In this document: positions 1 through 64,000 of the stretch, one piece after another | How positions within the stretch are numbered: position 1 is the first letter of the stretch | Layout of the letters: each line of letters begins with the position of its first letter | Assembly: GCA_052168235.1 (NCBI GenBank) | Contig: JBQLZK010000023.1 | Location: 27,739 to 91,738 of the forward strand | Source: Thainema sp. | GTDB taxonomy: Bacteria > Cyanobacteriota > Cyanobacteriia > Phormidesmidales > Phormidesmidaceae | Reading direction: 5' to 3' | DNA length: 64,000 nt | The notes under the pieces: generated by a model | Told to the model about the DNA's origin: nothing | The model's database searches: none | What the model saw: the letters and a program-made list of their open reading frames with translations, nothing else | Program-made: the position numbers and the translations under genes

Positions 1-416
1 TCGCTGAGCTGCTGGATCTGCTGGTCGGTGGTTAATTCCGCCAGGGTCAGCGTGACGCCTGGGACTTGATTGCGAAAGGTTTGCAAAATCCGGGGCAGTA
101 CGTTGTACATGGATGAACTAACGAATCCAATCACTAGCTGCCCAACTTCTCCCCGACTAGCCAACTGGCCTCGCTGAATGGCCCGATCCAACTGCCGGAA
201 AAGGGGGCGAATTTCATCTAGAAAAATCTGTCCCGCCTCGGTCAGTTGTACAACCCGCTTTGTGCGATAAAACAGAGCAAATCCTAATTCATCCTCAAGT
301 TGCCGGATTTGCTGACTCAGGGGTGGCTGCGCCATGTGGAGACGTTCGGCAGCCCGGCCAAAGTGCAGTTCTTCCGCAACGGCAATAAAGTAGCGCAAAT
401 GTCGCAGCTCAATCAA
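1..416 (-). CDS. LysR-family transcriptional regulator (5' part; runs off the window)
   Basis: Not in the ORF track. The reverse strand reads (TTG)IELRHLRYFIAVAEELHFGRAAERLHMAQPPLSQQIRQLE, a canonical LysR HTH. GGAGG lies upstream of the TTG at 416. Confidence 0.9.
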   Translation of the reverse strand, partial: MIELRHLRYFIAVAEELHFGRAAERLHMAQPPLSQQIRQLEDELGFALFYRTKRVVQLTEAGQIFLDEIRPLFRQLDRAIQRGQLASRGEVGQLVIGFVSSSMYNVLPRILQTFRNQVPGVTLTLAELTTDQQIQQLS

Positions 417-558
417 AGTTAGTGGTTTAAACCTCCTTCATTTCTCTAATTTCTATCTTTTGTTAGTGGCGTTAATTGGACGTTTTGAGGTTAGATGCGA
501 TCGCACTTGCTCGCTCTCAATGCAGCTTACAAATTAAACCTTCATTCCACAACGATCT

Positions 559-1359
559 ATGAAACCCTTGGATGGACAAATTGCCCTCGTTACAGGCGCT
601 AGCTCTGGTATTGGTATGGCGGTGGCCGTAGCACTAGCGGAAGCAGGTGCAAAAGTTGGCGTCAACTATTACAAAGGTGAGGAGAGCGCCAATCAGGTCG
701 TACAGCAAATTCAAAACCAGGCCGGTGATGCGATCGCGATTCAAGGAGATGTCAGCCAGGAAGAAGACGTCCTACGCATCTTTCAAACTATGAAAGATCA
801 GTATGGCACAATTGACATCTTGGTCAACAATGCTGGCATCCAAAAAGATAAACCATTCATCGAGATGACTATTGATGATTGGAACAAGGTAATTGGCATT
901 AATTTGACGGGGCAATTTTTGTGCGCTCGCGAGGCGATCAAAGAGTTTCTACAGCGGGGCGTTGTGCCCGAACGTTCCTGTGCGGCGGGCAAAATTATTT
1001 GCATGAGTTCGGTGCATGAGGAAATCCCCTGGGCGGGACACGTTAACTATGCCGCATCCAAGGGCGGCATCAAAATGATGATGGAAAGTATTGCGCAGGA
1101 ATACGCGGCTCAGAAAATTCGCGTTAATAGCATTGCGCCAGGTGCCATTAAAACTCCAATTAATCAGGATGCTTGGGATACACCGGCAGCGAAAGAGAAA
1201 CTACTACAGGTGATTCCTTATCAGCGGATCGGGGCTCCAGAAGATATTGGCCAAGCAACCGTTTGGCTGGCATCTGATGCATCAGACTACGTCACTGGCA
1301 CAACGCTTTATGTTGACGGTGGTATGACGCTTTATCCCGGTTTCACTACGAACGGTTAA
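559..1359 (+). CDS. SDR oxidoreductase, glucose 1-dehydrogenase-like
   Basis: TGASSGIG, NNAG, YAASK, SSVHE..PW and the C-terminal DGGMTLYP are typical of glucose 1-dehydrogenases. Confidence 0.85.
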   Translation: MKPLDGQIALVTGASSGIGMAVAVALAEAGAKVGVNYYKGEESANQVVQQIQNQAGDAIAIQGDVSQEEDVLRIFQTMKDQYGTIDILVNNAGIQKDKPFIEMTIDDWNKVIGINLTGQFLCAREAIKEFLQRGVVPERSCAAGKIICMSSVHEEIPWAGHVNYAASKGGIKMMMESIAQEYAAQKIRVNSIAPGAIKTPINQDAWDTPAAKEKLLQVIPYQRIGAPEDIGQATVWLASDASDYVTGTTLYVDGGMTLYPGFTTNG

Positions 1360-1518
1360 TCGGACATACAGTTTTGATCTATCCCGATTTGATCAATACC
1401 GAAAATAGTGCCTTGTCCCTACGAAAACCGTTCCTTACATGTGCAATGCCCAATCCTCAGTACTGACCTCATCTGTAGCGCTCAATCTGTAGCGCTAACT
1501 TTGAGAACTGGTATTTTG

Positions 1519-2835
1519 CTACCACTCCCGAAGTGCGATCGCAACTCCCTGACCCAGCGCGCTGTTCTCATCCAACTGCTGCTGAAGTTCCTGCAATCGT
1601 GTAAAAGCGGCATTGGGATTGAGCTGCTTTAAAGCTGCGATCGCATGAAAGCGCACGGCTGAATTGGTATCGGCCAGAAGCTGAATCAGTGGTTCCAGTG
1701 CTGTATCTTGGTCAAGCTGTCCTAAACCCAGAGCTGCCGCCTGCCGCACCGTATCGGAAAAAGACGGGTGAGTCATGGCGTGGGCTAGCAGTGGAGCGGC
1801 CTGCGATCGCAGGTCAGTATCCTGAATTTGACTCAGCCCCCGCACGATTTCGACCTGTACGTCGTCCTGCTCTAGCTTCAAGCCCTCAGCTAGCCCGTCT
1901 AGTGCCGTCTGCGATTCAATCCAGCTCAAGGTACGGGCCGCATTCACCCGCAGCGGCATCGGCGTATTGGGTGAATGCAGCACCTGCTGGAGAGCTTTTG
2001 CTGCCGCATCTGTGCCTAAGCGTCCCAGCGCAACCATCGCCTGACCGCACACGTCCAGGTTCAGATCCAGCAAGCAGGGCTGAATGTGAGCCACCAAGTC
2101 AATCTCGTTCAGCAAATCGCGTCGCCGACTCAGTCCAACCAGCGCTTCTCGCCGCACGGTGGATGCCGTATCCGCCAGCCCCTTCAGCAACACGGGTGTC
2201 ACCGCCGGATGGTGGAAACTGCCCAGTGCTTCAACTGTGATCGCACGAATTTGGGGCTGAGGTGAGTCCACAACCCGCAGCAGCGGCTCAATTGTTTCCA
2301 CGGTGCGGATTTGTGACAGTGCCTGTACGGCTGACAACTGCACGTCAGGATGATCCAGTAGATCCGCTAACGACTGAATGGCCGTGGAGCCGAGATTCGC
2401 TAAAGCCGAAGCAGCGATGGCCTGAAGTTCGTCATCCTCCGCTGTTTGTAGCAGTTCCGCCAGCACAAGAACGACTTCTGGCGCGTTGAAGTCACCCAGC
2501 AATCGCGCGGCAAACCAGCGCACTTCATCATCACAGTCTTCGTCTTGCACCAGGTCAATTAAAGGTGCGATCGCAGCGTTACCAAACTTCGGCACTAGTT
2601 TGGCGGCATCCCATCGGGACTGAAAATCCCCGTCAACTAAGCTTTGGATGGCTAAATCTAACGCGGTTTGGGTGTCGGCATCTTCGGCAGTCTCGCTATC
2701 GGGATTGGTGGGTTCAGGGGATGCAGACTCTCGCCCCGACCGATCGGGAGCGATGAAGCGTTCTAAATACTGATTGACCAACGACCAGTCCTGCTGCTGA
2801 GCCGCGGCTTGAGCCTGCTGCAATCCATCAACCAT
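1519..2835 (-). CDS. HEAT/PBS-lyase repeat protein, possibly NirB-like
   Basis: Repeated VR..AA.ALG / L..LL.D helices. Lies divergent from a nirA-type NtcA/NtcB promoter, like cyanobacterial nirB. The NirB identity is inference. Confidence 0.75.
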   Translation of the reverse strand: MVDGLQQAQAAAQQQDWSLVNQYLERFIAPDRSGRESASPEPTNPDSETAEDADTQTALDLAIQSLVDGDFQSRWDAAKLVPKFGNAAIAPLIDLVQDEDCDDEVRWFAARLLGDFNAPEVVLVLAELLQTAEDDELQAIAASALANLGSTAIQSLADLLDHPDVQLSAVQALSQIRTVETIEPLLRVVDSPQPQIRAITVEALGSFHHPAVTPVLLKGLADTASTVRREALVGLSRRRDLLNEIDLVAHIQPCLLDLNLDVCGQAMVALGRLGTDAAAKALQQVLHSPNTPMPLRVNAARTLSWIESQTALDGLAEGLKLEQDDVQVEIVRGLSQIQDTDLRSQAAPLLAHAMTHPSFSDTVRQAAALGLGQLDQDTALEPLIQLLADTNSAVRFHAIAALKQLNPNAAFTRLQELQQQLDENSALGQGVAIALREW

Positions 2836-3180
2836 GCAAGATTCACCTAAACCAAGAGCGCTCTTTATTTAATCCTATGACATTTGACTGGTACTTGATG
2901 TAAAAACTGCATAAAAGTAATGTTTTTAGTGCAACTAAATTGACCAGATTGCGAAATTTAATCGAAATCATATTTCAGTTTTTTGTGCAGTTGAAATTTT
3001 GATTCCATAACAACGAATTTCAGGATAATCACTAACTCAGCGAGGGTGAATACTATTTGCTAGAAGGAAATCTTGGTGGAGATACTTCTCATTTAGGATT
3101 TAGGTTTCGCAGTAGCTTGTTTGCAATGATTAGTCCAATCATTGCTTTTATTTCCCCCAAAATCGGTTGTTTGTAAAACG

Positions 3181-3212
3181 AATTATTTTGTATATAGAGC
3201 TACAAAATAATT
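3181..3212. promoter_or_regulatory. Distal NtcA box TGTA-N8-TACA (3189-3204) inside a 12-bp inverted repeat
   Basis: aattattttGTAtatagagcTACaaaataatt. Confidence 0.75.
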
Positions 3213-3228
3213 TGCGATCGCGAATTTT

Positions 3229-3264
3229 ATGCGATACCTGCATGAAGAATGTGCATTTTTTGCA
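3229..3264 (+). promoter_or_regulatory. NtcB-type LysR motifs: AT-N11-AT (3229-3243) and TGCA-N5-TGCA (3252-3264)
   Basis: ATgcgatacctgcAT and TGCAtttttTGCA, centred about -93 and -70 from an inferred TSS near 3329. Confidence 0.6.
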
Positions 3265-3280
3265 AAACCCTATTTTTTTT

Positions 3281-3322
3281 GTACTTAACTATACGAAAGG
3301 TACTGAATTACTTTTATAACCT
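3281..3322 (+). promoter_or_regulatory. Class II NtcA-activated promoter
   Basis: GTActtaactaTAC (3281-3294), exactly 22 nt, then TAACCT (TAN3T, 3317-3322). Confidence 0.8.
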
Positions 3323-3583
3323 TATTGGTGTAATAACTCCCAAGAGCTACTAAACAGATAGTGTGAGCAGTTGGCGCATTCGCCAGTTGCAGCTACTTTC
3401 AGTTGGCGGCGCAATTTGACGTGGGAATTTTACTTGAAAATCAAGAGGTAGTATGAGTGCCTTCCTGTGTTCTTAGTGTCAGCTAACACTGTATCTATTC
3501 AAGGCAAAATCAGAACTGCGAAATAGAAATAATTGCTTTTTGCAGATTTCCGTTGTTAATGATTAAGGGGAGCGGTCTCACTG

Positions 3584-4651
3584 ATGACTACAAAAACGGG
3601 GTTACAGATAGAGCTGCTAGAGCAGAGTTTCGAAAAAATTAAGCCTCAAGCGAACGATTTTGTGACTAGTTTCTACGATAATCTCTTCACGGATTATCCA
3701 GCCGCAAAGCCGCTATTTGCTCATACAAATATGTCTGAGCAAGGTAATAAATTGCTGATGTCTTTGGTGCTAGTCGTTGAAAATTTGCGTAAGCCAGAAG
3801 TACTGAGCAATACCCTAAAAGGTTTGGGCGCACGCCATGTTAAATATGGTGCGCTGCCAGAACATTATCCGTTAGTTGGCAACACGTTGCTAAAAACGTT
3901 CGAACAGTATCTGAGTGAGGATTGGACACCTGAAACCAAGCAGGCTTGGGTGGATGCCTACGGTGCCATCACCGAAATCATGCTGGATGGAGCTGATTAT
4001 TCCCAAGTTGAGGTGGATTTGGCCTCTGCGCCTGCACCTGCTGTGCCCGCAACGGATACTGAAACGGGACTGAAGGTGGAACTGCTAGAACAGAGCTTTG
4101 AGAAAGTGAAGCCGCAAGCTAATGCGTTTATTACTAGCTTCTACGACAATCTGTTCATCGACTATCCAGCCGCGAAGCCGTTGTTCGCCCATACCAACAT
4201 GGCGGAGCAGGGCAATAAGCTCTTGGCCTCTTTAGTTCTAGTTGTAGAAAACTTGCGCAAGCCGGACGTACTGAGTGGCAGCCTGAGAGGTTTGGGTGCT
4301 CGTCATGTCAAATATGGCGCACTGCCAGAGCACTACCCGCTCGTCGGCAATACGCTGCTGAAAACTTTTGAGCAGTATCTGGGTGAAGACTGGACACCTG
4401 CTACCAAGCAGGCTTGGACAGATGCCTATGGAGCGATTACCGAAATTATGCTTGATGGTGCCGATTACTCTCAGGCGGATGTCCAGCTTGATTCGGTTGA
4501 TCCTGCTTCTGTTGCAGCGGCAATGCCGACTGTTCCAGACGCATCACCAGCCGAACCAGCCAGCGAAGCTGCACCGATGAGTAGCAAAAAACTGGCTGCC
4601 TTTGGTGCCGGAGCACTGGGCATTATCGTTCTACTCATTCTCTTTTTGTAG
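3584..4651 (+). CDS. Tandem two-domain globin (flavohemoglobin/Vitreoscilla-type 3/3 fold) with a C-terminal membrane anchor
   Basis: Two near-identical repeats, each with SFYDNLF (B10 Tyr), PLF (CD1), EQG (E7 Gln), LGARHVKYG (F8 His) and EHYPLVG. Followed by an Ala/Pro linker and a hydrophobic tail (GALGIIVLLILFL). Confidence 0.9.
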   Translation: MTTKTGLQIELLEQSFEKIKPQANDFVTSFYDNLFTDYPAAKPLFAHTNMSEQGNKLLMSLVLVVENLRKPEVLSNTLKGLGARHVKYGALPEHYPLVGNTLLKTFEQYLSEDWTPETKQAWVDAYGAITEIMLDGADYSQVEVDLASAPAPAVPATDTETGLKVELLEQSFEKVKPQANAFITSFYDNLFIDYPAAKPLFAHTNMAEQGNKLLASLVLVVENLRKPDVLSGSLRGLGARHVKYGALPEHYPLVGNTLLKTFEQYLGEDWTPATKQAWTDAYGAITEIMLDGADYSQADVQLDSVDPASVAAAMPTVPDASPAEPASEAAPMSSKKLAAFGAGALGIIVLLILFL

Positions 4652-4669
4652 ACATCTTGGGGAGCTGTC

Positions 4670-5320
4670 ATGGCTGACCAGCGCCGCCGAAGATCCAGTT
4701 TGCGATCGCTACTTACCGTCAAGACCGCCATTATTTTCATCTGCATCGTGCTGATCGGCTGGGTTGGAACCGCCTTTGCGCTAGATAAAAAGACCATTTT
4801 TTTGCCAGGCGAAACGTCCGAAGGTCATTTTTTATTTGAAGCCTCCTGTTCCTCTTGCCACGAGGGATTTAAGCCCGTCAGTAACGACACCTGTATGCGC
4901 TGTCATGAAGCTGAAATGGCGGAGGATGCCCACGGCCCCAAGAAGTTTCGCGATCCGCGCTGGGCGGCTGAACTTGAAAAGTTGGAGGTACTAACTTGTA
5001 CGACCTGCCACAACGAGCATGTTCACATGTTTGGTCGGGGTGTACATCTGCAGCCCGATCTCTGTATGACCTGCCACGAGGGCATTATCAGCGGCGATCT
5101 AAAAAGTCACGACGGCTTTACCGCCGATGGCTGCTGGACAGCTGGTTGTCACAACTATCACGATCACCGCTCGATTTCCACCGGATTCATCCGCCAGAAT
5201 CTCGATCAGCCGATGATGTTGCCAACCCCGACTATGCCGGAACGCTTAGTAGAAGCTGAGTTAAAGACTGCACCAAACCCGGATCTGAGTCGTGAGTTCT
5301 TGGCGGGAGGTGCACCATGA
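4670..5320 (+). CDS. Exported multiheme c-type cytochrome (4 CXXCH + 1 CX4CH)
   Basis: CSSCH, CMRCH, CTTCH, CMTCH and CWTAGCH. Basic N-terminus and a hydrophobic stretch ending in AFA. Confidence 0.88.
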   Translation: MADQRRRRSSLRSLLTVKTAIIFICIVLIGWVGTAFALDKKTIFLPGETSEGHFLFEASCSSCHEGFKPVSNDTCMRCHEAEMAEDAHGPKKFRDPRWAAELEKLEVLTCTTCHNEHVHMFGRGVHLQPDLCMTCHEGIISGDLKSHDGFTADGCWTAGCHNYHDHRSISTGFIRQNLDQPMMLPTPTMPERLVEAELKTAPNPDLSREFLAGGAP

Positions 5321-6237
5321 TGCACTCTCCAAGAAGCTTAATATCCCGTCTGATTGCAACCCTGGCAGCGGCTCCCACCCACCTACTCACCTACCCTTCC
5401 ACGTTCACTACCTTAGCGAGAAACAGTCTAATCCTCTCCCTCGCAGTCTTAACTCTCGTCTTCAGCCCTGCCGTCCCAGCCGCTGCCGATATTACCGATG
5501 CTGAATTGGAGGAGATTACTCAGCTTTGGCAAGATAGTGCCCACGCTTTAGCCGATGTCAACTGTTCGAGCTGTCACTTGGCCGACGAAACGAACGCGCT
5601 GATTGCTCAGCCGACTCACGAGAGCTGCCAGTCGTGTCACGAGCAAGCGGTGGAAACCTTTCTGCTCGGCAAACACGGCATTCGGCTGCTGGAAGGACAG
5701 TCGCCGCTGACTCCGGCAATGGCTCGCCTTCCGATGCAGCCAGCCGCACACGGCAAGCAGATGAACTGCAACGCCTGCCACAACGTGCACTCAGTTGATA
5801 CCTACCAGGCGTCGGTTGATTCCTGTCTCACCTGCCACAACGACACCCACTCGTTGAACTACAAAAATTCCAAGCACGCCCAGCTCCTTCTGGCTGAAGG
5901 CGAGCTGCCCCGCCCGTCATCTGCATCTGTTACCTGTGCCACCTGTCACCTCCCTCGCCATGAATCGGCATCGGGCACGGTGCTCGTGAACCACAACAAC
6001 ACCTTCACGCTGCTACCCCGCGATCGCATGGTGAAAGAGGTCTGTCTGAACTGTCACGGCATGGAATATGGCTACAACAGCATCTTTGATGACGAACTGG
6101 TGGAATCCAATTTTGCCCGTCCCCCTGATCAAACCCTCCAGACTCTGGAGATGGTGCGCGCACTGGAGGAAACCCGGTCGGGCAGCGCATCAGCCTCGGA
6201 TTCTCAATCAGAATCTACTCCAGAATCAGGCTCATGA
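5317..6237 (+). CDS. Exported hexaheme c-type cytochrome
   Basis: CSSCH, CQSCH, CNACH, CLTCH, CATCH and CLNCH. Signal-like segment ending PAAA. ATGA overlap with the upstream gene. Confidence 0.88.
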   Translation: MMHSPRSLISRLIATLAAAPTHLLTYPSTFTTLARNSLILSLAVLTLVFSPAVPAAADITDAELEEITQLWQDSAHALADVNCSSCHLADETNALIAQPTHESCQSCHEQAVETFLLGKHGIRLLEGQSPLTPAMARLPMQPAAHGKQMNCNACHNVHSVDTYQASVDSCLTCHNDTHSLNYKNSKHAQLLLAEGELPRPSSASVTCATCHLPRHESASGTVLVNHNNTFTLLPRDRMVKEVCLNCHGMEYGYNSIFDDELVESNFARPPDQTLQTLEMVRALEETRSGSASASDSQSESTPESGS

Positions 6238-6344
6238 GGTGCCAAACCTCATGACCTAACTAGCGGATGCTCGCTCCCACACTCAAACACCATATTCAAA
6301 CCGATTTTAGTCCTGAGGCTAAAAACATTAGGAAGGAGAACGAC

Positions 6345-7007
6345 ATGATTGCAAATCACTATTTAAGCGGCTGGACGAGATGGCTACGCACCAAGACCGT
6401 TGCGTTTATTGCCATTATCCTCAGCGTTTGCGTTATTGCTGTGGGCTGTAGCAACAGCACCGCACAGCAGGATTCAGCGGATGGAGTTGCCCCAGAGTTG
6501 GTGGCGGATTATATTCACACCGCACTGGCGGCAGACCGCACGGCCTACACCAAGCACGTCGTCAACCGGGCTAAAACCCTAGAGGGCAAAGTCAAAGATG
6601 ATGGTGTCCTCGCAGTTGAAGCGACTGAAGGCTGGCAGCAAACCAATGGTATTCCCCTGCCTGCTCAGATGTTCCGTCTGGGTTCTGAGATCGCCTCAGA
6701 GGATGGCACCTTTACCTATAACCTGATTTCGCCTTGGAATATTAATGACAGCCAAGCTCCTAAAAATGAGTTTGAGCAAACAGCGATGCAGCAGGTTTTG
6801 GACACCGGAGAACCGTATAAGGACTATCAGGAAGTAGGTGGAATGCGCTATTTCTCGGCGCTGTATCCCGACATCGCGGTCGCGGAAGCCTGCGTCACTT
6901 GCCACAATACTCACCCGGTTCACCTCGAACGCTATCCCGATAAAGTGTTCGAGATGGGCGACGTGATGGGCGGCGTCATGATTAATATTCCTCTAGAAGG
7001 GGCTTAA
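6345..7007 (+). CDS. Tll0287/DUF3365-like monoheme c lipoprotein
   Basis: Lipobox-like IAVGC, single CVTCH, PAQMF..., and G.VMGG end. ATG 6345 follows AAGGAG (ORF track start 6267). Confidence 0.75.
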   Translation: MIANHYLSGWTRWLRTKTVAFIAIILSVCVIAVGCSNSTAQQDSADGVAPELVADYIHTALAADRTAYTKHVVNRAKTLEGKVKDDGVLAVEATEGWQQTNGIPLPAQMFRLGSEIASEDGTFTYNLISPWNINDSQAPKNEFEQTAMQQVLDTGEPYKDYQEVGGMRYFSALYPDIAVAEACVTCHNTHPVHLERYPDKVFEMGDVMGGVMINIPLEGA

Positions 7008-7011
7008 AGTT

Positions 7012-7049
7012 TTCCACAGAGGAGAAGGCTAGCCTTCTCCTCTGTGGAA
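7012..7049. repeat. Perfect intercistronic palindrome
   Basis: ttccacagaggagaaggct|agccttctcctctgtggaa. Confidence 0.8.
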
Positions 7050-7153
7050 TCACAGCAAAATTAGTGCGATCGCACCTTTTCAATCTTTCAACTTTCTGAC
7101 TTTTCAACTTTCCAACCTTTCACGACGGTGCTTCAATAGGCTTGACCCACGCC

Positions 7154-7759
7154 ATGAAACCCAGATTTGCTACGCTGATCATTTTGACGCTGGTGACGGC
7201 AGCTTTACTCCTGCCGTTTGCGTTTAGTGCAGGCTATTTAGATGTGCTGAGAAATCGTTCGGTCGATCTGCATCAGGTGTTGAGAGGTGAACTCTATAAG
7301 CAGGCTACGGGTTATTTATCGTTGACCTTCGTTGGGCTAGAAATGGCGTTAACGGTACGCAAACGCAGCCTCGGCTGGAAGTTCAAAATTCGCATTCCTG
7401 GCTCGATGCAGTTTTGGCGCAGTTTGCACATTTTTGCCGGAGTGGGCCTCGTTGCCTTAACGCTGGTGCACACGATTGGCTCGACGGGCGCTAATTTCAA
7501 CTCCGTTTTTCTCTGGGTCTTTTGGGGCGTAACGCTATCTGCATTAATCGGCGCAGTGGCTGAAACGGGCATTTTGGAATCCCCCCGCAAATACTTCGGC
7601 TTGGCATCATCCAAAGTCGGCAATCTAGCGCTCGGTACCACCAAAGGCCCCCTCATCCGAGGTTTACGCGCTTTCTGGTTATCGACGCACATTATCCTCG
7701 TCACCGTCTTCTGCCTCATGCTCGGCGTTCATATTTTTCTGGCCTACTACTACCAGTAA
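7154..7759 (+). CDS. Integral membrane protein, probable diheme b (cytochrome b/ferric-reductase-like)
   Basis: About 5 hydrophobic helices. Two His pairs 14 residues apart (LHIF...LVHT and THII...GVHI). Confidence 0.65.
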   Translation: MKPRFATLIILTLVTAALLLPFAFSAGYLDVLRNRSVDLHQVLRGELYKQATGYLSLTFVGLEMALTVRKRSLGWKFKIRIPGSMQFWRSLHIFAGVGLVALTLVHTIGSTGANFNSVFLWVFWGVTLSALIGAVAETGILESPRKYFGLASSKVGNLALGTTKGPLIRGLRAFWLSTHIILVTVFCLMLGVHIFLAYYYQ

Positions 7760-7773
7760 ACAGCAGTAACGTT

Positions 7774-8244
7774 ATGCCAAATCGACTCAACACTCGCCTA
7801 ACCTGGGCCGTCGGCTTAGTGGTTGTGTTCATTGTGGGTACTCTATTCCTGACGCGCCCTTCCGTGTCAACCAGCAGCCTGTCGCCGGTTTCGGGTCTGA
7901 TGTCGCTGCGGCAGATGGCGCAGAGTTCGATGCTGTATGACGATGCGATCGCAAATCAGAAACCGACGCTCGTCGAGTTTTATGCTGACTGGTGTACCAC
8001 CTGCCAGTCTCTTGCGCCGACGCTGCATGAGCTAGAGCAGGATTACGCTAACCAAGTTAATTTTGTCATGCTCAATATCGACGATCCGCGCTGGGCTGAG
8101 CAAGTCGATCAGTATGAGGTTACTGGAGTCCCCAAAATTGTCCTGCTCACGACCGATCAGCAGGTTTCAGACACCTTTATTGGCAGACTGCCCCGCTCTG
8201 TTCTAGCCGAAGCCATTGGGCAACTGCTGCCGTCAAATTCCTAA
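7774..8244 (+). CDS. Membrane-anchored thioredoxin-like thiol-disulfide oxidoreductase (TxlA/HCF164-like)
   Basis: N-terminal TM, VEFYADWCTTC and cis-Pro motif GVP. Confidence 0.85.
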   Translation: MPNRLNTRLTWAVGLVVVFIVGTLFLTRPSVSTSSLSPVSGLMSLRQMAQSSMLYDDAIANQKPTLVEFYADWCTTCQSLAPTLHELEQDYANQVNFVMLNIDDPRWAEQVDQYEVTGVPKIVLLTTDQQVSDTFIGRLPRSVLAEAIGQLLPSNS

Positions 8245-9153
8245 TGCGCCATTCTCCTGTAGCCAGCCAATTTGAGCCAGCGTCAGTCCAGTGACACCAC
8301 CAAACACCGCACCATTCACCTGGGCATCTGATAAATCGACGCCTTCCAAGACGGCATTTTCTAAATTGGCATGTTGCAAATTCGCGCCCGTCAAATTCGC
8401 ATAGGACAAATTGGCATCTTCCAAACAGGTGCCAAACAGGCTGGCGTTGGTCAAATCGGTATAGCTTAGATTGGCATCGCTTAAGTTCGCCCAGTCAAAT
8501 TGAGTTTCCGTCAAAATCGCGTGGGTCAAATCGGCATCCGAAAGGTTTGCACCCAGCAAATCCGCATCAGTCAGATTAGCGCTGATCAGACAGGCTGCCG
8601 CTAAATTGGCTCGCTCCAAATCAGCTCCATAAAAGGATGCTCCGGCCAAGTTGGCGTTGCACCACTGGCTGCGGCGTAGAGTGGCTCCGCCAAAACTAGC
8701 CTGACTAAAATCGCTGCCGCATAGATTGACTTCAATCAAGCTGGCATTTTTAAAGATGGCATTGCGTCCTATCGCCTGACTCAAATCGGCTCGATCTAAG
8801 TCAGCAAATAGGGCGTGGACACCATCCAAAACCGCACTGTGCAAATTTGCTTGTGCGGCTGTGATACCCTCCAGATTGCTTTGCTCTAGGCGAGCCCGCG
8901 TCAAATTGGCTTTCTTGAAAATGGCGTGTTTGGCATCTACTCGGCTCAGATTCGCCAGGATGAGCGTGGCGCGGCTGAAGTCGGCCTTTTGGCAAGACGC
9001 GTAGGACAAGTTGGCAAATCGCAGATATGCCTTTGTAAACTGGCCGCGATCCAACTGCTTCCCGCATAAATCAATACGACTCAGTTCAGCCCGACGCAGC
9101 GATTTGCCATCGTGAACGCGAGTTAAGACTTCATCTAGGGTGAGTTGAGCCAT
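8233..9153 (-). CDS. Pentapeptide repeat protein
   Basis: Continuous A(D/N)LXX repeats. ATG at 9153 is the probable start. Confidence 0.9.
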   Translation of the reverse strand: MAQLTLDEVLTRVHDGKSLRRAELSRIDLCGKQLDRGQFTKAYLRFANLSYASCQKADFSRATLILANLSRVDAKHAIFKKANLTRARLEQSNLEGITAAQANLHSAVLDGVHALFADLDRADLSQAIGRNAIFKNASLIEVNLCGSDFSQASFGGATLRRSQWCNANLAGASFYGADLERANLAAACLISANLTDADLLGANLSDADLTHAILTETQFDWANLSDANLSYTDLTNASLFGTCLEDANLSYANLTGANLQHANLENAVLEGVDLSDAQVNGAVFGGVTGLTLAQIGWLQENGALGI

Positions 9154-9315
9154 AGCCAGTTCCAATTCAGTGTTCTAATTAACAGTTTAAGAAAATAATT
9201 TGTGTAATCCATTACAGAATATCGGCTCTTGCCGGTTTGAGCTGTCTTCTGTCAAGAAATCGCCACATAAGATGAGATTTGCTTAACAAAACGAAAAGTA
9301 ATTCATATGGCTGTA

Positions 9316-9384
9316 GTCAGCTCTGTTAGGACACGGACATTTTTGTGGCGCGGCTTAGCCGCGCCACAAAAATGTCCTAAACCA
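9316..9384. repeat. Palindromic dispersed repeat family A, copy 1
   Basis: gtcagctctgttaggacacggacatttttgtggcgcggc... An inverted copy lies at 58551-58617. Confidence 0.85.
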
Positions 9385-9411
9385 GGTGCAATATCTATGG
9401 AATTTAGAAAC

Positions 9412-9458
9412 CATGAAGGGCGGTCAAATTCGCGCCGCGAATTTGACCGCCCTTCATG
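9412..9458. terminator. Long hairpin downstream of the DUF760 gene
   Basis: catgaagggcggtcaaattcgcg c cgcgaatttgaccgcccttcatg. Confidence 0.6.
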
Positions 9459-9475
9459 GCTTTTAATGAGCTGTT

Positions 9476-9853
9476 CTATGCGTCTTCTAAATCAGAGTCG
9501 AATAGCGAATCTGCGTCAGTTGTAGAAACATCGCCAGCAGCGACGAGTGCTTGCTCGAACTGCAGCCGCTGTTCTGCGCCACGGAGGAAATAGCCGCTCA
9601 TCATGGCGGAGGCGAGTAGACGACCGAGTTGCTCGCGGTTAGTGGTAATGGTTACATCAAAATGCTCTGGGGGCAGTCCTCCCAATAGGCCAATAATGTT
9701 GCGCTCCATCATTTGGAACGTTTCGGAGGATGCAGGTTTGGACAACTTGGCAATCGTTTCGGGTGCCATTGACTGCACGTATTGCATCAGTGAGCTATCG
9801 GAGGCTGCATCACCATTGAAAAAATTAGAAGTTTGCTTGGATGCGTCTTTCAC
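9476..9853 (-). CDS. DUF760 family protein
   Basis: L.QYVQSM.PE..., GLLGGLP..F, and LLASAMMSGYFLR.AEQR. Confidence 0.85.
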   Translation of the reverse strand: MKDASKQTSNFFNGDAASDSSLMQYVQSMAPETIAKLSKPASSETFQMMERNIIGLLGGLPPEHFDVTITTNREQLGRLLASAMMSGYFLRGAEQRLQFEQALVAAGDVSTTDADSLFDSDLEDA

Positions 9854-9953
9854 GGGATACCTCGTTGCGAACCGTTGAGTTAATCACTTGCTTATTCACT
9901 TACTTAGAGTGTAACGAGAGAAAAGCGGTCTGACAGTCGGTAGAACCGAACTC

Positions 9954-12863
9954 TTAATAGACGGCACTCCGGATAGAGTCATGGCTGAGTTGAAGATTGG
10001 GTGCAATCGGTAGGGTGACGGTAAAGGCAGTTTTGCGATCGCAACTTTCCACCTGAATCTCACCGCCCAGATGATGCACCAGTTCTCGCACCAGGGCTAA
10101 GCCTAAGCCTGTGCCGCCCTGCTGCCATCGGTCTGTGCTGGGCACCCGATAAAACTTTTCAAAAATATGGGGCAGTTCTTGGGTTGGAATGCTGGCTCCC
10201 GTGTTGCAGACGGTGATCTGGAGCTGATCGAGCTGATTGCTGTGCTGCGGCAGGATAGCTACTAGTTGAATCTGTTCATGGGGCGGCGTGTACTTACAGG
10301 CATTGTGCAGCAGTTCACCAACAATGCGGCTGATGCCATCCTGATTCGATTCAATCATGGGCAGCGGTTGCGGAATTGCGACCTCAAGCCGAAGCTGACG
10401 GGCATTGATATGGCCCTGGAAGGAATCGGCCAGCGTGGGCAAGAGCAGATTCAGATCAACCTCTGCTAGTTCTAGCGGTTGGCGATTGGCTTCCAAGCGC
10501 TGCAAATCCAGCAGGTCATTCACCAAGTTAATTTCTTGCTGACATTCTGCATTAAGGATTTTGAGATACTGAGCAATGCGCCGCACCAGCGATTCTGGAT
10601 GAGCCGATAAATCTAGGTCGAGGGCTGACTCTGGGTGAGAATTGACATGAGAATGAGCTGGTGTCGCTGTGTGGGATTTGCCATTAGTAGGATTGGGGGC
10701 ATCGACTCGCGTGGAATCGATGGCGTCTTGCGGCGACAGATGGGTCATGACCAGTTGGCGGAGCGTCAGATTCAGCATTTGCAGCGCCATTTTCATATTG
10801 GTAATCGGCGATCGCAACTCATGGGACACCGTACTGAGGAAGTCATCTTTGAGCTGATTAAGTTGCTCAAGCGCTTCCACCTGCATTTGGGCAGCGGCAA
10901 ACAGGCGGGCCTGCCGAATTGCGATCGCACATTGATTGGCCACCTGCTGCGCGAGCTGAATCTCGGGCTGGGTGAAAATTTGGTTTTTGGGGCGAGTTAA
11001 CCACAAATCGCCGAGGATGCCCTGATCGTCAAAAATCGGACAGGCCAGGAACGTAATTTCTCCCCGCACGGGATGAAAGTCCACAAACTGCACCCATTGC
11101 CGCTGCAGCAGTTGAGCATAGACGTCTTTGCGGCCCGACATCGGCCAAATCTGGTTGACTCCAGTGGGGACTTCAACCGTCGCGTATTCGTAGCGCACCC
11201 GTGACTCTTGGCGCTCCAGGTCGTAAAATGCCGTATCGCAGGTTTGAGCGTCTAAGCCAATCGCTAGATCTTTGACCACGGCCTGCATAATCTGCTGCTC
11301 ATCTAGGCTGTCTCGCACGTTGTCGGTAATCCGCTTGAGCAGCGCGTCAAACTGGCGGGCTTGCTGCAGTTGGGCCGTTCGCTCCTGTACCTGCTGCTCC
11401 AGCTTTTGATTAAATTCCTGCACGTGACCATAAAGCTGGGACTGCTGAATTGCGATCGCAACTTGGCTGGCTAGCTGTTTCAACAATTCGATTTCCATCT
11501 CCGGCCAGGGACGCGGCTCAGAACACTGATTGGCCAAGAGTAGCCCCCACAGTTGCTGATCAAACACAATCGGCACCACTAAATTGGCCCGCACGCCGAA
11601 CGATTCCAGCAGTTCGACATGGCAGGGGGTGAGATTCGCTTGATAAACATCCTGAATCGACTGAATTCGCCCCTGCTGATACTGCTCGACATACCGCTGG
11701 GCAAAACAGTGGTCGGTAATCGTGCGGCCCAAAGCGCTGAATTGCGACTGCATCACCGATTCCACAATTACCGTACCGCTCCAGTCAGCATGAAAGCGGT
11801 AGATCAGCACCCGCTCAATCTGCAAAAACTGACGAATTTCCGTGACCGTGGTCTGCAAAATGGTCTCGAGGTCCAGCGATTGACGGATGCGCTGACCAAT
11901 ATCAGCCACGAGTTTCGTCTGTTTGGCCTGCTGTCGCAGCAGTTGTTCCGCCTGGATATGGACGGTGATGTCCTGCACCACACCATCACGCCGGAGCGGA
12001 TTGCCGTCTACATCGCAAATGAGATAACCGCGATCGCGCAGCCAGCGGATCGTGCCATCCGGACGAATGATCCGATAAATGGCTTCGCCACAGGGATTCT
12101 CGACCCCGATTTGGGCAAAGATCTGCTTTGTGCGAACCTGATCGTCGGGATGAATCACCTCAAACCAAAGATTAGGATTGTCAAAAAATGCCTCAACTGG
12201 ATAGCCATATACGGCTTCAGCGACCGGATTCAGATAAATCATGTACGATTTATCGACGGCAGTTGACCAGACCACTTCTTCCAGCGAGTTTAAGATACTG
12301 CTCAGGCGAGCTTCACTATCCTGTAGCGTTTGCTCAACCGCTTGGCGAACCCGGATCTCATGCAATAGCGCCTGATTCGCAGCCGTGAGGGCGGCTGTGC
12401 GTTCCTCCACCCGCTGTTCAAGGGTTTGATTGAGCTGTTCAATTTCGGCTTTAGCGGCCTGTAGCGCCAGTTGATTTTGAACGCGGAGGACGACCTCTTG
12501 CGGGTCAAAGGGCTTGGTAATGTAGTCAACTCCGCCCACCTCGAAGGCCTTAGCCTTGTCGCCAATGCTATCTAAGGCGCTGAGGAAAATAATGGGAATA
12601 TGGCAGGTTTCGGGTGCAGCTTTGAGCTGTTGACAGAAACTGTAGCCGCTAATGTCGGGTAATCGAATATCGAGCAGGATTAAATCGGGCGGAGCGGCTT
12701 GAATTCCCATCAGCGCCATTGAGCCACTGATGGCCTTGCGGATGTCATAGCCTTGGTCGCTGAGGGTTTTCGCGAGGAGCGACAGGTTCTCCAGCGAATC
12801 ATCCACAATTAAAATATGCGGTTGGGATTGGCAATCGGACGAATATCCAGTCTGCCCTGTCAT
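9954..12863 (-). CDS. Hybrid histidine kinase REC-PAS-GAF(DXCF cyanobacteriochrome)-GAF-HisKA-HATPase
   Basis: REC (ILIVDD, LLDI, KPF) and PAS (IHPDD, RWLRDRG). GAF1 carries DHCF and PCH. H-box SHELRSP, NACKY and GTGLGL. Confidence 0.9.
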   Translation of the reverse strand: MTGQTGYSSDCQSQPHILIVDDSLENLSLLAKTLSDQGYDIRKAISGSMALMGIQAAPPDLILLDIRLPDISGYSFCQQLKAAPETCHIPIIFLSALDSIGDKAKAFEVGGVDYITKPFDPQEVVLRVQNQLALQAAKAEIEQLNQTLEQRVEERTAALTAANQALLHEIRVRQAVEQTLQDSEARLSSILNSLEEVVWSTAVDKSYMIYLNPVAEAVYGYPVEAFFDNPNLWFEVIHPDDQVRTKQIFAQIGVENPCGEAIYRIIRPDGTIRWLRDRGYLICDVDGNPLRRDGVVQDITVHIQAEQLLRQQAKQTKLVADIGQRIRQSLDLETILQTTVTEIRQFLQIERVLIYRFHADWSGTVIVESVMQSQFSALGRTITDHCFAQRYVEQYQQGRIQSIQDVYQANLTPCHVELLESFGVRANLVVPIVFDQQLWGLLLANQCSEPRPWPEMEIELLKQLASQVAIAIQQSQLYGHVQEFNQKLEQQVQERTAQLQQARQFDALLKRITDNVRDSLDEQQIMQAVVKDLAIGLDAQTCDTAFYDLERQESRVRYEYATVEVPTGVNQIWPMSGRKDVYAQLLQRQWVQFVDFHPVRGEITFLACPIFDDQGILGDLWLTRPKNQIFTQPEIQLAQQVANQCAIAIRQARLFAAAQMQVEALEQLNQLKDDFLSTVSHELRSPITNMKMALQMLNLTLRQLVMTHLSPQDAIDSTRVDAPNPTNGKSHTATPAHSHVNSHPESALDLDLSAHPESLVRRIAQYLKILNAECQQEINLVNDLLDLQRLEANRQPLELAEVDLNLLLPTLADSFQGHINARQLRLEVAIPQPLPMIESNQDGISRIVGELLHNACKYTPPHEQIQLVAILPQHSNQLDQLQITVCNTGASIPTQELPHIFEKFYRVPSTDRWQQGGTGLGLALVRELVHHLGGEIQVESCDRKTAFTVTLPIAPNLQLSHDSIRSAVY

Positions 12864-12882
12864 GTCAAATCTCCCTGCTCGC

Positions 12883-15800
12883 TCAAGTTCGTTCCTGAGT
12901 CAGTTCCACAATTCGATCAAATCGCACCTGTAAAACCAAGTCTGTGAGTGCGATCGCAAGTTCTACCTGCTCTGTTGGCATGGCGTTAATCAGCGCAAAG
13001 ACGCGATTCTCGTCAAGTTGAGTAGCAGCCTCATATAGTTGGTGCACCCAAGCAGATGGCATATTGGCAAGCTGACTGGTAACTTCTTCGAATTGCTCAG
13101 GCGAACGGAGGCTATTGCATGAGCTTGGATTAAGAGAAGACGGTAAGCTTAGCGAATGAGCTGGGGGTGACGCTAAGTTGCCATTGGTGCCCGTACTTGT
13201 AACATCAAGATTTTTGATATCAAGATTATAGACGTGTTGATCATAGACGTATTGAACATCTAAATGTTTGGCTAATATGTTGAAGATTGCATGAGCTAAA
13301 ACAGGCTTTCGTAAAAAGTCATCACAACCCGCTGCTAGCACCACGGCTCGCTCTTCTTCAAACGCGCTAGCGGTCACTGCAATGATAACGGGTGGTGTCA
13401 GATTCATCTGCTTTGCCCGAGCTTTAATCTGACGAGTGGCCTCATAGCCATCCAGCTCCGGCATATGCATATCCATCCAGATCAGGTGTGGTTGCCAATC
13501 CTGCCACTGTGCGATCGCATCATTGCCATTGCTAGCCTCGCGCACCTCAAACCCCACAGGCTCAAGACATCGTCGCAGAACGAGGCGGTTGGTTGACCGA
13601 TCATCCACTACCAACAATCGATAGGTGGGCTGTTCCGCCGCTAAGCCAATCACGTTGCGCTGCGCTTTGGGGGAGTCCTGAGGGCTGCAAAGATCTGGCA
13701 CCGCTGCAATTGTGAACGTTACAATCGTGCCTTCTCCCAGCGTACTGTGAATTGCAATGTCTCCCTGCAGCAGCTGCACAAACTTTTTACTGATAGCCAG
13801 CCCCAACCCAGTACCCTGCTGAGACCGCCGACCGGCTTCCGTTTGCATAAACGGCTCAAATAAACCACCAATGTCGGTGGCTGCAATCCCAATTCCTGTA
13901 TCAATTACCTGGAAGCGAAGCATGATGGGCTCGCCTGTAGGGATGTCTGGTGGGATCGGTACAGCAGCGATTGTCGTTGGCTCGGATATAGCAGACGGTT
14001 CCACATCAACCCGCAGCGTTACACTACCCTTCTGAGTAAACTTAACAGCGTTGCTGATCAAATTCAGCAGGATTTGACGTAGTTTACGTTCATCGGTATA
14101 GATAAACTGCGGTACATCTGGCGCATACTGAACGACGAATTGTAGTTCTTTGGATGCAGCCCGGAGCTCCATCATGTCTTCGATGGTGCCGAGCAAGCTA
14201 TACAAGTTAAAGCTTGATGCTTCAACGTCAATGCGACCGGCTTCAATCTTCGACATCTCCAGCACATCATTAATTAGCTCTAGCAGATGTTCGCCGCTGC
14301 GGCTAATCACATCCAGGTCTGACTTGTGGGGGGCTAACGCAGGCTTATGGCTGAGCAGTTGTGAAAATCCCAAAATGGCGTTCAGCGGCGTCCGGAGTTC
14401 ATGGCTCATACTAGCCAAAAACGCGCTCTTGGCCTGGTTGGCGGCATCGGCTGATTCTTTGGCCTGCTGTAGGGCTTGAAACTGCTGAACCAGGCTAGCT
14501 GCCATCAGTTTCACGTTATTGATTAAAGAGGCAATTTCTGTGATGTGGCTAGCTGGCCACTGCACAGGGCGCTGATCCGATAGATGTTTGGGCAGATTGG
14601 TGGTGACATGAGCCAGCTGAGCGACCGGACGAACCAGTTGGCGGCTGAGCAGAAACGCTAGACCTAGTGCGCCAGTGGTGAACAGTAAGAGAATGGCCAG
14701 ATTTTTGATGTTGATTTCTTGAATCGCAGTGACGTAGGGGGCGGCTGGTAGTTCGATAATCAGCGTCCAGGGAATGCCTTCAGCCAGCGGCGTTTCTTGG
14801 ACAAACATGGATTGGGTCCACCGCTGCATAAACAGTCCTGCTGGTGGCAACCACTGATAGGCGATCGCTGAATCTGCAATGGGAATAACTGTTCCCGTTT
14901 GCTTTAAATCAAAGGGGTGTCCTAAGTTGCGATCGCGATGGCTACTGGTCACAATCTGCTGATTCGCATCAACCAGCGTGGCAAAACTATCAATCCCTTG
15001 ATTTTCGTTCTCAATCAGACTCTGTAACTGCTGTAAGCCAACGATACCTATGGCAAATCCTTGTAGCTGATTGGTTTGAATCGGCGCAGCAAAGACAAGC
15101 TCGGTTGGTTCTGCCAGTGTCAGTAACGCCGCGTGAGGTGCATCCGAGCGTAACTGAGAACGAATCTGATCGAGGTCACTGGTCGCTAATGGGGAGAAGG
15201 TGGCTGATCTAGATACTTGGGAGCCAGATGCTGCTGAATTCGGTTGCGGGTCAAGCTGTGAACGAGCCAATACGCTGGCTGATGCAATGGGGGCATCAGC
15301 CACGATCTCTCCGTTATCGGTCAAAATCAACAGCCGATGAAAGCTGGGAAATAACCGCTGCACAGCTCCCAATTCGAGCTGAAGCAGATTCTCTTCTGTT
15401 ATCAAACTGGTTGAGGACGGCTTGTTCTCGGCGATCCGAACCAGTTCAGTAATGGCCACTTGATGCTGCTGTTGCCATGCTTCTAGCTCGTGCTGGAGAT
15501 GATTCGAGATATTTTGCAATTCAACTTGCTTATCGGCCACAATATCGCTGACAACCTGGCGACTATCAATTGCAACGAGGAGCAGCGTTGGAAAAAAAAC
15601 AAAGGCAACGAGTAGGTTAAACAACGTTTGCTGAAGCGAAAGCGCCTCAATGGCTTTGGGCCGCTGCACCCAGCGGTGGATGGGAGAATAGATTAACAGT
15701 AGGTTGGCAATCAGAGCATTAAAAATGCCGTTGGCTGATTGCTTCAGCATGATGATTTGGGTTTGTACCAGGTCTACCCCCATCGCCCCCCGATAAAACA

Positions 15801-16137
15801 GCCAAATCAACGGCATGCCGATACACAGCCAATACACCATATCGAGCAGGACTAGATTTTGCCGATAGTGCCAGTAAAACCAGCCGACGAAGATGGCCTC
15901 AGCCGCAAAGATTAGAATTGAATAAGGGTGTCCCCACAGAAAAAACGTGCAGCTAGCGGCAAAAATGGCTGCCGTAATTCCCCAGCGGTAGCCATAGAGA
16001 CACAGCACTAGCCAAACTGCGATCGCACCGAACAAAAAGTCAATGTGAAAGAACAGCGACCAGCGGAAATAGTTACCGAGGAAGCCAGCCGCCACCAGGA
16101 ACGCTAATCCGACAGTCGACTGATGATGTCGTGTCAC
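12883..16137 (-). CDS. Membrane hybrid sensor kinase (multi-TM, Cache-like, HAMP-like, HisKA, HATPase, REC)
   Basis: Hydrophobic N-terminus, [26 protein letters not shown] and a REC domain (VVDD, WMD, KP). Confidence 0.9.
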
Positions 16138-16453
16138 TAATAAGACCTTGCTCCATCAATACGGGGAAACTCAGCCACACGCCTTGATCTTAGTGTTTAA
16201 CGTCTTCTACCTTTGGGTAGAACTGTCATTCCTGGTACAAATCTAAATACTTTTTAATCGGCTTAAGCAAACTGCAACTGGCTTAGGATGATAATCACGC
16301 TCAAGAGGTCAGTCTGGTAGGGATGAAATGCCTATGGCATGGGCTTTTGAGCTTATAGCTGTTTTGGGATGTTAGGATGCCTTCTGTATAATTAGTAACA
16401 TTTGCGGTGCTAGTCATAGAGGTTGTCGCCAGCGTGATGAGTTGAGTGAACCG

Positions 16454-19246
16454 CTAGTCGCGTGCGATCGCAAGAATCACCTGACTCAAGATCCGACCAT
16501 CTTCAAGCTGATAGAGATTAAATTCACCGCCAATTTCCTGCGTCAGCCTTTGGCAGATCGCGAGGTGCAGGCCGGGTGGCTCATTCAACGGTGATGGTGC
16601 CAGCAAATCATGGGGCTTGCCCTGCTGAAGCTCAGCCAGCAGTGTGTCATCAACAAAGCCGTTATCGGTAATAGACAACTCCAGCCAGCGCTGATCAACC
16701 AAACGACACCAGATATCAATCCGGCCACCGGAGAGCGATCGCAAACAGGCCGATTCCATCATTTCATGCAGAATAAACTCAATTTTGGCCACATCGCCCG
16801 CCACATCTAAATTGAGTTCATTATGCACCTGCGTCCAAAGCTGGCGCTGATGCACCAACGTTTCAACCCGCTCCATCATCCGCTTCAGCAAACTAGCAAT
16901 CGGCACCGTCTCATCCTGGGGCTGGAGCTGCCATTCTTCCGTTTCAATCGGACGTGCGATCGCATCCAGTGTCCCCTCAGCCTGGCGCAAAATTTGCTGC
17001 AGCCGCATCACATTCATCGTGGCGCTTTGGGGTTTCGTAATCTGCTGGCTAACCTCGGTCAGTCGTCGGACAACTCCACTCAAATTCCGCTGCAACTCCT
17101 CTAAGAAATGCTGCTTATACCAGTTCAACTGCTGGAGATGCTGCCGCTGTCCCGACAGCTGATTGACCAACATGATGTAGCGGCGGCACCAAGCATACTG
17201 TCCAGCCAGCGTACTGATCAGATCCAGGTGGCGCTCTGACCAAACCCGATCCGCTCGATCTGCCACTAGCAGAATTCCCGCCGGATGATGCATCGGTGCA
17301 GTGCGTAGCGCTGTCAAGATAACGGTGCCAATGCCTGCACCAATCAGCCACTGACGAGAAGCGGATGGTAAATCGGTGGCCATCAGTGGCAAAATCCCCT
17401 CTGCCTGGATCGCCCATTGAATCACGGCTTCCTGCCCGACAAACAGCGTTGCCTCAGCATCAATCTGGTAAGCTTTTTCCTTCAACACAACCGCTTCAAT
17501 CTGAGCCGTTTCCGATCCCTTCGCCCAGGTAATCAAAGCCGCTAACGGCGCTTGAACGGCTTGTAGAATCTGCTCTAGGGCCTGTTGATCGAGCTGATCT
17601 AAATGGTGAATCCGCTGTAGAGTTTTGGTGCCCCACTGAAGATTTTGCTGGAGGGCTTGCTGTTGAGCAATATCCCGCTGAAGCTGCCACTGGTGTAAGA
17701 TTACCCCAATTTGCTGAGCTACCGTTTTCACCAGATCGCGCTCAACTCGAATCCAACTGCGCGTGGCGTCATGAGCGACGATAATCATGCCCTCTAGCGG
17801 TTTGCCAATGGCAGTGTTGCAGGTCAGCAAAGACTTGACGCCAATATCCAGCAGCGGCTGCCGCCAAGCCATTAACTTGAGATCATCGTCTAGATTCTCG
17901 ATGCCAATCGGTTCCGCCGACTTCTCTAGCATCTTCCGATCAACGTCATTCAGTACGCTAAATGGTTGGCGAATATGCTGGCGATGGTTGGGATGATACT
18001 GATAGCTCACCTCATAGCAGTGCTGATCCGGATCGTAAATCAACACAAAGACATGAGTAATCTTGAGTCGGCGACACAGTTGCTCAGCACAGGTATTCAG
18101 CGCTACTTGCCAATCGTTATCACTACAAATGGCCCGTGAAATTTCCGCCGTTAACCCCTGATCTAGCTTAATTTGATCAATGGTTTCTTCCATTTCCGAG
18201 AGGGGAGCTGCTAGAGCGACGAGCTGAGCAACTCCTTGGACATATTGTTTTTCTTCCTCTGTCCAAATCCGTGCTTCTTTGCCCTCGACAGCCAGAAAAC
18301 CCAGCAGCTCATCTTGAAATAAGATCGGAGCCGCAATTAGCGATCGCGCATTGATCTGCTGCATTAAGCGAGTGGTGGTGTCGGCTTTGAGGGAGCTTTG
18401 GGCTTCACCAATCGCCACCAACTGATCTGCCGCCAGGGCTTTATAGAACGTACTCACTTCCTGGACTGGAATATGCAATTCGGGCAGGGGGTCTCGTGGT
18501 GTGGTGAGTGATTTATTGGGATTACGCGAACCAACGCGCCGCCAGAAATAGCGTTGCTCACGGGCAAACCAGTAGATGTTGGTGCGATCGGGCTGCACAA
18601 AACAGTGGGTTTCCGCCACAATCGCTTCCAACCGCTCATCCAAGTGATTGAGATTCCGCAACTTACCCAGGAGTTTAAACAGCGGCTGTTCCGGGCGCTT
18701 GGTTTGCCGGCGCTGCTGCTCTATTTCAGACTGATAAAGCGCTTCTGCTAGCGAACCGAGTAAAACGGACAGGCGAGCCTTTTCGCCAGAATGCGGTGAA
18801 ACCCCCCAAAAGCGTGACCCCAGCAGTGCTAAACCAAAACAACGATCGCGATGCCGAATTGGAAAGATCATCGTGCCCTGAATTTGGTAGGTCTGAGCCG
18901 CTTTCCGCCATTCTCCTGCCCGTGATTCTTCTCGCAAATCCGGAATGCCAAGCGGTCGCTGCTGAATTACCACCTGTTCTAAAATATCGCCAGGATTGAG
19001 CGAGAAGCGCTGTCGTAAAAAATTCGATTCCCCATTGGGTGTAAATCCCCCTTGCCCGATAATCCGATGGGACATCCGGTCGTACAGCCCAATCCAAACC
19101 AAGGCATAATCAAACCCTTCCTGCATGTAGCGGATCGCTGTCTCAACAAGCACAGCAACGTCCTCCTCCTCACGCAGGGTTTGGAGGACGCGCCCTAATG
19201 CTACAAGCTGCTGCTCGTAAGCCGTTGAATCATTCGGCAGGGACAT
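16454..19246 (-). CDS. Multi-GAF protein with a degenerate HATPase-like C-terminus
   Basis: About four GAF-like repeats. C-terminal ITDNG and GLHLAIC, but no recognisable H-box or N-box Asn. Confidence 0.75.
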   Translation of the reverse strand: MSLPNDSTAYEQQLVALGRVLQTLREEEDVAVLVETAIRYMQEGFDYALVWIGLYDRMSHRIIGQGGFTPNGESNFLRQRFSLNPGDILEQVVIQQRPLGIPDLREESRAGEWRKAAQTYQIQGTMIFPIRHRDRCFGLALLGSRFWGVSPHSGEKARLSVLLGSLAEALYQSEIEQQRRQTKRPEQPLFKLLGKLRNLNHLDERLEAIVAETHCFVQPDRTNIYWFAREQRYFWRRVGSRNPNKSLTTPRDPLPELHIPVQEVSTFYKALAADQLVAIGEAQSSLKADTTTRLMQQINARSLIAAPILFQDELLGFLAVEGKEARIWTEEEKQYVQGVAQLVALAAPLSEMEETIDQIKLDQGLTAEISRAICSDNDWQVALNTCAEQLCRRLKITHVFVLIYDPDQHCYEVSYQYHPNHRQHIRQPFSVLNDVDRKMLEKSAEPIGIENLDDDLKLMAWRQPLLDIGVKSLLTCNTAIGKPLEGMIIVAHDATRSWIRVERDLVKTVAQQIGVILHQWQLQRDIAQQQALQQNLQWGTKTLQRIHHLDQLDQQALEQILQAVQAPLAALITWAKGSETAQIEAVVLKEKAYQIDAEATLFVGQEAVIQWAIQAEGILPLMATDLPSASRQWLIGAGIGTVILTALRTAPMHHPAGILLVADRADRVWSERHLDLISTLAGQYAWCRRYIMLVNQLSGQRQHLQQLNWYKQHFLEELQRNLSGVVRRLTEVSQQITKPQSATMNVMRLQQILRQAEGTLDAIARPIETEEWQLQPQDETVPIASLLKRMMERVETLVHQRQLWTQVHNELNLDVAGDVAKIEFILHEMMESACLRSLSGGRIDIWCRLVDQRWLELSITDNGFVDDTLLAELQQGKPHDLLAPSPLNEPPGLHLAICQRLTQEIGGEFNLYQLEDGRILSQVILAIARD

Positions 19247-19690
19247 GCGATTGTAAAATCAGTAAATTCAGACTAGATGGAACTTAACCGTAAATCAAGT
19301 TGCGACCTGTAGATGCAAATCCCCAACAATTCAGTCAAAAAATTAAACTAACCTCATATAGCGCGAGCTTGTTGGAGATAGGGCAAGATGAAACCCTGCT
19401 AAAACCTAGATTTTTGGTTGGATTGCTGGTGAAATATGTGCACGATGTACAGTCTGGTTAATTAACTTGCCAATTAAAAAATGGAATGACATAACAGATT
19501 CAAAGAGCTCCTGTACGTTATATTTCACAGGAGCAGCATGAAATGCGCATATTAGGAGCAATTCTGCTCTGTGCCTTATTGTATCGGTGGCAAGTTAGGT
19601 TGTGTGGAGATAGTAAAGATTTGCGCTGCTGGCCTTTTGCGGATTCAATATTTTAGATGTTCAATCCAATGTTCATCAACGTAGAATGCA

Positions 19691-20863
19691 GTGGAACGTA
19701 TCTTGGTAAACGCTGACCTTTATCGGCTATTGGTTCCTTCCATCTTATTCGCCTGGCTCAAGGCCGATCCAGAGTGGTTACACCAGAAAACGATGCAAAG
19801 TTTGCACTGGTTGACCCAGGCGAGCGCGGCTGATAACCAGACTCAGGCCGCGATCGCAACCGGAATTCTGACTAGATTACAGCAGTCTTTGGTTTGCCAA
19901 GACGATCGGCTTCAGCAAAATCACTGGGGATTGACGTTTCCCAATCCAGTTGGTTTGGCAGCAGGATTTGATAAAGATGGTGTAGCGGCTCCTCTATGGG
20001 CTAATTTCGGCTTTGGCTTTGCGGAACTAGGCACTGTCACCTATCACGCTCAGCCTGGCAATCCTCAACCGCGCCTGTTTCGCCTCTTAGCCGATTACGC
20101 AGCTTTGAACCGTATGGGGTTCAACAATCGGGGAGCAGCCGATTTGGCGGAACGGCTCACGCAGCAGTGGCAGCAGCATCAGCGGCAGATTCCCATTGGC
20201 ATTAACTTAGGCAAGTCCAAAGTGACACCGCTAGAATCCGCTGTGGATGACTATGTCGGTAGCTTTCGGCTGCTGGAAGAACTGGGGGATTACTTTGTGG
20301 TCAATGTTTCTTCACCTAACACACCCGGTTTGCGATCGCTCCAGGCCATCGAGCAGCTTAAACCCATTCTGACGACGCTCCAGCAGGAAAACACAGCGCA
20401 GAAACCATTGTTTGTCAAAATTGCACCCGATTTAGCTTGGGATGATATTGCCGCTGTCGTAGATTTAGCGCGAGATTGTGATCTAACGGGCGTAATTGCC
20501 ACCAACACCACGATTCAAAAAGAGGGACTGAAGACCCAAATTCTACGAGAAACGGGCAATCCCATTACTGCAGAAGCAGGGGGGATCAGCGGTGCGCCAC
20601 TGCGCGATCGCGCAACGGACGTGATTCGCTTTATCTGGCAGCACACTCAAGGGCAATTTCCCATCATTGGCGTGGGCGGCATTTTTACGGCTGATGATGC
20701 TTGGGACAAAATCACGGCAGGGGCGACTCTCGTGCAACTCTATACGGGCTGGATTTACGAAGGGCCAGGCGCATTGCGCCGCATCAACCAAGGATTACTG
20801 GCCCATTTACAGGCCAATGGCTTTTCTAATATTTCTGAAGCCGTTGGCTCCGCACATTCTTGA
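19691..20863 (+). CDS. pyrD: Quinone-dependent dihydroorotate dehydrogenase (class 2)
   Basis: NPVGLAAGFDKDG, NRMGFNN, VNVSSPNTPGLR and GGISGAPL. Confidence 0.96.
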   Translation: MERILVNADLYRLLVPSILFAWLKADPEWLHQKTMQSLHWLTQASAADNQTQAAIATGILTRLQQSLVCQDDRLQQNHWGLTFPNPVGLAAGFDKDGVAAPLWANFGFGFAELGTVTYHAQPGNPQPRLFRLLADYAALNRMGFNNRGAADLAERLTQQWQQHQRQIPIGINLGKSKVTPLESAVDDYVGSFRLLEELGDYFVVNVSSPNTPGLRSLQAIEQLKPILTTLQQENTAQKPLFVKIAPDLAWDDIAAVVDLARDCDLTGVIATNTTIQKEGLKTQILRETGNPITAEAGGISGAPLRDRATDVIRFIWQHTQGQFPIIGVGGIFTADDAWDKITAGATLVQLYTGWIYEGPGALRRINQGLLAHLQANGFSNISEAVGSAHS

Positions 20864-21299
20864 TTCGACCCTTAATTCTTATTCTCAACCCTGGTTCTCA
20901 AGCTCGGATCGGATTTCCTGATCGGATGCTTGGTTCTACTTGAGCGGACTGATACCGATTCAACTTCTAGCGATAGAGCGATAGCCATATTGGCTAGGAC
21001 ATTTACGAAATTCAACGTTTAAACGTTTGGATGGTTTCAGAATTTTCTAACGTCTTAACCAATGTGACTACTGCTATATATATTCAGTGTATATCAGTAT
21101 TTATTTTGGTGAAAATCTACGAGATATAAGTGAAATCACGCAGAATTATTTTTGCTGTCATCCTGATTGACAAGATTGATTTAAGCTCGCCAGCCAAAGA
21201 TTTAAGATTGCTCTTATAAGTATAAAAAACCGCAATATCACTGAAAGCCGCTGCTCTCAAAGGAGTTACTTTTAATACATATGACTCCTAGAGGCTAAC

Positions 21300-22301
21300 A
21301 TGATTTTCCAACGATCTATTCGCAAAACTCCCTGGGTGGCTCTACCGCTGGCCATTGCGATCGCATCTGGTGTTTCAGGCCGTGCAGATGCGGCATCTTT
21401 TGGGGTTGCCGATGACTACAATGTGTTTGTCTTTGGCGACATGAATCAAAGCTCTGATGCCGAAGGACGCGTCGCAGTTGGCGGCAATGCTACGTTTTCC
21501 AATTTTGGCATCGGTGACCGCTTAAGCAACTCCAATGGAGCAGATACGCGTTTAGTTGTCGGCGGTGATTTGACGTATAACGGGGGCCAAATCTTCGGTG
21601 GTGGCGCTGTTGTCGGTGGTCAGGTTAAAACCAACATCAACTTCAACTGCACCCCTAACTGTGGCGTTACAAGCGGTAAACCAATTGATTTTGATGCCGC
21701 CAAAACCTATTTCACAGGTTTTTCTGATCAGCTGAGCGACTTAGGCGCAACGGGCAATACCGAATACAAATGGGGTGGTATCTGGCTCCAGGGCAACAGC
21801 TCCGCCGACTTGAATGTATTCACCATTGACGGCTATAAATTTAATGGTTCCAGCTACCTTAACCTAAATGGCATTGGCAGCAGTTCTACCGTTGTATTTA
21901 ACATCCTGGGGAATGCGGTTAGCATTGCCAACTTTGGGATGAATTTGGGTGGGCTTGATCCGTCGAAGGTATTGTTCAACTTTGTGGACGCTACTCAGGT
22001 TCAAACCACGGGCTTTTCATTTGCGGGTAGCGTACTGGCACCGAACGCCAACTTTACGTTCAACAACGGTAATGTTGAAGGTCAGTTCGTTGCAAACTCT
22101 GTATCCGGTAGTGGTGAGTTCCACAACATCAGCTTTGAGGGACAAGTGCCAGACTATATCCCCCCCGATCTACCTCCGGAGCCTGAAGAGCCCGGTAATG
22201 GTGGCCCAACCGAAATTCCTGAACCATCAGCGATGGTGGGGCTAGCGCTAGTGGGCGCTGCGTTGAGCCTGCGTCGTCGCGCACAGAATCTTCCAAACTA
22301 G
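21300..22301 (+). CDS. Secreted choice-of-anchor A domain protein with a PEP-CTERM sorting signal
   Basis: Signal peptide, YNVFVFGD...EGRVAVGGN, GSVLAP.A, then IPEP + TM + RRR tail. Confidence 0.85.
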   Translation: MIFQRSIRKTPWVALPLAIAIASGVSGRADAASFGVADDYNVFVFGDMNQSSDAEGRVAVGGNATFSNFGIGDRLSNSNGADTRLVVGGDLTYNGGQIFGGGAVVGGQVKTNINFNCTPNCGVTSGKPIDFDAAKTYFTGFSDQLSDLGATGNTEYKWGGIWLQGNSSADLNVFTIDGYKFNGSSYLNLNGIGSSSTVVFNILGNAVSIANFGMNLGGLDPSKVLFNFVDATQVQTTGFSFAGSVLAPNANFTFNNGNVEGQFVANSVSGSGEFHNISFEGQVPDYIPPDLPPEPEEPGNGGPTEIPEPSAMVGLALVGAALSLRRRAQNLPN

Positions 22302-22368
22302 GCTGCTAGCGTTCAATTCACTGTAGAGCCTCAGCGCTCACATGAGTCTCGAATATCAGAAATTGAAC

Positions 22369-22406
22369 TTAAAAGGGAGCTGCGGCATGCCGCAGCTCCC
22401 TTTTAA
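22369..22406. terminator. Bidirectional palindrome/terminator between convergent genes
   Basis: ttaaaagggagctgcggca|tgccgcagctcccttttaa. Confidence 0.7.
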
Positions 22407-22440
22407 CGCTGAAGTTTAACGCTGAACTAGCTGATCCGCT

Positions 22441-22581
22441 TTAGAGATCGCCGCCTCGTGCAGCCAACAAGAAAATGACTACTGGGCCAGCAACCACAAC
22501 CAGCGCCAACATTGTCAGCTGGGCGATCAGCTCAAAATTGATACTCGACAGAGCTCCAGTGATACCTGATAGAAATTCCAT
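22441..22581 (-). CDS. psb30: Photosystem II reaction centre protein Psb30/Ycf12
   Basis: Not in the ORF track. 46 aa: [46 protein letters not shown], with a GGAGG RBS. Confidence 0.93.
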
Positions 22582-23028
22582 TAATCCTCCCAAGCAAAGC
22601 AGGCAAAACAGTCAGAAAACACTTGTATAGTCGGTTAGTATTTTATCCGGTATCTGGCCTGAAATTTTAAGTAAGTTTACAAAAATCCAATTAACTATAT
22701 CAGCTTGGCTGTCTTTCTCATATTCCGGATATGCAGGCCCGTATTGAGCAAGCTGCTTAACAGGTGAAGGCTACGTTGGGCAACATGCATTAGCCAACAA
22801 AACTCGGCTTGGTACAGCATTTCATTAGACCTGATGCACTGACACGACCCGTTTGACTAGTGTGCTTAGGCTAATGGTGGGCGAATGACAACGGCTCAAA
22901 CTATTTATGCTTGTTGAATAGAAGTCAAAGCTTGCCCACCATCTCAAAATCCTGCTATTCCCAAACAGATCAACAAGGGATCTGCACCCGGTCGTCCTTG
23001 ACAGCCTATAGCCTCTGACAGCCTTTTC

Positions 23029-23511
23029 TTACCACCAGCGCAGTTCCAAATATCCTCGCTCCGGCTGATTCTGCTCTTCCTCCGTCAGCCAATCCACGGC
23101 CTTGTAGGTACCAAATATATGATCCCACCAATCTACGCCGAGGCCAAAGTTATGATGCCACATGCCGTACTTGTGGTGAACATAGTGGACAGGCATCTTC
23201 ATCCAAAAGCACTTCTTGGGGTTTTCGTGCTGGAGCTGATGAGCATAGGCGGAAAACGCTGCGTAGATGATTGCGCCAATGGCCCAACCAATACCAGCCT
23301 CAAGCGAAACGAAAAATGGGATCACCATCAGGACTAAACTACCAACAATGTAGTCTCGGAATTCCCAAATCACACCTTGGCCTTCATTTCGGCGATGGTG
23401 ATCGCGGTGTCGCTGCCCCACCCGCTCGGAGGCATGCATGAGACGGTGTATCCAATATTCGACTAAACTTGCGAGCACAAATGCGATCGCACAACAAATC
23501 ACTGCAACCAT
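23029..23511 (-). CDS. Sterol desaturase/fatty acid hydroxylase family protein
   Basis: His boxes EYWIHRLMH, HRDHH and HYVHH, plus NFG...WDHIFGT. Confidence 0.85.
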   Translation of the reverse strand: MVAVICCAIAFVLASLVEYWIHRLMHASERVGQRHRDHHRRNEGQGVIWEFRDYIVGSLVLMVIPFFVSLEAGIGWAIGAIIYAAFSAYAHQLQHENPKKCFWMKMPVHYVHHKYGMWHHNFGLGVDWWDHIFGTYKAVDWLTEEEQNQPERGYLELRWW

Positions 23512-23650
23512 ATGGCTCTCCTCACAGAAGACGAAACGGGACGCATCCCAATTCTGTACCCTATTACAAATCGTAAAGTACTAATGCTCCCATTGTGCCA
23601 CTGACTCCAACTGGATGCAGTCGAACAATAGCCAGATCTTTGAGTGAACA

Positions 23651-25042
23651 CTAATCTCCCGCTACACCATCAGCCCGCGCCGCATGTTGAACCGCAGCCG
23701 ATACCGTTGCCGCCACTCGATCATCAAATACCGATGGAATAATATGCTCCGGCGTTAAGTCCGAGGGTTTAACTAGAGATGCGATCGCTTCTGCGGCATC
23801 TAGATACATGGTGGTAGTCATGGCCTTGGCGCGACAGTCAATCGCACCGCGCAGAATGCCGGGGAAGGCCAGCACGTTATTGATTTGGTTGGGATAGTCG
23901 CTGCGTCCGGTGGCCATTACGGCCACGTCCCCAACGACGAGTTCCGGCTGAATTTCGGGAATTGGGTTGGCCATCGCAAAGACAATTGGATCGCGCGCCA
24001 TTGACCGCACCATTTCTGGGGTCACAACACCGGGAACGCTAACGCCCATGAACACATCGGCCCCTTTCATCGCGTCCGCCAGCGAACCGGATTCTTCCAC
24101 GGCAAACTCTTTTTTCTGATTGTTTAAATCCGTACGGCTATGGCAAATCACGCCTTTGGAGTCGCACATCAGAATAGTTTGAGTCCCGGCCTTGCGTAAT
24201 AGACGTGCGATCGCAACTCCGGCAGCACCCGCCCCGTTAATCACGACCCGAATCGAGTCGATCGACTTGTCCACCAGCTTGAGCGCGTTCATCAGCGCCG
24301 CCAGGGACACAATTGCCGTACCGTGTTGGTCATCGTGGAAGACTGGAATATCCAACTCGCGCTGTAGCCGCTCTTCAATCTCAAAACAGCGGGGAGCGCT
24401 GATATCTTCCAGATTTACGCCGCCAAAGACCGGAGCAATATACTTCACAGCCTTGACGATTTCGTCTACATCCTGGGTGTCTAAACAAATCGGGAAGGCA
24501 TCGAGTCCAGCAAATTCTTTGAACAGCATCGCTTTGCCTTCCATCACGGGCAGCGCTCCGGCTGGGCCTAGATTCCCCAGTCCTAAAACCGCACTGCCGT
24601 CGGTGACAATGGCCACTGTGTTGCTCTTGATTGTCAAGCTATAAACCTGATCGGGATCTTCTGCGATCGCAGTGCAAATTCGGCCCACACCGGGCGTATA
24701 GGCCATCGCCAGATCAGACTGGCTCTGCAGCGGAATTTTGGACTCAATGCTGATCTTGCCACCCCGGTGCAGGTTAAACGTGCGGTCGTAAACGCTGAGC
24801 AGCTTTACATCCGGCAGCGCTTTGACCTGGGTGACAATTTGCTCGGCATGTTCGGCGCTGAACGCATCCACCGTCAGGTCGCGCACCACCAGCTTGAGAT
24901 TGCGCTCGACAAGACTAATCTGCCCCAGGTTGCCACCCGCTTCTGCGATCGCAGTTGTAATGGTGGCCAACATGCCGGTGCGATTGGGAATTTGCAGCCG
25001 CAGGGTGAGGCTAAAACTAGAGTTGGGAGTCAGATTCGTCAT
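23651..25042 (-). CDS. NAD(P)-dependent malic enzyme with an N-terminal ACT domain
   Basis: AYTPGV, PVMEGKA, LEDI, FHDDQHGT, GAGAAG and ATGRSDYPNQ. Confidence 0.95.
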   Translation of the reverse strand: MTNLTPNSSFSLTLRLQIPNRTGMLATITTAIAEAGGNLGQISLVERNLKLVVRDLTVDAFSAEHAEQIVTQVKALPDVKLLSVYDRTFNLHRGGKISIESKIPLQSQSDLAMAYTPGVGRICTAIAEDPDQVYSLTIKSNTVAIVTDGSAVLGLGNLGPAGALPVMEGKAMLFKEFAGLDAFPICLDTQDVDEIVKAVKYIAPVFGGVNLEDISAPRCFEIEERLQRELDIPVFHDDQHGTAIVSLAALMNALKLVDKSIDSIRVVINGAGAAGVAIARLLRKAGTQTILMCDSKGVICHSRTDLNNQKKEFAVEESGSLADAMKGADVFMGVSVPGVVTPEMVRSMARDPIVFAMANPIPEIQPELVVGDVAVMATGRSDYPNQINNVLAFPGILRGAIDCRAKAMTTTMYLDAAEAIASLVKPSDLTPEHIIPSVFDDRVAATVSAAVQHAARADGVAGD

Positions 25043-25181
25043 TGTTAATTTTGTGTAAATGATAAGTAGGATACATGGACAGCCCACACCAGCAATCCGG
25101 GAATCCTGTGAAATTGCTTAACAGCATAGGGGAATCCTAAGTAGAAAAGTGTACTGAGTCACACCGACAATCACCAAGCCC

Positions 25182-25640
25182 ATGCCCAGCTTTTACACTG
25201 AAATCGAAATCAACGCTCCTATCGACCGCGTCTGGGATGCCCTTGTGCACAAAGAAGACTGGCGGTGGTGGAACACCTTTCTGTTTGACTGCAATGCCAA
25301 GCTGCCCTTTGAGCCGCAGCAGGAAGTTTGGCTGGCCATTTGCCGCTTGCCAGGGGATGAGGAAATCGAGTTTTGGCCGACGGTAACGGTGGTGGAACCC
25401 GGCATCTGTCTCCAATGGCGCTCTCAAATCCCTGGACTGCACAACGAACACAGCTTTGAGCTACTCAGCAGTAGTCGAGATCGCACGAAATACGTCCACC
25501 GCGAAACCTTCTCCGGCTGGCTGGCCAAGCTCTTTCTGCCCCTCATCCGCCAAGACGAACAAGTCGGCATGCGCCGCATGGCCACCGAACTCAAACAATA
25601 CCTAGAACAACTTCCCCCTTCTCCCCTCCTAATGCCCTAG
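25182..25640 (+). CDS. SRPBCC/START-fold protein
   Basis: TEIEINAP.DRVW, WN.F, HRETFSG and ELKQYLE. Confidence 0.8.
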   Translation: MPSFYTEIEINAPIDRVWDALVHKEDWRWWNTFLFDCNAKLPFEPQQEVWLAICRLPGDEEIEFWPTVTVVEPGICLQWRSQIPGLHNEHSFELLSSSRDRTKYVHRETFSGWLAKLFLPLIRQDEQVGMRRMATELKQYLEQLPPSPLLMP

Positions 25641-25727
25641 AGTTTCCGGTAAAGTGGAGGGAGAAAAGACACGCTAATCAGCATAAGCTGTAGGTTTCCA
25701 CATTCGTAGACGGCCACACGGTTCAGT

Positions 25728-26447
25728 ATGACTAGTTCCACCACCGATCCCGCTTCCGCAACTGATGCGATCGCAGAATTGAAGACACAGTTCCAGTCTG
25801 CTACACCCAAAGTGCAGTTGGAGCTTGTAGAGACTTTGGTCGAACAGGGCGATCAGGGGCTGCAAGCGCTGATGGATCTGTTGCTGGATCGAGCCAGCGA
25901 TGACGCTGATCCAGTGGACGGCAAAATATACCAAATTCTCTGGAGTACAGAGCAGTCCTCCTTTCAGTCCCTGTTAGAAGCCAATTGGCCCTCTGGCCTG
26001 ATCTCGCTTGATTCAGAACAGGGCGTAGACTATCAGCCACTGCATGATCAGCTCGTTGAGCAGGACTATGAACTGGCCGATCGCACCACCCTCCAGCTTA
26101 TGTGTGAACTGGCAGGTGCGGCTGCCGCTCGGCGCAAGTGGCTCTATTTTTCCGAAGTCAATAATTTTCCGCCTACTGACCTGCAAACGATCGATCGACT
26201 CTGGCGAGTTTTCTCCGTTGGCAAGTTTGGCTTTTCGGTGCAGCGAGAGCTGTGGCTCGGCGTGGGCAAAGATTGGGACAAGCTCTGGCCCAAAATTAAT
26301 TGGAAAACCGGCAATCGCTGGACGCGCTATCCCAATGAATTCACCTGGGATCTTTCGGCACCACGGGGACACCTGCCGCTATCGAATCAGCTACGCGGTG
26401 TGCGAGTTATGGAATCCTTGCTAACCCATCCAGCTTGGACTGAGTGA
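25728..26447 (+). CDS. gun4: GUN4 Mg-chelatase cofactor (Ycf53)
   Basis: S..GVDY.PL...L, AD..T, DL.TID.LW, S.GKFGFSVQ, APRGHLP and NQLRG. Confidence 0.93.
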   Translation: MTSSTTDPASATDAIAELKTQFQSATPKVQLELVETLVEQGDQGLQALMDLLLDRASDDADPVDGKIYQILWSTEQSSFQSLLEANWPSGLISLDSEQGVDYQPLHDQLVEQDYELADRTTLQLMCELAGAAAARRKWLYFSEVNNFPPTDLQTIDRLWRVFSVGKFGFSVQRELWLGVGKDWDKLWPKINWKTGNRWTRYPNEFTWDLSAPRGHLPLSNQLRGVRVMESLLTHPAWTE

Positions 26448-26459
26448 CATCACGTTCGC

Positions 26460-26547
26460 GTATCAGAAACCCAATTTAACTTTTTGAGCGGCTGGCTCAG
26501 CCAGCCGCTCAAAAAGTTAAATTGGGTTTTAAACAGACTTCGTATGA
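26460..26547. repeat. Long palindrome (31-bp arms) between convergent genes
   Basis: aaacccaatttaactttttgagcggctggct c agccagccgctcaaaaagttaaattgggttt, followed by ttcgtatga. Confidence 0.85.
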
Positions 26548-26555
26548 GAGCGCGA

Positions 26556-28133
26556 TTAGCAGTTTTCAATGAAGCGCAGAATTTCGTTCAGATTGGGTGG
26601 CTTGGTGGCCGTGTCAGCCGAGGGAGCTGAGCTGGTAGAAGATTTGCGATCGCTGACTGCGGAGCGACGCGAGCGGCGGCCAAATTCAGGATGTTGATAC
26701 AGCTCAATGGCTTGATTGCTGGAATTGGTGACTCGCACATGAGTGGGAGCCTGAAACAGCGGTGACTTTTGAACAAATTTCGTCACCATCTGAGAAAACT
26801 CAACTGCCTGAGCCGCTTCCAAGCCCTGTCGCGCAATCAGTGCCACATGATGAGCACGAATGGACTCCACTTCAGATAAGTCCACATTACTCTTGGCGTG
26901 GCTTTCGAGCTGTTCTACGATACTTTGAATGATACTCAAGACAACATCGCGAGATTGAAACGGTAGCGTCACGATGGCAGCAATGGGGAGTAATTGCTGA
27001 TCGTCCTTGACGCGGAAAATCAGCCGCGTGCGCCGATTATCAAACTGAATTTCGGGCGCACGATTCAAAATATCGCTTTTTTGGGCAATTTGCTGGTAAG
27101 TGGCTGCCAACGCAAGATGAGACTCTGGATCAAGCTCAAAATCAATATCTAGGCACATGGTCGGCGGTGTTTCGTTGAAAAAGCGCTGTACCTCTTCCTC
27201 GGTAAACCGGACAATTTTGGAATGATCGCCACCTGGACTTAAATCCAACCAGCCACACACTAAACCCTCTGTCTCTAAATCAAACCGGGAAACGCCATAG
27301 AGTTTGGCTCCAGTTAGCTTGGCCCCAGTCAGATCAGCGCCGCGCCATTCCGCTTCGATTAAATTGGCGCGAGATAAATCGGCATGAACTAGTGTGGCTC
27401 CGCTCAAATCGGCTTGGCTCAAATCAACACCGCTTAGGGTCGCGCCACTCAGCTTAGCCCCGCGCAAATTGGCTCCACAAAGTTTGGCCCCGCTGAAATC
27501 GGCCCAGCGCAGATTGGCTCCGCTCAAATTCGCATCTGTGAAATTACCGCCCCGAAAATCTGCGTGGCGCAGCTCTGCTCCCCGCAGATCGGCCCCCTGC
27601 ATATTCGTCCGCACCAAACTGGCTCGGGACAGATTGGCATCAGTTAGATTGGCATCAACCAAGTTGGCTTCCGTTAAATCAGCCCGACTCAGATTCGCCC
27701 CACTGAGATTGGTCTGCCGCAGTTTGGCTTCACGTAGAGTCGCCTCACTCAGGTTGGCCTCAATCAGTTCGGCCTCACTCAGATCGGCCCGCATCAGTTC
27801 GCCCCGAATCAGCGATGCGCGATTCAAGATGGCGTGATTTAAATCGGCCAAACTGAGATTGGCCACGTTTAGATCGGCTCCTGACAGATTGACGTGGCTG
27901 AGGTTGGCGCTACCGAGACGAGCTACATTGAGCTTTGCGCCTTGAAGATTCGCATGGCTCAGATTCGCCCCACTAAAATTGACCAGACTCAGGCTGGACT
28001 GACTGAGATCGATTTCACTCAGATTTGCGCCGCTCAGATTCGCTTCAGTGAGACGGATAGCGGTAAACCCTTTTTCCCCTGAAGCGCGGCGCTGGATAAG
28101 TTCCTTGGCGGTGATTGAGGCAATCTGCGGCAT
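26556..28133 (-). CDS. Pentapeptide repeat protein with a C-terminal globular domain
   Basis: About 270 aa of ANLSG-type repeats, then WLDLSP.GD and a unique region. ATG at 28133 is the probable start. Confidence 0.88.
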   Translation of the reverse strand: MPQIASITAKELIQRRASGEKGFTAIRLTEANLSGANLSEIDLSQSSLSLVNFSGANLSHANLQGAKLNVARLGSANLSHVNLSGADLNVANLSLADLNHAILNRASLIRGELMRADLSEAELIEANLSEATLREAKLRQTNLSGANLSRADLTEANLVDANLTDANLSRASLVRTNMQGADLRGAELRHADFRGGNFTDANLSGANLRWADFSGAKLCGANLRGAKLSGATLSGVDLSQADLSGATLVHADLSRANLIEAEWRGADLTGAKLTGAKLYGVSRFDLETEGLVCGWLDLSPGGDHSKIVRFTEEEVQRFFNETPPTMCLDIDFELDPESHLALAATYQQIAQKSDILNRAPEIQFDNRRTRLIFRVKDDQQLLPIAAIVTLPFQSRDVVLSIIQSIVEQLESHAKSNVDLSEVESIRAHHVALIARQGLEAAQAVEFSQMVTKFVQKSPLFQAPTHVRVTNSSNQAIELYQHPEFGRRSRRSAVSDRKSSTSSAPSADTATKPPNLNEILRFIENC

Positions 28134-28671
28134 AAATTTCAGCGATAACGGCAAGATGCAACAACCCAAACATCCCCAGGTTAGAAATCTGCAGCGATCA
28201 GAGATCTGAGGATTTCTAACGTGACCGGGGCTGAGGTACAGGATGTGATTTACTCTTTTGCTTTAGTAGTTTTCCCGAATTGACCCAACTGCGATCGCAA
28301 TTTGTCATTCTGGCTAACTCAGCATTCGAGCGAATCGGCTAGCAGAGTTAGGACTTACAGGATTGTTCTGATTATGTCAGCAAGCTTCACCAACCAAACT
28401 CAGTAAGATGACCCAATTCACCTATCTTCTAGGCAGAATTCCCAGAAGAAGATTGAAAGAGCGGCAGTGAGGTAATCCTCCATATTTCATAGGATGCCCC
28501 AGTTCGGATAAAAATCAGCGTTACTTCATGCAAAGCGATACAATCCTGACGGCTTAAACAAATTTTTGCAGCATCAATGTTGACCATTACAAAGCCTGTA
28601 TGAAGAAGCGCTGCGGAGCTTTACGAAGCATAAACGCAGGTTTGGAGGTCGTTTGAAGGGGAGATTGAATC

Positions 28672-29511
28672 ATGAAGATTGGGATTGTTGGGCTGGGATT
28701 GATTGGGGGGTCGCTGGGGCTCGACTGGTCGGCCTATGGTTATACGGTGCTAGGCGTCAGCCGGAAACAATCAACCTGCGAAACTGCGATCGCACGTCGG
28801 GCTGTCGCCGATGCCAGTCCCAATTTCGCCATTTTGGCTGAAGTAGATGTGGTGTTTATCTGCACGCCGATTGGGTCAATTTTACCGACGATCAAGGCCA
28901 TTGCACCTCATCTCAAGTCAACGGCGATTGTGACCGATGTCGGATCGGTCAAAGGGGCAATTGTGCAACCTGCCACGGAACTGTGGCCCAACTTCTTGGG
29001 TGGACACCCAATGGCGGGCACGGCAGAAGTGGGTATTGATGCTGCACTGTCCAACCTCTTCGTCGATCGGCCCTATGTGCTGACGCCCACGCCCCAGACT
29101 CCCAGCGATACCGTAGAGCAGGTTAGCCAGCTGGTGAAAGCGCTGAACGCTTGCTTAATCCATTGCGATCCGGCGGAGCATGATCAAGCGGTGGCCTGGA
29201 TTTCTCACTTACCTGTCATGATCAGTTCAAGCCTGATTCAGTCCTGCTTGAACGAGACGGATAAGAATGTGTTGAAACTAGCCCAACAGCTAGCCAGCTC
29301 TGGCTTTTGCGATACCAGTCGGGTCGGTGGCGGCAACCCAGAATTGGGTCTAATGATGGCGCAGTATAACCAGGAGGCACTGTTGCGATCGCTGTTTGCT
29401 TATCGCGATCAACTCGATCAGGTGATTCAGCAGATTGAAGCTCAAGACTGGTCGGCGCTCCAGCAACAGCTGATTCAAACGCAGCAGGAACGACCATTTT
29501 TTGTAGAGTAA
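28672..29511 (+). CDS. tyrA: Prephenate/arogenate dehydrogenase
   Basis: GLGLIGGS, TDVGSVK, GGHPMAG, HDQAVAWISHLP and DTSRV. Confidence 0.93.
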   Translation: MKIGIVGLGLIGGSLGLDWSAYGYTVLGVSRKQSTCETAIARRAVADASPNFAILAEVDVVFICTPIGSILPTIKAIAPHLKSTAIVTDVGSVKGAIVQPATELWPNFLGGHPMAGTAEVGIDAALSNLFVDRPYVLTPTPQTPSDTVEQVSQLVKALNACLIHCDPAEHDQAVAWISHLPVMISSSLIQSCLNETDKNVLKLAQQLASSGFCDTSRVGGGNPELGLMMAQYNQEALLRSLFAYRDQLDQVIQQIEAQDWSALQQQLIQTQQERPFFVE

Positions 29512-29640
29512 TGCGCAATCCGATTAAAACCCAGTAATTTATTGGGTTCTGATACACGAACTTGATATCAGCAACTGGCAGAAACCTAAAGATGACAGTT
29601 CAGCCGTCATCTTTAGGTTGAACTGAATTCGACTTAATTT

Positions 29641-29734
29641 ATATAGTGATTCCAGTTAAGAGTGAGAAAGCGAGAGAGGAGAGTGCCTCAGGATTAGGCA
29701 CTCTCCTCTCTCGCTCTTATGTAGAACCGCTATA
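29641..29734. mobile_element. MITE-like element family B, copy 1
   Basis: TATAGtgattcc...gaaccgCTATA imperfect terminal inverted repeats with an internal 20-bp-arm hairpin. Second copy at 43672-43765. Confidence 0.7.
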
Positions 29735-29742
29735 GCAACAAT

Positions 29743-30207
29743 TTACAGCAACGGATGGGCTGAACCCGCCAACCAAGCAATAACGCCGCCCAAGAGTGCG
29801 CCAGCAATCACCTGCACGGGCGTGTGTCCCAGTAGTTCCTTCAGGCGATCTTCGTTGAAATCTTTATGCTCGTAGAACAGCTCATCAATGATTTGATTCA
29901 GAATGCGAGCCTGTTTACCCGCCGCTTGGCGCACACCAGCCGCGTCATACATTACAATCCCTGCGAAGATAGCCGCCAAGGCGAAGTCAGCCGTTTCCCA
30001 ACCTTGAGTTTGGCCCACTCCCACGGCTAATGATGTCACCAGTGCAGAGTGAGAACTGGGCATACCTCCCGTTTCGACTAAAACCCGGACATTGAATTTG
30101 CCGTCTTTAGCTAGCTCAAAAATGAGCTTGAGCGCTTGGGCAATCAAGCAAGACAAGAGCGCTACAAGCAAGACATAGTTATTGATCACTTCGCTGAAGT
30201 CGTGCAT
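29743..30207 (-). CDS. Divergent PAP2 family protein (DUF212)
   Basis: TGGMPSSHSA, YDAAGVRQAAG and LGHTP. Lies downstream of crtE, as is common in cyanobacteria. Confidence 0.9.
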   Translation of the reverse strand: MHDFSEVINNYVLLVALLSCLIAQALKLIFELAKDGKFNVRVLVETGGMPSSHSALVTSLAVGVGQTQGWETADFALAAIFAGIVMYDAAGVRQAAGKQARILNQIIDELFYEHKDFNEDRLKELLGHTPVQVIAGALLGGVIAWLAGSAHPLL

Positions 30208-30334
30208 GGATTTGGATACAGAAAAACGAAAGCTTTGAGCAGATGTCAACCACAATGCTTAGAGTTAGGGCTAGGGGAGCAATCGTCAAGCAACCTGAAG
30301 ATAAACTTGGCGCATTCCAGCTTAGCGCAACGAT

Positions 30335-31258
30335 CTAATGCTTTCGGGCTGTAATGTAATCTGAGATCGCAATCAGCGGTTGAGCCGCTTCTCCATAAGG
30401 AGCCAACTCTGCCTTGGCGGATTGGATTAGTTCTTGGGCACGACGCTGAGATTCTTCGATACCCAAAAAGCTGGGATAGGTCGCTTTTTGAGCCTCTACA
30501 TCTTTACCAGCGGTTTTGCCCAACTCTTCTGCCGTAGCCGTGATATCGAGCACATCATCAATAATTTGAAACGCTAGACCAATGTTTTGGGCATAGCGAG
30601 TTAAGCGCTCCACATCAGTTTGGTTCGCACCTGCTAGCACGGCCCCGGATACAACCGAAACTTCTAGTAGCGCTGCCGTTTTATGCTGATGGATGAAATT
30701 TAGGGTTTCTATGGTGACATCGGGATTGCCTTCTGACTCCAGATCTACCACTTGGCCACCTACTAATCCGGCTGCACCGACAGCCCGACCTAACCGCGCA
30801 ATCACGTCCAGCACTCGGTCGGCAGCAACCCCTTTCGTTTGGGTGGCAATCCATTCAAAGGCCAGAGTTAATAAGCCATCACCTGCCAGAATCGCGATGT
30901 CTTCACCGTAAACTTTGTGATTGGTTAACTTGCCCCGCCGATAATCATCGTTATCCATTGCGGGCAAATCATCGTGGATCAGCGACATGGTATGCACCAT
31001 TTCCATCGCACAGGCTGTTGGCATCGCCGCCTCAATTGATCCTTCCATCAGCTCGCAAGCGGCTAGACAGAGAATGGGGCGCAGTCGCTTTCCTCCCGCC
31101 ATCAGGGAGTAGCGCATTGAGTTGTAAATGGTTTCGGGATAGACAACGGCAATCGACTGATCCAGAGCAGTTTCAACTTGGATACGCCGTTCTTCTAAGT
31201 AAGCTGCCAGGTCAAAAGACGCTTGCGGGGCAGAACTACGATTATCTGTGGATACCAT
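30335..31258 (-). CDS. crtE: Geranylgeranyl diphosphate synthase
   Basis: [27 protein letters not shown] and FQIIDDVLD. Confidence 0.95.
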
Positions 31259-31400
31259 GATTGATCTCTATGAGCGCTGTTTAACTGGAACTGAGTGGGG
31301 AAAGCAATTGGCTAATCTGGCCTGTGTTTGTGCTTGTGTTTTGTGCCTATGATTTATGTCTGTGATTTGTACTGCAAAAAACACTGGGTAACGCCCAACG

Positions 31401-32267
31401 TCATGATGATAAACGTTGACGGTAACTCCATACCGTATTGTGCAACAGCATGGTTACGGTCATGGGGCCAACTCCACCCGGAACGGGAGTTATCGAGCCT
31501 GCTACCGGTTCAACGGAGTCAAAATCAACGTCGCCGACCAGCCTCGATTTACCGTTAGTGTTGGTCACCCGGTTGATCCCCACATCGATCACGACAGCGC
31601 CTGGTTTAACCATCTCCGCTGTGATCATCTGGGGGCGTCCCACTGCCGCTACTAAAATATCAGCGCTGCGGGCAATCTCCGCTAAATTTTGCGATCGCGA
31701 ATGGGCGATCGTCACCGTCGCATTTTGCTCCAGCAGCATCATCGCCAGCGGTTTGCCTACTAAAATACTGCGGCCTATTACCACGGCCTGTTTGCCCTGG
31801 CAGTCGATATCGTAAGCCTTGAGCATTTCCATCACGCCTGCTGGAGTGCAGCTCCGCAGACCCGGTTCACCGCGCAGCAGCCGCCCCAAATTCATTGGGT
31901 GTAGGCCGTCTGCGTCTTTATCAGGCGCAATTTGGTTGAGCAATGCCACGGAATCCAAATGATCGGGCAGCGGCAACTGGATCAAAATGCCATCGACTTG
32001 ATCATCCTGATTCAGGTCGTCAATCAAACGGCTGAGGGCTGCCTGATCGGTATCTCCAGGCAAGTGTTTACCAAATGAGGCAATGCCGACGCGATCGCAA
32101 GCTCGCTCTTTATTGCGCACATAGGCGGCGCTGGCCGGATTATCTCCCACCATCACTACGGCCAAACCGGGTGGACGCCCACCTTGTTGAGTTAGACTTG
32201 TGACTTGCTGAGTTAGATCAGTCTGGATTTGCTGAGCTAGAGTTTTGCCATCGAGAATCTGAGCCAT
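31401..32267 (-). CDS. folD: Bifunctional methylene-THF dehydrogenase/cyclohydrolase
   Basis: ILDGK, QLPLP, KDADG, CTPAG, GRS..VGKP and [11 protein letters not shown]. Confidence 0.96.
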
Positions 32268-32529
32268 AATGACAGAAAAAATTGATTGATCAGATGGGCG
32301 TCGTAGTTGAACATGTCAGTCAGAATTGGCATGATTCGGATCTCAATCTGCGATCGCAGCTGAGTCACCAATATGCTCTAACCAGTGTCTCAGAAAATTT
32401 GTCCCCTACCGACCGTCGTGTTGCATTCTGATATGGAATCGACTATGAAATCTCAGCCCAATCCCGACTTGATTGTGAACGAGAGGCTGATACCATTGGC
32501 GTTCCATTCAGCAAAGTTGATTTGCCAAA

Positions 32530-33168
32530 TTGATTTTCAATGGATTTTCACTGACGGCTTCGATACAACATTCACTTGTGACTAGGATCTTGATCATGCT
32601 TCAGCCCCTTATCCGATCCCTACGATCCCACCCTTTTATCGCTGCCCCAAACCGATTAACTCTACCTGCGGATCCGGATCAGTCTTGCTTTCGGTTCATG
32701 AAACATTCAACTCCTGGTGGGTTAATAAGAAGTGGATTGATCAGCCTGTTCACCGGCCTGCTAGTCACAGCAAACCTCAGCTGCAGTTCATCGCCAACCC
32801 TAAGCACTGAGCAGACCGATGCAGACAACACCATCACTGCCAGTTCATCCGAAGTCGCAGTGGCTCGGCCTCACCGCAGCAATATCCAGCCCATTGCCCA
32901 ACTCCTCGCCGCCGATCCCACTACTATAGTGGATACAACGGTTCATCTCAGCGGCAAGATTGTGCAGCAGATCCCCTTAGTCGATGGACGGATCTACGAG
33001 CTACAGGACGAAACGGGCAGCATTTGGGTCATGGCTGCATCCGAATCTGAAGCGCTCATTACGGGCAACAACATCCAAATTCAAGGCATCGTTGCTTATG
33101 AAAATATTGCGATCGCAGGTCAAGAACAGGGTGAGTTATATATCCAAGAGCAACAAATCTTTGACTGA
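32530..33168 (+). CDS. Hypothetical exported/lipoprotein with an OB-fold-like C-terminus (start uncertain)
   Basis: Hydrophobic stretch + LSC, then V.L.G.I...YELQDETGSIWV. Confidence 0.55.
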   Translation: MIFNGFSLTASIQHSLVTRILIMLQPLIRSLRSHPFIAAPNRLTLPADPDQSCFRFMKHSTPGGLIRSGLISLFTGLLVTANLSCSSSPTLSTEQTDADNTITASSSEVAVARPHRSNIQPIAQLLAADPTTIVDTTVHLSGKIVQQIPLVDGRIYELQDETGSIWVMAASESEALITGNNIQIQGIVAYENIAIAGQEQGELYIQEQQIFD

Positions 33169-33278
33169 TTTCGGCCAGAACATGATTTGATAAGAATACA
33201 GAGTTAACAATCAGCCAGTCCCTACGTTTACTCAATTGATTCACCAGTTTTTTGCATCGTTACAGCCACGAAACTTCA

Positions 33279-33719
33279 ATGACATCGACTCCAGTAGAAG
33301 TCGCCATTGCCATCCTTTATCGAGCTGATCAGTTCTTGATGCAGTTGCGAGATGATATTCCGGGCATCGCGTATCCCGGCCACTGGGGTCTATTTGGTGG
33401 ACATTTAGAGCCAGGAGAAACACCGGAAGTTAGCATGAAGCGAGAGTTAATTGAAGAAATCGGTCATACTCCTAACCATCTATCTCTTTTTTCTAGCTAC
33501 CCAACTCCCACTGTGATTCGACATGTATTTTGTAGCCCATTAACGGTTGATCCAGCAGATCTAACTTTAAATGAGGGGTGGGACTTGGGTTTACTATCAT
33601 GTAGTGATATTCATCAAGGATATGCTTATTCTCAGCAGGCCGGAAAGATCTGCCCCATCGGTCAGCCCCATCAGCAGATTTTGATTGATTTTATGACCCA
33701 ACAATATTCACTGTCTTAG
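33279..33719 (+). CDS. NUDIX hydrolase
   Basis: Nudix box GGHLEPGETPEVSMKRELIEEIG. Confidence 0.9.
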   Translation: MTSTPVEVAIAILYRADQFLMQLRDDIPGIAYPGHWGLFGGHLEPGETPEVSMKRELIEEIGHTPNHLSLFSSYPTPTVIRHVFCSPLTVDPADLTLNEGWDLGLLSCSDIHQGYAYSQQAGKICPIGQPHQQILIDFMTQQYSLS

Positions 33720-33751
33720 TTCGTAAATTTGGTCATCAATTTGACAATCTG

Positions 33752-34510
33752 ATGGTAAGTCAACCCAACGTTCTGAACTATCGAGTCCGCGAAAGCCGCC
33801 GGGCCAAGCATGTCAGCATCCGCATTTCGCTGCTGGGCGAAGTAGAGGTTGTTGTGCCCAAAGGGTTTGATCAAAGCTGCATCCCCGACTTGGTACAAGA
33901 GCGGCGCACCTGGATCACCCGCACCGTCCAGCAGCTCAGAACCGAGCGACAGTCCGTCACCCCGGAAGCCGATGCTCCACTGCCGGATGAAATTATTTTG
34001 CGATCGCCACCTGAACGGTGGCAAGTGGTTTATCAACCGACTGGTCAATCAACTGGCTATCAACCGACAAATACGCAAAAGATTAAGGTGTCGATCCTCC
34101 CTTCTCATCATGTTTTAGTGACTGGGGACTTAAGCGACCAGCGAGCTTGTCGGCAAGCGCTCCAGCATTGGCTACGGCAATATGCCAAAGCCAAACTAGT
34201 TCCCTGGCTAGAACAGGTGAGCCAAGAGGTACAGCTTCCATTTCAGCGCGCCTCCGTTCGAGGACAGCGCACTCGTTGGGCTAGCTGTTCTAACCAGCAA
34301 ACCATTAGCCTCAACTACAAGCTGCTGTTTCTGCCACCAGATCTAGTGCGCTACGTTTTTATTCACGAACTTTGCCACACACAGCAGATGAATCATTCAT
34401 CTGCCTTCTGGTCGTTAGTTGAAGCTAAAGAAGCAAACTATCGAGACTTGGATGCAAATTTGCGCAAAGCATGGCGTTATGTACCTGCTTGGGCTGAGCG
34501 CAAACCCTAG
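33752..34510 (+). CDS. YgjP/M48-like zinc metalloprotein (DUF45)
   Basis: VRES.RAK, QRTRWASCS and YVFIHELCH...MNHS..FW. Confidence 0.88.
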   Translation: MVSQPNVLNYRVRESRRAKHVSIRISLLGEVEVVVPKGFDQSCIPDLVQERRTWITRTVQQLRTERQSVTPEADAPLPDEIILRSPPERWQVVYQPTGQSTGYQPTNTQKIKVSILPSHHVLVTGDLSDQRACRQALQHWLRQYAKAKLVPWLEQVSQEVQLPFQRASVRGQRTRWASCSNQQTISLNYKLLFLPPDLVRYVFIHELCHTQQMNHSSAFWSLVEAKEANYRDLDANLRKAWRYVPAWAERKP

Positions 34511-35390
34511 CTTGAATAGCTACTGCACATATTGTTACCTATGGCAGATGATTAGCTCTGTCGAATTCCTTATAATTTGAAATCGCATCTTGTCATCAGG
34601 AGCTAGCTACCGTTGCCTGCACAGTTTATTGATCTCAGTATTTACCTCAATATAAATAATCAATCGTGACTTGGTTGGCTTCTTTGAGGTAACCATTCGA
34701 GATATCAAGCTGCTCTTCTCAAAGAGGACTTTAAATTTAGGCAGTAGATATCAAAGCATTATAAATTTTGCTAATAGCTAGATGAATTTGATTGTTGATG
34801 TGTTAGTTGTTGTACAGAATATGCCAGTTCAAAATAAACAATTTCCAGTTTTTGTAGATTCGATTTAGTCGTTATTAACTCATATAAGTATTTTTAGCTA
34901 AGAAATAGGAGCCAATTTCAGATTATTCACTGAACGTTCAGTTGCACAGGGTTTTACCCATACGAAGTTTCATTTGCTTTTAAGTGGTTACACGTAATTG
35001 AAATGTAATTAAAATCTAAGAAGGCAAGCAAATTACTAATGGTTATTCGATAGGTATTTTGCTTTTCCAGCGTTTTTACTTAATCAAGTCAGGTGACTTG
35101 AAAACAATAAAAAACTTCCTTGTATTTAAAAAATACTTTTTATTCTAATAGCTTTAATTTTCACCTAACATTAACTTGACAAAGTAAGCTTAAATTTCGT
35201 TTAGACTATAAGACAAGCCTGGCAGTTTGACACCAGTAGTAACTTACACTTCTAAATTCTTTATTCATTTTAGTTTAATTAAATGAATCGCAATCCGTTA
35301 GTCAGTTAATGATGTTAAGTCATCAATGCTGAGAGCGATTTGTTTATAACTCATTGTTTTTTCTGTTAGCACTTCGTTTGATGAAGGTAT

Positions 35391-37361
35391 ATGTTGTTGT
35401 TAGCACCAACTGATCGGGATGTCCTAGGCTCTATGACTCTTGACTGTAGTCCCAGCACAAAACCAGCCAAAATTTTGGTGGTTGATGACACCCCGGCTAA
35501 TGTGCGGTTATTGGCTGAGATTCTGTTGAGTGAGGGCTACCAGGTTCTGGAAGCCTACAATGGTGAAACTGTACTTGTGATGCTAGAGGAGTATCAGCCT
35601 GATCTGATTTTGCTAGACATTATGATGCCGGGGCTAAGCGGCTTTGATGTCTGTGAGCGACTAAAGCAAAATCCTCAGAGCGCCCAGATCCCGATTATTT
35701 TTATCAGTGCGCTGCATGAAGTTTTCGATAAAGTAAAAGCATTTAATGCGGGTGGTGCAGATTACATCACGAAGCCCTTCGAAATTCCAGAGGTACTGAC
35801 TCGAATTGAGCATCAGCTGGCGCTGTATGAGGCACGGCAGCAGATTCAACAGCTCAATGCTGAGTTAGAAAGTCGAGTTGAAGAGCGTACTCAGCAGCTT
35901 CAGCAGGCTGTCGTGCGCTTGGAGACGGAGATTGAAGAGCGCCAGCGCATTCAAGACCAGCTGAAAGCGATGACGCTGCAAGATGCTCTAACGGGTCTGC
36001 CCAACCGAAATCAGCTGATGCAGCGATTGCAGGAAGTACTGAATCAGCGAAAACCACGGGTCGATGCGGAATTAGAAACATTTGCAGTTTTATTCTTGGA
36101 TTGCGATCGCTTTAAAGTGGTCAATGATTCACTGGGGCATTTGGTGGGAGATGAACTGCTCGTCCATCTCTCTCGTCGTTTGACTCAAACCGTGCCTGCG
36201 CCTAATTTGGTTGCTAGATTGGGCGGTGATGAATTTGCGGTTTTATTGACTGATTTGTCAATGCCTGAGTTAGCTGACCCATCAATCAAAAAGCTAGTTG
36301 AGTCGCAGCCCAACAGTGAAGATTATGGTGAGGCTATTTCACCAGATTGCGTGGGTAGGGTAACTCAAATTGCGGATGCCATCATTCAGCAGTTTGCCCA
36401 ACCGTTCCACATTCAAGGGCATGAAATTTTCATCAATGCCAGCATTGGCATTACGTTTAGCCATCCGCACTACCATAAGCCAGAGCAGTTGCTGCGGGAT
36501 GCCGATATGGCCATGTATCGGGCGAAAGCTAGGGGGCGTGCCCGATACCACGTTTTCGATGCGGCCATGTATGACGAGGCAATGGAGCGGCTGCTGCTTG
36601 AAACGGATTTGCGAAAAGCTATCGAACAGGATGAGCTATTTCTATACTATCAGCCAATTTTGTCGCTTGAAACACAGAAGGTTATTGGTTTTGAGGCTTT
36701 ACTCCGCTGGCGGCATCCGAGCCGAGGACTGATTTCACCCGCAACATTTATTCCGCTGGCAGAAGAAACGGGCCTGATTGCCCCCATTGGATACTGGGTT
36801 TTGCGAACGGCTTGTATGCAAATGCGGCAGTGGCAAGCCCAACATATTATTGATGACTCTGTTTCGATTAGCGTCAATCTGTCGATTCGCCAGTTGGCCG
36901 ATCCAGCCTTTTTGCGCCAGTTGGATGGCGTTCTGGCCGATACTGATTTCTCTCCCAATTTGCTAAAGCTAGAAGTCACAGAAAGCATTCTTGCCAATCA
37001 GCACCAAGTAATTCAGCTACTGCAACAACTGCATGAACGCCAGATTCAGCTCAGCTTAGATGACTTTGGCACGGGGTTTTCGTCTCTGAGCTATCTCAAT
37101 ACACTGCCGTTTGATATTTTGAAAATTGATAAATCCTTTGTGCAACCAGTTTCATCGGACTCACAAAGCTTAGGACTCATTCCAGCCATTTTAGCGATCG
37201 CACAAACGTTTAATATGCAGGTGATTGCGGAAGGAGTTGAAACGCTAGAACAAGCGGAACACCTCAAGCAGCTCAACTGTCCGTTGGGCCAAGGCTATTT
37301 CTTTGCGAAACCATTGCCGGCTGAAGAGATTGAGACGTATCTACAGCAACAAGGTGGATAA
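35391..37361 (+). CDS. REC-GGDEF-EAL c-di-GMP enzyme
   Basis: REC domain, D.LTGLPNR, RLGGDEF, EALLRW, DDFGTG and AEGVE. Confidence 0.93.
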   Translation: MLLLAPTDRDVLGSMTLDCSPSTKPAKILVVDDTPANVRLLAEILLSEGYQVLEAYNGETVLVMLEEYQPDLILLDIMMPGLSGFDVCERLKQNPQSAQIPIIFISALHEVFDKVKAFNAGGADYITKPFEIPEVLTRIEHQLALYEARQQIQQLNAELESRVEERTQQLQQAVVRLETEIEERQRIQDQLKAMTLQDALTGLPNRNQLMQRLQEVLNQRKPRVDAELETFAVLFLDCDRFKVVNDSLGHLVGDELLVHLSRRLTQTVPAPNLVARLGGDEFAVLLTDLSMPELADPSIKKLVESQPNSEDYGEAISPDCVGRVTQIADAIIQQFAQPFHIQGHEIFINASIGITFSHPHYHKPEQLLRDADMAMYRAKARGRARYHVFDAAMYDEAMERLLLETDLRKAIEQDELFLYYQPILSLETQKVIGFEALLRWRHPSRGLISPATFIPLAEETGLIAPIGYWVLRTACMQMRQWQAQHIIDDSVSISVNLSIRQLADPAFLRQLDGVLADTDFSPNLLKLEVTESILANQHQVIQLLQQLHERQIQLSLDDFGTGFSSLSYLNTLPFDILKIDKSFVQPVSSDSQSLGLIPAILAIAQTFNMQVIAEGVETLEQAEHLKQLNCPLGQGYFFAKPLPAEEIETYLQQQGG

Positions 37362-37406
37362 CGCAGAGTTCATTAATTACATGACAATTACAGCAATCGT
37401 CAAACT

Positions 37407-37443
37407 AAAAGCCGTTTCGCTGCACTACAGCGAAACGGCTTTT
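37407..37443. terminator. Bidirectional terminator
   Basis: aaaagccgtttcgctg...cagcgaaacggctttt between convergent genes. Confidence 0.7.
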
Positions 37444-37510
37444 GGTTTTCGGTACACTTCTTCGTATACTTCTACTTCTATCCAGAGAAAGTTGCGATCG
37501 CACCTCTCTT

Positions 37511-38182
37511 CTATGCTTCTTCTTCGCTTTCCTCGGCTACTTCTTCGTCGCCTGCAGCCATTGCATCTAGCGCAGCAGCAACAGATGGATCAGCGGGCTC
37601 TTCGGTCTCCTCTTCAGTCGCCTGCAGTCTCGGTGCCAGTACCGTAGCGACAACCCGTTGGGGTTCATCGGCAGCTTCTACGCCCTTAGGCAGAATCAGT
37701 TCATGCACATGAATGGCATCACCAATATTGAGGTGAGACACGCCAATTTCAATGGCTTCGGGGATGGATTCTGGTGCGCAATTGACCTGTAGTTCCGTCA
37801 TGATCGTATCCAACGAACCCTGCTCATCGGTGACACCAATCGGCTCGCCCGTAAAGTGCAGCGGTACAGTCACTTGTACACTATCTTGAGCCGCAATCGA
37901 GAAAAAGCTGATGTGATACAGCTCATTTTTCCACGGGTGAGTTTGAACTTCCCGTAGCAGAGCCTTACCACTCCACGACAGTTCAGGCACCTTCACCATA
38001 ATCAGTGAGTTATTGATAGAAGCCTTACGCAGTAGCGTATCTGCGGTTTTGGCATCCATCGTCAACGAAAGCGAGTTTGTGCCATCATGGCCGTACAAAA
38101 CAGCCGGAATATGACCTTCTCGCCGCAGTGCGTTCGCTTTCTTGCCGTCTGGGCGTTTTTGACATTCAACCGTAAGTTCCAT
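37511..38182 (-). CDS. rplY: 50S ribosomal protein L25/CTC
   Basis: LRREG.IPAVLYG, REVQ.HP, CTC C-domain and acidic tail. ATG at 38182. Confidence 0.93.
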   Translation of the reverse strand: MELTVECQKRPDGKKANALRREGHIPAVLYGHDGTNSLSLTMDAKTADTLLRKASINNSLIMVKVPELSWSGKALLREVQTHPWKNELYHISFFSIAAQDSVQVTVPLHFTGEPIGVTDEQGSLDTIMTELQVNCAPESIPEAIEIGVSHLNIGDAIHVHELILPKGVEAADEPQRVVATVLAPRLQATEEETEEPADPSVAAALDAMAAGDEEVAEESEEEA

Positions 38183-38276
38183 AATCGTTCCCTCGTCGTT
38201 CCCTAATTGGACATGATTGTTGGCTGAAAAGCACAACTGCCAGATAAAACTGTTAGATAAAGCAGCTTATGCTCTC

Positions 38277-39620
<1,344 letters not shown>

Positions 39621-39964
39621 TTACAAGCCATAAAGTTCACACAAACTACAATTATCAACAGGCTGTGTCACGAGTGTCAACTCTAAGGGCAAGTTATAAA
39701 GACAATTATTTCAGGATTCTTTGATATCATGCTGCTTCACACAGCATCAAAACACCAAAATCCAGTGCCAACGGTTGGCTTTCTTTGAATAACCCCGTCA
39801 GCAGCAATGGCTAAACCTTGTTCAGTCATCATCCAGCAATAATCTTTATCAATCAGCAAATCCTGAATATGGTAAAACAGATAAAAATAGTATAAGCAGG
39901 TATTAATACTCATCAAGCTGATTAACTTCTTATTACGTTTCGGCATCCAAAGTGAGTTCAATGT

Positions 39965-40660
39965 ATGAGTTCTATGACGCTGACCCAAACTCCGCGTGTT
40001 TTGCTCGTTGAAGCCAACGAGCTATTAGCCCAGCACATTGGGAATGACTTGAAGGAGTCGGGTTATGAGATTTGTATTGCTCAGGATGCTGAAACAGGCT
40101 TAGCTCAGGCTCAGGCGTTCCAGCCCTCGCTGATTGTGATTGATCGGCTGTTAGCAGGTGAGTCTGGCGCATGGTTGTGCAGCCATCTTCGTAGTCAAGG
40201 TAACCGTACGCCAGTGCTATTGATGATGGCGCGGGATGCGCTGGAAGATCGGATTGCCTGTCTGGAAGCGGGTGCGGATGATTATTTTCTCAAGCCCTAC
40301 CAAACTGAGAAATTTTTGAAGCTGGTTCATCTTTATCTTCAGCCGGTTGAGACGGAGGTGGAGCAGCTTCAGTTTGGCGATATGATGCTGAATTTAGCCA
40401 ATCGAACGGTGTATCGTAATGGCCGCACGATTGATCTAACCGTTAAGGAATTTGAGCTGCTGCGCTATTTGATGGAGCATCCCCGTGAGGTCATGACGCG
40501 AGAGCAGATCTTGGAAAACGTTTGGGGATATGACTTCATGGGTGAGTCAAACGTAATTGAAGTCTATATTCGCTATTTGCGGCTTAAGATCGAAGATGAA
40601 GGGGATAAGCGGCTGATTCAAACGGTACGCGGTGTTGGCTATGTTTTGCGGGAATCGTAA
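39965..40660 (+). CDS. nblR: OmpR-family response regulator, NblR-like
   Basis: Atypical receiver (LLVEAN, IDRLLAGESG, LMMARD) plus a winged helix ending IQTVRGVGY. Confidence 0.7.
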   Translation: MSSMTLTQTPRVLLVEANELLAQHIGNDLKESGYEICIAQDAETGLAQAQAFQPSLIVIDRLLAGESGAWLCSHLRSQGNRTPVLLMMARDALEDRIACLEAGADDYFLKPYQTEKFLKLVHLYLQPVETEVEQLQFGDMMLNLANRTVYRNGRTIDLTVKEFELLRYLMEHPREVMTREQILENVWGYDFMGESNVIEVYIRYLRLKIEDEGDKRLIQTVRGVGYVLRES

Positions 40661-40870
40661 GTAAAGTTTAGACCTCGAATCCGTTTTCTGGAATTTCATT
40701 CCGGGTTTCGCTTCATGACTGAATCTTTTTGGCAGCCATTTCGTCAACGAATTGGTTCGTTAAACTAGCTTCCGTCGAATAGCTCAATGTAGGTTGAGCT
40801 ACGCTTAGCTTGTCGGATTTGAGTTTGGACATAACCTTTATGAATGTGCTCAATTCTATTCAGGATGAGT

Positions 40871-40902
40871 TGTTAGGTTTCGCGTGGCTCAACCCACCTA
40901 CA
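40871..40902 (-). repeat. GTAG-type REP-like element
   Basis: Reverse strand tGTAGgtgggttgagccacgcgaaacctaaca. A related gtaggttgagc lies near 40789. Confidence 0.5.
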
Positions 40903-40982
40903 AAATGACAGAAGTTGGGTCTTACAGTTTGAAGAATGGTGGGCAGTGCCCACCCTAGGACGTGCACTGGTTTTGAATTACT

Positions 40983-41558
40983 ATGCTGAAATTTTCTCGC
41001 TTCAAGTTTGTAAATGAATCGCGTGTGGTTAGCCTTGTTCCAGTTTTTCTGAGTATGGGACTGAGCGTTTTGCTACTGGGTTGTGCTGAGCAACCGTCGT
41101 CAACGAGCGCGGCTGATTTATCGGCAGAAGAACCCAACGGTCCGTCTGAAACCGTTACTTCATCCAGTGAAGGCGGACAAATGCTACCGATTACAGCTGA
41201 AGCAGATATGAATGGAAAAATCATTCAGCTTGAGGTGGCTGAAACGCAGCAGCAGCAGGCTATGGGCTTTATGTTTCGCTCCGAGATCCCCGATAATCGC
41301 GGCATGTTGTTTCCCTTTGATCCACCGCGTCGGGTGTCGTTTTGGATGAAAAATGTCCGTGTTCCTCTGGATATGGTGTTTCTGCGGGATGGTGAAGTCG
41401 TTGCGATCGCATCTAATGTTTCCCCCTGTACATCTGATCCCTGCCCTACCTATGGTCCACCAGAGGTCATTGATTCAGTGATTGAGCTGCGGGGCGGTCG
41501 TGCAGCGGAGTTGGGCTTACAGGCTGGCGATGCGATCGCAGTTGAGTTTTTAGAGTAA
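40983..41558 (+). CDS. DUF192 lipoprotein
   Basis: LLGC lipobox, LEVA.T, GMLF and FWMKN..VPLDMVF. Confidence 0.9.
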   Translation: MLKFSRFKFVNESRVVSLVPVFLSMGLSVLLLGCAEQPSSTSAADLSAEEPNGPSETVTSSSEGGQMLPITAEADMNGKIIQLEVAETQQQQAMGFMFRSEIPDNRGMLFPFDPPRRVSFWMKNVRVPLDMVFLRDGEVVAIASNVSPCTSDPCPTYGPPEVIDSVIELRGGRAAELGLQAGDAIAVEFLE

Positions 41559-41730
41559 AAACTCTGAAAACTCAACTGTGAAATTCAATTTTCCATTGTC
41601 TAGGAAAAATATTTGGTAAAGTGGCGTGTTTGCGGCGAAGAAAGCATATGCTTGGATTTACCTAAGTTTCCCTCTTATGGCGCTGAGAGTTTAGCCGCCT
41701 TCGGGGAATACTGTTAGCAGGATTCAGATA

Positions 41731-42180
41731 TTGCTTGCTAAGGCGACTGTGCCATCCATGTGGAAGAAACTGAAACATATTGTCCATGATATTCAGGCGT
41801 ACAGCGACCTTAGTCCTGATTGGGCCCTGCGTCATCGAGTCAATCAGTCGCTGCAAGATCGTTCGGCTTTAACCCTGCCTGCTTGGGCTAAGACTTTCAT
41901 GGACATCTACCAGGTATCGTATGAGACAACTTCGTTTGTCTATCGACGGTTTCCCGATTACTCCGGTATAGACTTCAGCCGAGTCCGACCAGGAGATCGA
42001 ATGACTGAGGATCTGCAATTTCCGCTCGTATGTTGGTTTGATTGGGAACAACAGCTATGTGAAGATTTTGAAGCAGAATTTGGGGCTGATTTACTGGATC
42101 AACTCGATGAAATTTCTCTTGCTTTGACCATTGATGATCTGATTGTAATGTTGGATCAGAACTATTCTTGGGTGCCGTAG
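41731..42180 (+). CDS. Conserved hypothetical protein (C-terminus resembles an acyl-carrier fold)
   Basis: Coding-like ORF containing RPGDRMTEDL...CEDFEAEFG...TIDDLI. Confidence 0.55.
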   Translation: MLAKATVPSMWKKLKHIVHDIQAYSDLSPDWALRHRVNQSLQDRSALTLPAWAKTFMDIYQVSYETTSFVYRRFPDYSGIDFSRVRPGDRMTEDLQFPLVCWFDWEQQLCEDFEAEFGADLLDQLDEISLALTIDDLIVMLDQNYSWVP

Positions 42181-42310
42181 TGTAGCGCTAAGGATTGTGG
42201 ATTAAATAGCCTACAAACCGTTCCATCCTTAGTGAAACGGCATTGCCATGTCACTACCCCAAAGATTTTACCCTATTAAATCTGCGTTCCTAAGTCAGTT
42301 CTGACAGGTG

Positions 42311-43375
42311 TTACTGGGCTACTTCGTAGTTAAACGTGAAGCGAATTGCCAGTGTTTCAGCTTCGTATAGCTCAGGTAGAGGATTAAATGGGGTTGCAGC
42401 ACGGACAGCTGCGATCGCAGCCTCATCTGCTGCCGCTAATCCAGAGGACTCAGTCAGTTCGACCTGAATCACATTACCCTCCCGATCGACTACAAACCGT
42501 ACTTTTGCCTGACGTGAAACCGTTACCGGCACCTCTTGCCAATATTGCTCAATGCGCTGATTAATTGCTTGCTGATAAGCTCCCATGACCTGATCTTGGG
42601 CTGCCGCAATGCTGGTCGTATCGGGGCTAGATTGACTGGCACGGGGAGTGCCGCTGAGTCCTGTTCCATCAAAACCGGACTCGGCAGCTGGGGCTGGTGA
42701 GGGTGTCACTTCAGGCAATTCGCTCGGGCTTAGTGAAGGACTCGGTGAGGTCTCAGGTTTAGGCAGCGGAGCCATTTGAGGGGTAGACAGTGCTGTTGAT
42801 TCGTCAGGCGGTTTCGGCAATGTGTTGGGTGCCGCAGGTGGAGGAGAGGCTGGAAGAGTAGGGGTTTGAGGATTGTTGGCAGGTGGGACAGCAGACGGTG
42901 CTTTGTCCGGATCAGGTTCTGATGAGGCTTTGGGCGCAGCAGAGGGCAATGGAGTGACAGACGGAACAGTTTGCTGAACAGGTTTTCGATTGGGCTGGGT
43001 GGCATTGATTGGCCGTGTTCCAGACGATATTGGTTTAGGTGTCGGATCAGTCGTGGCTTTCGGGGCCAAAGGAGAGGGTTTACCCGCATCTGGCTTTTGC
43101 GCGGTGACCTCTGGGGCGGTATCCAGCGTTGTATTGATGACCGAGCGCCGCTGAGTAGGGGGAGGAGACGATTGAGGATCAGGTGCATCAATGTAAACAA
43201 ACTCAATCGGTACGACATCCTCTTCAGCCTTTGGCTCTGGTAATAATGCTTGTAAAAGGTTCACACCAACTGCGATCGCACCAAGATGCAGAACGACAGC
43301 CGTAGCTAAAAACAGTACAAAGCGATCGGCCTGTCGGGTCGTGAACTGAGTTCGATACTTTTGAGCCAGAGTCAT
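42311..43375 (-). CDS. TonB/TolA C-terminal domain protein
   Basis: TM helix with H (AVVLH), a Pro-rich spacer, then V.F.VDREG...SSG...DEAA..AV...PF.PLP. Confidence 0.85.
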   Translation of the reverse strand: MTLAQKYRTQFTTRQADRFVLFLATAVVLHLGAIAVGVNLLQALLPEPKAEEDVVPIEFVYIDAPDPQSSPPPTQRRSVINTTLDTAPEVTAQKPDAGKPSPLAPKATTDPTPKPISSGTRPINATQPNRKPVQQTVPSVTPLPSAAPKASSEPDPDKAPSAVPPANNPQTPTLPASPPPAAPNTLPKPPDESTALSTPQMAPLPKPETSPSPSLSPSELPEVTPSPAPAAESGFDGTGLSGTPRASQSSPDTTSIAAAQDQVMGAYQQAINQRIEQYWQEVPVTVSRQAKVRFVVDREGNVIQVELTESSGLAAADEAAIAAVRAATPFNPLPELYEAETLAIRFTFNYEVAQ

Positions 43376-43671
43376 AGAGCAGAAACTGCTGCAAGTCGCC
43401 AATTCGTATCAACCTGGAAGGAAACCTCTCAGTTCCAACGAAACAGGGTTTAGAGGAAATTCCCAACTTGGCTATCTAATCACACTTTGTATAATTTGGC
43501 GACCGATATTCTAGTACCGGACTGAATCAACTACATCAAGTACAAGATAAAACTCAACATGTCGCAGGAGTAGACTGCCAATTATATTTGGCTCTGTTCT
43601 AAGGGTTGATGTACGGCTCTATGCGGTGCTTACATTACCACTTCGGTCTCCTAAGCTGCAAGGTGCAAAAT

Positions 43672-43765
43672 ATATAGTGATTCCAGTTAAGAGTGAGAGA
43701 ACGAGAGAGAAGAGGGCCTCAGGATGAGGCCCTCTTCTCTCTCGTTCTTATCTAGAACCGCTATA
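43672..43765. mobile_element. MITE-like element family B, copy 2
   Basis: Same ends and internal hairpin as 29641-29734. Confidence 0.7.
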
Positions 43766-43813
43766 AATACGAATCGATTGCTACGATAAGCCTCAGACAG
43801 TAAATACTAACCT

Positions 43814-44245
43814 ATGAGCGCAAAAATTTTACTTGGATTTGATCCCGGACGTGATAAATGCGGGATCGCCGTTATGGACACCGATCAAAAACTGTATGAT
43901 CACCAAGTTGTGCTATCTGCGGCTGTAATTAAGGCGATTCAAGACTATCAGCGCCATTATGCTATTGGTCAACTCATCATGGGCAATCAAACCTCCGCTA
44001 ATCAGTGGCAGCAGCGATTGCAAACTGAATTACCCAATCCACCTGAGATCGCACTAGTAGACGAACGCTACAGTAGCTTAGAAGCCCGCGATCGCTATTG
44101 GCAAATGTACCCAGCCCAGGGCCTGGCGCGCCTGATTCCCCAGGGAATGAGAACCATTTCGCGCCCTATTGATGACATTGTGGCCATTTTGCTGATTGAA
44201 CGATATTTGGCGGCTCAATCGATCAAAGCTGGGCCCGAATCGTAA
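43814..44245 (+). CDS. yqgF: YqgF/RuvX family nuclease
   Basis: LGFDPG..KCGIA, VDERYSS and IDDIVA..LIERYL. Confidence 0.85.
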   Translation: MSAKILLGFDPGRDKCGIAVMDTDQKLYDHQVVLSAAVIKAIQDYQRHYAIGQLIMGNQTSANQWQQRLQTELPNPPEIALVDERYSSLEARDRYWQMYPAQGLARLIPQGMRTISRPIDDIVAILLIERYLAAQSIKAGPES

Positions 44246-44516
44246 ACCAGTAGTCTCCACCAGGTTCTAGCTGATAGTCACAGCGCTCTAAAAAACGCCC
44301 TAACGGTTCCTGGATCAGTGCCCGCCCGAGCGAGGGTTGAATCAACAGCTTACCCTGCCGAAATCGCCACTGAAACTGCCATTCATATTCGCTTGCCCGC
44401 ACCTCTCCTTCAATACGGCCCTGGGGCCAAGACTGATGCGTGATACGAACATGGGCGGTTGTTTCGGGTAGATACTTTGCACTCACAGACAATTTACTCG
44501 TCGCTTCAAGAACCAC
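44223..44516 (-). CDS. DUF3146 family protein
   Basis: LPETTA.VRI, PSLGRALI.EPLGRFLE and LEPGGDY.F. Confidence 0.75.
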   Translation of the reverse strand: MVLEATSKLSVSAKYLPETTAHVRITHQSWPQGRIEGEVRASEYEWQFQWRFRQGKLLIQPSLGRALIQEPLGRFLERCDYQLEPGGDYWFTIRAQL

Positions 44517-44639
44517 TCAGGCTGCATAGTTGATCTGATTTCCATTTCACTGAGCGAACTCAGCGCTTAATGGCATGAGGTACAGGCATGAGGCATGAGG
44601 AGTAAGAGCCGTAAAGGGCTGCAAAGGCTACAAGGGGCT

Positions 44640-44725
44640 GTAAAAAACTCAGAACCCAAAACCTAGAACCTAGAACCCAATACCCAGTAACCAGTACCCA
44701 AAACCTAACACTCAATCCTCAGCAC
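44640..44725 (+). repeat. Degenerate heptamer tandem repeats (STRR-like)
   Basis: aactcag aacccaa aacctag aacctag aacccaa tacccag taaccag tacccaa aacctaa cactcaa. Confidence 0.75.
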
Positions 44726-44964
44726 TTTACTTTTTAGTAACCGTAGCCATTTGTGTGTCTATTTTCATGTATCTATGCGATCTTAAGACACGCTACACAG
44801 AACTCGCCACGCCTTCAGTAGCCTGTGAGTCATCCATACTGATTGTGAGTCATCTATACCGCTTTTGTACAGATTGAATGCAAAACCAAGAGCGACATCG
44901 CCAGCGATGTCGCTCTTGAGCATGCTTTGCAAAGTACTACTGTGAAGTACTACCGCGAAAAATA

Positions 44965-45366
44965 TTATCGTGAATTATTATCATCCCCTAGTGCTGGAAC
45001 TGTTCTTTCCGCAACATCGGGATAAAGCTCAGCCCAGTCCTTCACAGCTTCTCCTGCTTCTTTCGTAATTCTTTTGGCTCTTTCAACAGGCTGACCTTCC
45101 GTTTCATGAGCTTCAGCATTCCATTCACCCGTTGTTTTTGGGCGATCAGAATCATCATCCCGCAGAGCCTGCTTAACATTACTAGGCAGTGTTTCACGAT
45201 TCTGACCAGCTAAAGCGGCTGCAGGTGCCACCGTTAGCAGTGTCATCATACCAATGAGTAAAAAAGTAAACAGATTTTTGAACTTGATTCTCTGAAGGAA
45301 TGTTCCCAAACGGTTGGTAAGAGTCGTTAAATTAATCATCATCACAAAAATTAGGTTGATTTGCAC
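44965..45366 (-). CDS. Hypothetical exported protein
   Basis: Signal-like helix ending AALA and a charged C-terminus (RPKTTGEW). Start uncertain. Confidence 0.6.
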   Translation of the reverse strand: MQINLIFVMMINLTTLTNRLGTFLQRIKFKNLFTFLLIGMMTLLTVAPAAALAGQNRETLPSNVKQALRDDDSDRPKTTGEWNAEAHETEGQPVERAKRITKEAGEAVKDWAELYPDVAERTVPALGDDNNSR

Positions 45367-45574
45367 AGAATTATGCTAACGATGGAAAGCTACAGGCTAA
45401 TCCTTCGAGAGTCATAATCTGTAGCTGCAAAAGAGTGAAAAGTTCTATGATTTTCCCTCTGAAAGTTGCAGAAGTTGGGTATTCCGCCATCGAAAGGTTG
45501 GCTGAAATCGTTAAACTGATAAGGAGCAAGGCTTACAGCAAAACGTTGAAAACAGAAGGTTTAGGTGTCACTGC

Positions 45575-46231
45575 ATGGTTCTTTTTGGATTTAACAAAAA
45601 AACGTCAATGCCATCCTCCGATCAAGCATTGCCGGGACGGAGCGAAACAATGCCCGTACCCGATAAGCACTATGTCAACGGCAATTCGCTCACGCCTCCT
45701 TTTCCCGAAGGCATGAAGATGGTGCTGTTTGGCTTGGGCTGCTTCTGGGGCGCTGAGCGCAAGTTTTGGCAGCAAGACGGTGTTTACTCTACCTCCGTTG
45801 GCTATGCGGCTGGCTACACGCCTAATCCCACTTATCAAGAAGTTTGCTCTGGTCGCACAGGTCACAACGAAGTCGTGCGCGTTGTGTACGACCCTAATGT
45901 GATTAGCTACGAGCAACTGCTCAAGGTCTTCTGGGAAAGCCACAACCCAACTCAAGGGATGCGCCAAGGCAATGACGTGGGCACCCAGTATCGCTCCGGC
46001 ATTTATGTCTACTCCGACGAACAGCGTAAGCTGGCTGAAGCGTCGAAGCAGATGTATCAGGACGCGCTGAAAAAAGCTGGCTATGGCGAAATCACCACCG
46101 AAATCCTAGATGCACCTGAGTTCTACTACGCGGAAGAGTATCACCAGCAATACCTGGCCAAGAACCCCAACGGCTACTGCGGCTTAGGCGGTACATCGGT
46201 AAGCTGTCCGGTTGGAGTTCAGACCGCTTAA
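45575..46231 (+). CDS. msrA: Peptide methionine sulfoxide reductase A
   Basis: [23 protein letters not shown] and AEEYHQQY. Confidence 0.96.
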
Positions 46232-46424
46232 GGTTGAACCGACCACATCGGATGCCAGTAGGTCTTGAATAGTTGAGAAAGGGAGATTACGTTGCTGTCA
46301 TCTCCCTTTCTCGGTTCTGGAGTAAAAATGGGAACCTTTAGCACAGGCAGTGCGTCAGGGCGATTACGGTTACGACTATTTGTTCATCTTTGTTCATTCA
46401 CACACCAAACGTTAAGGGGGAAAC

Positions 46425-47192
46425 ATGGCACAAATGCCACAATCTAACGGGGTGCGATCGCACATTCGCTGGATCGCCTTGGGCACCAGCAGCGCTTTAC
46501 TTCTAGGCAGTACAGCGTTAATGGCCGGATCGGCTGTTGCCCAATCGTCGCAAACTGAAGCGGAAGAAGACGTTGCAGCAGCTGAAACCACGACGGGCAG
46601 AGAAGACAGCCCGCGTTTTGCCTGCCAGATGGTTAACGGGCAGCATACCGTCATGTATATGCCAGAAAGCCAGCCCGGTGAAGCCTATGCCTGGGCTACG
46701 CCGACTGAGTTGGGTGGCGGTTGGACGGAAGAGCGGCGCTGCGGCGAAATTGCCCGTCGTTTGGAAGAGTATCGCCCCGATGGTCTAGTTGAGCTGCAAA
46801 ACTCGGTTGAAAACGGCTATGACATTGTCTGCGTAACATCTGAAGATAATCCGGCTTGTCGCATTGTCTTTACCGTTCCCCCCGGTCAAGACCCTGTGCA
46901 AACCCGCGATCGCGTTTTTGATAACATTGCTTCGGCTAACAGCGGTGAAATAACCCAGAGCGTTTATACCTTCCAAGATGCTAATCAGGGTGGCGATATC
47001 CTCAACCAAATTGGTGAAGCACTGGATATCAATCTGCCGGGTATGGGTAGCCTCGGTAATACCTCTGGTTATTCCGGGGATGGTATTTATCTGAAGCCAT
47101 TCCTTGATGCGTCTGATCGCGGTACGGGTGAGTTCTTGCAAGAAGGCCGTTCATCCGGTGGTCGTCAACTGAACCCCGATAGCTTCCGCTAA
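46425..47192 (+). CDS. COP23 (circadian oscillating protein) domain protein
   Basis: Signal peptide, RF.C, GGGW..ERRC.EIARR, NGY..VC, and C...FT.PPG.DP. Confidence 0.8.
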   Translation: MAQMPQSNGVRSHIRWIALGTSSALLLGSTALMAGSAVAQSSQTEAEEDVAAAETTTGREDSPRFACQMVNGQHTVMYMPESQPGEAYAWATPTELGGGWTEERRCGEIARRLEEYRPDGLVELQNSVENGYDIVCVTSEDNPACRIVFTVPPGQDPVQTRDRVFDNIASANSGEITQSVYTFQDANQGGDILNQIGEALDINLPGMGSLGNTSGYSGDGIYLKPFLDASDRGTGEFLQEGRSSGGRQLNPDSFR

Positions 47193-47303
47193 ATTTTGCT
47201 TGAGTTTCGCTGGTGCAAAGCGCCATACGAACTGTTCTCCTGATCTGAAAAACGAGTTGGCGTCCTATCAGCTAGCTCGTTTTTTTCCGTTTTTTAGATT
47301 GAG

Positions 47304-47380
47304 TCCATACCGAAGAACCCATTTAGGCTTTGTGCAAGGCTGGCTGGCCTTGTACAAAGCCTAAATGGGTTCTTCGGGTT
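47304..47380. repeat. Long palindrome between convergent genes
   Basis: ccgaagaacccatttaggctttgtgcaaggc...gccttgtacaaagcctaaatgggttcttcgg. Confidence 0.8.
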
Positions 47381-47415
47381 TTAATTTGTATTATGCGTCT
47401 CTGATCCGTCAACGT

Positions 47416-48444
47416 TTACGCTTCAGCACTCGTACTAGAACTGCTAGAACTAGAAGCCTTAGATCGACTACTACTGCGGGTTTGACGACTGCGTGTGGTG
47501 CTGCGAGTCCGGGATGCTGTGGTCTTACGCTGTGATTTTTGCAAAGCTTTTTGAGCGAGGGTGGCCACTTCAGCGGGAGTAGATGCGATCGCAACTTTAG
47601 CGGCTTTCATGGCTGCAACTTTACCATCTGCACTACCCAAGGACGATTCGATTAGCTCCACGGGCACAGAGCTAGCCATAGCCTGGGAGGCAATAATCGC
47701 GCCCAAGTGACCGATATAGGTTCCACCCGGCACATAGCGACCTGAGATATAAGCCACTACGGGCTTGTCAATTGCTTCTTTAATGTAGGCCGCCGCCTGT
47801 TCCTCGCTTTCGCCACCCGTTTCCCCGATTAGGACAATCAGTTCCGTCTTGTCATCTTCTTCTAAAATCTGTAACCACTGGGGAAAGGTCGAACCAATCA
47901 CCGCATCGCTACCAAGTCCCACACAAATCGACTGGCCTAATCCCGCTTGGCTTAACTCAGATGCTACTTCAAAGGTTAGAGTGCTGCTGCGGCTAATAAT
48001 GCCGACAGAACCCGGTTGAAAACAGAAGCGGGGATAAGTGCCCAGTAGAAGCTGATCCGGCACAATTAGCCCCGGTGAGTTAGGGCCAAGAATCAACGTA
48101 TCTGTTTCCTCAGCCCGACGAATCAACTGCACCATGTCGAGGGGCGGAATTCCCTTGCTGATTAAGACAATTTGTCGAATTCCAGCTGCGATCGCTTCCA
48201 GTGCTGCATCCAACGCTAAATGCGGATCGGTGCAGATCACGGTTGTATCAATCGGGCCAAACTCGTCCACCGCCTGACTGACTAAGTCAAAGACAGGAAT
48301 CTCTGCCAAGCTCTCACCGCCATGCCCCGGACTAATGCCCGCCACAATCGGCGATCCATAGGCTTTCATCACAGGCGTATAGGCCAAGCTAATCGGCTCC
48401 ATGATGCCTTGAATGAGTATTGTGCTGTCCGTGGTAAAGTTCAT
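47416..48444 (-). CDS. sucD: Succinyl-CoA ligase alpha subunit (divergent cyanobacterial type)
   Basis: LGPNSPG, GIISRS.TLT.E, GQS.CVGLG.D, IGE.GG and phospho-His GHLGA. Ser/Arg-rich tail. Confidence 0.88.
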   Translation of the reverse strand: MNFTTDSTILIQGIMEPISLAYTPVMKAYGSPIVAGISPGHGGESLAEIPVFDLVSQAVDEFGPIDTTVICTDPHLALDAALEAIAAGIRQIVLISKGIPPLDMVQLIRRAEETDTLILGPNSPGLIVPDQLLLGTYPRFCFQPGSVGIISRSSTLTFEVASELSQAGLGQSICVGLGSDAVIGSTFPQWLQILEEDDKTELIVLIGETGGESEEQAAAYIKEAIDKPVVAYISGRYVPGGTYIGHLGAIIASQAMASSVPVELIESSLGSADGKVAAMKAAKVAIASTPAEVATLAQKALQKSQRKTTASRTRSTTRSRQTRSSSRSKASSSSSSSTSAEA

Positions 48445-48597
48445 AGCGATAAATCCTCAGAAACACCCAACAGGTTGGTGGTGGTACAACAATCGACGGG
48501 ATAGGTTGAACAGGGCATCAATACAAACACAATACAAACGCCAGTCGGGCACAGTCAGTCAGTTGATGAAGCTGGAATCAGTGGGGCAGAAGTCAAC

Positions 48598-49749
48598 CTA
48601 ATTTGCCTTGTCGCCAAGCTTGACGGCTTGCTGGATGGCTTTTTCGAAGCTAAAGACAACGTCAATTCCCGCCGTTGCTAGTTGCTCTGCGGCCTCAGCT
48701 TGTTGACTGCCCGTAAGCCGCAAAATGAAGTGAGGCGATGAGGTAGATTGCTGCTTCATGTAGTCCAAAATGATGTCGGCTACGGTCGTGCAGTCCGGGA
48801 TGTAGCACAGAAGGTTAATCAGAACGACTTCGGGAGAGCCCGTTTTGATCACCTGTTCCAAACCTTCGCGAACGCGATCGCAAAATCCCTCCGCATTCCA
48901 ATCGTGGCTAAACTCATGGCCCAAATTCAGGCAGTTGGCGGGTTGGCCACCTGCTTGATAGATGCCGTCTAGTGTCGCCATTGCCACTCCCGCACCATTA
49001 CAGAGCACGCCGATCGTACCCTGTTCAAACGAGACGAGATGAACAGCACGCAGTTGATCTTCTACGGGTTTGCTGCCTGTTTGATGCACAATCTGGCTAG
49101 TCAGCTCAATGAGATCGGGATGACGGCGGAGAGCATAATCATTAACGCTGATTTTGCCGTCTAGCGCCATAATCTCCCCAGTGGCACTGACCGCTAGCGG
49201 GTTGATTTCAATTGCGTCTAAATCCTTGTCTAGGAATAAGCCATACATTTTTTCCAGAATGGCGCTGATTGACAGAATCAGTTCGCCCTTGAGTCCCATC
49301 TTGACAGCCAATCGGCGAGCATAAAAGGGTGAAAATTCTTGATTCACCACGACTCGCTGCATCGTATCGATGGCTTTATCCACGCCGATGCCGCCCTGCT
49401 GGGTGCCGAGCAGGACTGGACGACGCAGTGACCGATCCAGAAATACGGCCAAGTAAAACTCCTGCTCAGCATCGTACTTCGCTTCTGCTAGCAAAATTTC
49501 GGGGTATTCGCCCAGAATGGGCAGGTTGAAAATGGCCTGAGCGGCTGCGATCGCATCAATTGTATTTTCAACAAAGCGAATTCCGCCGGCCCGACCCCGA
49601 CCACCGCGCCGCACCTGAGACTTCAGTACTACTGGATATGGAATACGCAACCCCTTAATCTCCGCCGGCTGGCGAATCCGCTGTGCAGGCAACACCGGGA
49701 TGCCCTGCTCTGCAAATAAATTTTTGGCTTGATATTCCAGTAAATCCAT
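48598..49749 (-). CDS. sucC: Succinyl-CoA ligase beta subunit
   Basis: MDLLEYQAK, KSQV..GGRGRAGG, EINPL, ALDGK and NGAG.AMATLD. Confidence 0.9.
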   Translation of the reverse strand: MDLLEYQAKNLFAEQGIPVLPAQRIRQPAEIKGLRIPYPVVLKSQVRRGGRGRAGGIRFVENTIDAIAAAQAIFNLPILGEYPEILLAEAKYDAEQEFYLAVFLDRSLRRPVLLGTQQGGIGVDKAIDTMQRVVVNQEFSPFYARRLAVKMGLKGELILSISAILEKMYGLFLDKDLDAIEINPLAVSATGEIMALDGKISVNDYALRRHPDLIELTSQIVHQTGSKPVEDQLRAVHLVSFEQGTIGVLCNGAGVAMATLDGIYQAGGQPANCLNLGHEFSHDWNAEGFCDRVREGLEQVIKTGSPEVVLINLLCYIPDCTTVADIILDYMKQQSTSSPHFILRLTGSQQAEAAEQLATAGIDVVFSFEKAIQQAVKLGDKAN

Positions 49750-49928
49750 GTTTCAACAATTAAATGGCGTTGGTTCGGCTCTCGTAGTGCTCGTAATCTT
49801 GGCTTTGCTGGACTTGTACCGAATCCGCTCCTAAACACTAATCTTAAGGTTTCACAAAAGGCTGGTGCCGCAACCTGTTTGCAAAAACTAATCTTCGGGT
49901 TTCATCACCAGGTTCTATTTGATCCCGA

Positions 49929-50040
49929 CTGATACCGAATCCGACTCAAAAGAACCCGAATTGCTTTTATCTTTGTGAACGTTAGAGATAGCCTAACGTT
50001 CACAAAGATAAAAACTGGTTTCTTGAGTGGATTCGTATGA
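49929..50040. mobile_element. MITE-like palindromic element
   Basis: Imperfect terminal inverted repeats tgataccgaatcc / ggattcgtatga. Internal hairpin ttttatctttgtgaacgttag...ctaacgttcacaaagataaaa. Confidence 0.6.
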
Positions 50041-50229
50041 TTTGCATCGGCAAGATTTCTCAGTCTTGCAGTTCTGGGTTAAGTTTGCACTAAGACGACA
50101 ATGTGCGCAGTGATCCCAATCTTAAAAGACAGGTGCCCCCCAACTTAGCATTCGCTGATACAACAACCTGCGTTATTCTGAAGCTTAATTCTCCTGCTGT
50201 CACCGTTCTGCTGGGATATTTATCGCGGC

Positions 50230-50871
50230 ATGGATATCTATTTTTATCTCCACGGCTTTGCATCCAGCCCTCAATCTCAGAAGGCACAGTTTCTCAAGGC
50301 TTGCTTTCAGCAGCATCAAATTGAGCTGCAGATTCCCGACTTGAATCAGCCGAGCTTTCTTGACCTGACGCTAACGCGGCAAATTGAACAGGCTAAACAG
50401 ATACTTGCTCCGCTAGCAGACCAAGCTGTAACGCTAATTGGCTCAAGCTTTGGTGGTTTGACGGCGGCTTGGGTGGCGGAACAGTGCCCCCAAGTGCAGC
50501 GACTCATTTTGTTAGCTCCAGCATTCGATTTTTTATCTCATTGGACACCCAAATTGGGGTCGCAACAAATGCGGCAGTGGCGTCAAGCTGGGCAGATAGA
50601 GGTTTATCATCACGGTTTTCAAACGACTCAGCCATTGCGCTACGATTTCATCAAAGACGCTATACAGTACGACGAGGAGGATTTACAGCGATCGCTACCG
50701 ACGCTGCTCCTGCATGGTCGTCAAGATGACGTAATTCCTATCCAATCCAGTCGCGATCATGCAGCGGCGCGATCTTGGATCCAACTGATTGAACTGGAGG
50801 GCGATCACGGTCTGGTTTGCGATCGCACTGCCATTTGGGATGCCATACAAGCCTTCTGCCAATTATGCTAA
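50230..50871 (+). CDS. YqiA/YcfP alpha/beta hydrolase (esterase)
   Basis: YLHGFASSP, GSSFGG nucleophile, HG..D and DH. Confidence 0.9.
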   Translation: MDIYFYLHGFASSPQSQKAQFLKACFQQHQIELQIPDLNQPSFLDLTLTRQIEQAKQILAPLADQAVTLIGSSFGGLTAAWVAEQCPQVQRLILLAPAFDFLSHWTPKLGSQQMRQWRQAGQIEVYHHGFQTTQPLRYDFIKDAIQYDEEDLQRSLPTLLLHGRQDDVIPIQSSRDHAAARSWIQLIELEGDHGLVCDRTAIWDAIQAFCQLC

Positions 50872-50894
50872 GCGGGTCGCGCTACAGCACCACA

Positions 50895-51362
50895 CTACAC
50901 CTTGGCCTTTAGATTCAGCTTATTCGGCGGACGACGCGCCATGCGGATTGTGCGGGGCAATACACCAACCAATAGAGCAAAGGCATCGTCTGTAACCTGC
51001 TCAATGGTCGAGTAGCCAAAGTAATTTTCGAACTGAATGAGCAACATTTGCGCTCGTTTCAAAGCCGTTGACTCATCGGTAAACTGCTGCGTCAGCTTAA
51101 TCCACTGGCGGCGAATTAAAAATGCTTCTTGCCGCTCCTGGTGGGACTGGGGCTTCAACATCGAAATATCACCTACGGGTACAACCTGCTGGCAGTCTTG
51201 GTCAAAGGGCCCACCAACCGCTGCGCCTGGGCCAGCAAATTCAGCATAAAACGGCTTAATGATAATTAGACCATTTCGCCGCCGCCGATCGACCATCAGC
51301 AGTTCTCCCTGCTTCAGTTGCTGAAGAATTTCGGTTGGAGTGTCAATAGGCATGGGATTCAA
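50895..51362 (-). CDS. Conserved cyanobacterial hypothetical protein, possibly a degenerate Crp-like fold
   Basis: AEFAGPGAAVG. The C-terminal A.LVGV.P.TI resembles a Crp HTH. Confidence 0.6.
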   Translation of the reverse strand: MNPMPIDTPTEILQQLKQGELLMVDRRRRNGLIIIKPFYAEFAGPGAAVGGPFDQDCQQVVPVGDISMLKPQSHQERQEAFLIRRQWIKLTQQFTDESTALKRAQMLLIQFENYFGYSTIEQVTDDAFALLVGVLPRTIRMARRPPNKLNLKAKV

Positions 51363-51389
51363 TGCAACTAATGGATGATCACTCTAGCG

Positions 51390-52052
51390 CTAAGACAACA
51401 GTTTTTTCTGTAGCAACAGCCGCTCTGGCTGACCCCATAACCAGGAACCCAATCCAGAATCGACTGCGTGATGCCGATAGTCTAGCTTGCGATATAGACT
51501 TCTGGCTTTCACATTGGTTTCTAATACATGCAGATAAATAAACTGAAAGCGCCAAGTACGAGCCATCTGCTCACACTGCTGCAACAGAGCCTGGGCAACA
51601 CCCTGACGTCGATATCCCGCTCGCACCGCCAGGTTTGAAATGTAGAGACTATCAGATGGTTGGATCTGCCAAGGATAGGTTTGCTTCAAAGCGATTTCAA
51701 CGGTGCCTAAAATTAGGCCCGATGAGGAGGAGGGGGCAACAGCGGTATTGCTCACAGGCGTATCATTCAAAGCATGAGCAGCATGAGTGGCGACTAAACA
51801 GGCATAGTACGGCTTCTGCGATCTCAGTCGTCCCCGCAAATCTTCACGAATGCCAAAATACAGTAGCGGATATAGCCACCGAGTCATGCCATCAAATGGG
51901 GTATAGAAGCTAGAAATGAGCAAATCGGTGAGTGCATCAACATCCTGCCGTCGAGCCTGCTGGATGTGATACGGCATTTCATTAGGAGGCAAATTAGGAT
52001 GCGAAATTTCTGAAGTAGACTCTGCCAAATTAATCGCTAGCTCACGAAACAT
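51390..52052 (-). CDS. GNAT family N-acetyltransferase
   Basis: YISNLAV...YRRQGVAQALL and LHV...N..A..LY. Confidence 0.9.
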   Translation of the reverse strand: MFRELAINLAESTSEISHPNLPPNEMPYHIQQARRQDVDALTDLLISSFYTPFDGMTRWLYPLLYFGIREDLRGRLRSQKPYYACLVATHAAHALNDTPVSNTAVAPSSSSGLILGTVEIALKQTYPWQIQPSDSLYISNLAVRAGYRRQGVAQALLQQCEQMARTWRFQFIYLHVLETNVKARSLYRKLDYRHHAVDSGLGSWLWGQPERLLLQKKLLS

Positions 52053-52529
52053 TCGTTGATTACGCTAATTACCCTTGCTGAAAGTAAAACGTTTTGTAAC
52101 AATCGAGCTGAATAAGGACTGAATCAAGCTCAACTAACGGGAACCCAGTCAACAAATCTCAACAATCCTACTATAGCGTCATGACTCAGTCATGCTGTTA
52201 GCGGTTCGTCATCAGATAAATCAATCTTGTCGCGAGCAATTTGTCAGATGATCGCTCAATCGTCGCTAAATCTGTTCCTGGAATACAATCTAGAGCTTTG
52301 GCTTTTTTAACATACCAAGTATTTTGTATTTGTAATACTTATATTTTTAGCCAGTCGATGTAATTTGCTAAACGCTGAAAAGTCTTCTGTTGCAAGGCTC
52401 ACAGGATTTCTTTGTAAAATCAAAGCGTGAATTCACTTAAATTAACATCCGAAATTTAGGATAGGAAATTTTGAATTGCGTATATGTGTGGACGCCGAAA
52501 TGGATGAGATAAGCGATTATAGTAATACA

Positions 52530-52664
52530 TCTGGAGAACGCACTCAGAGGCGCACAGCATTAAGGGGGCAATTTAATCGCTGTTGTGCTTCTGGCTAGGA
52601 AAGCGTCCTTACAGTGAGACTGCCTGATCCTGGGGGCTTTTAGGGATCAGGCTATTTTCTTTTT
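52530..52664 (+). ncRNA. Candidate structured sRNA
   Basis: TATAGT -10 at 52518-52523, a long G:U-containing stem, and terminator gcctgatcc/ggatcaggc + U-rich tail. No ORF. Confidence 0.4.
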
Positions 52665-52715
52665 AAACCTATCTCTACGGCTTCCCCGATGATGCAGTGG
52701 GTGACGAGGATGAGC

Positions 52716-52844
52716 TATAGCGCTGTCACATTGGTTTGAACATTGGGAAGTTCTGAAAACGCTCAAGCGCTCGAACGTTCAAACGGTTGAGTGCTTAAAT
52801 GTCGATCACTGATGTGTCTCAACTAAAATAGGCGATCGCTATAG
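52716..52844. mobile_element. MITE-like element with CTATAGCG terminal inverted repeats
   Basis: ctatagcg...cgctatag. The ends resemble family B. Confidence 0.55.
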
Positions 52845-52880
52845 CTGTAACTGAACTATCTTCGCTTAAGCGCTAAAACC

Positions 52881-53216
52881 CTAAGGCTCAGTGGGCAGGG
52901 GCGAATGGGTGAGGCGACTTTTCGCTTCGTCAACGGCAAACACTTTAACCTGCATGTCTTCCACACCAGGTAACTGCTTGAGACTCGTAAAGATTGGGCC
53001 ATCCAAATAGGCTTGGGCACTAGTAGCATCTTCGAAAATGTAGATACCGCCTAGCTCCGATGTTTCAGCGTTATAAATCCAGGTTTTCCAGCATAGACCC
53101 GCCACATGTGCGATCGCATGTGCCCGCTCCATTGCCGCCTGCTGAGCCGCTGGGTTAGACGCAGTGGGATGGCGAAAGTTGACTTGTAGCAACGTGAATT
53201 TAGTGGAGTGGGTCAT
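52881..53216 (-). CDS. YdhR-like monooxygenase family protein
   Basis: LLQVNF, GL.WK.W, GGIYIFED..SA.AYL and S..T..P. Confidence 0.8.
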   Translation of the reverse strand: MTHSTKFTLLQVNFRHPTASNPAAQQAAMERAHAIAHVAGLCWKTWIYNAETSELGGIYIFEDATSAQAYLDGPIFTSLKQLPGVEDMQVKVFAVDEAKSRLTHSPLPTEP

Positions 53217-53243
53217 GATGAGTGATAACGATGGACGGTGGGA

Positions 53244-53753
53244 TTAAGGTTGAATCTCGAACTCTAGGTGATGTGTCGTCACCAAATTGCAAGTTTGATG
53301 ATCCACGATGTTTGTGTTGCTAAGTTCTAGGTTGTAAAAATCAACCGTATCGGCCTCAAAATAAGGGCCAGCGTGCCAGGTGCCAACTTCCAGCTTGATG
53401 AAGCAGTTCCCAGGTATCCGGAATGCCCGAAGTTGCTCTAGATCCGGCTGGGCCATTTCTCCCGATGGTGGGGCGACCGCAATATACCAGGTTTGTCCAG
53501 CTAGCGATCCAAGACACTGGGTACAGCGCTGATGGCGGGTAATCGTATGGAATCTCAGTCCCCGCTGATGCAGCCGCATGATGTAAAAGCGGGGTATACC
53601 CTGACTCAGTTCAAGCTGGGCATCTTCCTCCCCATAAGTTGTGCCGTCTTCAGAAGGGAAAATGACCTGACCAAACGGTTGGAAATTGCTGGCTGTAATT
53701 TCTTGGGCTGCAAGCTGACGGGTGACGTGCGATCGCGAAGCAGAATCAACCAT
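53244..53753 (-). CDS. Ureidoglycolate lyase family protein
   Basis: IT..NFQPFG, TRH..CTQ and GTWHAGP. ATG at 53753 is the probable start. Confidence 0.8.
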   Translation of the reverse strand: MVDSASRSHVTRQLAAQEITASNFQPFGQVIFPSEDGTTYGEEDAQLELSQGIPRFYIMRLHQRGLRFHTITRHQRCTQCLGSLAGQTWYIAVAPPSGEMAQPDLEQLRAFRIPGNCFIKLEVGTWHAGPYFEADTVDFYNLELSNTNIVDHQTCNLVTTHHLEFEIQP

Positions 53754-53841
53754 GATTATGCAAAGCCTTGGTTCAAAACAAGCTGAGTATTGTCTGCACG
53801 GCACTGTGCAGCACTAATTGGCTAACGTTCAGCGACGATCC

Positions 53842-54981
53842 CTACATCGGCATCGTCGGATAAGCAAATGAACTACGGGAACGGCGCTTTTCTCGTTCTT
53901 GTAACCGCGATCGCCAACTGCGGATCTGAGCTGCTGCCCGTTGGGTCGGGGTATGATAACCATTCGCGACACCGCGTCCTCCACCTCCCATTGACGGAAC
54001 CTCGTCAGCATAGGTTTGGCTAGCAGCCACACGATTAGCTAGTGTCGGATGGGGTAACGTATGCATACACTGAGAAAGCTGATCTAGATGAGATTCTAAA
54101 TCTAGGGCACGCAGAATTTCATCGACTCGCTGATAGCGCTCAGATAGAGATACCTTCATCATCTTGTCGAGAATAGCCGCAAAGTGAGGCGTCACGCTAG
54201 CGAGTGAATGCCAGTCGATTTCGCCAGTTTCTGCGTCGTATTCAAACTCTAGCGGCGTTTTGCCCGTAAGCAGATAGAGACAGGTAACACCCAACGCGTA
54301 AATGTCACTGGCAAATGTTGGTCGCAGTGCCACCTGCTCTGGGGGCGCAAAGCCAACCGTGCCGATGAATTGAGTCGAAGCTGCTTTAGACAGTTCCATT
54401 TCAGCCGTATTTAGCTGATCTTTCACAGCCCCAAAATCGATCAGCACCAGCCGCCCATCATCCCGACAGCGAATGATATTGGGTGGCTTAATATCGCGAT
54501 GAATCACGCCTCGGTTGTGGATGTATTGCAAAACGGGTAGAAGTTCACGCAGAAACTGCTTGACGGCTGTTTCTGAAAACAGGCCAGAGCGACGAACTTC
54601 ACGAGTGAGAGTTGTGCCGCGAACGTAGTCTTGAACCAGATAGAACTCATCGTCAATGGTGAAATAATCGAGCAGCAGCGGAATTTGAGAATGATTTCCC
54701 ACCTGACTGAGGGTCTTCGCTTCCTGCCAAAATCGCCGTTTGGCTCGCTCAAGTGCGATCGGAGTACTGACTTTTGGACAAAGCTGCTTAACAACGCAAA
54801 GGGGTGCAGAGGGGAGCGTTGCATCTCGAGCTAAAAACGTGACGCCAAATCCACCGCGACCTAATATTCGTAAAATTTGATAACGATTATGAAGCAGAGT
54901 TGCAGAACCACACAAATGCGCTAGCTTGGAGTCTTTCAAAGCCTGGTGCATATTTGGCAGAGATGGGGTGGAGCTATCCAT
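53842..54981 (-). CDS. Ser/Thr protein kinase
   Basis: GRGGFG, VVK, HRDIKPPN, DFG, GT.GFAPPEQ and SDIYALG. Confidence 0.95.
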   Translation of the reverse strand: MDSSTPSLPNMHQALKDSKLAHLCGSATLLHNRYQILRILGRGGFGVTFLARDATLPSAPLCVVKQLCPKVSTPIALERAKRRFWQEAKTLSQVGNHSQIPLLLDYFTIDDEFYLVQDYVRGTTLTREVRRSGLFSETAVKQFLRELLPVLQYIHNRGVIHRDIKPPNIIRCRDDGRLVLIDFGAVKDQLNTAEMELSKAASTQFIGTVGFAPPEQVALRPTFASDIYALGVTCLYLLTGKTPLEFEYDAETGEIDWHSLASVTPHFAAILDKMMKVSLSERYQRVDEILRALDLESHLDQLSQCMHTLPHPTLANRVAASQTYADEVPSMGGGGRGVANGYHTPTQRAAAQIRSWRSRLQEREKRRSRSSFAYPTMPM

Positions 54982-55417
54982 AGGGGTGGAAGGGCGACAA
55001 GTTAGTCTTTGCTTTATACAAACTTTACTACATCCTTATATGAAACTGGCTGCGTGAAACTGCCGGATCATCCAGACTTCAGGCAGTAGCTTCACATTTT
55101 GTGAACCTATTCCCAACTTAGACGAAGTGCTGCATTCAATCTGTTGCCTGCTTGGCTTAAGGATTACAGTTATTATGCATAGTGACTCGAATCGCTGTAC
55201 TGATACGGATCACAAGTACGGACACAGGGACTATCACAAAACCTGTCATGACCGTCATTCATACTGAACAGATATTGAATCGACCAGTGAATCAGCCAGC
55301 GGTAAAGTGGCAATTGGCGAGGTTGAATGGCTTATTCTGCCGGCTTTTCACGAGTTTCTCACTAAATCGGGAGGCATATTAGAGTCCTGCTTCTTCCCCT
55401 ACCTCTCGTTACCCTAC

Positions 55418-56392
55418 TTATTGATTGTAGAAAACATCGTCATAATTATCATCATCCTGAAAGTCAGGCATAACAGTTGTGGCCGATGGATCGGTGATTC
55501 TGCGATCGCGATTAATGCCAATGCGAACACATCCTGGCCCATAGCGTTGCCGAATAACAGCTTCGATCCGCTCTGCAATGTTACGGACAACTGACATAAA
55601 GTCAGGATGAACATCAACATGCAGCTCTACGTAGATGTGTCGACCGACCACCCCCTGCGATTTTAAACAGCGGCAGCGGGTAATGCCTTCATACTGGCTG
55701 ACTAACTGATTAATCACATCGGGTGCGATCGCAGTTTGCTGAACAAACAGCGGTATCTGCTGGCTCAAAACCTGCCAAAAGCTCTGTATTGCCGTAAGTA
55801 GCAAAATAATCGTTAGCGGTGGGTCAATCCAGTTCCATCCAGCGGCGACAGCGGCCAAACCTGCCACGCTGGCAAACATCAACCAGGCATCGGATAGAAC
55901 ATGATTGGCATTCAGCCGCAGCGCTTCACTGTGCAAAACTCTAGCCTCATGGCGCTCAAATAGCGCGAGGCAGATAGTCACAACCGCAACAACTAGAACT
56001 AGCTGAACCAGCGGCCAAGACGCATCCACTGACCATAACTGTTGGGACGCTTGAGCAGAGTTTAGCAGAACCAAGATTCGCTGGATTGCCCCAATCAGCA
56101 AGCTAATGCCGACATAGCCAAGAATCGCGACCAATAGCAGCGTACCGAAGACCTCAGCACGACTGTAGCCCAGTACAACCCGCCCTGATGTGCGTTGAGG
56201 AAACGTAACAGCAATCAGGCTGAGAATGATGCTAAATATATCAATAGTTGTATGCAGCGCATCTGCGAGCAGCACAAACGAGCGAGCCGACCAGCCTGCC
56301 CAGAGCTTGATCATGACCATTAAGATGGTGATCCAGAGAGCAGCCAGTAAGACAAAATAGCTGGCTCGATATTGACCCTGTACCTCATTCAT
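55418..56392 (-). CDS. Cation diffusion facilitator (CDF) transporter
   Basis: LADALHT..D, H.LSD, DP and a C-terminal cytosolic ZT dimer-like domain. Confidence 0.88.
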   Translation of the reverse strand: MNEVQGQYRASYFVLLAALWITILMVMIKLWAGWSARSFVLLADALHTTIDIFSIILSLIAVTFPQRTSGRVVLGYSRAEVFGTLLLVAILGYVGISLLIGAIQRILVLLNSAQASQQLWSVDASWPLVQLVLVVAVVTICLALFERHEARVLHSEALRLNANHVLSDAWLMFASVAGLAAVAAGWNWIDPPLTIILLLTAIQSFWQVLSQQIPLFVQQTAIAPDVINQLVSQYEGITRCRCLKSQGVVGRHIYVELHVDVHPDFMSVVRNIAERIEAVIRQRYGPGCVRIGINRDRRITDPSATTVMPDFQDDDNYDDVFYNQ

Positions 56393-56669
56393 AGCCCAAA
56401 GGCTACCATGTGAGGAGTATCTGACCTGAGGGGATTGACCCCTCTTTTAGGTTCTATTGCTGATTTTCTTTGAGAAAACTAAATTTATTGAACTGATGAT
56501 TGCTAATCACTGGAGTGTCGGCCAGGTAGTCGCTCAATCTTTAGACCGTTCCGGCAATGTGCAGGTATTACAGCGACTAAGAAGATGTAGCTGATTGATT
56601 GCGTTAGCCGTATGAACGCTATCTGGGCTGTTTGCTTAAGGTTTCAATAGAGTTGCAAGAAATTTAAAT

Positions 56670-56736
56670 GCAGAAAGGGCACCGACGACTGGCCGTGTTT
56701 CGTCTCGGTGCCCTCACTGGTTCGCTCCTCACACAC
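56670..56736 (-). ncRNA. yfr2: Yfr2-family sRNA
   Basis: Reverse strand 5'-GTGTGTGAGGAGCGAAC..., then hairpin agggcaccga...GAAACACGG...tcggtgccct. An AT-rich -10 lies immediately upstream. Confidence 0.7.
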
Positions 56737-57167
56737 AACAATAATATATGCCATCTTTTTGCGTTTGTCACCCCCTATTACAAAAAATGTTGGTTGGCGT
56801 GTGTCAGGGAATCGGCTGATCGAATGATTTGCTGGGTGGATAAAGTTCTTAGCATTTGTTCATAGAGAGAAATATGCAGAACGCACAGAGATAATCATTC
56901 ATGATCCGACCCGATCGCAAACAGCAAATCCAGAATCATATTAATTTGACGGCCAATATCAAGATGGGGTACGAGAATGATACTAAGTTCGTGACGCCTA
57001 GCTCAGCGAGCTGGCAGTCTTTGGCATCGTCTTCAGCCTCATCTCCACCGACAAAGCAGCGGGTAATGGAGCATGTTAAACGCACGATGGGTTAAGTTGC
57101 TCTATCGTTTTTCAGTCTGCGCGATCGCATCCAGTACAATCGGGTGCGATCGCGCTCATAGGTTTAT

Positions 57168-58370
57168 GTGATGAAATGGCTTGTTGCCTTAACAATTTCC
57201 GGTTTGATGGCTGGTGGGCTAGCTACAGCGGTGCAGGCCGCTAATCCTGACCACGTCCGCCAGTTTTTACGCACCAATGCCTGTGAAGGCTGTGATTTAA
57301 GCGGTGTTGATTTTTCGGGATTCGATTTCACGGGGGCTAATTTGAGTGAGGCGAATCTCAGTGGTGCCCGCTTTGTCCGGACTGATTTAACGCGTGCCAA
57401 TTTTAGCGGGGCTGACTTGAGTCAGGTGGTCTTGACGGGAGCCAATTTGCGGGGGGCGATTTTAGCCGGAGCCGATTTAACCGATGCATACAGTTTAGAT
57501 ATCTGCTCAACGCCGGGATTTGCTCAGGTCAATTCCAGTGATCCAACCAGTTGCCTAACGTTTACACTGCTGTCCGTTTTAGGCACTGATTTATGCGATC
57601 CGTCCTACGAGTTAGAGGATTTGCTAGGGGAAGATCAGTTCGCTGCTTTTTGCGAGTCAGAAACAGAGCAGTATGAGTTTCAGCGAGCGCTGATTGATCA
57701 ATTTGCTTTTTTCGAGCCGCTTAATCTGCAGGCCGCAGATTTGACGAATGCCAATTTAACCAATGCGTCTTTGCCAGGGGCTGATCTGCGATATGCCACA
57801 TTCATGGGAACGCAAATGACGGGGGTGGATTTAACCAATGCGTTTCTGATCGATGCTGAACTGGAAGACTCGGCGGTAGACTCGCTGCAGACCGCACTTG
57901 TAACGAAGGCTCATGTGCGATCGCGCATGCAGGGAATTCTGCAACAGCAGCAGGAAGCTGCTCGCCAAGCTGAAGGGAAGCAGTATCTGGGTACAGTGAA
58001 TCGGGCGCAGCAGGCGTACTATCTGGAAAATAACGAATTTGCTGATAGCCTAGAGGCGCTGATGGTTGGCATTCCGGGTGAAACCGAAAATTACCGATTT
58101 TCTGTCGTACCGCAATCGGATGCAGCCAGAAGTGTAGTTGCGATCGCGCAGGCCAAAATCGAAGGACTGAACAGCTATTCAGGAGCCGTCTTTTTGGTTG
58201 ATTTACCTAGCTCTACTGGTTCAGGTGGGCCGGAACAAACTACCGTCGCGGTTTTATGTGAGACAGAAGAACCGTCCATGACTCCACCTGGCCCGCCGGA
58301 GCTTGATGCCGCTGGTGACAATTTTGCAACTGCAATTGCCTGTCCCGCTGGTTCTCGTCAAGTTCAATAA
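57168..58370 (+). CDS. Exported pentapeptide repeat protein fused to a type IV pilin-like G/H domain
   Basis: Signal (AVQA), AN..HV.Q.L.TN.C..CDL, pentapeptide repeats, then EGKQYLGTVNRAQQAYYLE...ETENY...SYSGAV...LCE...CP. Confidence 0.8.
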   Translation: MMKWLVALTISGLMAGGLATAVQAANPDHVRQFLRTNACEGCDLSGVDFSGFDFTGANLSEANLSGARFVRTDLTRANFSGADLSQVVLTGANLRGAILAGADLTDAYSLDICSTPGFAQVNSSDPTSCLTFTLLSVLGTDLCDPSYELEDLLGEDQFAAFCESETEQYEFQRALIDQFAFFEPLNLQAADLTNANLTNASLPGADLRYATFMGTQMTGVDLTNAFLIDAELEDSAVDSLQTALVTKAHVRSRMQGILQQQQEAARQAEGKQYLGTVNRAQQAYYLENNEFADSLEALMVGIPGETENYRFSVVPQSDAARSVVAIAQAKIEGLNSYSGAVFLVDLPSSTGSGGPEQTTVAVLCETEEPSMTPPGPPELDAAGDNFATAIACPAGSRQVQ

Positions 58371-58550
58371 AGGGCGGGGCTTAATCTGAAGCCGGAATGA
58401 TGTGGAGCAGCACTATATCATTCCGGCTAAAAATCCAGCACTATCCAATTAACGCTTGATTATGCAAAGCCCCACGCCACTCTGGCGCGGGGCTTTACTA
58501 TCGATCTTTCTCGTTTAGCAATGAGTTCACCATTGTAGCCATAGTCATAT

Positions 58551-58617
58551 TGGTTAGAACCTTTTGTGGCGCGGCTTTGCCGCACTACAAAAACGTCCGT
58601 GTCCTAACAGAGCTGAC
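58551..58617. repeat. Palindromic dispersed repeat family A, copy 2 (inverted)
   Basis: Reverse complement aligns to 9316-9384. Confidence 0.85.
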
Positions 58618-58752
58618 TCCAGCATGTGATCGGAATTATGTGATCGGAAATCCGCTGATCGACCCCAATTTCTTTTCTGTGCGAGTCAAGACATCGCCTG
58701 ACTTTCACAGAAGACAGTGCGGGTTCTTTCTTGGCGGATCGGGTGTGAACTA

Positions 58753-59388
58753 TTACTTGTTAGGTTGAGGTGTCATCCGTAGGTAGGGCTTCACTTCAGT
58801 TACCCCTTTCGGGAACTTCTGCTTGGCTTCGTCGGTTGGAATAGTGGGGACAACAACGCAGTCGTCTCCATCTTTCCAGTTAGCGGGAGTAGCAACACTA
58901 TAGTTATCAGTCAGTTGCAGCGCATCAATCACCCGCAGAATTTCATCAAAGTTCCGTCCAGTTGCAGGTGGATAGGTCAGAGAAAGACGCAGTTTCTTCT
59001 GAGGATCAACGATGAAGACCGACCGCACCGTCACTTTCGCGTTGGCGTTAGGGTGAATCATCTCATACAGGTCAGACACCTTCTTGTCAGCGTCAGCCAA
59101 GATGGGATAGTTGATTGGGGTGCCTTGAGTTTCCTCAATATCCTTAATCCAGCCCATGTGAGAGTCAACATCGTCAACGCTGAGTGCAATGACCTTAACG
59201 TTGCGCTTATCAAATTCTGGCTTCAGCTTGGCAACCATACCGAGTTCGGTGGTGCAAACTGGCGTATAGTCTGCGGGGTGGGAGAATAGCACAACCCAGC
59301 TATCTCCAATCCACTCATGGAAGGAAATTTTACCTTCACTTGACTCTTGTTCAAAATCTGGGACGACATCCCCTAGTAACAGCGACAT
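58753..59388 (-). CDS. 1-Cys peroxiredoxin (Prx6)
   Basis: FSHPADYTPVCTTELG, GRNFDEILRVID and PYLR.T. Confidence 0.95.
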   Translation of the reverse strand: MSLLLGDVVPDFEQESSEGKISFHEWIGDSWVVLFSHPADYTPVCTTELGMVAKLKPEFDKRNVKVIALSVDDVDSHMGWIKDIEETQGTPINYPILADADKKVSDLYEMIHPNANAKVTVRSVFIVDPQKKLRLSLTYPPATGRNFDEILRVIDALQLTDNYSVATPANWKDGDDCVVVPTIPTDEAKQKFPKGVTEVKPYLRMTPQPNK

Positions 59389-59884
59389 AACACAATTCCC
59401 CGTTTAAACATCACAACAAAATTCAGTTGTCTTTCAATCCTGCCACAAAACCCCGGTTTTCCGGTCGGAGTTTAGATCTTTTTACGGTTGTTCTTCAGCA
59501 AATGTGCGATCGCACCTCAGCCGCAACCCGATCAATGCCCTGTCAGAAAAGGGTTCTCAGCATCTTCGCTTGGTCAGAAGGCACTGAGTAGCAGGATGAA
59601 TTAATCTCCATCTTGAAACCGGGGATTTAATCTAACCTGAGAAGCGGATTAGTTTTATGAGAAACGGATTAATTTCACCGTTGTCTGTATCCTGCTCGTG
59701 TACTCCTCTCTGAGAGCTGCTGGAAAACAAACCCAAAGTGAACGTTATTGTATGAGATCGCAATTGTATGAGATTGCATCTAACGATAAGACAAACCCTG
59801 AGATTTCCTTAAGCTCTTAGGAGGAATTGCCCAAGCTGAGTTTGGATTAACATGATTAGTTGACTGTACTAGATTACTTGGTTT

Positions 59885-60175
59885 ATGCTGCCGCTTATTC
59901 ATCAGGTTGCGAATGGCTTATTTGACGGCTTACGCACCATTTTGGGGCCGATGGGATTTGTTGTTGGGACTGGACTGATTGGCCTGATGGCGTGGAATTT
60001 GCTTTCCGTGACTCGCGATACGGTTGCGATCGCAAAGCAAATGCACGAAATCCCCTGCCCAAACTGCCAGTATTACACGGGGGATCATCGACTCAAGTGC
60101 CCTATCCATCCCACCAAGGCCGCCTCTGAACAAGCGATTCACTGTCAGGATTATCAACCACTGCCGAGGATTTAG
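59885..60175 (+). CDS. Small membrane protein with a Cys-rich C-terminus
   Basis: TM helix, then HEIPC..CQY.TG..RLKC..HP......AI.C.DY. Confidence 0.7.
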   Translation: MLPLIHQVANGLFDGLRTILGPMGFVVGTGLIGLMAWNLLSVTRDTVAIAKQMHEIPCPNCQYYTGDHRLKCPIHPTKAASEQAIHCQDYQPLPRI

Positions 60176-60177
60176 GC

Positions 60178-61683
60178 GTGCTGTCCACCAAGCTCCATCG
60201 CTGGGCAATTCCGTGGTTCGGGGTGGCATTACTCGGTATATGGCTGATGGCGCTGACGCTGCGCTTTTGGGGATTGGGTCGCTTCAACGACCTGGTGTTT
60301 GACGAAATTTATTTTGCCAAATTTGCTCATCATTATCTGACGCAAACGCCCTTTTTTGATGCCCATCCGCCGCTGGGCAAATATCTAATTGCGATCGCAA
60401 TTTGGTTAGGCCAGTATTTTCCCGGTATTGAGCAGGCTCCGTCCCATGATTTAGCTGGATTCACGCTCACGCCGATCAGCTATCGCTGGCTGAATGCCCT
60501 GAGCGGCTCGTTCATTCCGCTAATCGTGGCTGGTATCGCCTATCAGTTAAATGCTCACGCGCCCAATCGTCAGCTCTACAGCGTTGTCGCAGGTGGGCTA
60601 GCCACTCTAGATGGCCTACTGCTGGTGGAGTCGCGCTATGCCTTGTTAAATGTCTATCTCCTTTTATTTGGCCTGTTCAGCCACTGGTGCATGTTGCGAT
60701 CGCTAACGGTTCAGCAATCCAACCGATGGCTTTGGCAAGTGGCGACTGGAGTTAGCCTGGGATGTGCGATCGCAGTTAAGTGGAACGGCTTAGGATTTTG
60801 GCTTGGTCTAGTCGTGCTGTGGTCATTTGCCAAACTCAGCCACTGGTTGCGCTCAGAAGATTCTCCCGTCCAGCGCTCTATCTTGCCTCGATTAGGGGAC
60901 TATTCGGCTCAAGCCGTCGCTGTGTACTGGATTGCGCTGCCAATTATCATGTACAGCTTGCTCTGGATTCCCCACTTGCAGTTCAACCCACGTAGCTTTT
61001 GGCTGCTACATCAGGAAATGCTGGGCTATCACCAGCGAGTTGGCGGCGGCAGCGAAACTCATCCGTACTGCTCGACCTGGTTTACTTGGCCGCTGATGCT
61101 GCGTCCCGTCGCCTATTTCTACCAGTCGTTTACCGCTGGCGAACCAGTGCCAACTTGGGCAGAGGGGCTTGACTTAAACTCAGCCATCCTGCAGTCCCCG
61201 AATATCATCCGTACGATTGCCTTTGATGTCCATGCGATAGGCAACCCGCTGCTGTGGTGGTTTTCAACCGTGGCGATGCTGCAACTGGTGCTTCGACTGG
61301 GCCAAATCTTTGGTCGCTGGCTGATGATGATGCCAAGGGTAAACTATCCGATTGGCTTTTTCGATACCGACATTAACAGCATCACCACGTGGACCAGTGG
61401 ATATTTATTGGTTAACTACATGGCCAACTGGCTACCTTGGGCTTTGGTTAGCCGCTGTCTCTTTCTCTATCACTATATGGCGGCTGCTATTTTCGCGCTG
61501 TTGGCCATTTCAGAGGTGATCACGCGCTGGCTATTGAGCCGCTATCAGGCTCGCCGGCTGGCTGGCCTAGTGTTAATCGTGGGAGTTGCGATCGCATTTT
61601 TATTCTGGCTTCCCCTCTATCTCGGCTTACCCCTATCACCAGACGCCCTCCAACAGCGCTGGTGGCTCAAATCCTGGATCTAG
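60178..61683 (+). CDS. Dolichyl-phosphate-mannose protein mannosyltransferase (PMT/GT39-like)
   Basis: FDEIYF, D.HPPLGK, ESR..L, KW.G, HPY.S.W..WP and FLYHY. Confidence 0.88.
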   Translation: MLSTKLHRWAIPWFGVALLGIWLMALTLRFWGLGRFNDLVFDEIYFAKFAHHYLTQTPFFDAHPPLGKYLIAIAIWLGQYFPGIEQAPSHDLAGFTLTPISYRWLNALSGSFIPLIVAGIAYQLNAHAPNRQLYSVVAGGLATLDGLLLVESRYALLNVYLLLFGLFSHWCMLRSLTVQQSNRWLWQVATGVSLGCAIAVKWNGLGFWLGLVVLWSFAKLSHWLRSEDSPVQRSILPRLGDYSAQAVAVYWIALPIIMYSLLWIPHLQFNPRSFWLLHQEMLGYHQRVGGGSETHPYCSTWFTWPLMLRPVAYFYQSFTAGEPVPTWAEGLDLNSAILQSPNIIRTIAFDVHAIGNPLLWWFSTVAMLQLVLRLGQIFGRWLMMMPRVNYPIGFFDTDINSITTWTSGYLLVNYMANWLPWALVSRCLFLYHYMAAAIFALLAISEVITRWLLSRYQARRLAGLVLIVGVAIAFLFWLPLYLGLPLSPDALQQRWWLKSWI

Positions 61684-61699
61684 TACGGCAAACTTTAAG

Positions 61700-61746
61700 T
61701 TGATTATGAACAGGCCACCCCAGCGGGGTGGCCTGTTCATAATCAA
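61700..61746. terminator. Long hairpin after the PMT gene
   Basis: ttgattatgaacaggccacccc agc ggggtggcctgttcataatcaa. Confidence 0.6.
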
Positions 61747-61890
61747 CCCTGTTCATGATCAACTTAGTTTACTAGCTATTCAATAGAGCTACAGAGCTAT
61801 AGATTTACAAAATACACTGATGCTGCTGCAGATTGAAAAGAGTTCGATATACTGGCAAGCACAAATTTCTAGCACGATCTCAAACTCCGC

Positions 61891-62649
61891 TTGCAGATCG
61901 TCGCCTCTTCCAGCCAACCCACATTCAGTCGAAACTTACGATACGGCCAAAGGCCAGCGCTTACTATGAGAATCAATTCAGCCGTTGTTTTTACTTTCAT
62001 TTTGCTCTCTCTCATGATTGGAGCCGGAGTTGTTAGTTCAGCATGGGGCTATCGGCTTGGTCGCGAAGCGCTAAAAGGCATTACCCAACCGGATACACGC
62101 CCGACCAACAACATGGCGCGACGGAACAGTAACGGTGAAGGAACCCTCGTTTTCTTAAAAGAAAGTGACATTTTGGCCGAAGTTCAAGCCCGCATGGAAG
62201 GCAGGACTGGCCCAATTACGGCTCAGCGCCAGCAGCAGGCTCAACAGCAGCAGCAAGCCGCAGCTCCAGTCGCAGCAGATGAGAGCGCTCCGGCTAATTC
62301 CGATCAGTTCCCTATCAAAGCGGAAGACCGAGGCGTTACCTTTGAGGTTCAGGATGTGCGGCGGCAGGGAGCCACGCTCATTCTCGATGTCAAAATGCAG
62401 AATACAGGCGTGGAACCCTTTGAATTCCTGTATAGCTTCATGAACGTCACCGACGAAAACGGCCAGTCTCTCAGCGTCAGTACTGAAGGGTTGCCGACTG
62501 AAATTGAACCTGAAAGCCCTGTCTTTGCTGGTGAGGTGCGCGTTCCTGCCGACCTCTTGCAAACGTCCAAGTCTTTATCACTCACGCTGACCGACTATCC
62601 CGATCAACGACTACGCCTACAGCTCGACAACATTCCAGTTGCGCAATAG
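61891..62649 (+). CDS. Hypothetical single-TM protein (probable start at MRINS)
   Basis: TM, GREALKGITQP and an Ig-like C-terminus with FLYSF and L.LTDYP. Confidence 0.65.
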   Translation: MQIVASSSQPTFSRNLRYGQRPALTMRINSAVVFTFILLSLMIGAGVVSSAWGYRLGREALKGITQPDTRPTNNMARRNSNGEGTLVFLKESDILAEVQARMEGRTGPITAQRQQQAQQQQQAAAPVAADESAPANSDQFPIKAEDRGVTFEVQDVRRQGATLILDVKMQNTGVEPFEFLYSFMNVTDENGQSLSVSTEGLPTEIEPESPVFAGEVRVPADLLQTSKSLSLTLTDYPDQRLRLQLDNIPVAQ

Positions 62650-62691
62650 CCATTCACCCTGTTAGCCCAACCTACGATAATTTTTTGCCCT

Positions 62692-63921
62692 GTGGACGTT
62701 CGTCGTTTTATTCCCTTTCTCGATCCTGCCGTCAAAACCTGGTCATTTGAAGCGAGGCTCTTGCAGTGGCTGACCTTTCTCTGGCTTTCGGTGGGACTGA
62801 TCGTTCTCTTTTCTGCCTCATATCCGATCGCAGATGCCGACTTTGGCGATGGCCTGTACTACGTCAAACGCCAGCTGGTCTGGGTCGCCATTGGCATGGT
62901 TGGTTTTGGCTTAATTGTGCGCACGTCTGTGCGATACCTAATGGGCATTGCGGGCATTGGCCTGATTATTTGCCTGTGCATGATTGTTGCCACTTTGCTA
63001 CCGGGTTCTGGTACGACGGTGAATGGAGCCACGCGCTGGTTATCTCTCGGTAAGTTCCTGGTTCAGCCATCCGAGCTGATTAAACCCTTCTTGATTTTGC
63101 AGGGAGCCTACGTATTCGGGAAATGGCATCGTCTCACGCCGCTGGTGCGGGGTTTTTGGCTCAGCCTATTTGCACTGACCCTCGGCTGCATTTTGCTACA
63201 GCCCAATCTCAGTACCGCAGCCCTTTGCGGTATGCTGCTCTGGCTGATTGCTCTAGCAGCTGATATTCCCTACTTGTACCTAGCCGGAACTGCGATCGCA
63301 GGTTTAATGCTAGCAATAATCAGCATTGGCAGTAATGAATATCAGCGGAAACGGGTCACATCGTTCCTCAATCCCTGGGCCGATCCGCGCCAAGACGGCT
63401 ATCAGCTTGTGCAAAGTTTGCTTGCTGTCGGCTCTGGCCGCATTTGGGGCACTGGCTTTGGCCTGTCGCAGCAGAAGCTGTTTTATCTGCCGATTCAATA
63501 CACAGACTTCATCTTTGCTGTATTTGCGGAAGAATTTGGTCTAGTGGGCTGTGCGCTACTGCTCCTCATGCTGGTGGCTTACGCCACTGTCGCCTTAAGA
63601 GTTGCGCTCAAATCCCAGCAGCAGGTCTACCGCTTGATTGCAATGGGCTGCACGGTTCTACTCGTAGGACAAGCGTTCCTAAACATCGGTGTCGCGACTG
63701 GCGCATTGCCCACAACGGGCTTACCCTTTCCCCTGTTTAGCTACGGCGGCAACTCAGTTCTGGCGAGTTTGATTACAGCGGCTCTGCTCGTGCGAGTGGC
63801 ACGTGAAAGTAACGAAGCTGATGTTGTTTCAATTACTACTCGCCGCCCTCGCCGTAGCCGAGAAGAACGCCGCTCAGCCGTCAAGGATGCCCTAAATGAA
63901 CCTTCACCCTGGGCTCGCTAA
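62692..63921 (+). CDS. ftsW: FtsW/RodA (SEDS) peptidoglycan polymerase
   Basis: NGATRW, QPSE..K, LQPN, YQL.QS..A.GSG, LP.QYTDFIF, PTTG.P.P..SYGG. Confidence 0.92.
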   Translation: MDVRRFIPFLDPAVKTWSFEARLLQWLTFLWLSVGLIVLFSASYPIADADFGDGLYYVKRQLVWVAIGMVGFGLIVRTSVRYLMGIAGIGLIICLCMIVATLLPGSGTTVNGATRWLSLGKFLVQPSELIKPFLILQGAYVFGKWHRLTPLVRGFWLSLFALTLGCILLQPNLSTAALCGMLLWLIALAADIPYLYLAGTAIAGLMLAIISIGSNEYQRKRVTSFLNPWADPRQDGYQLVQSLLAVGSGRIWGTGFGLSQQKLFYLPIQYTDFIFAVFAEEFGLVGCALLLLMLVAYATVALRVALKSQQQVYRLIAMGCTVLLVGQAFLNIGVATGALPTTGLPFPLFSYGGNSVLASLITAALLVRVARESNEADVVSITTRRPRRSREERRSAVKDALNEPSPWAR

Positions 63922-64000
63922 TCGTCGTTATTCCTAGTTTTCGCTTAAATCACAGCATCCCAACCTGCACCAGCCGAAGCCACAATAGAATTACCCGTCT

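Follow-up and report, generated by a model that had tools for sequence, protein, structure and literature searches.

The window analysed here, a stretch of 64,000 nucleotides from Thainema sp., carries on its plus strand a putative operon (3584-8244) that opens with a globin gene. This first gene (3584-4651) encodes a tandem two-domain 3/3 globin of the flavohaemoglobin-like kind with a hydrophobic C-terminal tail (PF00042 in two stretches, E = 7e-40; globin part of NF009805, E = 5e-41), and no reductase domain was found in its product. It is followed by two genes for multihaem c-type cytochromes, cytA (4670-5320; a Cytochrom_c3_2 match and several CxxCH motifs) and cytB (5317-6237), then by genes for a Tll0287-like c-haem protein (6267-7007; PF11845, E = 2e-18) and a polytopic membrane protein (7142-7759), and finally by a thioredoxin gene (7774-8244; PF00085, E = 2e-21), the product of which has a hydrophobic N-terminal segment. 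The membrane protein, which matches DUF4405 weakly (E = 0.005, below the family cut-off), is possibly a b-type cytochrome. By eye, the cytochromes, the Tll0287-like protein and the thioredoxin have N-terminal signal or anchor-like segments, and a reasonable reading of the operon is that it encodes an electron-transfer chain serving the globin. The nirA, nrt and narB genes are absent from it; a nirA-nrtP-narB cluster lies elsewhere in the genome, on contig C36. About 3 kb 5' of the operon, a LysR-type regulator gene truncated at the edge of the window (3-416) and a gene for a short-chain dehydrogenase (559-1359) are divergently oriented; the two probably form an unrelated regulator-target pair.

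Between the globin gene and its upstream neighbour, a HEAT-repeat gene on the minus strand (1519-2835), lies an intergenic region of 748 bp and 36% GC. Here the plus strand from 3229 to 3322 reads, by eye and by regular-expression search, ATGC-N7-GCAT-N7-gTGC-N7-GCAa, 15 bp, GTA-N8-TAC, N22, TAACCT. The first part of this array is a 37-bp box of the NtcB (LysR) type (3229-3265), which agrees with the NtcB template at 14 of 16 positions and is made of two palindromes 7 bp apart. The distal palindrome, ATGC-N7-GCAT (3229-3243), is perfect and centred at 3236, which corresponds to -93 if transcription starts at 3329; the proximal one, gTGC-N7-GCAa (3251-3265), is centred at 3258 (-71) and is degenerate (6 of 8 positions), a point against a nirA-type reading. 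A spacer of exactly 15 bp, AACCCTATTTTTTTT (3266-3280), separates this box from an exact NtcA box, GTA-N8-TAC, at 3281-3294 (GTA at 3281-3283, TAC at 3292-3294; centre 3287.5, predicted position -41.5), and after a further 22 nt (3295-3316) comes a -10 hexamer of the TAN3T type, TAACCT, at 3317-3322.

An earlier, sequence-only reading of this DNA had placed GTA-N8-TAC-N22-TAACCT at 3281-3322 and a second NtcA-type box, TGTA-N8-TACA, at 3189-3204, and both searches, by eye and by regular expression, found them there. It had also listed two LysR motifs, AT-N11-AT near -93 and TGCA-N5-TGCA near -70, of which the bases were right and the parsing imprecise: the former is the distal palindrome ATGC-N7-GCAT, the latter (3252-3264) is better parsed as the proximal gTGC-N7-GCAa, and together they make up a single 37-bp box. 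The distal NtcA-type box, on the plus strand, is centred at 3196.5, that is, 91 bp 5' of the centre of its proximal counterpart, and possibly serves NtcA as an auxiliary site; a regular-expression search found no -10 box at N20 to N24 from it on the minus strand. Between this distal box and the NtcB-type box, at 3214-3221, lies the octamer GCGATCGC, which we take to be the cyanobacterial HIP1 palindrome and which is also found at the locus of the closest relative (L012). Just 5' of the promoter block, at 3123-3145, the plus strand has a terminator-like hairpin followed by a T-run, which is not conserved at L012.

The array can be compared with the nirA promoter (PnirA) of Anabaena sp. PCC 7120, the scaffold used for the cryo-EM structure of the NtcA-NtcB transcription activation complex (PDB 8h3v; Han et al., bioRxiv 10.1101/2022.10.10.511513). 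In that report, the NtcB box of PnirA, ATGC-N7-GCAT-N7-ATGC-N7-GCAT, extends from -100 to -64 and the NtcA box, GTA-N8-TAC, from -48 to -35 (centre -41.5), with 15 bp between the two; from these coordinates, the palindrome centres lie 51.5 and 29.5 bp 5' of the NtcA centre. Changing the spacer by 5 bp in either direction abolishes cooperative activation by NtcB, and NtcB in the absence of NtcA has no effect at PnirA, according to the same report. Set against PnirA as described there, the globin promoter has all the same spacings (7, 7, 7, 15, 8 and 22), a TAN3T -10 box and, if +1 is 3329, the same palindrome centres (-93 and -71), whereas it differs by its degenerate proximal palindrome, its extra NtcA box 91 bp 5' and its long leader. 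The genes served also differ: PnirA drives nirA-nrtABCD-narB, whereas the promoter studied here precedes the genes for the globin, the multihaem cytochromes, the Tll0287-like protein, the membrane protein and the thioredoxin. By the definition given in Picossi et al. (2014; PMC3898017), a class II NtcA promoter combines a box near -41.5 with a TAN3T -10 box. These two features, with GTA-N8-TAC as the box, are common to the globin promoter and the canonical examples glnA, ntcB and urtA; the latter are without the upstream NtcB box that the globin promoter has.

A second comparison is provided by the genome itself. Its own nirA-nrtP-narB promoter (G000:C36, NtcA box at 22730, minus strand) reads ATGC-N7-GCAT-N7-ATGC-N7-GCgA, 15 bp, GTA-N8-TAC, N22, TAACTT. 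The globin promoter has the same score of 14/16, the same 15-bp spacer and the same N22, with TAACCT instead of TAACTT as the -10 box, but it belongs to a different operon and its non-motif bases are unrelated to those of the nirA promoter.

Both regulators are encoded in this genome. NtcA is recognised by TIGR03697 (385 bits for a cut-off of 245). NCBIfam is without an NtcB model; by PDB match, an NtcB orthologue was found on the minus strand at G000:C11:104845-105876 (L096:652-1683), with E = 4.3e-134 to chain S ('NtcB') of PDB 8h3v over 296 aligned residues. It keeps Arg34; the DNA-contacting His53 of Anabaena NtcB is Gln here, which counts against a nirA-type reading. Among the 12 LysR-type HTH genes of the genome, candidates on contigs C44 and C25 were rejected as NtcB, the PDB search having given no NtcB match for them, and the C76 protein was rejected as being of the NdhR/CcmR type. 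Upstream of ntcB, at 75 nt, lies a class II NtcA promoter of the simple kind, GTA-N8-TAC-N22-TACAGT (L096:1745-1758, minus strand); such an arrangement would give an NtcA-to-NtcB cascade. Thus, at the level of sequence, the globin promoter offers what a class II NtcA promoter calls for (exact box, TAN3T -10 box at N22, ntcA in the genome) and what a nirA-type promoter adds to it (NtcB box at 14/16, 15-bp spacer, a genomic ntcB orthologue whose DNA-binding domain is intact).

How often such an arrangement arises was first considered within the window, where there are seven GTA-N8-TAC sites and only one of them is followed by N22 and a TAN3T hexamer. The 748-bp intergenic region holds two GTA-N8-TAC cores for 0.124 expected (P of at least two = 0.0055; 2000 dinucleotide shuffles). 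We then scanned the whole genome (7.54 Mb, 205 contigs), scoring the 16 NtcB template positions placed 15 bp 5' of each GTA-N8-TAC (n = 1486, both strands counted). A score of 14/16 was reached at only two cores, those of the nirA-nrtP-narB promoter and of the globin promoter, and the next best score was 11/16; with only two of 1486 genomic cores attaining this level, a chance origin of the composite before the globin operon is very unlikely. A relaxed scan (NtcB box of at least 12/16, NtcA core of at least 5/6, spacer of 13 to 18 bp) gave 14 matches. Three of them were examined, at nirA, at the globin operon and at C100:5443; each lies between genes and has a -10 box at N22. The last of these is a composite on the minus strand (L109:1390-1496, equivalent to G000:C100:5389-5495) with an NtcB box of 15/16, a 15-bp spacer, GTA-N8-AAC, N22 and TAACGT, and it precedes cobA, the gene for uroporphyrinogen-III C-methyltransferase (NF004790, 360 bits). 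The product of this enzyme is the precursor from which sirohaem, the cofactor of NirA (ferredoxin-nitrite reductase), is made, and the position of the composite suggests that sirohaem supply may be co-regulated with nitrite reductase.

The specificity of the composite was also assessed in five other genomes (those behind L046, L062, L044, L019 and L072), using the 15-bp spacer and allowing at most 3 mismatches among the 20 specified bases. Six matches were obtained, for none with a reversed-pattern control. Three of the six are nirA promoters, one precedes the Moorena gene nrtP for a NarK-family nitrate/nitrite transporter (TIGR00886, 339 bits), one precedes a Nodosilinea gene for an NMT1_2 (NrtA/CmpA-type) binding protein, and one is the Moorena globin promoter. 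Apart from the globin operon, therefore, all composite matches in these five genomes are at nitrate-assimilation genes. In Moorena, no composite was found within 1400 bp upstream of nirA; the composites of this genome are at nrtP and at the globin operon.

We then turned to 80 loci with globin homologues (L012-L091) from named and unnamed cyanobacteria, including Acaryochloris, Moorena, Xenococcus, Hyella, Coleofasciculus, Nodosilinea, Geitlerinema, Spirulina, Symploca and Leptothoe. The order glb-cytA-cytB is found in 65 of them, the Tll0287-like gene in 62, the membrane protein gene in 59 and the thioredoxin gene in 40. The upstream HEAT-repeat gene is present in only 7 of the 80, so it is the globin gene that the promoter accompanies. 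Upstream regions were analysed for 76 loci, L013, L024, L036 and L041 being left out because their upstream DNA was too short or their first hit was partial. With lax criteria (NtcB box of at least 10/16, NtcA core of at least 5/6, spacer of 13 to 18 bp), the composite precedes 50 of the 61 loci that have both the operon and a usable upstream region, and conservation before orthologous operons, the check proposed along with the sequence-only reading, thus comes out in its favour. The remaining 11 of these 61 loci, in which no recognisable composite was found, count against a nirA-type reading. The composite is also found at 4 of the 15 loci without a detected operon, two of which (L053 and L056) end at a contig edge right after the globin gene.

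These counts are well above what shuffled sequences give. In 20 dinucleotide shuffles for each criterion, the lax composite was found in 2.0 upstream regions on average and 5 at most, for 54 of 76 observed, and the mid and strict criteria gave none, for 41 and 29 of 76 observed. An exact GTA-N8-TAC within 800 bp 5' of the globin gene is present at 54 of 76 loci (shuffle mean 6.9, maximum 13), a second such core at 18 of 76 (0.46 in shuffles), and the full pattern of NtcA box and -10 box was found on the plus strand in 31 of 76 regions and on the minus strand in 11. As a background, 271 cores located at other places in these loci were scored, and only 2 of them reach 10/16. The 24 promoters with a 15-bp spacer that were left after removal of those at least 75% identical give the consensus ATGc...GCAT-N7-ATgC-N7-tgcAT-N15-GTA-N8-TAC-N22-TAt..t, the information-content contrast of which (1.35 versus 0.38 bits) is inflated, the promoters having been chosen by their fit to the template. 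Natural NtcB-NtcA spacers range from 14 to 17 bp among the orthologues, and those of 16 to 17 bp are a further point against a nirA-type reading. The idea that spacer length co-varies between globin and nirA promoters was rejected: in Acaryochloris marina, the spacer is 17 bp at the globin promoter (L046:4560-4640) and 15 bp at nirA (L104).

Pairwise alignment with L012 shows a single well-conserved intergenic block, at about 3185-3335, which includes the distal NtcA-type box at the same 91-bp distance. Also conserved are the ribosome-binding region and a short block at 3528-3552, AAATAATTGCTTTTTGCAGATTT, which lies in the predicted leader and was not seen in more distant orthologues. By eye, no motif common to all orthologues was seen in the 110 nt 5' of the start codon.

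Transcription is predicted to start at 3327-3332 on the plus strand, and at 3329 by the -41.5 geometry. Two features of this prediction count against a nirA-type reading: the +1 base would be a T, and the 5' untranslated leader (3329-3583, plus strand) would be unusually long, at about 255 nt. An Rfam scan of 2500-4000 returned no family and one sub-threshold match, to a snoRNA at 3191-3295 (E = 0.29), 5' of the leader, which was rejected as chance. The fold of 3329-3600 is not significant (z-score 0.14), and a sigma-70 consensus scan of 2800-3620 gave no promoter-like site. The RNA evidence consists of Logan contigs from three metatranscriptome runs with small shares, from relatives that are about 90% identical, and the stretches left uncovered (3352-3445 among others) carry no evidential weight. 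One relative's contig spans 3487-5247, that is, the globin gene and cytA, and shows neither start, strand nor single transcript. Other contigs of a relative cover 2600-2857, the 5' part of the HEAT-repeat (NblB/PBS-lyase-like) gene, and stop at 2852-2857, some 20 nt past its start codon; these ends are a weak hint that this gene starts far from the NtcA boxes.

Spacings, regulators, conservation and specificity all support what the sequence-only reading had put forward, a complete nirA-type NtcA/NtcB promoter in front of an operon other than nirA. We consider it likely that the region 3229-3322 is a two-activator promoter of this kind and that it drives the globin-multihaem cytochrome operon, a conclusion drawn from sequence comparison. 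Three other explanations are considered: a promoter used by NtcA without NtcB, a promoter serving another transcript, and chance.

The promoter may respond to nitrogen limitation through NtcA only, with the upstream palindromes bound by another LysR-type regulator or by none, and hence without NtcB. This is the alternative that we take most seriously, and we nevertheless regard it as unlikely. Other LysR-type proteins are at hand in the genome, one of them encoded 3 kb upstream at the window edge; the proximal half-sites are degenerate, and NtcB has the His53 to Gln change. Moreover, three metagenome-assembled loci labelled Synechococcus (L081, L087 and L091) keep the NtcA box and the -10 box with a weak NtcB box. 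However, the box before the globin operon matches the structurally defined NtcB box in sequence, in internal spacing and in its 15-bp offset. Its distal palindrome is perfect and is kept in most orthologues. Furthermore, the arrangement recurs, among the sites examined in this genome, only at nirA and cobA, and its matches in the five other genomes are confined to nitrate-assimilation genes and one globin promoter.

Alternatively, the motifs may serve the divergent HEAT-repeat gene or an unannotated RNA, in which case a proximal promoter within 3340-3583 would drive the globin operon. The length of the predicted leader, the conservation of the 3528-3552 block in L012 and the metatranscriptome contig matching only from 3487 on would fit such a situation. 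Against it, the -10 box is on the plus strand, N22 3' of the NtcA box, and the full motif was not found on the minus strand by regular-expression search. The composite also holds its position 5' of the globin gene where the HEAT-repeat homologue is absent (73 of 80 loci), and neither a sigma-70-like promoter in 2800-3620 nor an Rfam family was detected; we therefore judge this explanation very improbable. Finally, chance co-occurrence in an intergenic region of 36% GC, where short A/T-rich motifs are commoner, can be set aside with near certainty, given the P value of 0.0055 for the two cores in this region alone, the sharing of the composite (14/16, 15-bp spacer) in the genome with nirA only, and the absence of mid and strict composites from shuffled orthologous regions.

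If the globin promoter is indeed of the nirA type, its functioning can be proposed by analogy. At high 2-oxoglutarate, when nitrogen is poor relative to carbon, an NtcA dimer would bind GTA-N8-TAC at 3281-3294, centred at -41.5, and, as a class II activator, would bring RNA polymerase to the -10 box TAACCT. An NtcB tetramer would occupy the two palindromes of the ATGC-N7-GCAT type at 3229-3265; given the 15-bp spacer, it would sit on the same face of the DNA as NtcA, reach RNA polymerase through looped DNA and raise transcription, the transcript starting near 3329. Binding of both proteins at this promoter is what we infer from the sites. In the resulting cascade, NtcA would activate ntcB, and NtcA and NtcB together would activate nirA-nrtP-narB, cobA and the globin operon. 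The globin operon would then be expected to be silent with ammonium as the nitrogen source and to reach its highest expression with nitrate or nitrite; this predicted induction is based on the published behaviour of NtcA and NtcB at nirA.

NtcB is a pathway-specific activator of nitrate assimilation, and its regulon is usually regarded as dedicated to nitrate uptake and reduction. The promoter described here points to a link, undescribed so far, between the globin operon and nitrate assimilation. The kind of promoter is already known, and the target operon appears to be new as far as the literature was searched: we found no report in which NtcA or NtcB is tied to a globin-multihaem operon of cyanobacteria, and earlier regulon compilations may list the operon. 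A broader proposal is that, in many non-heterocystous cyanobacteria, the NtcB regulon also includes a conserved membrane-bound globin-cytochrome module, which would be an unrecognised branch of nitrogen-oxide metabolism turned on together with nitrite reductase; we see the case for and against this generalisation as evenly balanced. The module comprises the globin with its hydrophobic tail, both multihaem c cytochromes with their signal-like N termini, the Tll0287-like haem protein, the thioredoxin and the membrane protein that may be a b-type cytochrome. As a hypothesis for its role, NO would be dioxygenated while nitrite is assimilated: the module may be a cytochrome-fed NO dioxygenase that returns NO leaked from nitrite reduction to nitrate, or else it may oxidise or reduce a different nitrogen intermediate.

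Among the sites examined in this genome and in the five others, the composite signature is found only at nirA, nitrate transporters, the sirohaem gene and the globin operon. It thereby provides a physiological context for a widespread operon of unknown function, namely co-expression with nitrite reductase, which can be tested. In addition, the orthologous promoters supply many natural variants of NtcA-NtcB looping, which differ in spacer length (14 to 17 bp) and include degenerate proximal sites, and on which the structural model could be tried.

Some globin loci depart from the common organisation. Stand-alone globins beside a pentapeptide-repeat gene are found at L047, L049, L052, L055 and L074, in Scytonema, Anabaena, Aerosakkonema and Tolypothrix (heterocystous or related), and these five loci have neither cytochrome genes nor the composite promoter. 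A metagenome-assembled Elainellaceae locus (L083:4780-5483) has a single globin preceded by a composite of 14/16 with a 15-bp spacer, and no cytochrome genes were found in the 5 kb 3' of it. The number of globin domains varies as well, from one to five tblastn hits per locus over L012-L091 when a single globin domain is used as the query.

Follow-up and report, generated by a model that had tools for sequence, protein, structure and literature searches.

A conserved, apparently undescribed cyanobacterial operon best explained as the core of a transmembrane haem relay

Six genes at positions 3584 to 8244 of a 64,000-nt stretch of Thainema sp. DNA (the window) form a genuine unit, apparently a conserved, undescribed cyanobacterial operon, and full-text literature searches returned no description of the module. 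The best explanation is that they make up the core of a transmembrane haem relay, widespread but undescribed, in its cyanobacterial form. We hold this architecture to be highly probable; the complete statement, in which relay architecture is combined with inward electron flow and NO dioxygenation, is put forward as a tentative though quite possible reading. The features concerned are as follows (positions in the window, strand, description):

3190..3203, strand given as ".", distal NtcA-type box GTATATAGAGCTAC
3281..3294, +, proximal NtcA-type box GTACTTAACTATAC
3584..4651, +, gene 1, tandem globin (Pfam Globin, two stretches)
4670..5320, +, gene 2, pentahaem cytochrome c (Pfam Cytochrom_c3_2 above cut-off; four CXXCH and one CX4CH)
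5317..6237, +, gene 3, exported hexahaem cytochrome c (Cytochrom_c3_2 above cut-off; six CXXCH)
6267..7007, +, gene 4, stand-alone Tll0287-like/sCache_haem monohaem lipoprotein (Pfam Tll0287-like, 67.7 bits, cut-off 24.1)
7142..7759, +, gene 5, membrane protein with five helices and two His pairs, family unannotated
7774..8244, +, gene 6, membrane-anchored thioredoxin-fold protein (Pfam Thioredoxin; WCTTC)
8233..9165, -, gene for a 310-aa pentapeptide-repeat protein, convergent with gene 6 and overlapping its 3' end

The six ORFs lay on the same strand and were closely packed, with gaps of 18, -4, 29, 134 and 14 nt, and inspection of the sequence identified the -4 gap between genes 2 and 3 as an ATGA overlap. 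Within 768 aa, genes 2-4 specified 11 CXXCH and one CX4CH motifs, against a single CXXCH in the remaining six-frame ORFs of at least 100 aa in the window, which total 22,214 aa. Among 76 related cyanobacterial loci, 63 had the five core genes complete, 61 of these with identical order and strand, and each of the 13 incomplete loci ended at a contig end. The 4-nt overlap was kept in 60 of 71 loci, a thioredoxin gene followed gene 5 in 45 of the 66 loci with room to judge, and synteny extended to 31 of 38 metagenomic loci. In addition, an RNA library contained a 4,864-nt contig of a relative (about 90% identity) that matched positions 3487-8230, globin through thioredoxin, with both ends no more than about 35 nt from the operon borders. 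Upon recount, the countable details of the initial annotation (six co-oriented genes, the ATGA overlap, 11 CXXCH plus CX4CH, and WCTTC) were all correct; its two globin domains correspond to the two Pfam stretches in gene 1 and its four transmembrane histidines to His96, His110, His183 and His197 of gene 5. Co-conservation of the genes, which it had proposed, was confirmed by the related loci, and the co-transcription that it had raised as a question is supported by the one contig spanning all six genes in a close relative.

Gene 2 starts with a hydrophobic anchor or signal and has CWTAGCH as its CX4CH site. It carries six extra His, each kept in at least 95% of the sequences, and gene 3 has six additional conserved His. 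A plausible conserved second His ligand was found for all twelve c-haem sites, so that no catalytic c-haem is evident, and the motifs counted in genes 2-4 included no CXXCK site. Genes 2 and 3 were fused in frame in 17-18 of 22 complete metagenomic frames, and the best explanation is that these translationally coupled genes form an 11-haem unit. The gene-3 profile matched the HAO-like protein 6h5l (E 1e-7 over five haem motifs) and, weakly, both NrfA and octahaem nitrite reductases. However, the extra catalytic haem motif of the HAO-like protein fell in an alignment gap with gene 3, and, unlike in HAO, octahaem nitrite reductase and NrfA, the additional His of gene 3 would permit bis-His ligation of all six haems. 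For gene 4, conservation points to Met27 (about 6345) as the likely true start. Its only conserved Cys residues are those of the lipobox (Cys61) and of the CXXCH (CVTCH at 209); the Cys/His ligation of Tll0287 is therefore not possible, and the site may be exchangeable.

Gene 5, whose true start is likely Met5 (7154) as judged from conservation, was modelled by AF2 with five helices (pLDDT 81). Its four His form two pairs with i, i+14 spacing on helices 3 and 5 and were invariant in 55 of 55 aligned relatives and 19 of 19 distant homologues, consistent with a putative di-haem-b transmembrane wire. The protein defines an unannotated family: the cytochrome b, NrfD and Ferric_reduct Pfam models all scored below cut-off, DUF4405 reached 17.8 against a cut-off of 26.7, and one distant relative matched Ferric_reduct at E of about 1e-3. 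The best membrane-protein matches in a fold search were CybB (5oc0, Z 9.3), cytochrome b6 (Z 8.2) and HyaC (Z 7.5), values within the range that helical bundles reach by chance. Pyr_redox_2/Rubredoxin_C/BFD reductase domains preceded the wire domain in 53 of 57 long relatives, one of which additionally had an H-NOX domain, and were present in all 18 tested fused ORFs of the metagenomic loci. These N-terminal fusions suggest that the N-terminus of gene 5 is cytoplasmic and that the domain serves as a membrane electron wire; together with the charge distribution, they predict a topology that is the reverse of that of cytochrome b. The NOX/FRE/MsrQ ferric-reductase domains and b561 proteins (CybB, HyaC) similarly have two His pairs on two transmembrane helices and a cytoplasmic N-terminus, and the cytoplasmic NAD(P)H-flavin module of gene-5 relatives is a further likeness; they differ in that gene 5 has five helices, not six or four, and in its partner, which is a globin or a NirB-like reductase.

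Gene 1 comprises two globin domains (about aa 1-140 and 163-300), a Pro/Ser/Ala/Glu-rich linker and a C-terminal hydrophobic tail (aa 336-355) with KK just before it; as an N-terminal signal is absent, the protein reads as cytoplasmic and tail-anchored. Of 84 cyanobacterial globin-like ORFs, 61 had the tail, in contrast to none of the 14 globins in the metagenomic modules, and the number of globin domains, two here, ranged from one to five in other loci. Since the linker between globin and tail is long (about 30-130 residues) and flexible, a fixed docking site is not implied. The class is F-type (Hmp/Vgb/Cgb-like), as initially annotated: the globin part of Hmp was the best NCBIfam match, and Tyr31, Gln53, His85 and Tyr95 aligned with B10, E7, F8 and G5 of Vgb and Cgb. 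Hmp, Vgb and Cgb, with which the module globin shares subfamily and pocket residues, have an established NO dioxygenase chemistry. Unlike Hmp, it lacks an FAD/NAD domain, and it departs from all three in its two-domain form here, its membrane tail and an electron supply that presumably comes via the membrane wire. Another comparison is offered by Bjgb-Flp, where, in the accessible part of the published description, the single-domain Hmp-like Bjgb is co-expressed with nitrate/nitrite assimilation genes and is served in NO detoxification by a separate FAD/NAD(P)H reductase, Flp, the two being presented as a cytoplasmic two-protein unit. Non-cyanobacterial modules resemble it in having a NirB/NorW-like NAD(P)H reductase beside the globin (Flp being likened by its description), but where the module includes a reductase, it is fused to the di-haem membrane domain, and 11 c-haems and a Cache-haem protein come after it; the cyanobacterial form, which lacks a reductase, possesses membrane-tethered tandem globins together with a Rieske protein in the periplasm.

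System II haem lyases dedicated to adjacent substrates are exemplified by NrfI and CcsA1 of Wolinella. By analogy, ResB-like and CcsA-like genes were co-distributed with the special cytochromes of the module, one of which has CX4CH. Near the 76 loci, ResB-like genes were present in 46, CcsA-like genes in 38 and Rieske genes in 30; in a 401-genome sample of the phylum, an intact gene 5 and the ResB-like gene occurred in the same five genomes, and five of five genomes with none of the three genes near the core had the ResB-like gene elsewhere. In the source genome the three genes lie in one operon on another contig, adjoining nirA-nrtP; the CcsA-like gene there is a second, enlarged one (601 aa) and has a WGWD motif. 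The ResB-like/CcsA-like pair is the dedicated haem-attachment system of the module, and gene 6, with WCTTC at residue 73, probably reduces the apocytochrome cysteines. Near the metagenomic modules, tblastn detected neither ResB-like nor CcsA-like genes although the CX4CH site is kept, a difference from Wolinella suggesting that the pair may serve a compartment, not the motif, possibly the periplasm as opposed to the thylakoid lumen. The Rieske protein, which is part of the extended module, has an RR (Tat) signal and a lipobox, both shared with PetC3, its best solved relative (PDB 5cxm, E 2e-16). The accessible part of the report on Synechocystis PetC3 describes a periplasmic lipoprotein with an Em of +135 mV whose function and partners are unknown; the module gene differs in sharing an operon with the ResB-like/CcsA-like genes and in its co-distribution with the multihaem module. 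The source genome has another small Rieske gene, and the module Rieske is either an orthologue or a paralogue of PetC3. The set of six genes, which had been thought self-contained, thus has to be extended by these factors encoded elsewhere, and the thioredoxin annotated as its own maturation factor is indeed present, but as one of three maturation genes.

Upstream of gene 1, the -10 element TAACCT (3317-3322) follows the proximal box by 22 nt, the spacing of a class-II NtcA-activated promoter, and in a close relative an NtcA-type box lies at a start-codon distance matching that of the distal box. At least one such box was found in 40 of 62 upstream regions, many of them from related species and so not independent; 200 shuffles gave 10 such regions on average and 19 at most, and 59 of 402 AT-rich control windows had a box. 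An exact box was absent from the other 22 regions. Upstream, boxes numbered 1.55 per kb, as against 0.21 per kb elsewhere in the loci, a strong enrichment. These sequence features make an NtcA-activated promoter the most likely start of transcription, and the module would then be made under limiting nitrogen. In the non-cyanobacterial loci the reductase-wire fusion precedes the same set of cytochromes, Cache-haem protein and globin, a wire with its own reductase being present in 21 of 38 metagenomic loci, and the fused reductase scored best with the N-terminal half of NirB and with NorW. Modules of distant relatives adjoin nirA-like genes (four loci), NasT-like and NrtA/B-like genes (L123), NarJ/NarI (L113) and H-NOX (L105). 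Four long metagenomic loci (L105, L113, L123 and L126) had the wire, cytochromes and Cache protein with no globin match, which suggests that the outer chain may have an independent function. The nitrogen/NO link proposed by the initial annotation is thus supported by the NtcA-type boxes and by this gene context; as to the linkage to nar/nir/nas that it had named as a check, nir/nrt genes adjoined the partner locus here and the four metagenomic loci, but nirA/nrtP adjacency was found neither in the other 76 cyanobacterial loci nor in five further unlinked partner stretches.

In the preferred reading, the 11-haem unit, the Cache-fold monohaem lipoprotein and the PetC3-type Rieske lipoprotein would lie on the periplasmic side of what we infer to be the plasma membrane, gene 5 would carry two b-haems through it, and the tail-anchored tandem globins, with their NO-dioxygenase-type haem pocket, would be held beside gene 5 on the cytoplasmic side, the c-haems being attached by the thioredoxin and the ResB-like/CcsA-like pair. 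Such a chain of periplasmic c-haems, di-haem-b membrane protein and cytoplasmic globin had been proposed initially and fits the topology, the fusions and the invariant residues. The flow direction, the substrate (NO, nitrite or O2) and any role in micro-oxia are putative. Electrons passing from the outer haem chain via gene 5 would keep the globin ferrous, and the ferrous globin would convert NO and O2 to nitrate, which would protect nitrate/nitrite assimilation and recover nitrogen. Three points suggest inward flow in the cyanobacterial form: its lack of a reductase, its additional Rieske protein and the chemistry known for such globins. In the fused relatives the electrons come from cytoplasmic NAD(P)H, a point in favour of outward flow there. 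If outward flow also held here, gene 5 would hand cytoplasmic reductant on to the 11-haem unit and the Cache-haem lipoprotein, and these would reduce NO, nitrite, hydroxylamine or another acceptor in the periplasm; the globin, rather than ending the chain, would scavenge NO in the cytoplasm in parallel or regulate the wire in response to gas. Consistent with this are the cytoplasmic NAD(P)H-flavin-[2Fe-2S] reductases of the long relatives (53/57) and tested metagenomic fusions (18/18), the H-NOX domain added to one of them, the long loci without globin, the distant relationship of gene 3 to HAO-like, octahaem nitrite reductase and NrfA enzymes, and the Cys-less site of gene 4, since the accessible part of a preprint states that signalling members of the Tll0287 family without that Cys bind NO. 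The same part, however, gives weak NO binding for stand-alone Cache-haem proteins; moreover, the electron source would be unaccounted for in the cyanobacterial form, which encodes no cytoplasmic reductase, the HAO-like catalytic motif falls in a gap, and a conserved second His is available at each of the twelve c-haem sites. We consider outward export in this form rather unlikely.

It is improbable that the module acts as a redox valve through which a nitrogen-starved cell passes surplus photosynthetic or fermentative electrons out across its plasma membrane, either to carriers in the periplasm or to external acceptors, with no specific nitrogen-oxide link. A multihaem chain with a membrane wire does resemble extracellular electron-transfer conduits, record titles place most carriers among mat, biofilm or symbiotic cyanobacteria, and the NtcA-type boxes imply expression when nitrogen assimilation, the main electron sink, is missing; but an outer-membrane component recurred in none of the 76 loci, and the nitrogen-oxide context of distant relatives and the NO-dioxygenase-type pocket would be left unexplained. 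Equally doubtful, if not slightly more so, is O2 scavenging for nitrogenase, in which the tethered globins would bind O2 and reduce it with relay electrons to protect non-heterocystous nitrogen fixers. In its favour are the truncated cyanoglobin within the nif cluster of Nostoc commune, nifH above the family cut-off in the source genome and five of nine other carrier genomes, and the nitrogen control indicated by the boxes; against it, four of ten carrier genomes lacked nifH, no nif gene recurred around the module, and non-cyanobacterial modules adjoin nitrite-/nitrate-related genes, not nif. Cache and globin domains are frequently sensory, and NO sensing by Tll0287-family signalling members is stated in the accessible part of the preprint, but a system in which globin and Cache-haem protein sense gas or redox, the cytochromes only setting the redox state, is very improbable: output domains are missing from all six proteins, about 16 haem sites with a dedicated attachment system would be disproportionate, and the two histidine kinases downstream in the window do not recur in related loci. 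Finally, although single parts match known families and the pairing of Rieske and di-haem-b proteins recalls Rieske/cytochrome b complexes, a characterised complex (cytochrome b6f variant, Nrf, Hao, alternative complex III or MsrPQ) or chance neighbours can hardly explain the synteny in 76 cyanobacterial and 31 of 38 metagenomic loci, the below-cut-off scores and reversed predicted topology of gene 5, the missing CXXCK and HAO-like catalytic motifs, or the empty literature searches.

It was also noticed that the pentapeptide-repeat gene convergent with the thioredoxin gene is a recurrent neighbour of the cyanobacterial loci, and that a paralogue of its product is encoded after the Rieske gene in the partner locus.

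ORF listing, motif searches and Pfam/NCBIfam scans bore out what the initial annotation had read in the window, namely six co-oriented genes with an ATGA overlap, 11 CXXCH motifs plus one CX4CH, two globin stretches and a WCTTC thioredoxin.

3584-4651, + strand: gene 1, tandem globin (ORF listing; two Pfam Globin stretches)
4670-5320, + strand: gene 2, multihaem cytochrome c (4 CXXCH and 1 CX4CH; Cytochrom_c3_2)
5317-6237, + strand: gene 3, hexahaem cytochrome c (6 CXXCH; Cytochrom_c3_2)
6267-7007, + strand: gene 4, Tll0287-like protein (1 CXXCH; Pfam)
7142-7759, + strand: gene 5, membrane protein (sub-threshold DUF4405 match only)
7774-8244, + strand: gene 6, thioredoxin (Pfam Thioredoxin; WCTTC)

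A sequence check placed the ATGA where gene 2 stops and gene 3 begins, and only one further CXXCH was present in the 22,214 aa of all other six-frame ORFs of at least 100 aa in the window. Scanning gene 3 against one genome per species yielded 76 loci, for which every record title naming a taxon named a cyanobacterium (Moorena, Acaryochloris, Coleofasciculus, Spirulina, Symploca, Prochloron, Phormidesmis, Xenococcaceae, Pleurocapsa and others), while five titles read only "uncultured bacterium". Culturable carriers named in record titles include Acaryochloris marina, Leptolyngbya sp. PCC 7375, Thalassoporum mexicanum PCC 7367 and Moorena. The expected co-conservation across genomes was confirmed: all five core genes (genes 1 to 5) were present in 63 of the 76 loci, with the order and strand of the window in 61 of these 63, and in each of the 13 incomplete loci a contig border lay where the missing gene was expected. 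The 4-nt overlap between the gene 2 stop and the gene 3 start recurred in 60 of 71 loci, and of the 66 loci with room to judge, 45 had a thioredoxin gene no more than 1.8 kb downstream of gene 5. Matches in the protein atlas were cyanobacterial hypothetical clusters only, plus one Myxococcota cluster (at 0.87), and a tblastn search of 72,556 plasmids detected no gene 3 homologue.

A relative about 90% identical was present in three metatranscriptome runs from one biofilm study. A 4,864-nt RNA-library contig of the approximately 90% relative covers positions 3487-8230 with only some 30-35 extra letters at each end, and therefore ends at the operon borders. A single transcript of some 4.8 kb would account for this but is not proven by it, because contigs cannot show one transcript and an RNA library may contain DNA; gaps in the RNA contigs within 2800-9300 are uninformative either way. 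A simple sigma-70/terminator scan gave no more signals than shuffled sequences, and an Rfam scan of 2700-9400 revealed no riboswitch in the leader of about 255 nt, returning only sub-threshold microRNA-like chance matches.

It had been suggested that the six-gene set could be self-contained, an idea that did not survive the search for recurrent neighbours by clustering all ORFs of the 76 loci: genes for a ResB-like, a CcsA-like and a Rieske protein co-occur with it, which in the window genome lie on another contig (L089, the partner contig).

L089:2081-5325: ResB-like/CcsA-like/Rieske operon of the window genome, divergent from nirA and an NrtP-type nitrate/nitrite transporter gene
Window 8233-9165, - strand, and L089:10707-11633, + strand: pentapeptide-repeat paralogues, 44% identical, each ending one half of the module

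The ResB-like protein (about 610 aa) was found in 46 of the 76 loci by tblastn, the CcsA-like protein (about 570-600 aa) in 38 and the small Rieske protein in 30, their genes usually being divergent and upstream of the globin; the pentapeptide-repeat protein (about 307-310 aa), with no evident role, was found in 35-36 of the 76 loci on either strand. Of 401 genomes sampled from the phylum, six contained gene 5 and five the ResB-like gene; these five coincide with the genomes in which gene 5 is intact. The remaining genome with gene 5 (G334) had only a 104-residue piece of gene 5 broken by an internal TAG (G334:C47:12794-13087) and no ResB-like gene; this piece looks like the remnant of a decaying module. 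Five genomes with none of the three genes within 8 kb of the core all carried a ResB-like orthologue elsewhere (59-61% identity), followed in two of the five by the CcsA-like and Rieske genes. Co-occurrence of the core with the ResB-like gene was thus strict in what was sampled.

Both the ResB (PF05140) and the Cytochrom_C_asm (PF01578) models were matched above cut-off. The ResB-like protein scored 154.6 against a cut-off of 187.6 for CcsB (TIGR03144) and is therefore a paralogue, not a CcsB equivalog. A WGWD motif was present in the CcsA-like ORF of the window genome, and WCTTC was conserved in 49 thioredoxins, gene 6 itself scoring below all equivalog cut-offs. The predicted proteins carry the features of System II cytochrome c synthesis, i.e. 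ResB and Cytochrom_C_asm domains, a WWD-type motif and an apparently anchored CXXC thioredoxin. The Rieske ORF of the window genome (PF00355) starts with MDRRTFL...AIAAC, a twin-arginine signal plus lipobox, and its best solved relative is 5cxm, Synechocystis PetC3, described in the text on that protein as a periplasmic lipoprotein with an Em of +135 mV and proteome effects on nitrogen metabolism. The periplasmic location is also given in the corresponding statement of a second source, and the function of PetC3 has, in the words of the PetC3 text, "not yet been revealed". The window genome contains a second small Rieske gene (G000:C76:8031-8450, a 148-aa frame 43% identical to the query), so the true PetC3 orthologue may be another protein, with the Rieske protein of the module as its paralogue.

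For nitrogen control, we looked for the arrangement expected for NtcA, a GTA-N8-TAC box with a TAN3T -10 element some 22 nt downstream, and located the following motif match upstream of the globin in the window.

3281-3294: proximal NtcA-type box, with TAACCT at 3317-3322

The box was present in 40 of the 62 regions upstream of the globin (61 loci and the window, partly from related species and so not independent), compared with a mean of 10.0 and a maximum of 19 regions in 200 shuffles and with 59 of 402 equally AT-rich control windows; the other 22 regions had no exact box. Boxes were denser upstream of the globin (1.55 per kb) than in the remainder of these loci (0.21 per kb), and a TATAA-like hexamer usually lay some 22 nt beyond the promoter-proximal box. 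Loci of the Pleurocapsales type have another box roughly 200 nt off that is directed towards the divergent ResB-like gene, and in Moorena a box precedes the separate ResB-like gene. No exact NtcA-type box was found within 500 nt upstream of the ResB-like gene of the window genome; a box at L089:5718-5731 lies 615 nt upstream of it, in an intergenic region of about 1 kb shared with nirA. By motif and spacing, the module is a putative member of the NtcA regulon, with its transcript predicted to start near position 3329.

The gene 1 product matched PF00042 (E 7e-40) in two stretches, corresponding to the 3-on-3 globin fold, and its best PDB relatives were single-domain bacterial globins and flavohaemoglobins. 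Residues Y31, Q53, H85 and Y95 of domain 1, which we take to be Tyr-B10, Gln-E7, His-F8 and Tyr-G5 in the helix-position labels of Vgb, align with the pocket residues of Vgb (1vhb) and Cgb (2wy4), with conservation of each of the four at 90% or above, up to full invariance, in 34 di-globins. The top NCBIfam match was the globin part of Hmp; the C-terminal FAD/NAD(P)H reductase domain of Hmp is absent from gene 1, the match to NF009805 (140.9 bits vs a cut-off of 432) spanning profile positions 15-135 only. We infer that the gene 1 globins are probably of the NO-dioxygenase type. For Cgb, the electron donor is stated to be not known in a passage of a Bradyrhizobium paper. Gene 1 has no N-terminal signal, and a variable linker rich in Pro/Ser/Thr/Ala/Glu leads to a terminal hydrophobic segment, which was found in 61 of 84 globin-like ORFs of the cyanobacterial loci behind one to five tandem domains. 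Five such domains on one tail were seen in a 784-aa ORF (L039:4783-7137) and three in each of three loci (L024:684-2315, L034:1602-3149 and L037:2205-3671); in the two-domain globin of L022 the first domain is without the proximal His region and the membrane-proximal domain is intact. In 12 of the 76 cyanobacterial loci, gene 5 is followed by a globin of a second type, about 140-208 aa long, which lacks a membrane tail and shares a conserved extension at its C-terminus (GELTFYEWLDLYGE...F+Y); the window genome has no copy.

L003:10378-10917: second globin type
L006:7066-7608: second globin type
L015:4591-5139: second globin type
L017:11583-12209: second globin type
L022:10633-11160: second globin type
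L027:10259-10807: second globin type
L038:10366-10788: second globin type
L048:10307-10876: second globin type
L054:10421-10969: second globin type
L066:2312-2839: second globin type
L075:10308-10847: second globin type
L077:1797-2396: second globin type

Multihaem cytochromes are unusual in oxygenic phototrophs. The products of genes 2 and 3 matched Cytochrom_c3_2 with 29.1 and 38.7 bits, respectively (cut-off 25), and have five and six haem sites, every motif being kept in 95% or more of 68 sequences. Six more His are conserved in each protein, so bis-His ligation of all the haems is possible. Weak homology links the two proteins, and in 17-18 of 22 complete metagenomic frames genes 2 and 3 form one frame with 10 CXXCH and one CX4CH; we accordingly take them to be one 11-haem unit divided between two genes. 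Assignment to the quinol dehydrogenases of the NapC/NirT/NrfH kind was not supported, as the family models (Cytochrom_NNT/TIGR03153) were not reached, gene 2 giving no match and gene 3 scoring 17.6 bits for NrfH against 134.2. The gene 3 profile aligned with the HAO-like protein 6h5l across five motifs (E 1e-7), and no catalytic haem of the HAO/NrfA type was evident, there being no CXXCK and the extra haem motif of 6h5l falling in a gap of the alignment. An AlphaFold2 model of the hexahaem protein (55 sequences) had a mean pLDDT of 53.6 and was left out of the fold search. Gene 4 scored 67.7 bits against 24.1 for PF11845 (Tll0287-like/sCache_haem), and its CVTCH at residue 209 was conserved in 73 sequences. 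The haem of Tll0287 is Cys/His ligated according to a preprint passage; since the lipobox Cys61 is the only conserved Cys of gene 4 outside CXXCH, gene 4, as judged from the alignment, cannot keep this ligation. A phmmer search of PDB sequences with gene 4 (E <= 0.01) gave no match and hence no direct alignment to the Tll0287 chain. Stand-alone Cache-haem proteins are described as being without informative gene association in part of the Cache-haem preprint.

Relatives of gene 5 were all "hypothetical" and without Pfam annotation. Its AF2 model (pLDDT 81.4, pTM 0.74) has five long helices, with His96 and His110 on helix 3 and His183 and His197 on helix 5, these four residues being invariant in 19 distant and close homologues. 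By the positive-inside rule the Arg/Lys-rich loops 72-93 and 143-177 would be cytoplasmic, which would put one His pair near each membrane face. When 1.84 billion representative proteins were searched by profile, 294 matched at E <= 1e-3; among the best 150 of these 294, 57 were at least 380 aa with the gene-5-like domain C-terminal, and Pyr_redox_2 lay N-terminal to it in 53 of the 57, mostly with Rubredoxin_C and a BFD-type [2Fe-2S] domain, the other four having one FNR-type module or, in three cases, nothing. One of the 53 reductase fusions (P0315) also carries an N-terminal H-NOX domain. The reductase fusions and the invariant His indicate that the gene-5 domain is, on the prediction from sequence, a membrane electron wire that contacts a redox partner on the cytoplasmic side. 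A Rieske/cytochrome b (bc1, b6f) identity was not supported, with no Cytochrome_B match for gene 5 and no subunit-IV-like gene in the loci; phmmer gave no PDB sequence match at E <= 10, and Foldseek returned nothing from the PDB at E <= 0.001. In a wide VIA fold search talin rod bundles came out on top and di-haem cytochromes reached Z 7.5-9.3 (cytochrome b6, Z 8.2, rmsd 6.6), within the chance range for helical bundles, so that the model's likeness to di-haem cytochromes is a lead only. For DUF4405 (cytochrome b561 clan) the window protein scored 17.8 against 26.7, the distant relative P0252 39.3 and the others below the cut-off.

Scanning metagenomes with an 8-sequence alignment of distant stand-alone gene 5 homologues gave 38 loci, without taxonomy, of which 31 had gene 2/3 homologues beside the gene-5-like domain and 14 had a globin. 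Two layouts were observed: A) globin, gene 2, gene 3, gene 4, stand-alone wire, monohaem cytochrome c and a ferredoxin-nitrite-reductase-like gene, and B) a reductase-wire fusion of 616-771 aa (21 of the 38 loci; Pyr_redox_2 in all 18 fusions tested) followed by cytochromes, a Cache-haem protein and, sometimes, a globin. The nirA-like gene of L102, L104, L106 and L107 scored 510 bits against a cut-off of 594 and has a fused NirD-like Rieske domain, and the best match of the fused reductase was the N-terminal half of NirB (340-365 bits), next NorW. The linkage to nir/nar/nas that had been anticipated held in part: it was seen at the partner locus of the window genome and in these four metagenomic loci, but nirA/nrtP adjacency was absent from the 76 cyanobacterial loci and five further partner loci. 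L123 has an ANTAR regulator and NMT1_2 and BPD_transp_1 transport genes as neighbours, and L113 has NarJ/NarI. Other gas-binding proteins were noticed near globin-less metagenomic modules, namely a stand-alone H-NOX gene (L105:8687-9226) and a hemerythrin (L113:5861-6379). The hydrophobic tail was absent from all 14 metagenomic-locus globins, and tblastn detected no ResB-like, CcsA-like or stand-alone Rieske protein in the 38 loci. The cyanobacterial form thus differs in a correlated way: its wire has no reductase, its globins are tethered, and it possesses in addition a periplasmic Rieske protein and System II genes of its own.

The architecture of the module and its nitrogen-oxide context are well supported, and its chemistry is what we infer. 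In the cyanobacterial form electrons would flow inward to the NO-dioxygenase-type globins, because the globin pocket belongs to the electron-consuming, O2-activating kind, the module lacks a cytoplasmic reductase and it has gained a periplasmic Rieske protein. The main rival is outward flow that would serve a periplasmic reductase activity, a reading favoured by the fusions of NAD(P)H reductases to the wire and by the loci without a globin. Protection of nitrogenase is weakened as an explanation, and a strict tie to nitrogen fixation is rejected, because nifH scored above the cut-off in only 6 of 10 carrier genomes. With inward flow, the module could be a new respiratory enzyme, a transmembrane "globin oxidoreductase" in which a PetC3-type Rieske protein and the 11-haem wire would feed the di-haem-b protein and, through it, tethered haemoglobins converting NO to nitrate; under NtcA control, the NO of surrounding mats would become a nitrogen source besides being a toxin to clear. 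In this full form we consider the proposal rather unlikely.

Full-text searches, with subscription-journal papers and supplementary files outside their scope, found no paper describing the module, in which three orphans meet: single-domain bacterial globins, PetC3 and stand-alone Cache-haem proteins. If a globin oxidoreductase did exist, all three would gain long-missing partners, and the relay as proposed would be a new way to power haemoglobin chemistry from across a membrane and a new nitrogen-regulated NO route in mat- and biofilm-forming cyanobacteria. The NAD(P)H-reductase-fused versions in other bacteria would then be a new family of prokaryotic transmembrane electron exporters.

The remainder of the window (9.4-43 kb) contains ordinary housekeeping and signalling genes with no evident tie to the module. 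Just downstream, at 9954-16137 (- strand), are two large hybrid sensor kinases (receiver-PAS-GAF-kinase and membrane kinase-receiver) and a DUF760 gene, none of which recurred in the related loci. Upstream of the globin, at 1519-2835 (- strand), is a HEAT-repeat protein (PBS-lyase/NblB-like, far below the equivalog cut-offs), which recurs at the same place with about 40% identity in five Moorena loci and with 87% in L002, another of the related loci, and may be a loose neighbour of the module.
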